Shown here piece by piece: positions 1 through 31,249 of a stretch of 31,249 nt of DNA. The notes beneath the pieces are model-generated. The model was not told where the DNA came from, ran no database searches, and was given only the letters and a program-made list of their open reading frames with translations. Each line of letters starts with the position of its first letter. Position 1 is the first letter of the stretch. Made by a program: the position numbers and the translations under genes. The stretch spans positions 1 through 31,249 of the IMG/VR virus record IMGVR_UViG_3300027197_000009; one strand, written 5' to 3'. The DNA is from a virus. Its lineage: Duplodnaviria > Caudoviricetes.

Positions 1-504
1 CTGCATATCATTTAAGATAGAAAATCCAAACATTCTATCTATGATTTGTTTTTTATCATGATTTGTCATTGTTAAAAATGACTTAAAATCATTCACTGAA
101 AGAATAATGATATTTTTAAATACATGGTATGGTATACCAAAGATTTCTTCCTCTAAATATTCTTGAACTGAGCGCTTACCTGCCTTATCAAATTCGATTC
201 CATTTAAGCGTACTTCAAATATATTAGGAGAAAGGCCTCGTTCAATTTCAACCTCTGTATTTTTACACTGAAGGTTAATCTTAACCCAGAGATCTTTATT
301 AATTCTATTGGGTAAATCGCTTAACTTAACACCTTCAACTTTACCATATAACGCATAGACAATTGCGTTTGCAATAGTAGTTTTACCATGACCATTTTTA
401 CCGAGTGTTAAAAACAATTCTGATTTATCGTCCTCAAACTCTAATCTTTGAATTGAATTTCCGTAACTTGCAAAGTTCTTAAATTCTATTGATTGAATTT
501 TCAT
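1..504 (-). CDS. gp46: gp46/SbcC/Rad50-like recombination endonuclease ATPase subunit (5' part only; runs off the window edge)
   Basis: Not in the ORF track. Manual translation from ATG at 504 gives MKIQSIEFKNFASYGN...LTLGKNGHGKTTIANAIVYALYGK, the SMC/SbcC N-terminus with a Walker A motif. The frame is open to position 1, and the start overlaps the gp47 stop (ATGA). Confidence 0.93.
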   Translation of the reverse strand, partial: MKIQSIEFKNFASYGNSIQRLEFEDDKSELFLTLGKNGHGKTTIANAIVYALYGKVEGVKLSDLPNRINKDLWVKINLQCKNTEVEIERGLSPNIFEVRLNGIEFDKAGKRSVQEYLEEEIFGIPYHVFKNIIILSVNDFKSFLTMTNHDKKQIIDRMFGFSILNDMQ

Positions 505-1616
505 TGATCGCTATCGTAATTATAAGCACAGAGATCGTGCAGTTTCTTTATTTTATCTTTAATCTGTGCTTTTGTTTCATCATCATGACCTAGACCATCA
601 ATATACATATTACATAGATGAAGAATATTATAGTTCTTATATAAATCTTCAATTTCATCCATGTCATACATATCTTTGTCGATGAATGTATCTTGCTCAT
701 AGATATTTGGTTCGATTTTACGACCAATTTCTTGAATCTTATTAATTAATTTCGATAGCGCGTTAGAAGCTGCAATATTTGAAGGAACATATAGATCTAC
801 GAAGTTATTACGAATTTCTTCTTTGAATTCACCTAGAGGTACATTATAAAGACCCGTGAGATATGTCTTAATAAACTTTGGAGATATATTATTTTCAAAG
901 AAAGTCTCTGACATGTCTTCTAAATTAACCAGATCAAACCCTTTAGCGTTGTTGGCATCTGATCTAGTCAATTGATATGGAGTACCAACCATTCTCAACT
1001 TTCCTTTCTTTTGTCTATAATGAATATGACCAGAATACACTGCATCATATCTGTCAAATGACTGGGAATCTGAGCCATGATCATTTGTTACTTTAGAGTT
1101 TAATTTGATACCTTTAACTTCAGAATGACAAAAGACAATATTGGCGGTTGGATATTCTGCAAGAGTTTCTGCTTCATGTGCAGCATCTCTTCTCCATGGC
1201 ATTAATAAAACCTTTTTTCCACCCCAATTAAATAATTCAGGATCTTTATAGATTGCAACATTTGGAATCCACTTAAGAGAATCGATTGAGGTTACATCAT
1301 TTGATTTTTTTGCCCAAATATCATGATTACCGCAAATGACATGGGTTGGTAGAATTTCACCTAATCTTTCAAAAAGATCAACTGCGTAATTAAGTACCTT
1401 TAGATTAATACTTTGGCGATTATCAAATGCATCACCTACTTGTACTAGAATATCACCTTCTCTTACATTTTTTTGAAGAGTTGGAATAAACAAGTTTTCA
1501 TAGAAATCTTTTTGGATATCTAACCATTCCATGGAGTTTGAACGTACTCCAAGGTGCATGTCTCCTAAGATCCAAATCCTTTTTACGGGTTTGTTTAAGA
1601 TTGTACTATCAATCAT
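501..1616 (-). CDS. gp47: gp47/SbcD/Mre11-like recombination nuclease subunit
   Basis: Calcineurin-like phosphoesterase motifs GDMHLG, GDAFD, GNHD and SGHIH; adjacent to gp46. Confidence 0.93.
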   Translation of the reverse strand: MIDSTILNKPVKRIWILGDMHLGVRSNSMEWLDIQKDFYENLFIPTLQKNVREGDILVQVGDAFDNRQSINLKVLNYAVDLFERLGEILPTHVICGNHDIWAKKSNDVTSIDSLKWIPNVAIYKDPELFNWGGKKVLLMPWRRDAAHEAETLAEYPTANIVFCHSEVKGIKLNSKVTNDHGSDSQSFDRYDAVYSGHIHYRQKKGKLRMVGTPYQLTRSDANNAKGFDLVNLEDMSETFFENNISPKFIKTYLTGLYNVPLGEFKEEIRNNFVDLYVPSNIAASNALSKLINKIQEIGRKIEPNIYEQDTFIDKDMYDMDEIEDLYKNYNILHLCNMYIDGLGHDDETKAQIKDKIKKLHDLCAYNYDSDQ

Positions 1617-1622
1617 AACTAA

Positions 1623-2066
1623 TTAGAATAATCTGTTGATGTTCTTTCTTTTCAGTATGTTTGTTCTTTCGTCAAGTTCTTCGATTAATTCTTCTTTAAA
1701 TTTATTTCCTAGTGATTGATAAAAACGCGTAGGATTGATGTTAAAGTAATCGCTAAGTTCTGAGAACACATCAACTAGTGAATGCTTTGTTTTCATTTCA
1801 TCAGAAACATATTCATATACCTCATTGATATCAAGTTTCTTTAGTTTAATAGTTTGTTGAAATTCATCGATTTCATTAAAAACTTTAAATCTCGATTTAA
1901 TAATTAGTTCATGAATTTGATCTGCGATCAAGCCCGCTTCAATTTTATCTTCTTCACTTCGAGAATCTAAATAAGACGGTGCAACTTCAAATGTTAAAGA
2001 TGGATCATATTCGAATTCTGTTTCTTCGAATGTATTATCGAAAATTTTATCTCTTTTAGTTCTCAT
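1623..2066 (-). CDS. Hypothetical protein, possibly a gp33-like late-transcription co-activator
   Basis: The C-terminal half (LVDVFSELSDYFNINPTRFYQSLGNKFKEELIEELDERTNILKRKNINRLF) follows the gp33 pattern by eye and ends in an xxLF tail. Confidence 0.45.
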   Translation of the reverse strand: MRTKRDKIFDNTFEETEFEYDPSLTFEVAPSYLDSRSEEDKIEAGLIADQIHELIIKSRFKVFNEIDEFQQTIKLKKLDINEVYEYVSDEMKTKHSLVDVFSELSDYFNINPTRFYQSLGNKFKEELIEELDERTNILKRKNINRLF

Positions 2067-3379
2067 TATAAACTGTGTATATTTGAGTTTGTCACTTCGT
2101 CTGTCTCAGTGAGTCTCATGTAATTATAGTTAATTTGTAGTTTGCACTTGGTGCCCTTTCCTTCTCCGTCACGAATCTTTAAGATCTTTAACCAATACTC
2201 ATAGCTGGCACGCATTAAGTCATCTTGAATGATACCTAACATCATATCTGCAGTATGTGAAAGACCAGCAGATTCTGCAACATCACCCATACCAATATCG
2301 CTCGAGTTATAATTATTACGGTTAATCTGCGTTGCTGTAACAATTAGCCAACCATTACGTACTCCCATTGCTCTTAGATCTTCTGCAATTTGCTTGATCT
2401 TAAGATACATATTTTCAGAATTTGGATTACGATAGTTTGCTAGAATATTAATGTAGTCAATTACGATTGCACCAAGTTTAATTCGCTTCTCTTCTTCAAT
2501 TTGTTTTAAGTGGGCTTCGATATCTGTCACAGTTGCCTGTGATGTTGGAAATTGCTTTACAAATAAAGATCCTGGTGGAGTAAAGCCATCTCCTACATTT
2601 TCAAGCTTACGCTTCATTAAATCTTTATTCTTAGCTTTTTCTTCATACTCATTCATTGAAATTGTAAGCAAGTTAGCGCCGATACGTTTCATAATCTTAT
2701 GAGCTGCCATTTCAGCAGTTACAAATGCAGTATTAACTCCCATCTTAACAAAATTAGCTGCGTCATTTGCAAGAAAAATAGACTTACCAATGTTTTGCTC
2801 GCCTACATAAACAACTAATGAACCATCTTTATCATAACCGCCGTCAAGAACTCGATCTAAGAATCCATATCCTGTGCTAACTTTAGCTCGTTTTTCATTA
2901 TAGTGATCTTCTGCGTTAAAGAAATCAAGACCAATATCTGAATTAAAGATAATTGAATTTCTATCATTGATTAATGCCTTTGCTTTAGAAATAATATCGT
3001 CTGCGGTATCTGGAGTAACTTCAGTTGTTTTAACATATTCAATGATGTCCATTAAAGATGAATCAAAGTTTCTCCACTTGATCCAAGATTCAGTAGTTTG
3101 TGTTAACCATTCTTCATCATATTCTCGAAGATCAACCGCATAGATCATGTCTACGATATCTTCATCAACTTTGCCTTTTATCTTTGGGTTTTGAATGAGA
3201 GCTTTCATCTGCTCAGCAGAAGGTGTCTCATGAAACTTTTGGTAAAACTTATTAGCTAAGAAGTGTAATGTGTCAATATCATCAAGGGTATAAAAGCCCT
3301 TCTTAATTGTCTCTAAGTATTTTGGTTTACCTAAAGATAACTTAAAGAATATTTTTTCAAACTCTGGTCCGAATTTCAT
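2066..3379 (-). CDS. gp41: gp41/DnaB-like replicative helicase
   Basis: Walker A GEQNIGKS, TAEM, Walker B IVIDYIN, TATQINR, ESAGLSHTAD and LKIRDG are SF4 helicase motifs. Confidence 0.92.
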   Translation of the reverse strand: MKFGPEFEKIFFKLSLGKPKYLETIKKGFYTLDDIDTLHFLANKFYQKFHETPSAEQMKALIQNPKIKGKVDEDIVDMIYAVDLREYDEEWLTQTTESWIKWRNFDSSLMDIIEYVKTTEVTPDTADDIISKAKALINDRNSIIFNSDIGLDFFNAEDHYNEKRAKVSTGYGFLDRVLDGGYDKDGSLVVYVGEQNIGKSIFLANDAANFVKMGVNTAFVTAEMAAHKIMKRIGANLLTISMNEYEEKAKNKDLMKRKLENVGDGFTPPGSLFVKQFPTSQATVTDIEAHLKQIEEEKRIKLGAIVIDYINILANYRNPNSENMYLKIKQIAEDLRAMGVRNGWLIVTATQINRNNYNSSDIGMGDVAESAGLSHTADMMLGIIQDDLMRASYEYWLKILKIRDGEGKGTKCKLQINYNYMRLTETDEVTNSNIHSL

Positions 3380-3399
3380 GTAGTTGTAGTATATACCCT

Positions 3400-3430
3400 A
3401 TTATAGAGCGTTTGTTGATATTGTTTCAAA
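3400..3430 (-). promoter_or_regulatory. Promoter-like TTGAAA-N18-TATAAT (copy 1) upstream of the helicase
   Basis: On the - strand TTGAAA lies at 3429-3424 and TATAAT at 3405-3400. The same motif and spacing recur at 7779-7809 and 18516-18546, all intergenic. Confidence 0.7.
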
Positions 3431-3435
3431 TGATA

Positions 3436-4011
3436 TTATTCTAGTGTAATGTGACCTGCACCAACTGACCATGGCTCTTCTGCCCAGACGTTAATTGCAA
3501 TTGCACCTCTAGTTCCCTTAGTAACCTCTTGAACTCCGTGAACAACTTCACCTGGATTAAAGATTACAAGTCTATTTGGACGGGTTTTAATTAACTCAGG
3601 TGTCTTTCCTTCGCCATCTGTATAAATTGCCAAATCGCCACCCTCAAATTCAAATCCGGGAGGATAGTATACACATCCTAGAACTGGAAACATTCTATTA
3701 CCCGTCTGTTGACGATATACTACGTCATCGTCTAAGTGTAATTCAAGATAGTTTCTACGACCTGTCATTTCAGCAGATTGAATACCTGTCCAATATTCAA
3801 ATCCATCTGCTGTAATATTTACATTCGATAAAGGAAATTTAGTACCCCAGATATATTGTGTCAATCTTTGCTTTACGTTTGAAGCTGGTTTAGCCCACCA
3901 ACCCTTCCAATAGGTATATTTACCAGTTGGATAAAAGAAATCATCGCCTTCAGCTGCGATATCGTTTAATAGTGTTTCATCTTGAATGAAATCATCAAAT
4001 ACTGCTATCAT
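3436..4011 (-). CDS. 2OG-Fe(II) oxygenase (prolyl-hydroxylase-like)
   Basis: HxD (HLDDD), FEGGDL, NRLVIF, distal His (VVHGV) and an RxAI 2OG-binding Arg. Confidence 0.85.
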   Translation of the reverse strand: MIAVFDDFIQDETLLNDIAAEGDDFFYPTGKYTYWKGWWAKPASNVKQRLTQYIWGTKFPLSNVNITADGFEYWTGIQSAEMTGRRNYLELHLDDDVVYRQQTGNRMFPVLGCVYYPPGFEFEGGDLAIYTDGEGKTPELIKTRPNRLVIFNPGEVVHGVQEVTKGTRGAIAINVWAEEPWSVGAGHITLE

Positions 4012-4319
4012 AAATATGGATTTATTTTTATTTTGTAGGTTTCTTTTCCGGGTTCATCTTTTGTTTGTTCAATTAAACCCAATTGTATTGCTCGTTTAAG
4101 ACCCTCTTCTGCATTCTCATGGTTACCCTTTGAAAAATATCGCATTAAAGCATGTTTGCTAAAGGTATCTTTTTGTCTATCAGGTCGCTTTACTGCTTCA
4201 TTGATAAAAATGTACAATATATCAAATGCATCTGGAAATGATTCTAATGATTCATGAATTCCTAAGATATACTTAATTGGAAGCTTATCCTCTGATATTT
4301 TATGTACATTAACTTTCAT
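4008..4319 (-). CDS. Hypothetical protein, possible winged-helix DNA-binding fold
   Basis: 103-aa ORF coupled to its neighbours; GLKRAIQLGLIEQ...ETYKIKINP resembles a wHTH recognition helix plus wing. Confidence 0.5.
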   Translation of the reverse strand: MKVNVHKISEDKLPIKYILGIHESLESFPDAFDILYIFINEAVKRPDRQKDTFSKHALMRYFSKGNHENAEEGLKRAIQLGLIEQTKDEPGKETYKIKINPYL

Positions 4320-5428
4320 TAAGCTTCTAGTGTTTCATTTAACATATCTTCAATATCTACTGCGTCGATTTCAGTATTATAGTTAAAGATTGGTTTAATG
4401 TGCTCATTAATTTGCTGTAGAACTTCTTCTGTGAAAACTTTACTTGTAAAGAATTCTTTATTTGTTACAGTTTCATCAAGGTGTTTACAAATCCAGGTGC
4501 GTGCAGTTGCTTTAGGAATTTTTTCACCTTTTTCAATAACTCCTTTAGCTACGCCACATACATCCCATGCAACATATTGTTCAAGACCAACGTAAGGATT
4601 CATACCTTCTGAAAAGTGTAAGTGAAATTTAATTGGATGTGGTTTTGCAAAACGATTCTTATCTGGTTTAGCATTAACTACAATACCAACCTTTTCTGCT
4701 CCGTCCTTTAGTTGCGCTTTATTTAACATAAGAACAATTGAGGCTGCGTATTGTGGACCTGTTCCACCACCTGCAATTTGACGAGAAATAAAGTCTTGTG
4801 TTTGGTATGTGTGATTGGTGAATAAGAAAGGAATTTTAAGGTCAGCTAGAGGAGTCATAATAATTCTAAAGATCGACTTAAGAACTTTAGATCGAGTCAT
4901 ATCTGCCTTATCTGAACCTGTTGCAGCATCTTCGATTTCCTTTGCTGTTGCTAAGTTACCAGCTGAATCGAGTACTATCATTACTTTGGGAACTTCTCCA
5001 CCTTTACGTTTAATATCCTGCATCTTTTGTGTGATAGTGGTAACAGATGTACGAAAATCTTGAACCGTGTTGATAGGTTGATAGTTTACCATAGAAGTAT
5101 CAATACCAAACTTTTCCATTTGCTCTTTATCTACTGCCGCTTCTGAATCATAATAGATTACATTGTAACCCATGTTGATTGCTTCGCGAACAGAGTTTAG
5201 CATCAAGAATGTTTTACCTGTTCCAGATGGACCTGCAATTGAACATGAACGGTTATTTGGCCAACCTCCAAAAAGAGACCCACTAACGCATGCGTTTAAG
5301 TGATAATTACCTGTGTTAATCCATTCGGTAACTTCACTGAAATTAGATTGGTTCATAACGGAACCTAGAGGATTTAAACTTGCTAATTCAGCATTTAAAT
5401 CTTCAAATGTAAATTTATTTTTCGCCAT
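4319..5428 (-). CDS. uvsX: UvsX/RecA-like recombinase
   Basis: GPSGTGKT Walker A, YYDSE, VLDSAGNL, DMTRSK, FTNHTY and GGGTGPQYAAS are typical of T4-like UvsX. Confidence 0.93.
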   Translation of the reverse strand: MAKNKFTFEDLNAELASLNPLGSVMNQSNFSEVTEWINTGNYHLNACVSGSLFGGWPNNRSCSIAGPSGTGKTFLMLNSVREAINMGYNVIYYDSEAAVDKEQMEKFGIDTSMVNYQPINTVQDFRTSVTTITQKMQDIKRKGGEVPKVMIVLDSAGNLATAKEIEDAATGSDKADMTRSKVLKSIFRIIMTPLADLKIPFLFTNHTYQTQDFISRQIAGGGTGPQYAASIVLMLNKAQLKDGAEKVGIVVNAKPDKNRFAKPHPIKFHLHFSEGMNPYVGLEQYVAWDVCGVAKGVIEKGEKIPKATARTWICKHLDETVTNKEFFTSKVFTEEVLQQINEHIKPIFNYNTEIDAVDIEDMLNETLEA

Positions 5429-5621
5429 TTGTATTTTCTTTATTTTCTTTTAGTCTCATTTTGTCTAAAGTTTCAATCAAATCTTCAGTTTCATCCTGTA
5501 TCTCTGCCATTTGTGACTTTAGAACACGTAAACGAGCATGAATCTTTGCATACTCTTTAATTTGTTGTAACTGTTCTTCAGTATACAACTTGTCGCTTTG
5601 TTTTGGATCAATTTTTGCCAT
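5415..5621 (-). CDS. Small coiled-coil hypothetical protein
   Basis: 68-aa ORF overlapping both neighbours, with a heptad-like helix. Confidence 0.7.
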   Translation of the reverse strand: MAKIDPKQSDKLYTEEQLQQIKEYAKIHARLRVLKSQMAEIQDETEDLIETLDKMRLKENKENTNGEK

Positions 5622-5781
5622 CTTCTTCTCTAATTACATCAAATATAGTTACTTGATTCTTATTTGGTTTTTCTTGGTCTTTTTCAAAAGACCAAACCAT
5701 TTTTCTAATTGCATCACCAAGTTCCAAATTATTTGGATACTTTTTTACCAATTCTCTAAGTGTTTCAATTGTTACTTTCAT
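5608..5781 (-). CDS. 57-aa hypothetical protein (below the ORF-track cutoff)
   Basis: Manual translation MKVTIETLRELVKKYPNNLELGDAIRKMVWSFEKDQEKPNKNQVTIFDVIREEDGKN*. It starts 2 nt after the polymerase stop and fills the gap exactly. Confidence 0.75.
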   Translation of the reverse strand: MKVTIETLRELVKKYPNNLELGDAIRKMVWSFEKDQEKPNKNQVTIFDVIREEDGKN

Positions 5782-5783
5782 AA

Positions 5784-6989
5784 TTAAAATAGTGAGGTTG
5801 AATAAATTAAATTTCTATTTAAAGTTTGTAGACCAACTGATGTTAACACTCGATTCAATGGGTCAATGACGCTTTTTTCAAATTGAATTTCATAATCAAT
5901 TTCTGGTGCAATTTCGTACGGGTGATCACCTGGCATATAAGCAAACATATCTGAAATAGCATGTTTACAATGATATAATTTTAACTTTTCACCATTACCA
6001 ATCATCTTATATTTGTTTTTATACTTTGAATTAGTATTCATAAGATAATTGTAGAAGCCTGCAGCCTTTACGTTAGGAGGACATTTAGATCCAATTTGAA
6101 ATTCAATTGTATCATCTACAATATACTTTTCGATATTATTAGTTCTCTTGTTAAATGAAATTTGATCAACATCTGCTAATTGAAATTCTTTCTTACATTT
6201 CTTCAAATAATCAACTAGTTTTTTAAGAAGATCACCTGTTGGTTTTTCTGAAAGTACAATTTTAAGAGCTTCAGTTAAGTGTTTACGTGCTAATGCAGGG
6301 GTTGAAGATTGGATTGTATCGAATCCAATTGTTTTGATCTTTTTTAAAGTCGGATATCTATCGTCAATTGATAGTTTATCTTCCCATGCAATATTTTGTA
6401 AATACTTTTTCTTAGCGAGCCAAATTCCAGAATATGCAATAGTTTCAAGTTCGAACATTAAGAAGTTATCCGTGTTTGTTGCTTCTGCATATCTTTGCAT
6501 ACACTTTACAATATAATCATTCAATCTGAAGTTGTACAACTCCATGATAAACTTGTCGATTGTCATGCTTTCTTCTAGCCATTCAATGGACTCGTACATC
6601 TCTTCAAATTGAACGTAACAAGAATCTGTGTCAATGTAAACCACGGATGGCTTATTAAGATGATTCTTAACTTTTATATTAAATTTCTGGTGTACTTCTG
6701 TATCTTTATGCCAAAATTCTTGAAAGTATTTGTTAAGAATTTTTTCAGAATAAAGAATAGCACTTTGGCCTTGCAGGGTAATTGACTCCGCAATATCGAT
6801 ATTGAAGAAGTGAAACCACTTATTACCGAATGCACCATAGATAGAGTTCAACGTAACTTTAACAGCTTGTTCATATGCTGTATATTTAGTTGACATCATT
6901 TCATAGTACTCGACTAATTCTTTGATCTCTTGTTTTGTAAGCTCGTTTTCAGGCTTACTAATAAGCTTTTCTATATTCTCCAATACCAT
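5784..6989 (-). CDS. Family B DNA polymerase, C-terminal subunit (second fingers helix, palm motifs B and C, thumb)
   Basis: KVTLNSIYGAFG (motif B), YIDTDS (motif C), AKKKY and GFDTIQSSTP. It lacks the exonuclease domain and motif A. Confidence 0.92.
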   Translation of the reverse strand: MVLENIEKLISKPENELTKQEIKELVEYYEMMSTKYTAYEQAVKVTLNSIYGAFGNKWFHFFNIDIAESITLQGQSAILYSEKILNKYFQEFWHKDTEVHQKFNIKVKNHLNKPSVVYIDTDSCYVQFEEMYESIEWLEESMTIDKFIMELYNFRLNDYIVKCMQRYAEATNTDNFLMFELETIAYSGIWLAKKKYLQNIAWEDKLSIDDRYPTLKKIKTIGFDTIQSSTPALARKHLTEALKIVLSEKPTGDLLKKLVDYLKKCKKEFQLADVDQISFNKRTNNIEKYIVDDTIEFQIGSKCPPNVKAAGFYNYLMNTNSKYKNKYKMIGNGEKLKLYHCKHAISDMFAYMPGDHPYEIAPEIDYEIQFEKSVIDPLNRVLTSVGLQTLNRNLIYSTSLF

Positions 6990-6995
6990 AGGTTA

Positions 6996-7748
6996 TTACG
7001 CTGATGCGCAGGTTGCGATTGTTAAAAGTGTTTCTGAGTCATTTGAACGAAGAACAACGCGGTTATCTAAAACGTTTGCTGTGTAATCTTCTTTATCCAA
7101 AAGATTCAAATACTTTTTAAACAATGTAACTTTACCTCCTGAAGTACCATCATAATCTGGTGTAACAAGCATATTATATGTGTTACCGGTCAGTTTAACT
7201 CCTTTGCCATTTGCTTCGATTGAGAATGTTTCTTCTTTATCCAAACCGAATAATGAACGTACTTTATTTAGTGTAGTGTAATCAATGTCAAACTTGTATG
7301 CTGCAGAGTCAACATTAAAGATAGCTTGAATCTGTGCGTCTGTCAAATCTTTGTAACCCAAAGAAGGTTCAGAGCATGCAAGGTTGATCTCGAGTTCATC
7401 GTTATAGATGCGGAAAGTAGTTGCAACACAATCATCTTCGTTTTCGATGAATTCAAATTCACCAGAGATTGAATCATATTCAAACTGCTTAAATGCATCA
7501 GTTAACTTCTGTGCATCGAAGAAAGCAATCTTCAATTCTTTTTCTGTTGTGATTTGACCTTCTTCGATTTGGAACATTTGAGCCAAAGGAATACGGTGGT
7601 GCTTAACTGCATCTCGTTGAGGCAAATAAGCTGAAGCTTGTACAACTCCATCTTTGATTTTGAAATAGATGAAAGAGTCAATGACTTTCAATCTATTCAC
7701 AAAGCTAATAAAGCTGTTTTGATCGACTTTGTTAATCTTAATTTTCAT
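6996..7748 (-). CDS. Putative DNA sliding clamp (gp45/PCNA-like)
   Basis: 250 aa with a two-fold repeated alpha/beta pattern typical of clamps, directly upstream of the polymerase C-terminal subunit. There is no diagnostic motif, so this is an inference. Confidence 0.55.
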   Translation of the reverse strand: MKIKINKVDQNSFISFVNRLKVIDSFIYFKIKDGVVQASAYLPQRDAVKHHRIPLAQMFQIEEGQITTEKELKIAFFDAQKLTDAFKQFEYDSISGEFEFIENEDDCVATTFRIYNDELEINLACSEPSLGYKDLTDAQIQAIFNVDSAAYKFDIDYTTLNKVRSLFGLDKEETFSIEANGKGVKLTGNTYNMLVTPDYDGTSGGKVTLFKKYLNLLDKEDYTANVLDNRVVLRSNDSETLLTIATCASA

Positions 7749-7778
7749 ACTGTTTTTGAATTTAATATACGTTTAGGT

Positions 7779-7809
7779 ATTATAACCATAAACCGCATAA
7801 AGTTTCAAA
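7779..7809 (-). promoter_or_regulatory. Promoter-like TTGAAA-N18-TATAAT (copy 2) upstream of clamp/polymerase/uvsX
   Basis: TTGAAA at 7808-7803 and TATAAT at 7784-7779 on the - strand, with an 18-nt spacer. Confidence 0.7.
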
Positions 7810-7815
7810 AAAGTA

Positions 7816-7962
7816 TTACTCTTCAGATTCTTCAGTTTCTAAAGATTCATCAATGCCTAATCCGATTTGATTAGCTTGATAATGAGCCATGTATTGCTCT
7901 CTTGTCATTCCTAATTGGTCAGCTTGCCAACCTACAAAATCATATACGTGTTTCTGTTCCAT
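7816..7962 (-). CDS. 48-aa acidic hypothetical protein (below the ORF-track cutoff)
   Basis: Manual translation MEQKHVYDFVGWQADQLGMTREQYMAHYQANQIGLGIDESLETEESEE*, preceded by late-promoter-like motifs. Confidence 0.65.
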   Translation of the reverse strand: MEQKHVYDFVGWQADQLGMTREQYMAHYQANQIGLGIDESLETEESEE

Positions 7963-7974
7963 TATAGAGTTATG

Positions 7975-7994
7975 TATTTATAATCTATATATCT
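7975..7994 (-). promoter_or_regulatory. Late-promoter-like motifs AGATATATA (7994-7986) and TATAAATA (7982-7975)
   Basis: TATAAATA is the T4 late promoter consensus. AGATATATA recurs at gene junctions at 11686-11694 and 22911-22919. Confidence 0.5.
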
Positions 7995-8635
7995 TATTTA
8001 TTATATTTGATGGTCCATGTATTGACATCACTATCTACGATTCGATTCATTTCGATTTGACCTGACGAAGTTGACATTTCAGTATTAATTCCACCTTTAA
8101 TATAAATAGATTGAATAGGTTCAATTGTTTTATTAATCCAATCATCACCAAACCAAATTAAAAGATCTTCTGGAATTGATACCCATTTGCTCTTCTTAAT
8201 AAAAAGTAAACATCCCCATCCTTTAGTGATATAATGTTTATTTTCAAGTAAAAAATCTTCAAGTTCTCTAACTCCTATTCCAAATATATCATTGTTGAAG
8301 CAATATGTATTGCAACCTATTGCCCCATAACCCTCTAATTGATTTATGAAATGAAGATTTGAATTTATGTCAAATTCTATATCATCATTTGATATTATAA
8401 CATTTTCGTATTTTGCTAATGTGACACCCAGATTCCATGCCCTATTAACATATATGTTATTTTCTTGTTTTATATGGACTAATTTAGATTTATGATTAAA
8501 ATCAAACGATGGTGCATCATTCTTTGCGTTATCTATTAATATAACTTCAGATACAAGATCACAATCTAAATAACTTTGAATTAAGTTAACTGTGTATTTG
8601 CTTTTCCATAAGGTTGGAATAACTACTGAAAACAT
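7994..8635 (-). CDS. Glycosyltransferase family 2 (GT-A fold)
   Basis: FSVVIPT, EVILIDN, AWNLGV, NDDI (DxD-like) and FGDDW motifs. Confidence 0.88.
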   Translation of the reverse strand: MFSVVIPTLWKSKYTVNLIQSYLDCDLVSEVILIDNAKNDAPSFDFNHKSKLVHIKQENNIYVNRAWNLGVTLAKYENVIISNDDIEFDINSNLHFINQLEGYGAIGCNTYCFNNDIFGIGVRELEDFLLENKHYITKGWGCLLFIKKSKWVSIPEDLLIWFGDDWINKTIEPIQSIYIKGGINTEMSTSSGQIEMNRIVDSDVNTWTIKYNK

Positions 8636-8646
8636 AAACCTATTTT

Positions 8647-8654
8647 TATTTATA
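8647..8654 (-). promoter_or_regulatory. T4-type late promoter motif TATAAATA just upstream of the GT2 gene
   Basis: Exact TATAAATA on the - strand ending about 12 nt before the ATG. The AT-rich context lowers its significance. Confidence 0.4.
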
Positions 8655-8665
8655 TTTATTTCTTT

Positions 8666-8704
8666 AAAAAAAGTGAGGCCAGGAAGTAGCGAACTCCTGG
8701 CCTC
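8666..8704 (-). terminator. Intrinsic terminator after nrdA
   Basis: Perfect 10-bp GC-rich stem GAGGCCAGGA (8675-8684)/TCCTGGCCTC (8695-8704), a 10-nt loop, then AC and a U7 tract on the - strand. Confidence 0.85.
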
Positions 8705-8748
8705 GTTCCGTTAACTATAACGGTCCTAAGAGTGGCCATCACAGCCAC
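8675..8748 (-). ncRNA. Candidate structured RNA element with 23S rRNA helix 69 region complementarity
   Basis: Three consecutive hairpins (8675-8704, 8708-8723, 8732-8748). On the + strand 8712-8730 is TAACTATAACGGTCCTAAG and 8686-8693 is GTAGCGAA, both matching the conserved 23S rRNA/I-CeuI-site sequence. Function and strand are inferred. Confidence 0.55.
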
Positions 8749-8760
8749 ACCTTTAATTAT

Positions 8761-10575
8761 CTATCCATCACAAGAAAGACAGTCAGGATCGATCGCAGCT
8801 GCTGCAATATCTCCTCTAAGTACGCTTTCAGTTCTCATATAATAAAGAGTTTTAATACCCTGATCATATGCTTCTAAGTGAACTTGATTGATGAATTTTG
8901 GTTCTGCTTCTTTTGGAAACGCAAGATTTAAAGAAACTGCCTGATCAACGTATTGTTGTCTAACGCCTGCTTGTTTTACCAATTCTAATTGATTGATTTC
9001 TTTAAACGTCTTGAATATTGATTTAAATGGAATATAATTATCTCTTTGAAGTTCTGATAATCTTTCCATTTTATTTTTATGTAATGGAGCAGTTTTAGAT
9101 GAAACATGTACATAGTAGTCATCGATCCATGAAAGACCAAAAACACTACCACCATCAACTAAAATCTGGTCCCATGTTTCCTTTGTGTTTTTACCGATTT
9201 CTTCTAAAGCTGCTTCAAGAGTTGGATTCTTACGAATGAACGTTCCTTTTGCAGTTTGTTCTGTGAAAACATTGGCAGCCCATGGTTCAATACCCGCTGA
9301 AACATTACCGCTTAATTTAGAATTAGAAACCGTTGGTGCGATTGCTCTTAAGTGTGTGTTGCGCATCCCTGTTCCAACACACCATAGAGGTTCACCCATG
9401 TCAGTTGCCATATCTCTACTTGCTTTTTCACTTTCAGTTTTAATCATTGAGAAAATCTTACGAGTTTCAAATTGAGCTGTTAAACCTTCAAACGGAATAT
9501 TACGTTCTTGTAGGTATGTGTGCCATCCAAGAACTCCAAGTCCAAGTGCTCTACCTTTTTCTGCAGAACGAACTGAGTTTTCAAATCCACGCATAAATTT
9601 TGCCTTTTGAATGAATTCTTCAAGAACACCATCAAGAAACCATGTCGCTGTATAAATAAGATCTGTATCCTTCCACTCATCATACTTTGCAAGGTTCACT
9701 GAAGATAAACAACAAACGAATGAGTGATTTTCATCAGTGTGTAGCGTAATCTCAGAACAAATGTTTGTCATATAAACCTTTAATCCATTCTGTTTATATG
9801 CATCTGGATTTGAACGATTTACATTGCCTTTAAACATAATGTATGGCTCACCAGTCGCTCTACGCTTGCGAATAACTGCAGTCCATCTTTTACGAGCTTC
9901 TTTGTCGCCAGCTTTTACCTTTTGCATAAAACCATCTGAAATTACAACACATTGGTGTAGGTTCAATGATTGACGGTTTACATCTCCCTTTGGTTCGCGA
10001 ATTTCTAACCATTCCCAGAAATCTGCATGTTCAATATCAATATTAACTGAAGCTGCTCCTCGTCTTACGCTTCCTTGGTTAGTTGCTAAAATAGTTGAAT
10101 CATAAATCTTACAAAATGGAACAATACCATCGCTTGTTCCGTTGCCTCTAATCTTTGCACCGGCTGGTCTGATTTGGTTAATACCAATACCAACTCCGCC
10201 TCCGTGTTTTGCTAGCAACATCATCTCTAAATTCTTTGCACCAATATCATGAATTGAATCAGCTACGTCAATACCGAAACAGGAAATTGGAAGGCCTCTT
10301 TCAGTTCCTGTATTTGAAAGAACTGGAGAAGCTAAATTCAACCATCCCTTCCAAATATAATCAAAGAATTTACTTGCCATTTCTGGTTTTTGTAAACGCT
10401 TTGCCACCGTTGTTGCCACTCTCCAATATGCATCCTTTGGTGTTTCACCCTGCATAAGATAGCCATTGCTAATTGTCTTTACATAAATCTCAGTGTTGCC
10501 CCATGTTGGAAAATCTACTCCGATTTCCCATCCTAGGGTTTCACCATGATTAATGCTTTCTACTTTCTTTCCCAT
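8761..10575 (-). CDS. nrdA: Ribonucleoside-diphosphate reductase class Ia alpha subunit (short form, no ATP cone)
   Basis: PISCF, GGGVG, RRGAA, TNICSEI (radical Cys), LGLGVLG, AIAPTVS, KTLYYMR and C-terminal CLSCDG. Confidence 0.96.
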   Translation of the reverse strand: MGKKVESINHGETLGWEIGVDFPTWGNTEIYVKTISNGYLMQGETPKDAYWRVATTVAKRLQKPEMASKFFDYIWKGWLNLASPVLSNTGTERGLPISCFGIDVADSIHDIGAKNLEMMLLAKHGGGVGIGINQIRPAGAKIRGNGTSDGIVPFCKIYDSTILATNQGSVRRGAASVNIDIEHADFWEWLEIREPKGDVNRQSLNLHQCVVISDGFMQKVKAGDKEARKRWTAVIRKRRATGEPYIMFKGNVNRSNPDAYKQNGLKVYMTNICSEITLHTDENHSFVCCLSSVNLAKYDEWKDTDLIYTATWFLDGVLEEFIQKAKFMRGFENSVRSAEKGRALGLGVLGWHTYLQERNIPFEGLTAQFETRKIFSMIKTESEKASRDMATDMGEPLWCVGTGMRNTHLRAIAPTVSNSKLSGNVSAGIEPWAANVFTEQTAKGTFIRKNPTLEAALEEIGKNTKETWDQILVDGGSVFGLSWIDDYYVHVSSKTAPLHKNKMERLSELQRDNYIPFKSIFKTFKEINQLELVKQAGVRQQYVDQAVSLNLAFPKEAEPKFINQVHLEAYDQGIKTLYYMRTESVLRGDIAAAAIDPDCLSCDG

Positions 10576-10584
10576 ATAAATTTA

Positions 10585-11604
10585 TTAAAATAATTCGTCT
10601 TCATCCCAGTTTTCATCTTCGCCTGCCTTAGAATAATCTGTAGGTCTGGTTGCAAAGAAATCTGTATGTGTTGTTCCACCCGTTAAGTGATAAAACCAAT
10701 CTAATTCAGAAGCAGCAGCTTCATCATATTTCATAAATGGTCCATCAGTGTAACCTAATTCTGCAATTTTTTCGTTTGCTCTTTTAAGAATAAACTGTTT
10801 TAGATCACTAGCCTTTAGATTATCAAGATCTCCCATTTCAAACATCTTATCAATGAAATTATGTTCCATGTCAACCATGAGCTCAGCTGCACGAATCACA
10901 TCATCTTTTACGTCCTCTTTCAATTCAGGATATTCTGTGGACATGTGCTTAAATAATTGACAGCCCATCTTAGAGTGTAGTGATTCGTCACGAACTGACC
11001 ACTTCATCTGTTGACCAATTCCTTTTAACAAGTTTCTCATTTGAAACGAGTAAAGAACTGCAAACGATGAATACAATGAAACTCCTTCAGCAAACGCTGA
11101 GAAGATTGCTAGTGATCTAGCAACTTGCTTTCTGGCAGTTGCTGATTTTTGTAGGTCCTCATGAGTCCAATCTGCTTCAGTTGAAGTTAACAATTCAAAC
11201 TTCTCTGAAATTGCTGGTTCATGTAAGAATGCTGAGAAATCTTCAAGACCTAATGTTTCGTTTAAATATGAATATGCAGTTGCGTGGATTGTTTCTTGTG
11301 ATCCAAATGCCATTGCCATTTGTTTGATTTCATGCTTAGGAAACCAATGCGTAACCATACCTGTCCAGTAATCTGAAACTGCGCATTCAGTTTGTGCAAA
11401 CCCCAATAAAATGTTACCTACTAAATTCTTTTCTGCATCTGTTAATTTTTCATTCCAGTCTTTGACATCTCCTTGCATTGAAATTTCAGTGTGTAACCAA
11501 AATGCTTGCATTTGTTTTAACCAACCCTCTGTGTAGTAAACCGGATATTCAAATGGCTTGTATTCAATTCTTTCTTTAAATAAATTAGAATGTGTATTTT
11601 CCAT
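10585..11604 (-). CDS. nrdB: Ribonucleoside-diphosphate reductase class I beta subunit
   Basis: AFW, QETIHATAY (radical Tyr), AEGVSLYSSF, RDESLH and DFFA...DY. Confidence 0.96.
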   Translation of the reverse strand: MENTHSNLFKERIEYKPFEYPVYYTEGWLKQMQAFWLHTEISMQGDVKDWNEKLTDAEKNLVGNILLGFAQTECAVSDYWTGMVTHWFPKHEIKQMAMAFGSQETIHATAYSYLNETLGLEDFSAFLHEPAISEKFELLTSTEADWTHEDLQKSATARKQVARSLAIFSAFAEGVSLYSSFAVLYSFQMRNLLKGIGQQMKWSVRDESLHSKMGCQLFKHMSTEYPELKEDVKDDVIRAAELMVDMEHNFIDKMFEMGDLDNLKASDLKQFILKRANEKIAELGYTDGPFMKYDEAAASELDWFYHLTGGTTHTDFFATRPTDYSKAGEDENWDEDELF

Positions 11605-11638
11605 TTTTTTGTATTTTTTTATATTCCTTTTAGACTAT

Positions 11639-11663
11639 AAAAGGCCTTTCATCAGAAAGGCCT
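11639..11663 (-). terminator. Hairpin between the polymerase N-terminal subunit and nrdB (terminator or leader structure)
   Basis: 9-bp stem AGGCCTTTC (11642-11650)/GAAAGGCCT (11655-11663), 4-nt loop and a short U tract on the - strand. Confidence 0.5.
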
Positions 11664-11685
11664 CTTACTTGTATTGAATGTAGGT

Positions 11686-11694
11686 TATATATCT
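11686..11694 (-). promoter_or_regulatory. AGATATATA motif upstream of nrdB
   Basis: Same motif as 7986-7994 and 22911-22919; intergenic. Confidence 0.45.
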
Positions 11695-11731
11695 ACGAGT
11701 CAATATTCAGAGCCCATATGGGTTAAAGTTA

Positions 11732-13129
11732 TTATGTTATTCTTTTCTTAAGTTGGTCTGCTTTTGTGAAATAATCATACGACATTTTCTTATATTGTTT
11801 CCGTTGGTCGTATAAATCTGTTAATATCTTTTTAAGAATACTATCTTCTTTTTTATACACTACACCGTTATCGCAAACAATAACTTCTTTATCTTCTCTT
11901 CGTTCTTTAATCTGACTCTTATAAACTTGTTCAACATATGCATCCGGTGAGATGTTAAACTGTCTCATAATAGAAGGATATAGTGAAGCAAAGTCAAATG
12001 CACTAATTCCTTCATAGTAACCTACAATAGGTTCTTTAACGAAAGCTCCAACGTATTGACCATCCTTTTGACCATCTTCTCGTTGTTCTGTTCCAATTCG
12101 CATTCCTTGTTCAGCTAATTTACGAGCCATAAGAGCTTCTGTGATTGCTACTGGAGAACTTGCTTTATACAGTGGCATCTTAGTAATATTCGCCAAGGTT
12201 AAAAGAACTTCCATTGATTTAAGTTTCTGATCTATATAATAGACTAACACGGAGTCAACTACGTTATAGTATATGTATTTAGTAAAGTTATCTCTATAAA
12301 GATCTTGGAGTGAACCTGTGAACTTAATTTTATTTGTATTTAATACTTGACTCGAAACATAATCGAGTGAATTAGATTCCTTTACTTTAACTGAGCGATC
12401 ATATTTATCATACAATTGCATGTAGTCCAGAATTCCAATGTGAAGTGGGCGTGAATCAGTTCTATCAACACTTTGAGTCATACCAACTTCATTAATATCA
12501 ATTTGAAGTCTTTTACAGCGATTAACAATATATTGCCAGTCATAGTTGATAAAGTTCCATCCTGTCATCATTGGAAATTTAGGTAAGAACTTCATTAAGA
12601 ACGTGTATACCATATCATATTCAGTGTTGAACTTATGGTATTTAAATTCCCAATCTTGATCAAAATCTTTGAAATATTCATTAGTATCATCTTCAATCTT
12701 TTGAATACTCTTAGGATCCATATCTTCAAGACCTAAAACAATCGCTTTACGCTCAGGTGTAATGATAGAGAAAGAAAGAATTCTTGATTTAGCTTCTTCA
12801 GCCTTTGGAAAACCATCAACGATTTCAGTTTCAATATCGACAAAATATGTCTTAGGCATATTATATGCCAGTAGTTCTTCTTTATCTCTTTCTGGTAATC
12901 CATCAATAAAATAGACCATTGAGAACTTATTGAACTGGCGAGCTGGACCTAATTTAACAGGTCGACCATCCCAATTTTTAAATTCAGTACTTACTCCTCG
13001 TTCTTTTTCGTCACAGATATACCAGTTTTGAAACTGTGAAATTGGATATTGTTTAAATGCTACTTTGCCTTCGACATCATAGTAGGAAATGATGACGTCT
13101 TTGTCTCTTTGCTCAATATCTAAAATCAT
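11732..13129 (-). CDS. Family B DNA polymerase, N-terminal subunit (3'-5' exonuclease, motif A, first fingers helix)
   Basis: ExoI FVDIET, ExoII GWNFINYDW, ExoIII YNVVDS, YVGAFVKEP and motif A FDFASLYPSIMRQFNISP. It ends at RKQYKKM...KKRIT, before motif B. Confidence 0.93.
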   Translation of the reverse strand: MILDIEQRDKDVIISYYDVEGKVAFKQYPISQFQNWYICDEKERGVSTEFKNWDGRPVKLGPARQFNKFSMVYFIDGLPERDKEELLAYNMPKTYFVDIETEIVDGFPKAEEAKSRILSFSIITPERKAIVLGLEDMDPKSIQKIEDDTNEYFKDFDQDWEFKYHKFNTEYDMVYTFLMKFLPKFPMMTGWNFINYDWQYIVNRCKRLQIDINEVGMTQSVDRTDSRPLHIGILDYMQLYDKYDRSVKVKESNSLDYVSSQVLNTNKIKFTGSLQDLYRDNFTKYIYYNVVDSVLVYYIDQKLKSMEVLLTLANITKMPLYKASSPVAITEALMARKLAEQGMRIGTEQREDGQKDGQYVGAFVKEPIVGYYEGISAFDFASLYPSIMRQFNISPDAYVEQVYKSQIKERREDKEVIVCDNGVVYKKEDSILKKILTDLYDQRKQYKKMSYDYFTKADQLKKRIT

Positions 13130-13596
13130 TAATAGTTATTTTTCTGGCGGTTAACGTTTTCTTCTGCTTTTGCGAAATAATAGTTGTATGCTGTTTTTGC
13201 ATCTAATCCGATTGAGGCCGCGTAGTTTATAAAGAAGTGTAGAATGTCTACCCATTCCATATACAATTCTTTCTTGTCGCCATCTGATAGATCTGAAACT
13301 TTCATAGTTTCATACTTTGAGAAATCTTTCTTCCAGTATTTCCATACTGCATTGCCAGATCCATCTTTAATACCGCCAAGTGCATCCGTCATTTCATGAA
13401 TTTCATCAACGACTGCGTGTGTATTAACATGCCAGAAGTTCATAACTTCTCTAATTGTCATATCTTCAAATTTGAAACCATAAGTCTGCTCTTGCATTTT
13501 CTTTTGGTTTTCCATAATATCAGCCAAGTGTGTAGTTGACTGGTCGTAAAAATCTTTTACTTCAAGATCTTTGCATTCGTTATCTATATTTGCCAT
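13129..13596 (-). CDS. All-alpha dNTP pyrophosphatase (gp56 dCTPase/dimeric dUTPase-like)
   Basis: VVDEIHE, WKYWK, MEWVDILHFF and YFAKAEENVNRQKNNY fit the dUTPase_2/gp56 signatures. Confidence 0.85.
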   Translation of the reverse strand: MANIDNECKDLEVKDFYDQSTTHLADIMENQKKMQEQTYGFKFEDMTIREVMNFWHVNTHAVVDEIHEMTDALGGIKDGSGNAVWKYWKKDFSKYETMKVSDLSDGDKKELYMEWVDILHFFINYAASIGLDAKTAYNYYFAKAEENVNRQKNNY

Positions 13597-13607
13597 GTAA
13601 TTTATAC

Positions 13608-14834
13608 TTAGAAAAGTGAGTTTGTTTTTAGTTCTTGAACTGGACCTGGTTTATTAGCTCTTTTTGTTACATTAGAGATAGCTTCGAAAAGATCTGTGTT
13701 AACTACTTCTGGTGCGTTATGTAGTTTAGCTAACCGAAGAGAGTTCTTTCTAAAGGCATCTCTGCGTTTATGGTCATTAGCCAATTCTAAGATTTGAGGA
13801 ATTGAAGCTTCTACATTATTCTTATCAACAAAGATTGCAAAATCTTCTAATTCAATAAAAGGAACCTTTTCTGTTCGGTGGATTACGTTCTCTCCCCAAT
13901 GTTTATCGAATAATGGAATTGTACCCGCTGCAATAACTTCACACATTGCATATTCAATCATCGAACCATAAAGACGAGCTGGAAGATTAAAGAACTCTGC
14001 ACCAAACATTGAGTTTGAAAGCTCTCCCATTCCTTCAGCTAAATTATAAGGACCATAAATGTATACTTTATCATCAACCTGTGGATAAATTATAGGATTC
14101 TTTTTTTCATTAACTTCAAACACATCTTGGCGAGGAGAACGATCGTCATTTAAGAACATTGGAAGAGCACCAATAGAACGTTCAACGCCACGAGCTTCTG
14201 TTACAAAATCATTACCTTTCAAAAGGTTCATAATATCAAACATACGGAATGGATCCTTAAATCCAGCAAATCGACCAAAGTAAGTAACTCGTCGCATTTG
14301 TTCTTCAGCTGGTTTCCAAGTTGGGAGCCATGCATCATAATCATATGGATTTAGGTTCATTTCGATAAGAGGAGTATCTGGTGCCTCTTCTCTAAGTTTG
14401 TTTGCAAAATTAGAAGTCAAAGAGTAGTTGAACATAGCGTCCATCTGTGTCATGATCTCCCAATACTTGTGATTCTTTGCAAGGTTTTGAGTATTGTGAT
14501 CTAAACAGTTTCCAACTTTAATTGGATTTGTTAAACCATATACACAATGCTCAATGAAATCTTCATTGAACTCATCGCCCACTGATTTGTGTGGAAATGA
14601 GGTGTAATAAACTACATCGTGTGAGTTTAATTCCTTTGCAATTTTTGGAATGTCTGCTCTTTTAAAATACGTTGTAACAATGTCTGTTGTTTTTTGACGT
14701 GGCCAAACCTTTTCAGTAGCTGAATAGATGGTTGCTTCATGACCTTCTTTAATTAACCAATTGTAGAATTCAATAGTGTGTCTTGTTAGACCACAACCCT
14801 CTACTCCTTTTGCTAAGACTAATGCGATTTTCAT
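13608..14834 (-). CDS. agt: DNA alpha-glucosyltransferase-like GT-B enzyme
   Basis: The N-terminus MKIALVLAKGVEGCGLTRHTIEFYNWLIKEGHE closely parallels T4 a-gt as I recall it (MRICIFMARGLEGCGVTK...WFIKNGHE). Also YFGRFAGFKDP, GVERS and IEYAMCEVIAAGTIPLFDKHWGEN; length about 400 aa as in T4 AGT. Confidence 0.85.
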   Translation of the reverse strand: MKIALVLAKGVEGCGLTRHTIEFYNWLIKEGHEATIYSATEKVWPRQKTTDIVTTYFKRADIPKIAKELNSHDVVYYTSFPHKSVGDEFNEDFIEHCVYGLTNPIKVGNCLDHNTQNLAKNHKYWEIMTQMDAMFNYSLTSNFANKLREEAPDTPLIEMNLNPYDYDAWLPTWKPAEEQMRRVTYFGRFAGFKDPFRMFDIMNLLKGNDFVTEARGVERSIGALPMFLNDDRSPRQDVFEVNEKKNPIIYPQVDDKVYIYGPYNLAEGMGELSNSMFGAEFFNLPARLYGSMIEYAMCEVIAAGTIPLFDKHWGENVIHRTEKVPFIELEDFAIFVDKNNVEASIPQILELANDHKRRDAFRKNSLRLAKLHNAPEVVNTDLFEAISNVTKRANKPGPVQELKTNSLF

Positions 14835-15016
14835 TTCTTATTTTCTATTTTTAAATCTTCTATTTTAATATAAATCGGTTCTGTACTTTTTTCAAATAAC
14901 ACATCGACAAATATAGTGTTATAGAATTCATAAAATTCGGTTATTTTGCCATTTCCTAACTTTAGATGGCTAACAGCAGTACCTCGAGTTAAATCATCCA
15001 TTATTTTGTTTTTCAT
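14831..15016 (-). CDS. Small beta-rich hypothetical protein (SH3/Tudor-like)
   Basis: GTAVSHLKLGNGKI resembles the GxxVxHxxFGxGxI Tudor-like pattern. The true start may be the second Met. Confidence 0.55.
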   Translation of the reverse strand: MKNKIMDDLTRGTAVSHLKLGNGKITEFYEFYNTIFVDVLFEKSTEPIYIKIEDLKIENKK

Positions 15017-15278
15017 TTACATAGTTATCAAGACCTTGAATATAGCCGATTGCATCGAGTAAATTGTCACGCTTATGGTTATAACTTTCACGTGAAAATT
15101 TAAGAGCAATAAGAGCCATATACATTTCGCGGCCAGTTACATCTAGACCTGTCATACCTTTAAAAATGAGAGCAGCTCGATCCATACCTTCAGAGAAAGG
15201 TCCATACATACGATCTTTTTCTTCAGATCGATTATTGATAAGTTCGTGAGCTTCTAGTGAGATTGATTTATTATCCAT
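14994..15278 (-). CDS. DUF6378-like protein (possible all-alpha nucleotide pyrophosphatase fold)
   Basis: EAHELIN...YG...MIxLKxSR-like (LIALKFSR)...HKRDNLLDAIGYI pattern, common in phage nucleotide-modification loci. Confidence 0.7.
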   Translation of the reverse strand: MDNKSISLEAHELINNRSEEKDRMYGPFSEGMDRAALIFKGMTGLDVTGREMYMALIALKFSRESYNHKRDNLLDAIGYIQGLDNYVNEKQNNG

Positions 15279-15304
15279 GTAAAATATGTTTGATTAATTA
15301 TACC

Positions 15305-15589
15305 TTATATATGCGTTTTGTTTCTGGCATTTGTTGCTTTTGGAGAACTATCTTTTAATGGACTTTCTTCATTAACCCACTCTTCTCGACCGATCGCAAC
15401 TCCCATGATTTTAACATATGGGACGCCTGTGCTCTGTGCAATTTGTATTGTTTTTTGAATAGCTTCTTGATTATCCTTTGCCATCACACAACATACAAAG
15501 TCTTGATGTCTACTAAAAAGCCTTACCATTTCTCGATCATCTTCGTAAGGTAACCAATAAACTATAATAGGTCTAGTTTCCATATGCAT
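15305..15589 (-). CDS. Hypothetical protein
   Basis: 94-aa ORF co-oriented with and overlapping the upstream gene. Confidence 0.65.
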   Translation of the reverse strand: MHMETRPIIVYWLPYEDDREMVRLFSRHQDFVCCVMAKDNQEAIQKTIQIAQSTGVPYVKIMGVAIGREEWVNEESPLKDSSPKATNARNKTHI

Positions 15590-16166
15590 TCCATATTTTA
15601 CGTTCTTTAACTAAGTTATTCCATGCTCGTTTAATTATTGGATCTCGATCCTTTAATATGTGCCTAGGCTGCTCTGAATGTGAACGAGGGAATAAATCTA
15701 TTTGTTCGAATGTAGGTATTGTTCTACCTTGTGAAATGGATCTAAGCACATAAAAAAGCTGCCTAGTGGTACCATCAAAGGTTTCCATGTATTCTCGTAT
15801 ATAGTCAACATCAAGACTAAATTCCTCGGCAAGTTCTAATCTAAGTTGACTAAGCAATTCGGCTTCACGCTTAAGATGTTTTTCCATCATTATACCAACT
15901 CGCTTATTTTTTAATTTTCGTCGATCTCTAATTTTTTCTTGAATAATTTCTGGATCTCGAGTGTAGCTAAATTCATTTTTAATTTGTTGACATTCTATCT
16001 GATATAGGAGCTCCTCTAAATGAGTTTGTTCTGACAATTGATCATATTCAAACTCTCCAAATTCAATTCGTTGAAGAAGGCGAGAATATCCTTTCCAATA
16101 GAGATCTTTTGGTAGTTTTCGAGAAGTATGAAACCTACGCCACCATGTGAATTGCCTATTACTCAT
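15573..16166 (-). CDS. Hypothetical protein (basic, helical)
   Basis: 197-aa ORF tightly packed with its neighbours; no recognised motif. Confidence 0.75.
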   Translation of the reverse strand: MSNRQFTWWRRFHTSRKLPKDLYWKGYSRLLQRIEFGEFEYDQLSEQTHLEELLYQIECQQIKNEFSYTRDPEIIQEKIRDRRKLKNKRVGIMMEKHLKREAELLSQLRLELAEEFSLDVDYIREYMETFDGTTRQLFYVLRSISQGRTIPTFEQIDLFPRSHSEQPRHILKDRDPIIKRAWNNLVKERKIWNAYGN

Positions 16167-16167
16167 C

Positions 16168-16437
16168 TTAAATTCTACCTAAATGTGCATTAAATTCTTT
16201 CATCTCTTGCTCTTCATATCGCTTTTGACGCTCTTCTTCAAGCATCACAGCTGCATAGTCCCACATATATTGCTTTATCGCATTCAGCTTGTTATCCATT
16301 TCTTCTGAAGTAAAGAACTCTTTTTCAATGTGTAGATCACTTAAGTTGCTAGAGATACGGCGAATAACGTCATAAGTGCCAAACAATTCAACTGGTTGAA
16401 ACTCTCCGTGTTTGTCGATGAACTCTTGTTTTGTCAT
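16168..16437 (-). CDS. Hypothetical protein
   Basis: 89-aa ORF directly downstream of the TATATTAGC promoter-like element. Confidence 0.75.
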   Translation of the reverse strand: MTKQEFIDKHGEFQPVELFGTYDVIRRISSNLSDLHIEKEFFTSEEMDNKLNAIKQYMWDYAAVMLEEERQKRYEEQEMKEFNAHLGRI

Positions 16438-16460
16438 ATTGCTTATCTTTTAATTATACA

Positions 16461-16517
16461 GCTAATATAAACAAAAAACCCGAGACTAAAAAATCCCGGG
16501 TTAATTATTTTCTAAAT
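16461..16517 (-). promoter_or_regulatory. Composite terminator hairpin plus TTATATTAGC promoter-like element (copy 1)
   Basis: Stem 16477-16485/16494-16502 (one G-U on the - strand) followed by a U tract, then TTATATTAGC. Same layout as 29365-29420. Confidence 0.6.
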
Positions 16518-16525
16518 ATTTTCAA

Positions 16526-16741
16526 TTATACTTGAGTTTGAAAATATTTGTCTAATGCTTCAAGCTTGTCATCAGCATCCACTAACATTGTAAGAGCTTC
16601 TTCTGCGTTTTTGTAAAAGTCACCCGTTGAGTGATCTCCAATACCTGCTGCGTGATTTGACAATAATTCAAGTGTTAATAATGCCTTTGATTTGTCAGCT
16701 TCTGCTGATTTACGTAACATATCTACTAAATGTGCTTTCAT
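16526..16741 (-). CDS. Conserved-looking small hypothetical protein
   Basis: 71 aa with a GIGDHS motif between two helices; coupled to rmlB by an ATGA overlap. Confidence 0.75.
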   Translation of the reverse strand: MKAHLVDMLRKSAEADKSKALLTLELLSNHAAGIGDHSTGDFYKNAEEALTMLVDADDKLEALDKYFQTQV

Positions 16742-17664
16742 ACTTTTTCTTTTAATTCGTTAACTTGTTCTAATAAGAATTCTTGAAAGGATAGGATTTC
16801 CCAGTCTGAGAAGATTTCTCTGACTTTAGTTGAGTTTAGTGCATATCTTCGATCATGACCTAAACGATCTGTAACATATTCAAACCTTGGTGTTTTACCC
16901 AACATTTCACCGATCATGTTCACGATTTCAATGTTTTCGTAACGTTCTCCTGAGCCAATGTTGTAAACTTCATTTAATTGATCAGATAACATTAGTTCAT
17001 AAATCAGTTGAACATTGTCTTCAACATCGATCCACTCTCGAACTTGGCGACCATCTCCGTAAACTGGAATAGTCTTATCTTCTTTAATTGATTGGATGAT
17101 TTTTGGAATAAATTTCTCTGCGTTTTGATGAGCTCCATAATTATTACAAGTTCGTGTAATTAAATATGGAAGTCCGAATGTACGGCCTGCTGCTTCAACT
17201 AAAAGATCAGAAGCTGCTTTACTTGCAGAATAATAAGAAGATCCGTGTAATGGATATTTCTCATGAGCTTCTGCTAAAGTATCTATATCATTCATATCTC
17301 CATAAACTTCATCGGTTGAAATATGAATAAACTTTTTTAGATTTTTGTTTTGACGAGCACATTCAATAAGGTTAAAGGTTCCTTCAACATTAGTGCGAAT
17401 AAATGGTCGGCCATCTTTAATAGAATTATCAACATGACTTTCCGCTGCAAAATGGACCAAATAATCATAATCACCGAGATCTTCTACGGTTACATCGCAA
17501 ATATCTTCTTTGATTAGAGTTACTTGTGTTTTGAGATTATTTGGGTTTGCTGCATAAGTCATCTTATCAACTACAACTACCTGTGCAGTTGGCAATTTAC
17601 GGCCCAACAAATTTACGAATGATGAGCCAATAAAACCCATACCACCTGTTACTACTATTCTCAT
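16738..17664 (-). CDS. rmlB: dTDP-glucose 4,6-dehydratase
   Basis: TGGMGFIG, DKMTYA, HFAAESHVDNSI, HISTDEVYG, YSASK, NNYG and DRLGHDRRY. Confidence 0.93.
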   Translation of the reverse strand: MRIVVTGGMGFIGSSFVNLLGRKLPTAQVVVVDKMTYAANPNNLKTQVTLIKEDICDVTVEDLGDYDYLVHFAAESHVDNSIKDGRPFIRTNVEGTFNLIECARQNKNLKKFIHISTDEVYGDMNDIDTLAEAHEKYPLHGSSYYSASKAASDLLVEAAGRTFGLPYLITRTCNNYGAHQNAEKFIPKIIQSIKEDKTIPVYGDGRQVREWIDVEDNVQLIYELMLSDQLNEVYNIGSGERYENIEIVNMIGEMLGKTPRFEYVTDRLGHDRRYALNSTKVREIFSDWEILSFQEFLLEQVNELKEKV

Positions 17665-18239
17665 GCTTGTTCTAATAATTCTTTAATTGCATTTTTATAT
17701 TGATCTTCTGTAAGATTTCCTTCAGCATGTTGAGCAATTTGATCTCTAATTGCTAACATTAATCTTTGTGCTGACGAAGTTGAATTTTCATTCTTTGCAC
17801 GGTCTACAATTTCTGGATTTTGCTTTACAGTTTGAATAGTAATCAAATCTTTCAACTTAGTAGTTGACCAGTCATGTGAACGTGTTGTGTAAATAACTTC
17901 AGGTGGAAGATTATCACCAGTAAAGCGCTTACCAATGTAATCATCTCCTAAAATACGAATATCTGGCTTATAGAACTCGATTAATTTAATTAGGTCTTCT
18001 TCAGTTTGATAACATACTACCTCATCTACATATTTAATAGCCATTAAAGTCTTGTATCGTTCATACAATGGAATAACTGGTTTATATTTTGTAAATCGAG
18101 TTTCTGAGGGATCCATTTGCAAAAACACCATAAAATAATCACAGTGTTGTTTAGCGGTTTCAAATGTATAAATGTAACCAGGGTGCAAAAGATCAAAATT
18201 ACCAGCGGTAAAGCCGATTTTACCTTTATTTTTATCCAT
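17661..18239 (-). CDS. Cytidylyltransferase (TagD/glycerol-3-phosphate CT-like)
   Basis: AGNFDLLHPGY (HxGH variant), YER, YVDEV, LGDDY and RSHDWSTT (RTxGISTT-like), plus a helical C-terminal extension. Confidence 0.85.
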   Translation of the reverse strand: MDKNKGKIGFTAGNFDLLHPGYIYTFETAKQHCDYFMVFLQMDPSETRFTKYKPVIPLYERYKTLMAIKYVDEVVCYQTEEDLIKLIEFYKPDIRILGDDYIGKRFTGDNLPPEVIYTTRSHDWSTTKLKDLITIQTVKQNPEIVDRAKNENSTSSAQRLMLAIRDQIAQHAEGNLTEDQYKNAIKELLEQA

Positions 18240-18477
18240 GTAATCTACTTTCTTTTAATTTTAAGCATAAATATAGTTGACGCGATATATCTTGTACTAT
18301 TTCCTGTGAATAAGTTTCATTCAAAACCATAATTAATACGAAGTTATCTACCATCTTGGCAGCAGTTTCAAGTTGACAACGCGTTTGACAACTTTCAATG
18401 GTTAATTCGATTTTTTCAATCGCCTTACTTGACCATGATTCGTAATTATCGGGTTTAAATAGGAATGGTTGCATCAT
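18232..18477 (-). CDS. Hypothetical protein
   Basis: 81-aa ORF, the first gene after promoter copy 3. Confidence 0.7.
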   Translation of the reverse strand: MMQPFLFKPDNYESWSSKAIEKIELTIESCQTRCQLETAAKMVDNFVLIMVLNETYSQEIVQDISRQLYLCLKLKESRLHG

Positions 18478-18501
18478 TATAAGTTAGAAGCCTTGTAAAA
18501 T

Positions 18502-18532
18502 AAAAAAGCTCGATAATTATATCGAGCTTTTT
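18502..18532 (-). terminator. Terminator-like hairpin ending the virion-protein array
   Basis: 12-bp inverted repeat AAAAAGCTCGAT (18503-18514)/ATCGAGCTTTTT (18521-18532) with A/T tracts on both sides. Confidence 0.7.
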
Positions 18533-18546
18533 AAAAATGTTTCAAA
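18516..18546 (-). promoter_or_regulatory. Promoter-like TTGAAA-N18-TATAAT (copy 3) upstream of the sugar-enzyme genes
   Basis: TTGAAA at 18545-18540 and TATAAT at 18521-18516 on the - strand; the -10 lies almost entirely in the hairpin loop. Confidence 0.7.
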
Positions 18547-18551
18547 TGAAA

Positions 18552-20147
18552 TTAACTTTGATAAGGTGCGTATAATGACGTTAACCAATCTCTTAATTCC
18601 TTTGAGTCTTCAGCCTTAAGATATTTTAATACTTCTTTAATAAAGTCCTTTAAATTCTTAGCTTCTTGAGCAATAATATCAATTTCTGACATAGAACCTT
18701 CTAACATTAAAGATTCTAAAGCTCCCGCTAATTCAGCGTTTCTATCTTTACCCATTACAGCTTGATTTAATTCTTTCTCTAAAGATTTTTTCTGTGCAGT
18801 AAGTTCTTTTAATCTTGCTAAAAAGTTAGCTTCAGCTTTAGTATCACCTGATTCTTTAGCGACTTTCCAGTTTAAAACAACTTCAGACATTTCAGATACT
18901 ACAGCTGAGTATTCTTTTTGAATCTTATTGATTGAACGAGCTTCATTAACTTCTTCTGATTCATATGTTGGAACAACACCTAACTTGTTAGCAGTTTGAC
19001 CAATTTTGTTTTCAACTCCTTCAAGATTTTTAATAATACCTTCAATGGCTTTTCTCCATTTAGCATCAGTTGTCTCTTCTGCTAAATCATTTAATTTACC
19101 GTATATGCTATGAATATCACCTCCAACTTCATCCATAATATCTACTTCAGTTCGACCAGTATAGATTGTTTTTTCATCAATTTCTTCTGATGTTGCTTGA
19201 TATAATTCACCTGAAACTTCATCAGCCAGCTTTTCAGAAGCTGATTTTTCTTCGTTAATTACAGATTCAGACACTTTCTTCTTAAGCCATTTATTAGCGT
19301 CTCTAACAATAAATTCGTCTGAAGTTCCTTTAACCTTACCTACAACATCTCCATTAGGTTTGATATCAGTGATTTCAACTTCCTTATCTCCATCAACATG
19401 CTTCCACATCCAAACTTGACCAGCTTTGAATTTAGCTTCATTAACCACTGATTCAGCTAACATCATTTCAAGCTTGTTTCTCTTAGCAATAAGCTTTTGA
19501 ATCTCATCTTCAATCTTGTTTAGCTTATCGCCATATTCATCGGCAATTGGACCACCTTCAGCTTCAGCCTCTTCTTCCATGTCAATTAGCATTTGACCTC
19601 TATCAGAATAAAGGTCTTTTAGCTCTTGGCTAATGTACCATAGATCATCTTCAGCTTTTAGTCTCTGCTTACCATAAAGAGGTTTGCGCTTTGGTTTTGC
19701 CAATTCAGCTTCGCGCTTCATTTTAGCAGCTCTAAACGCGATTAGAATTGGATCATTAATACCCATTTCATTTACTGCTTCTTTGCTGGTAGAAAGAAAT
19801 TCTTCGTATGTTGCGATTTTGTGCTTAAATTTCATTTTCTTTTTATATCTTTTTTTAGCATCTCCTCGACCTGCTGGGACATCACCAGATCCAACTTCTG
19901 TTTTGATAGGTAGTTGAACTTGACCCATACCTCCAATCGAAGCTGGTGTAATATTTTCAACAACTTCAGGTAAACCTTCATGCGGAGTAGATGCAAAATC
20001 TTTAAGATCCTTTAAGGACATGCCGTCCACTAATTCTTTTACCTTGTCTCTGTACTCGCTATCAATGTCAGAAAGTTGCATATCACCAGATTTAACAGCG
20101 TATGCAACTCCCATTAGTCGTTGTTGTGATTTACTTGTACTTGGCAT
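18552..20147 (-). CDS. Multi-module probable virion/internal head protein with an N-terminal DUF3008-like domain
   Basis: MPSTSKSQQRLMG...DLKDFASTPHEGLP resembles DUF3008. Modules are separated by ESVVNE, ESVINE and EEVNE linkers. Confidence 0.65.
   Translation of the reverse strand: MPSTSKSQQRLMGVAYAVKSGDMQLSDIDSEYRDKVKELVDGMSLKDLKDFASTPHEGLPEVVENITPASIGGMGQVQLPIKTEVGSGDVPAGRGDAKKRYKKKMKFKHKIATYEEFLSTSKEAVNEMGINDPILIAFRAAKMKREAELAKPKRKPLYGKQRLKAEDDLWYISQELKDLYSDRGQMLIDMEEEAEAEGGPIADEYGDKLNKIEDEIQKLIAKRNKLEMMLAESVVNEAKFKAGQVWMWKHVDGDKEVEITDIKPNGDVVGKVKGTSDEFIVRDANKWLKKKVSESVINEEKSASEKLADEVSGELYQATSEEIDEKTIYTGRTEVDIMDEVGGDIHSIYGKLNDLAEETTDAKWRKAIEGIIKNLEGVENKIGQTANKLGVVPTYESEEVNEARSINKIQKEYSAVVSEMSEVVLNWKVAKESGDTKAEANFLARLKELTAQKKSLEKELNQAVMGKDRNAELAGALESLMLEGSMSEIDIIAQEAKNLKDFIKEVLKYLKAEDSKELRDWLTSLYAPYQS
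19192..19261. repeat. 70-nt dispersed repeat, copy A (encodes INEEKSASEKLADEVSGELYQAT)
   Basis: 66/70 identical to 22517-22586 by manual alignment; the peptide is identical. Confidence 0.92.
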
Positions 20148-20149
20148 AA

Positions 20150-20692
20150 TTATTTTTCGTCAGCCATCATAGTCTCACGACCTCTGATCTCAACATTGTT
20201 ATGACCAACTTCTGGATCGAATGCTCCCATGATTTCAACATCTTTAGATGCAATAAAAAGTGGAGTGTTCAACCCGCCATCAAGTTTTCTTGAATATCTG
20301 CTACCATCAGCGTCATCCATGAAACCAACGTTGATTACAAAGTCGTTTGGAATGTAGAATCTCATTACACCGCCTACACCATCGCCGAACTCAGGGTTTA
20401 ATTCCCATTTCGAGTTCAATGAAGCTGTAATAAATGCAACCTCTTCTTTGTTCTTAACGGCTTTCATTACTCTGTCAATAATGATTTTAGCGCCGTCCTT
20501 TGGAGCCCATTTAGCCCAAGCTGCATTAACTTCGTCTAGGGTTTCAACTGGATCACCGTTGTGGCTGATTCTTTCAATCTCTTTTTTAAATGCTTGCATT
20601 AAAGCTCCAATAATACCTTTAGATGCATACATTCCAGTTAATCTGTAAACTTTTTCGTTTGCGAATTGTTCAAATAATTTTACGTGTTTCAT
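20150..20692 (-). CDS. Probable internal head protein (MKHVKLFEQFANE leader)
   Basis: Leader shared with at least four other ORFs in the array. Confidence 0.65.
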   Translation of the reverse strand: MKHVKLFEQFANEKVYRLTGMYASKGIIGALMQAFKKEIERISHNGDPVETLDEVNAAWAKWAPKDGAKIIIDRVMKAVKNKEEVAFITASLNSKWELNPEFGDGVGGVMRFYIPNDFVINVGFMDDADGSRYSRKLDGGLNTPLFIASKDVEIMGAFDPEVGHNNVEIRGRETMMADEK

Positions 20693-20718
20693 TTTTTATA
20701 TGTATTAGTGTTTAAGTT

Positions 20719-22881
20719 TTACCAAGCATAGTCAAACGTTGGGATCTTCTTGATTTTATCTGCAACGTCTTTAGCGTATTGTTTAACGTATTCTGTGTAA
20801 TATGAAGTTCTTTCTCCATCCTGTGTGGCCTTTGTAACTTTATTAGAATATTCAACATAATTTGAGTATGCATCGAGAATACTTGACATATGATTTGAAG
20901 CATCTCTTAACTTAGCATCGTTTCCTTTTTTATTGGTTCCGATCTTAATATCACCGTATCTTGTCGTTTCTCCAGCTGCTAAACCTTTTTTAATTTGATT
21001 AGTTAACATATTAATTGCTTTGTCAACTTCCTTGTCTAATGGGAGTGCTGCAGCCTTAGTAGATAAAATTTCTGTATATCTCTTTTGATTAATCGCTTTA
21101 AATTCTTTATCGTTCATAAAAGCAATTGCACCTTTCTTAGCAGCAGCTCTTTCAACTCTTTGATCTGTTGATGAAGGAAGAATTGAAGGGTCAAACATTA
21201 GAACTCTATCTGCAACTTCAGAAAGTCTTTTGATGTTTGATAGACCTGAAGCACCATAGCCAGAGTGTCTCTTATCTACACCATGACCTTCTCCGTATCT
21301 ACCAACGTTCTTAAGCGTCTTGCTATTGTCTTTAGTAGCCCAAGATTTTTCCCATGACACGTTAAACATTTCGTTTCTACCATTTGCAACTGCAAGTAGA
21401 GTGTTTCCTGGAATGTTTTTATTCCATGAGTTTCTGTCAGCATACGGATTAGTCTTCTCATTGTCGGAAATGTAGAAGAATAGTGCGTCTGGATGTGCTT
21501 TAGTTTTGTAAGCCTCTTTTGGAGTCATTTCAACAACTTGATCGTCAGTGATCTGATCTAGTTTTACTCTTGTGAATGCTGCAACCGCCTTAAAGAAAGA
21601 CTGGTCTCCATAATTTAGATTAGCGATCGAAGAAAGCTTTGAAGATTTGAATGCTTCGTTAATTAAAGTCGATTCGTTTAAATTAAACTTAGAGATTGCA
21701 GTGTATAGTTTATCAGCTGCTGCTTCTTGATCGATAGATCTTAAGAAATCTACAGTACCGTTTGCAATTGCATACCCAGACCATCCTGCTGCACTAGAAA
21801 TATTAGAAGGGTCTACATCCATTTTCTTAGCTCTTGATGCAGAACCAATTGCTTTAGAAGTTACGATTTCTCTATGGAAATTTGCATCTTCCATTGCATC
21901 AGCATATACCTTAGCAATTGCATCAAGATCTGTAAGACCTGTTTTTTTCCACGCAGTAACTACTTTACCGTTTTCTGTTTTACCTTCATTAATTTGTTGA
22001 TTCTCATTTAATGAGTTAACGAATTCTGTGAATGATTCGTAAATAAAATTGTTTGCCATTTCTGTGTTATTATTTTCTGATAGGTCTAAGCTCCAGCCGT
22101 ATTCTACATACGCAATTGCATCAACTACACCAACATCATATTTTTTTGCTAATTCGATAATCTTTTCTCTTGTGATTTGAGAAGCTTTTAATTTACCTAC
22201 TGCTTTATCAAAATCACCAGGAACCCATACTTCTGGATTCTTAGTTGTTTTTTCATCTACTGATTCTGCCACTTTAAGATCGAATGGTAAATCAGAAGGA
22301 TCGTAATATCCATCTTCCATATGAAGACCGAACCATTTTCTACCATCTGTAAAATAGAACCAACCATGTGCAACATCGTGAACAACATTGAATACTTTCT
22401 TTTCCATTTTAACTGGCTTGCCCTTACCTTTTGCAAGATATTTTAGGACTGGAACTCCATCGTCCCAAGTTTGTGTTGTAGTAGTTGCAGTAACTGTAGC
22501 TGAGTTTCCTCTTAGAGTTGCTTGATATAGTTCGCCTGAAACTTCATCAGCCAGCTTTTCAGATGCTGATTTTTCTTCATTAATTAAAGCTTCATTTACT
22601 GCGATGCTCTTTAGAATTCTTTTACCGAACTTAGATAATGAAACTCCTTCTTCAGATACGCTGAAATATCTTGAGTTTCTCTTAACCCATCTTTTAGAAT
22701 CATTAGAAATTTCAGAGACAATATTTTCAAACTCTTCAGTTGTAATAGATCCGTCTGCAATTGCTTCTAAAATTTTATTACGTACTCTAGCAGATTGACC
22801 AGCTTCTAGTGCTGGGTGATTTTCAGTATATCTTCTTTTAATAGTAATACGTCTTTCGTTTAAGAAATTATTGAAATCCAT
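20719..22881 (-). CDS. Multi-module probable internal head protein
   Basis: MDFNNFLNE start, an internal ESFTEFVNSLNE and several [LIV]NE linkers; contains repeat copy B. Confidence 0.65.
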   Translation of the reverse strand: MDFNNFLNERRITIKRRYTENHPALEAGQSARVRNKILEAIADGSITTEEFENIVSEISNDSKRWVKRNSRYFSVSEEGVSLSKFGKRILKSIAVNEALINEEKSASEKLADEVSGELYQATLRGNSATVTATTTTQTWDDGVPVLKYLAKGKGKPVKMEKKVFNVVHDVAHGWFYFTDGRKWFGLHMEDGYYDPSDLPFDLKVAESVDEKTTKNPEVWVPGDFDKAVGKLKASQITREKIIELAKKYDVGVVDAIAYVEYGWSLDLSENNNTEMANNFIYESFTEFVNSLNENQQINEGKTENGKVVTAWKKTGLTDLDAIAKVYADAMEDANFHREIVTSKAIGSASRAKKMDVDPSNISSAAGWSGYAIANGTVDFLRSIDQEAAADKLYTAISKFNLNESTLINEAFKSSKLSSIANLNYGDQSFFKAVAAFTRVKLDQITDDQVVEMTPKEAYKTKAHPDALFFYISDNEKTNPYADRNSWNKNIPGNTLLAVANGRNEMFNVSWEKSWATKDNSKTLKNVGRYGEGHGVDKRHSGYGASGLSNIKRLSEVADRVLMFDPSILPSSTDQRVERAAAKKGAIAFMNDKEFKAINQKRYTEILSTKAAALPLDKEVDKAINMLTNQIKKGLAAGETTRYGDIKIGTNKKGNDAKLRDASNHMSSILDAYSNYVEYSNKVTKATQDGERTSYYTEYVKQYAKDVADKIKKIPTFDYAW
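22517..22586. repeat. 70-nt dispersed repeat, copy B
   Basis: Matches 19192-19261 with 4 substitutions. Confidence 0.92.
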
Positions 22882-22910
22882 GTGTATTGTTATTTTTTAT
22901 AATATTAGAT

Positions 22911-22919
22911 TATATATCT
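22911..22919 (-). promoter_or_regulatory. AGATATATA late-promoter-like motif upstream of the 720-aa gene
   Basis: Third gene-junction copy of the motif, about 30 nt before the ATG. Confidence 0.5.
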
Positions 22920-24403
22920 TACTTTTTAACCATCTTGAAAGAAAACTTGTTTCTTGTTGGCATGTTGACCGATGGAGTTGCATTAAATAAAAACTTGCCT
23001 TCAGCAAACTTTTTTAATAAGTATTTTTGATATTTTTTCTTAGTGTTAATAGATAAATCAATGTATAATTGTAGAACATCAAATTTTTGAACAACTGATG
23101 CCAATGCGTCAATTAATAAATCATTGTCGTTTAATTGATCTTTAACGTGATATGCAAGAGGTGAGAATATCAAACCGTAACCTTCTTTACGCTGAATAGC
23201 ATCTTCAATTTGTAATTCTTTATTATCCCAACCATCTGGTTTTTTATTTAATCTACTAAAGTATGTGTCAAACTTTTCATATGCTTCATCTGGATTCTTA
23301 GTGAAATATTCACGTACCCATTGTGTTAGTTTAGTAGAATCTAATTTATCGGCCTTTAAGTTTTTATCACCTAAGAGTTCTTTAAGATATTCCCATCCTG
23401 GTGTATTTAATAATTCAGCAACTTTAAACATTCCCATGAATGCAGTTTCATTACCAAATAACTGAACTACCTTTAACATTAACTTTTCATTTTCAGTTGA
23501 CATTAAGTTTTCCCATTTTGATGGATTTTGTGAAATTAAAGATGCAACATTACTTAAAGAAGCACTTGCACCGGTTCCAGCTTTCATTGATAAACCCTGT
23601 CCATCAATATAAAAGTCAACAAGTGGTTCATTGGCAGCAGTTGGAAATTCTAACCCTTTAGCTCCACCGCCTGTCATTTGTAACATATAGATACCTCCTA
23701 AAATTTCACCATAATCTTTTGCAATTTTAGCAACATCTGGATCACTTAAGTGATCTCCATATTCTCCTTCGAAAAATATTTGATCAGTTGCTCCTGCTGC
23801 TACGTCTGAAACGTGAGTATATCTCTTTTTAATTGTTCTTAAGCTATCGATTAGGAGTAACATGAACTCTTTATGAACTTCTGAAATCGATTCATTAGAT
23901 ACTAATTGAAGTAAAGCCGTTTCAACTGCTCTTTTAACCTCATCTAAATTTTTAAATGTTTTACCTCCGAGACCTAAGCCATCTGGGGTTAACATTTTAT
24001 TTTGAATATTTGATTTTGCCTTTAAGTTATCGATAATGTAAACGACATCTCCGGGTTGGGCTTTGTATTTATTAATTGAGATTGGATTTAAAATAGTAAT
24101 CTTATATGTATTATAAGTTCCTGATTTAGCATCTCCTTTTTTAGCTCTATCTGGTCCCTCAAACGTAATAGTATAGTGTTGTTGATTAATTCCTTTCAAG
24201 GCAACATTGCTTAAATAATCAACTGTTTGTTTAGAATCTCCTGAAATACCAAAACGAAGCTCGTCTAATTTCTGTGTTTTGTTACCTCTGACTTTATTCT
24301 TTAATAAAATATCTCTAATGACTTGTGATAATCCTTGACTATAAGGCTGTCTTGCCTCATTCATTGCTTTTTGAAACTTAACTCTTATGTCTTTATAATT
24401 CAT
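22919..24403 (-). CDS. Hypothetical protein with a PD-(D/E)xK-like nuclease motif
   Basis: KDYGEILG...FPTAANEPLVDFY...GLSMKAG fits an E...PxxD...SxK arrangement; N-terminal FQKAMNE. Confidence 0.5.
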   Translation of the reverse strand: MNYKDIRVKFQKAMNEARQPYSQGLSQVIRDILLKNKVRGNKTQKLDELRFGISGDSKQTVDYLSNVALKGINQQHYTITFEGPDRAKKGDAKSGTYNTYKITILNPISINKYKAQPGDVVYIIDNLKAKSNIQNKMLTPDGLGLGGKTFKNLDEVKRAVETALLQLVSNESISEVHKEFMLLLIDSLRTIKKRYTHVSDVAAGATDQIFFEGEYGDHLSDPDVAKIAKDYGEILGGIYMLQMTGGGAKGLEFPTAANEPLVDFYIDGQGLSMKAGTGASASLSNVASLISQNPSKWENLMSTENEKLMLKVVQLFGNETAFMGMFKVAELLNTPGWEYLKELLGDKNLKADKLDSTKLTQWVREYFTKNPDEAYEKFDTYFSRLNKKPDGWDNKELQIEDAIQRKEGYGLIFSPLAYHVKDQLNDNDLLIDALASVVQKFDVLQLYIDLSINTKKKYQKYLLKKFAEGKFLFNATPSVNMPTRNKFSFKMVKK

Positions 24404-26286
24404 TATCCTTGTAGTTTATTCATAAATTGTTCAAAGGTCATTAAACCTTCTGGTTGATCTTTAGATGCAGTGATTAAATTCATAGACTTTTCTAATTGTG
24501 TTTTTAAAGTCTTATACATCTTATGAAGCGCTTTAGGAGTCATTGCTTTAAATGAAGCTTCATCACCATCTAACATTGCGTTACGAACTTTAGTAGCAGA
24601 AATATTATCGTCAGTTCTTGGAATTTCATAAAGGCTAAAGTCTTTACGGACATTTAATTGATCTCTATAAGAATCATTATTAACTTGATAACCGTATGCT
24701 TTCATTCTATCTGTTCCTGTTCCCCAAAGAACTGGTTCATATTTAGGACGTAGTTCATTAAACATCATATCGATTGCCGCTGAAGAAACTACAATGATTT
24801 CTTTTAGGAATGGATATTGTTTTTGAACCTGTTTGAACATTTCAACCTGTAATTTTTCATCATATGGTCTGCTAAATTCATCACCTTTTTTTACAGTCTT
24901 AGATTTAACTAAGAATACAACAACTGGAAAACCATTTTGTTTGTGAATAGTTTCAAGAACTTTAGCATGACCTAATGTAAATGGTTGAAATCTTCCAACA
25001 AACATATTTACTGGTTCAGCGCCTTGTTCACCATGATTAATTTTTAATGCTTCGTTTAAACTCATTTTTGTCTTAATATTATTATGCAACATAAAGTTCT
25101 TATAATCATAAATAGAATTTTCATCAGTGTTCTCTACGAAAACAACCTGATTAATAGTATCGATAACTTCATTCATTTGCTTCATCATATCATCGTTAAT
25201 GATATCTGATGTCTTTGTTCTCTTCTTTCTAAAAGTACCTAAAGTAATTTTAAACAATTCAGAAAGAACTTCATTTGAAACGTGACGTAGTGTTTTCTCG
25301 TTTTTAACAAAGTTAGTGTTTAACTTGAATGATTCTGCACTTGAGAATTCAGCGCTTTCAAAGTTAACTCCAATATATTTAGATGCGTTCTTTGTAACAT
25401 ATTCATTAAACGCAATTGACATTAATTCGATATATCTATGATCAGCGGTCTCTTCAACTAATTGAATTTCACTGAAATCATAGTTAATGAAATATTCTAA
25501 AAGATCCGCAACTGTGATTTGATAAATATGAGAACTTTCGCGACCTTCATTAAGAGATTGTCTCATAAAGTCTTCAAGTTTATATGAATAGATTTTTTTA
25601 CCTTCTGCGAAGTTAAGAATTAATCCATCAATTTCTTTTTCTAAATCTTCTTGTAAAATCGTAGCATGCGCATTTGGATTAAAGATCTTGTAAATTTCTT
25701 TAGTGAATGATGTCATATTTTCAGTTTCTGTTAAATAATCATAGTTAGCAGAAAACTCTTTATCATTCATTTCTAACAATCTTGTTAGTTTTTCTTTTTG
25801 CATTGAAGTTAACATACCGTCAAATAAAACAGTTTGTGGTTCAACGTCTAATACTTTAGACCACTTCTTAATGATAGTAGGATCTATAATTGTTTTTTTA
25901 ACTTTACCGCTCTCGGTTAATTGTTGAATATGAGTTAAGATTAAAGTATTGTTTGGTGTTTTAGTGTATTCAAAACGTGACACCTTTTCTTCTGGTAAAT
26001 ATTCAAAACCAAACTTAAAATCATGTGGAAGAGATTCTTTAGAAGTTGGATCTAAACTTTGAATATGTTTAATTGCAATTTCATATAATGACATAATAGT
26101 ACGATCTACGATAGTAAGTGGTTCTCCATTTGAAGATTTGTAAAATTCAAATTTATCATTAACTCTACGAACGTAAAAAGATGGTGCTGAAATTTTTTCA
26201 ACAACCATTACTCTATTGCTCAATAGCTTTTGAAAAGCATTTGAGTTTGTCTCCTGAAAATGTTCTCTTAATTTTTTAAGTGCCAT
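24403..26286 (-). CDS. Fusion of a degenerate ligase-like N-terminal region and a C-terminal cytidylyltransferase/NMNAT-like domain
   Basis: C-terminal VGRFQPFTLGH ([T/H]xGH), GTDR and ISATKVRNA. N-terminal VVEKISAPSF and IDGLIL resemble decayed ligase motifs I and IV. Confidence 0.7.
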   Translation of the reverse strand: MALKKLREHFQETNSNAFQKLLSNRVMVVEKISAPSFYVRRVNDKFEFYKSSNGEPLTIVDRTIMSLYEIAIKHIQSLDPTSKESLPHDFKFGFEYLPEEKVSRFEYTKTPNNTLILTHIQQLTESGKVKKTIIDPTIIKKWSKVLDVEPQTVLFDGMLTSMQKEKLTRLLEMNDKEFSANYDYLTETENMTSFTKEIYKIFNPNAHATILQEDLEKEIDGLILNFAEGKKIYSYKLEDFMRQSLNEGRESSHIYQITVADLLEYFINYDFSEIQLVEETADHRYIELMSIAFNEYVTKNASKYIGVNFESAEFSSAESFKLNTNFVKNEKTLRHVSNEVLSELFKITLGTFRKKRTKTSDIINDDMMKQMNEVIDTINQVVFVENTDENSIYDYKNFMLHNNIKTKMSLNEALKINHGEQGAEPVNMFVGRFQPFTLGHAKVLETIHKQNGFPVVVFLVKSKTVKKGDEFSRPYDEKLQVEMFKQVQKQYPFLKEIIVVSSAAIDMMFNELRPKYEPVLWGTGTDRMKAYGYQVNNDSYRDQLNVRKDFSLYEIPRTDDNISATKVRNAMLDGDEASFKAMTPKALHKMYKTLKTQLEKSMNLITASKDQPEGLMTFEQFMNKLQG

Positions 26287-26301
26287 AATTTTTATTTAAT
26301 C

Positions 26302-26844
26302 TTATTTTTGCCAGAGCATCACAGTTCCTGGATCGTAAAATTCACTATACCATCCTCTTTTTTGCAATTCTTTTGCAAACGTTTTTAAAACTCCCATTTC
26401 ATAAGCAGGGCTTTTTGCATAGTAGTCATAAACTACTTTACCTTTAAATTCTTCCTTGTCGTCTGCTGCTAACCAAATACCACCTTTACTACCGTTAAAT
26501 CTTTCTGTCGTATCAACAAATCTAAACCCAAGTTCGTCTTCTAACCAATCTGTCATTTGATCTAAACTCATTGCAACAGCTTCATTAACTACTGATTCAT
26601 TATATACAATCATACCCTCGTTATCTTCAATAGAAATTTTAGAGTTAGGATGTTTTCTTTTGGCAGCTTCATAAGATGCTGGAATAGCATCCATTATATC
26701 AACATGCAATTGGTCGATAACCTTACCATCTTTGATAACCACTACCGTCCATGGACCTGACTTAGAACCTTTTTTAACTCCAGTCATAATTTTAGACCAT
26801 TTTCCTTCTGTAATAAATGCTTCAAATAATTTAACTTTTTTCAT
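26302..26844 (-). CDS. Probable internal head protein with two modules
   Basis: MKKVKLFEAFITE leader and a central NESVVNE linker. Confidence 0.65.
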   Translation of the reverse strand: MKKVKLFEAFITEGKWSKIMTGVKKGSKSGPWTVVVIKDGKVIDQLHVDIMDAIPASYEAAKRKHPNSKISIEDNEGMIVYNESVVNEAVAMSLDQMTDWLEDELGFRFVDTTERFNGSKGGIWLAADDKEEFKGKVVYDYYAKSPAYEMGVLKTFAKELQKRGWYSEFYDPGTVMLWQK

Positions 26845-26845
26845 T

Positions 26846-28138
26846 TTATCTACCGTATTTTATAATACCCATCAACTGATTAATTGCAGCAAATGTACCT
26901 GTAAGTTTCATTACTTTACCCTTATATCTAAATACAATACCTTCAGTTGGAATAATGGATTCAATGCCTCCAATTCTATTTAAACGGTCAAGTTCTGACA
27001 TTACTTTTTCAACCTGCTTGACATCTCCACCTTTTTTAATTTTATCGGCTTCTGTTCTAATTTGATTGTGTAATCTTTGCATTTCTGCACTTGGGTTAGC
27101 AGCAACAAAATTACTTGCGTTTTTAAGAATAACGCTTCCTAGTTCTAAGAATAAGTCTTCAAATGGTCTAATGTTCTCTTTGTACTTTTGACCTGAAATC
27201 TTATCAAATTCTTTAACCTTTGCTGCTCCTTCTTTACCCACTTCTTTATCAAGTGATCTCATATTAAGAGTCTTTTTGTCTTGATACGCCCATCTTAGTA
27301 AGAGACCTTCTTTAATATCCTGTGATAAACCTGGAAAGTTTTGATCAATTTGTTCTCTCCACCACATCTCATGATACATTGAAACTTCATCAGCATCTGT
27401 TAATTTATAACGATCCTGTAGATCTTGAACTTGTTTAAAGAACTTAGCCTTATTTTGATCAAAGTTCATATCTTTACCTAGTTTAATAACCTGTGGAGGA
27501 ATAATTGTAAAAGTATTACCAACGTTTGCTTTAACTTTTTCTAAAGCTGCTGCGATACTTTTAGCGTAACTTGATTCTTCTCCAATAATATTACCTTCGC
27601 CATCTGTCTTTTTAATTCCATGGAATTGAATAACATCTCTATCGTAATAGATGACGTTTGGATTCTTTGAGTAAATTAACTCCATATTCATGAAGTTCTT
27701 ACCATTGTCAAACGCTTCTAAATCTTTGGCTGATAATTTAATTAGAGCTTTTGCTAAATCTTCAGCTGCAAATTGGAACGTTTCCTCAACCATTTTACTT
27801 GGGTGACCTTCAAACTTTTGCTTAAAAGTTTTAAGATCCATAGGATACTTTAATTCTGTTTTATTACGAGCAAATTTAACTTCGCCGTCTTGAACAGTTG
27901 CGAATACATTTTGACCATCGGTCTTCTCAGTAGGTTCTTCTTCAAAGTGTAGATTACCACTCAAGCCCTTCTCAATGATTTTCTTGAAATCTCCAAAGGT
28001 CAAATCAGTCTCATCAAACGGGTGACTCATGTGGCCCGCTGCACCACCTTCCATAATAAGTTGAGAATCTCTCCACTCATTTAGATCTCGGTTTGCTTTT
28101 TCAATTAAGAACTCTTGATATGTTAGAAGTAATTTCAT
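26846..28138 (-). CDS. RNA/DNA-ligase-like nucleotidyltransferase (DUF6267-like), probably virion-packaged
   Basis: GGAAGHMSHPF, motif I TEKTDGQN, FARNK, NMEL, motif IV EGIVF and motif V KLTG; leader MKLLLTYQEFLIE. Confidence 0.7.
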   Translation of the reverse strand: MKLLLTYQEFLIEKANRDLNEWRDSQLIMEGGAAGHMSHPFDETDLTFGDFKKIIEKGLSGNLHFEEEPTEKTDGQNVFATVQDGEVKFARNKTELKYPMDLKTFKQKFEGHPSKMVEETFQFAAEDLAKALIKLSAKDLEAFDNGKNFMNMELIYSKNPNVIYYDRDVIQFHGIKKTDGEGNIIGEESSYAKSIAAALEKVKANVGNTFTIIPPQVIKLGKDMNFDQNKAKFFKQVQDLQDRYKLTDADEVSMYHEMWWREQIDQNFPGLSQDIKEGLLLRWAYQDKKTLNMRSLDKEVGKEGAAKVKEFDKISGQKYKENIRPFEDLFLELGSVILKNASNFVAANPSAEMQRLHNQIRTEADKIKKGGDVKQVEKVMSELDRLNRIGGIESIIPTEGIVFRYKGKVMKLTGTFAAINQLMGIIKYGR

Positions 28139-28139
28139 T

Positions 28140-28469
28140 TTATTTTACAGTGTATTTTAATAAGCTACCTTCTTGCTTTACTTCAATTTTACCTTTTGTA
28201 AGTTTATCAATTTGCTTCATTGTTTCAGCAGGGTTTTGAGCTGCTAAATAGAAGTTATCCTTAATTTTTTGAGATTGGCCTGGTTTAGCATTAAACTGCT
28301 TAACTAAATCACCTTTATCATACCCTGTACCACCAACATTAACAACTCTCCAAGAGTTATTGTAATAAACGTCGTATTTTAAATCAGCGTTTAACAATAG
28401 ATCTACTAAGTATTCATAGTCTGCTGCTCTTTCATTTAAGAAAGCTTCAAATAGTTTTATGTGTTTCAT
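28140..28469 (-). CDS. Probable internal head protein
   Basis: MKHIKLFEAFLNE leader. Confidence 0.65.
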   Translation of the reverse strand: MKHIKLFEAFLNERAADYEYLVDLLLNADLKYDVYYNNSWRVVNVGGTGYDKGDLVKQFNAKPGQSQKIKDNFYLAAQNPAETMKQIDKLTKGKIEVKQEGSLLKYTVK

Positions 28470-28471
28470 AA

Positions 28472-29059
28472 TTATTCTTCGTCCTTTAATTTATATACAT
28501 AAAAGTCATAGCCCCAGTCATTACCTCTATCGCCAGCCTTAGATATTACAATTTTATTACTAGAGTGCCAGCCAGTAAATAAGTTATTTGGATAGTCTGT
28601 TATTTTATCTAAATTCTTTTTAACATCTTTCCAATTAACACCGCCAACAAATGTTTTTCGTTTTTTAAGCATCTCATCAAATGTATTAAAAGTTTCAGAA
28701 AAACCTGAGCCTGTTTTTGGATCTGCTTTTTGGAATTTGTATCTGTATTCTGGTACTTTAGGTCCTAAAATGTTTAAATGTACCCATTCATCAACTTCTT
28801 CAATACTAACTCTTAAATCTGGAAACTTATTTTTAATCAATTTCTGAACTCTTTCGGCTTCTGCGATATCTATATCACTTACTTCTTCGTATCCAACATC
28901 ACCATTTTCTCTTGTTTGTAACAAGATCTCTTCGGTATTGTTTTCATCATAAACCTCCATATATGTTTTAGTAGATTCAATAAATTTCAATATCTTTTTA
29001 TGTAAAGGTTTATCAAAACCTTCATTTATAAATTGTTCAAATAGTTTTATGTGTTTCAT
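28472..29059 (-). CDS. Probable internal head protein (start revised from 29068 to 29059)
   Basis: The MKHIKLFEQFINE leader begins at 29059, where it forms an ATGA overlap with the upstream stop. Confidence 0.65.
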   Translation of the reverse strand: MKHIKLFEQFINEGFDKPLHKKILKFIESTKTYMEVYDENNTEEILLQTRENGDVGYEEVSDIDIAEAERVQKLIKNKFPDLRVSIEEVDEWVHLNILGPKVPEYRYKFQKADPKTGSGFSETFNTFDEMLKKRKTFVGGVNWKDVKKNLDKITDYPNNLFTGWHSSNKIVISKAGDRGNDWGYDFYVYKLKDEE

Positions 29060-29361
29060 TTTGACCATGGATGATTTTTTGATACCATTTTAGCACCGTG
29101 AATTAGACCAAGAACATCTCTATCTCTTTCAGAGTGATAGATTCTGCCATCATCATGGAAGTATTTCCAGTGAGCCTCTTTTGACCCTTTACGAATACCA
29201 TAAGAAATATCCTCTTTCTTGTCGTAAATCACCTGGTTGTCCTTGTGTAATTCCTTATATGAATCCATAAACTTCTTAAGCTCGTAGCCAACAATAGTAT
29301 TATAGGTATTGAAAATACCTGCTTCATTAACAAATTGCTCGAATAGTTTAACGTGTTTCAT
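29056..29361 (-). CDS. Probable internal head protein
   Basis: MKHVKLFEQFVNE leader. Confidence 0.65.
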   Translation of the reverse strand: MKHVKLFEQFVNEAGIFNTYNTIVGYELKKFMDSYKELHKDNQVIYDKKEDISYGIRKGSKEAHWKYFHDDGRIYHSERDRDVLGLIHGAKMVSKNHPWSK

Positions 29362-29364
29362 AAG

Positions 29365-29420
29365 GCTAATATAATAAAAAAACTTGACCCAGAAAAATCC
29401 GGGTCAAGTTTTCTCTAAAT
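29365..29420 (-). promoter_or_regulatory. Composite terminator hairpin plus TTATATTAGC element (copy 2)
   Basis: 12-bp stem AAAACTTGACCC (29379-29390)/GGGTCAAGTTTT (29401-29412), then TTATATTAGC on the - strand; same spacing as copy 1. Confidence 0.6.
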
Positions 29421-31249
29421 TTATTTAAACTTTTTGACCATACTGTCAATCACCTTTTTAGCATCATGTTGAATGCCAGGTGCTCTGAAATTTCCTCCAA
29501 TCTCAAATGAGACCTCTTTGATTCTTTTAAGTAAAGTGTCCATTACTTGTTCAACTTCACCTAACAATTCTTCTCTTTTTTCGTCTTCGTCATCGGAGAT
29601 TGTACCATCAGCTTTTTTTTCGGCAACTTCAACTGATTCATTAGTTACTGATTCAAATGCACCAGTTGAAGCCATGTTGTATAAGTATTGTGCAATTTTC
29701 TTTGCTTTAGAACCCTTGTGGCCGTATGAAGAAACTACCTCTTCAGCTTCTTCTGGTTCCATCATTTCTAGTTCAAATGGATCTCTTTCATCAAGAAGGT
29801 CTTGCATAATTGAATATGCTTCATCCTCTTCTTTAGATTCATTAACTTCTAATGATTCACCTAATGAAGATGTTAACATACCTACAGCAGCTCCGTAATC
29901 TCCGTCAACTTTACCTAAGATACCATCAACAACTTCCTGTGCTTTAGCTTCGTCAAAGTCAGAGCCAAAAGCTTTTTGTAAAACTGAAAATGCATATTCT
30001 TTGAATTCATCATCAGACTTAATTTCAGCTTCGTTTACTTCAGTAACTACTGATTCTTCAACTGCAGCTTCAATTAAAATTGATTCTTCAATATATTCTG
30101 CTAGGTCTGGATCAGCCCATCCTAATTCTTCATCAGCTAAAACAGCTTCAAGATCTTTTCTTTTACCTTGCATTGTGATAACTGGGTTACCACCGCCTGG
30201 ACCATCCATTTTTTTATCAATGATTGTTACTTTATGCTTCTTTAAAAATTTTAAGAAGTCCTTATCATCTGGATCCATTGCATCCATTTCTACAGTTGCT
30301 TCACATAAAACTGATTCTAAATCTTCTTCTACTTTGTAAGTTTCACCTTCAAATTCAAATTCTTTTTCACCAGCTTCTTTAGCTTTTCTTACAGCATCAC
30401 CAAAGGCATTACCTTCTTCTACTTGTACTGATTCAAATGCAGGTTTTAAATCTCTATCACCGTATAATTCGATCATATACCATTTACCATCTCTTTCATC
30501 AAATAAGTATGCATATTCTGCTCCGTTACTATCGGCGTCATTAATATATTTCTTAAGATTTTTAACACTACCTTTCATTGGTTTCATGCTATTAACATCT
30601 CCATAGAAATTCATTTTATTAATGTCTGCTTCTAAGCCAGAGTTATCTCCTTTAGAGATTACAGCATCAACGTCTGTACCTTTTTTATATGCCTTCTTAA
30701 TGATTGGAAGCATGTTTTCTGGATAAGAATCGTAATGTGTATATACTGATGCAATTTCACCAGTCTTATAAATTTTGCCAAATTGACCTCTTGTACCTTC
30801 AGTAATAATTAGCACAGATTCTCTAAGACCCGTGTCTTTCTTTAAGGTTACTTTATATGTTTTACCATTGAATTCGAATTCCTTTTCTCCAGCTGCTTTA
30901 GCCTTTGCTGCAGCAAAAATGAATGCATTACCTTCAGCGATTTCATCGCCTTCAGCGTCACCTTCACCTTCTAGATCTAATTCTTTTTCAACGTCTTCTG
31001 GTTGCTCAACATCTGAATCAACCACTTTAGTTTCATCTTCTAATTCTTCAGCTTCAATACCTGCTTCTTCTTCAGAAACATTACCAAATGCTTTAGTAAT
31101 AAATTCTCTTTTTACATCTTCTTCTAAGTCCTCGAATGATGTGATATTCATTTCGTCTAATAATGCTGCAATTTTAGCTGTTAATTCGCCTCTCTTTGTT
31201 GCATTTTCTTCAGCAATTTTAACGGCCTTATCTTGAGCCATTACGTCTG
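29421..31249 (-). CDS. Acidic multi-module probable head/core protein (may start upstream of the window)
   Basis: The frame is open from the window edge (ORF-track ATG at 31241). It has many ES[VIL]xxE linkers, a duplicated EGNAF...GEKEFEF.G.TYKV module and a VYTHYDSYP...AEYAYLFD domain. Confidence 0.65.
   Translation of the reverse strand, partial: DVMAQDKAVKIAEENATKRGELTAKIAALLDEMNITSFEDLEEDVKREFITKAFGNVSEEEAGIEAEELEDETKVVDSDVEQPEDVEKELDLEGEGDAEGDEIAEGNAFIFAAAKAKAAGEKEFEFNGKTYKVTLKKDTGLRESVLIITEGTRGQFGKIYKTGEIASVYTHYDSYPENMLPIIKKAYKKGTDVDAVISKGDNSGLEADINKMNFYGDVNSMKPMKGSVKNLKKYINDADSNGAEYAYLFDERDGKWYMIELYGDRDLKPAFESVQVEEGNAFGDAVRKAKEAGEKEFEFEGETYKVEEDLESVLCEATVEMDAMDPDDKDFLKFLKKHKVTIIDKKMDGPGGGNPVITMQGKRKDLEAVLADEELGWADPDLAEYIEESILIEAAVEESVVTEVNEAEIKSDDEFKEYAFSVLQKAFGSDFDEAKAQEVVDGILGKVDGDYGAAVGMLTSSLGESLEVNESKEEDEAYSIMQDLLDERDPFELEMMEPEEAEEVVSSYGHKGSKAKKIAQYLYNMASTGAFESVTNESVEVAEKKADGTISDDEDEKREELLGEVEQVMDTLLKRIKEVSFEIGGNFRAPGIQHDAKKVIDSMVKKFK
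30331..30416. repeat. Intragenic duplicated module, copy 2
   Basis: Encodes EGNAFGDAVRKAKEAGEKEFEFEGETYKV; paralogous to 30850-30935. Confidence 0.85.
30850..30935. repeat. Intragenic duplicated module, copy 1
   Basis: Encodes EGNAFIFAAAKAKAAGEKEFEFNGKTYKV. Confidence 0.85.

Follow-up and report, generated by a model that had tools for sequence, protein, structure and literature searches.

To our knowledge, the described means by which phages control bacterial translation are proteins, tRNAs or small RNAs directed at mRNA. Antisense RNAs that present a loop to their target are known from plasmids, where CopA/CopT of R1 and RNA I/RNA II of ColE1 are encoded in cis and are fully complementary to a plasmid RNA. 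Bacterial small RNAs such as CpxQ and DapZ derive from 3′ UTRs, end in the terminator of their host gene and act on mRNA targets. As for pairing with rRNA, the C/D and H/ACA guides and the pre-rRNA chaperone snoRNAs of archaea and eukaryotes pair two short guides with adjacent stretches of rRNA, helix 69 (H69) included, and the calicivirus TURBS and Shine-Dalgarno sequences pair with small-subunit rRNA upstream of a codon. Group I introns with I-CeuI-type endonucleases occupy site 1923 of 23S rRNA, the same stretch that concerns us here.

We describe a phage element that is real and conserved and that is probably a natural RNA directed against 23S rRNA, by means of which the phage probably grips the ribosomes of its host. 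It lies in the window (the whole stretch of DNA that was analysed, a complete virus record of 31,249 nt), comes from an uncultured, aquatic phage and closes a group of nucleotide-supply genes. Judging by its genes, the window is the replication region of a large T4-like phage. It encodes SbcC/D-like nucleases, DnaB, a UvsX-like recombinase, a split family B polymerase and nrdAB, all on the − strand, which also holds 33 of the 33 long genes scanned.

The polymerase occupies two genes (11732–13129 and 5784–6989), and between them lie nrdB, nrdA, a glycosyltransferase gene and a gene of 250 aa. Its first part comes closest, at 32–45%, to records from uncultured huge phages, Sphingomonas phage PAU and Lak phages. 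The 250-aa gene (6996–7748) is conserved, has no match in Pfam or PHROG and served as an anchor for fetching relatives; from its position and size we would guess at a sliding clamp. Elsewhere in the window, a strong hairpin at 18500–18534, flanked on both sides by A/T tracts, gave weak Rfam matches and is likely a two-way terminator.

We infer a host in Bacteroidota from the nearest cultured nrdA, that of Flavobacterium phage immuto (59.7%), from a copy of the element in a Flavobacteriaceae MAG and from a Shine-Dalgarno-like word at only 1 of the 37 gene starts in the window. Leaders in the window are A-rich, and scarce Shine-Dalgarno words together with A-rich leaders fit such a host.

The element and its two upstream genes comprise the following parts.

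10585–11604, − strand: nrdB, small chain of class Ia ribonucleotide reductase (PF00268, E 5.9e-57), upstream gene of the probable transcript
8761–10575, − strand: nrdA, large chain of class Ia ribonucleotide reductase (PF02867/PF00317)
8732–8748, − strand: hairpin P1, a covarying stem with two-sided changes in 5/5 pairs and a variable loop
8721–8730, − strand: seed A, complement of 23S 1920–1929, formed by the 7-nt P1–P2 linker and a last 3 nt that make up the P2 base
8708–8723, − strand: hairpin P2, an antisense copy of H69, with an invariant three-pair base and a covarying upper stem
8713–8717, − strand: P2 loop word, complement of the H69 loop 1912–1916 as mapped on E. coli 23S
8675–8704, − strand: hairpin P3, intrinsic-terminator-like, 11 pairs and an 8-nt loop, with a covarying stem
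8686–8693, − strand: seed B in the P3 loop, complement of 23S 1930–1937
8666–8672, − strand: U7 tract after P3, the predicted 3′ end of the RNA

Three hairpins are predicted on either strand (gene strand −40.5 kcal/mol, z −4.6; + strand −34.7 kcal/mol, z −5.3), in agreement with the initial annotation, which had proposed a three-hairpin element after nrdA. It had also placed an 8-mer in the loop of a terminator stem, which is borne out, and given the stem 10 pairs, where we count 11. On the transcribed strand this GC-rich stem is followed by a U tract, as in an intrinsic terminator. The middle bases of seed B are predicted to be unpaired with a probability of 0.95–1.0 and the linker of seed A with 0.38–0.76; conserved, exposed seeds complementary to a separate RNA are what the sequence of a trans-acting base-pairing sRNA presents. 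Seed A begins 30 nt behind the nrdA stop, as measured in an identical copy (L004). The P1 loop gave no match to rRNA. In many relatives this loop carries a UUGAA/UGAAA word reminiscent of a T-loop, which the window's copy is missing.

Comparison with the annotated E. coli K-12 rrlB showed that 8712–8730 equals 23S 1911–1929 and that 8686–8693 equals 1930–1937, so the reading of two contiguous rRNA segments placed in swapped order holds. Each segment occurs once in E. coli 23S and is absent from 16S. The 19-mer thus stood as first described; its CCGT lead-in as part of an extended match did not, because an additional T at 8711 lies between CCG and the 19-mer and limits the exact match to 19 nt instead of 22–23. 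The same base yields a perfect 6-bp stem.

Such a match is indeed very unlikely to arise by chance, as had been supposed. In 200 Markov shuffles of the window, set against a 2,086-nt fragment of 23S, the longest exact match was at most 16 nt and none (0/200) reached 19. The remaining matches between the window and an rRNA operon are at most 14 nt long, which is within chance.

Four IMG/VR contigs with differing sample ids (L004, L008, L011, L013), one of which may be the source of the window, carry the 74-nt element without any difference, and diverged copies with compensatory changes are common among relatives. Together these exclude an assembly artefact, a possibility raised at the outset. 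They likewise rule out contamination with rRNA or vector.

Relatives were fetched by protein and not by motif, 79 loci via nrdA and 80 via the 250-aa neighbour, with some contigs common to both sets; 15 of the fetched loci lacked the nrdA end. The element was present within 320 nt behind nrdA in all 71 neighbour-anchored loci and in 38 of the 73 nrdA-anchored ones, where 34 lacked it and one was cut off. Judged by eye, most of the 34 differ in gene order, and in many of them a thioredoxin-like gene comes next. When 12 records of this element-less type were searched whole, three held clear copies elsewhere, one a marginal match and eight none. In two records the element lies about 30 kb away from nrdA. 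Of 20 records searched, 8 gave no copy, one of them a complete genome of 289 kb whose nrdA is 77% identical. The swapped pattern itself occurs in 16 IMG/VR stretches, always directly behind the nrdA stop and on the opposite strand, with differing stems.

By C-terminal motif, the nrdA genes that precede our 50 distinct copies fall into two clades (36 and 13). Among close relatives these two clades alternate at one locus while the element stays (36 vs 13 of 50).

Column identity across the copies is 0.95 and 1.00 in the seeds and 0.94 in the P2 loop, against 0.57–0.78 in the stems, the P1 loop and the linker. The P2 loop word is retained in 45/50 copies. Seed A is invariant save for changes of the G·U type at 1929 and 1923 and one mismatch; in seed B, 1930–1936 is invariant in 50/50 and 1937 is kept in 47/50. 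Departures from the rRNA complement occur in 28 of the 900 seed cells, and 24 of these remain pairable as G·U (21 at 1929 and 3 at 1923), although the cells are not independent events and 21 of the 24 fall at one position. The other four are mismatches near the seed ends that break pairing. The distance from seed to seed is 26–31 nt in all 50 copies.

An exact antisense run of 18–19 nt is found in only 6 of the 50 copies, while in 43 the longest run is 12 nt or less. A 19-nt invasion of H69, put forward in the initial annotation, therefore does not describe the family. By this alignment, the 19-nt run is lineage-specific, and the constant part of the target comprises the H69 3′ strand together with the H70 junction.

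The stems covary as expected of a folded RNA family in related phages, with a score of 0.505 against 0.202 in shuffled alignments (0/500 shuffles reached it) and at most 0.231 in slid controls. For 79 copies aligned to the model, a set that leans towards it, the score is 0.589. Within P2 the three pairs at the foot show no covariation (79/79 and 78/78), while two-sided changes affect the upper pairs in 23 and 29 of the 79; foot pairs that never covary are expected if their letters matter beyond the stem. Had related phages kept the stems and lost the rRNA-matching bases, the idea would have been refuted by the terms of the initial annotation, and for 1920–1937 we observed the opposite.

Looser pattern scans returned at least 120 matches in viral contigs and at least 117 in metagenomes. 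Among the metagenome matches listed, 75 are distinct copies, of which 47 lie behind nrdA, 24 behind other frames (a few of them nrdA genes mis-scored by the script) and 4 behind no frame. An obligatory tie to nrdA is thus rejected, given these other frames and the two records with the element some 30 kb off. In cellular genomes (GTDB), the tight pattern, which covers only the window-type architecture, matched once, at a phage-like nrdA locus at a contig end in the Flavobacteriaceae MAG. In cultured phages, a 36-nt query gave rRNA records and chance matches and a 99-nt query one weak match; the nrdA region of the nearest cultured phage (L390) did not match the element model. A plain 15-mer scan yielded 93 stretches that mix chance matches in ORFs, one rRNA and several phage forms, and it was not used for counts.

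Two genomes carry two copies each, L253 at 1630–1735 and 2415–2519 and L141 at 3842–3947 and 4370–4456, apparently duplicated around an inserted gene. In the second L141 copy, only the terminator with seed B is left.

A second architecture (L551–L670, at least 120, e.g. L592, L566 and L584) consists of seed A, a small hairpin, a hairpin with seed B and a conserved 3′ tail. The scan for it demanded seed A and another hairpin word, leaving seed B free, and returned at least 117 distinct elements. Among the 117 listed, seed B is exact within 45 nt in 75 and present with at most one mismatch in 88, while the reversed seed occurs in none. The family 3′ tail is carried by 109 of the listed elements, and 20 of these 109 have no seed B. 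Their loops complement other parts of 23S, namely 1964–1969 (14), 1968–1976 (4) and 1938–1942 (2). That all replacement loops match within 40 nt of the original target is hard to explain without pairing. Still, these words were chosen by eye, the automatic longest match lies elsewhere in most of the 20, and the 6-mer for 1964–1969 has three sites in 23S, so we regard the swapped loops as supporting and not decisive. Among the 109, 27 have a seed A that continues in unswapped order, which makes the swapped order one layout among several.

In the same architecture, a word of 9–10 nt in the small hairpin is an exact complement of E. coli 16S from position 519 (the 530 loop). In copies that were not chosen for the word, its middle base is mismatched in 12 of 55; since, in addition, most of the word lies inside a stem, the match may be a coincidence.

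Other forms were also noted. An unswapped one (L029, L030, L063, L074, L093) has 31 nt complementary to 23S from 1911, with G·U allowed, followed by a terminator on the antisense strand. L023, L026, L032, L039, L043, L050, L051, L060 and L100 carry an H69 complement on the gene strand, soon after a stop or before a terminator-like hairpin, and several of these phage groups show a change of the G·U type at U1926. In L356, L364, L308, L429 and L471, seed A lies in a loop closed by an H69-like stem, and a separate tetraloop hairpin follows.

Which strand gives rise to the functional molecule can be read from the pattern of substitutions. P2 contains 11 G·U cells against no A·C, and the 37 distinct P3 stems 32 against 2, or 11 against 2 when the loop-closing pair is excluded. 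The gene strand gives the better fold in 45/50 copies, and a U tract stands behind P3 in 47/50 relatives. These observations indicate that the functional molecule is an RNA antisense to rRNA. The conservation, the strand asymmetry, the G·U-compatible changes and the loop swaps support the proposal that the gene strand yields an RNA antisense to 23S whose terminator loop serves as a seed. In assembled contigs from four estuary metatranscriptome runs, which shared small word fractions with the window (0.07–0.12), we found nine pieces on nrdA and its start and none spanning 8666–8760, a result that neither shows nor denies expression.

The target stretch was found in 5,426 of 5,426 genomes and is identical in E. 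coli. In the phylum of the MAG, 23S 1905–1945 is identical in 30/30 loci, these being the best 30 matches among 60 of 121 genomes with a match, a choice that leans to identity. For the window's copy, the net nested binding energy is −18 kcal/mol and the target is the best of 115 windows on E. coli 23S. For the common L213 form it falls outside the five best of 115. On a coarser grid of 58 windows, H69–H70 ranked first for 9 of 13 copies and second for the other 4, with nested energies between −7.5 and −18.2 kcal/mol (−7.5 to −12 in 9/13). An additive estimate for the two seeds amounts to about −11 to −12 kcal/mol for naked RNA, without ribosomal proteins or tertiary contacts. All these values are rough, because the two-seed complex is pseudoknotted and nested folding is unable to score both seeds together.

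Taken together, these findings make it quite likely that the RNA of the element pairs with host 23S. The element would form the structured 3′ end of a phage transcript, here nrdB–nrdA, and may act on the mRNA or as a stable 3′ fragment. Its seeds would be held at a fixed distance, A in the P1–P2 linker and B in the terminator loop, and both would pair side by side on the continuous host stretch 1920/23–1937, giving two short stacked helices. The swapped order would then allow P2 and the P3 stem to span back along the first helix. P2, as an antisense copy of H69, could kiss the H69 loop with its own loop, while its base could exchange strands with the stem of H69. On mature 50S, a methyl group at 1915 would impede the contact between the loops.

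In the 70S ribosome the target lies buried, turned towards the small subunit, for which reason the RNA most likely binds free or late-assembly 50S. Three published observations argue for free or immature 50S as the target and for blocked joining: H69 and H71 are unformed in Bacillus 44S assembly intermediates (PMC9638911), H68–H71 are disordered in inactive 50S after splitting by HflX (PMC11831132), and an anti-H69 PNA stops translation and growth (as cited in PMC12828698 and PMC7038079). The bound RNA would keep 50S from joining 30S, and host ribosomes would be throttled or parked during infection. We give an even chance to this full reading, in which the RNA pairs with H69–H70 of free or immature 50S and blocks joining. 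Complementarity is uninformative about the outcome, and blocking ribosomes would be costly, since the phage itself needs them.

The same pairing might instead protect 50S from a host defence, a toxin or stress ribonucleases and so preserve it for late phage translation, which we consider unlikely even though all of the pairing evidence would serve it equally. The toxins MazF-mt3 and MazF-mt6 cleave 23S in helix/loop 70 (PMC5408214); the 5-nt word concerned lies at E. coli 23S 1939–1943, adjoining seed B, and two of the swapped loops among the listed elements of the second architecture match 1938–1942. However, the seeds of the window's family end at 1937, before the MazF word. Moreover, a paired 50S would be unable to join 30S, and protection would require a release step for which we have no candidate.

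Next in order of probability, and likewise unlikely, is an action in cis, in which the element on the mRNA catches the 50S freed at the upstream stop, to the benefit of recycling speed or of the stability of the mRNA 3′ end. Fusion to a terminator would suit this, as would the position of seed A, which in 46 of 47 metagenome copies among the matches listed follows the nrdA stop by 22–41 nt and is similarly spaced behind many other genes. Yet such a distance is typical of any terminator cassette, and copies L436 and L438 lie more than 150 nt from a stop. The element is also single-copy in 11 of 12 matching records, so that mostly one transcript would be served.

A still less probable explanation connects the element to its neighbours: pairing would expose 23S to host ribonucleases, and the breakdown of rRNA would feed the co-transcribed ribonucleotide reductase. 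Free 50S is a substrate of starvation decay, and in the window's lineage the element sits behind nrdAB and was retained across the change of nrdA clade. Against this, copies behind other frames (24 of the 75 listed from metagenomes) and the two distant ones mean that there is no nrdA tie, a phage RNase III domain (PF00636) was found in 0 of 5 partial relatives, and the duplexes are short for RNase III in most copies.

It is also conceivable, if doubtful, that we are dealing with an ordinary terminator cassette or a protein-binding RNA that does not pair at all and owes its 23S match to descent from captured rRNA or to coincidence. P3 alone can indeed be duplicated as a terminator without seed A, as the second L141 copy illustrates. 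This explanation nevertheless leaves unaccounted for the G·U bias, the fixed spacing, the presence of the same seeds in unrelated folds and the exchange of loops for others that match neighbouring 23S. Nor is seed B a general terminator loop in five larger relatives, where its word is unenriched (1–6 matches, control 2–11).

The guess that the + strand acts as a mimic of H69, a decoy for rRNA enzymes or toxins, is very improbable. The + strand does fold into three hairpins and bears the letters of the H69 loop, but its fold is poorer, it has no U tract, and the G·U vs A·C counts, like the direction of the long genes (33/33), point to the − strand. The additional base furthermore alters the 7-nt H69 loop, and the upper stem varies freely. 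A DNA decoy for an I-CeuI-type homing endonuclease, also suggested at first, has in its favour that both pieces begin and end at what we take to be the limits of the I-CeuI site, but it can be dismissed for practical purposes, since the 1926–1933 junction across the cut is contiguous in 0/50 copies, most copies share 12 contiguous bases or fewer, and RNA-type covariation and strand bias have no place in it.

We return to the blocking of 50S joining by a paired RNA. Extended to several large aquatic phage lineages, it would describe a natural class of anti-ribosomal RNAs that clamp the host 50S on its H69–H71 face through two or three contacts and control subunit joining, with one widespread form that may reach the 16S 530 loop and so both subunits; we rate this as slightly better than an even bet. 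If true, base-pairing of a viral RNA with a near-universal 23S subunit interface would be a new route of host takeover. Because E. coli shares the target exactly, laboratory ribosomes allow an immediate test, even though the phages are uncultured. The hundreds of natural variants would chart which stretches of rRNA are accessible to an RNA in 50S, a question relevant to late 50S assembly and to antisense antibacterials.

A literature search, with subscription journals mostly outside its scope, found no published description of such an element. Rfam 15 gave no match over the element at E ≤5 in the window and none at E ≤0.5 in 10 related loci. A catalogue of viral structured RNAs (PMC10690425) does not mention 23S in its main text, and five search motifs are absent from 6 of its supplementary files; files 1, 2 and 4, outside this search, could hold the element unnamed.

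Set beside the described systems, the element resembles HflX (PMC11831132) and the synthetic anti-H69 PNA in its proposed action on H69, stopping joining or translation. HflX is a protein and the PNA a synthetic oligomer; a natural RNA of such action was not found in the literature search. Unlike the introns at site 1923, the 125-nt gap behind nrdA holds no intron core and no endonuclease gene, and the site is split and reversed. Like TURBS and the Shine-Dalgarno sequence, the element is a viral or messenger RNA feature near a stop or start that would pair with rRNA, but it lies downstream of the stop and matches the interface of the large subunit.

With snoRNAs it shares two short guides in one RNA for adjacent rRNA stretches. 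An H/ACA or C/D guide was nonetheless rejected: the element has no box motifs or Rfam match, its invariant columns are all rRNA-complementary, its host is bacterial, and its guides abut at 1929/1930 with no gap or unpaired base between them. A pseudouridine synthase domain (PF00849) was found in 0 of 5 relatives, each 43–66% complete.

Like CpxQ and DapZ, the element is placed between a stop codon and an intrinsic terminator, with short conserved seeds. It differs in that its proposed target is rRNA and not mRNA, that one seed sits in the terminator loop, and that its release as a separate RNA is putative. The closest mechanical likeness is to CopA/CopT and RNA I/RNA II, in that an antisense hairpin loop faces a target hairpin loop and a flanking single strand would extend the pairing without a full duplex. 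A cis-antisense RNA of the CopA type was rejected, given a target in host rRNA and an exact run of at most 12 nt in 43/50 copies: unlike CopA, the element stands in trans to its target and is complementary to it at the points of contact only.
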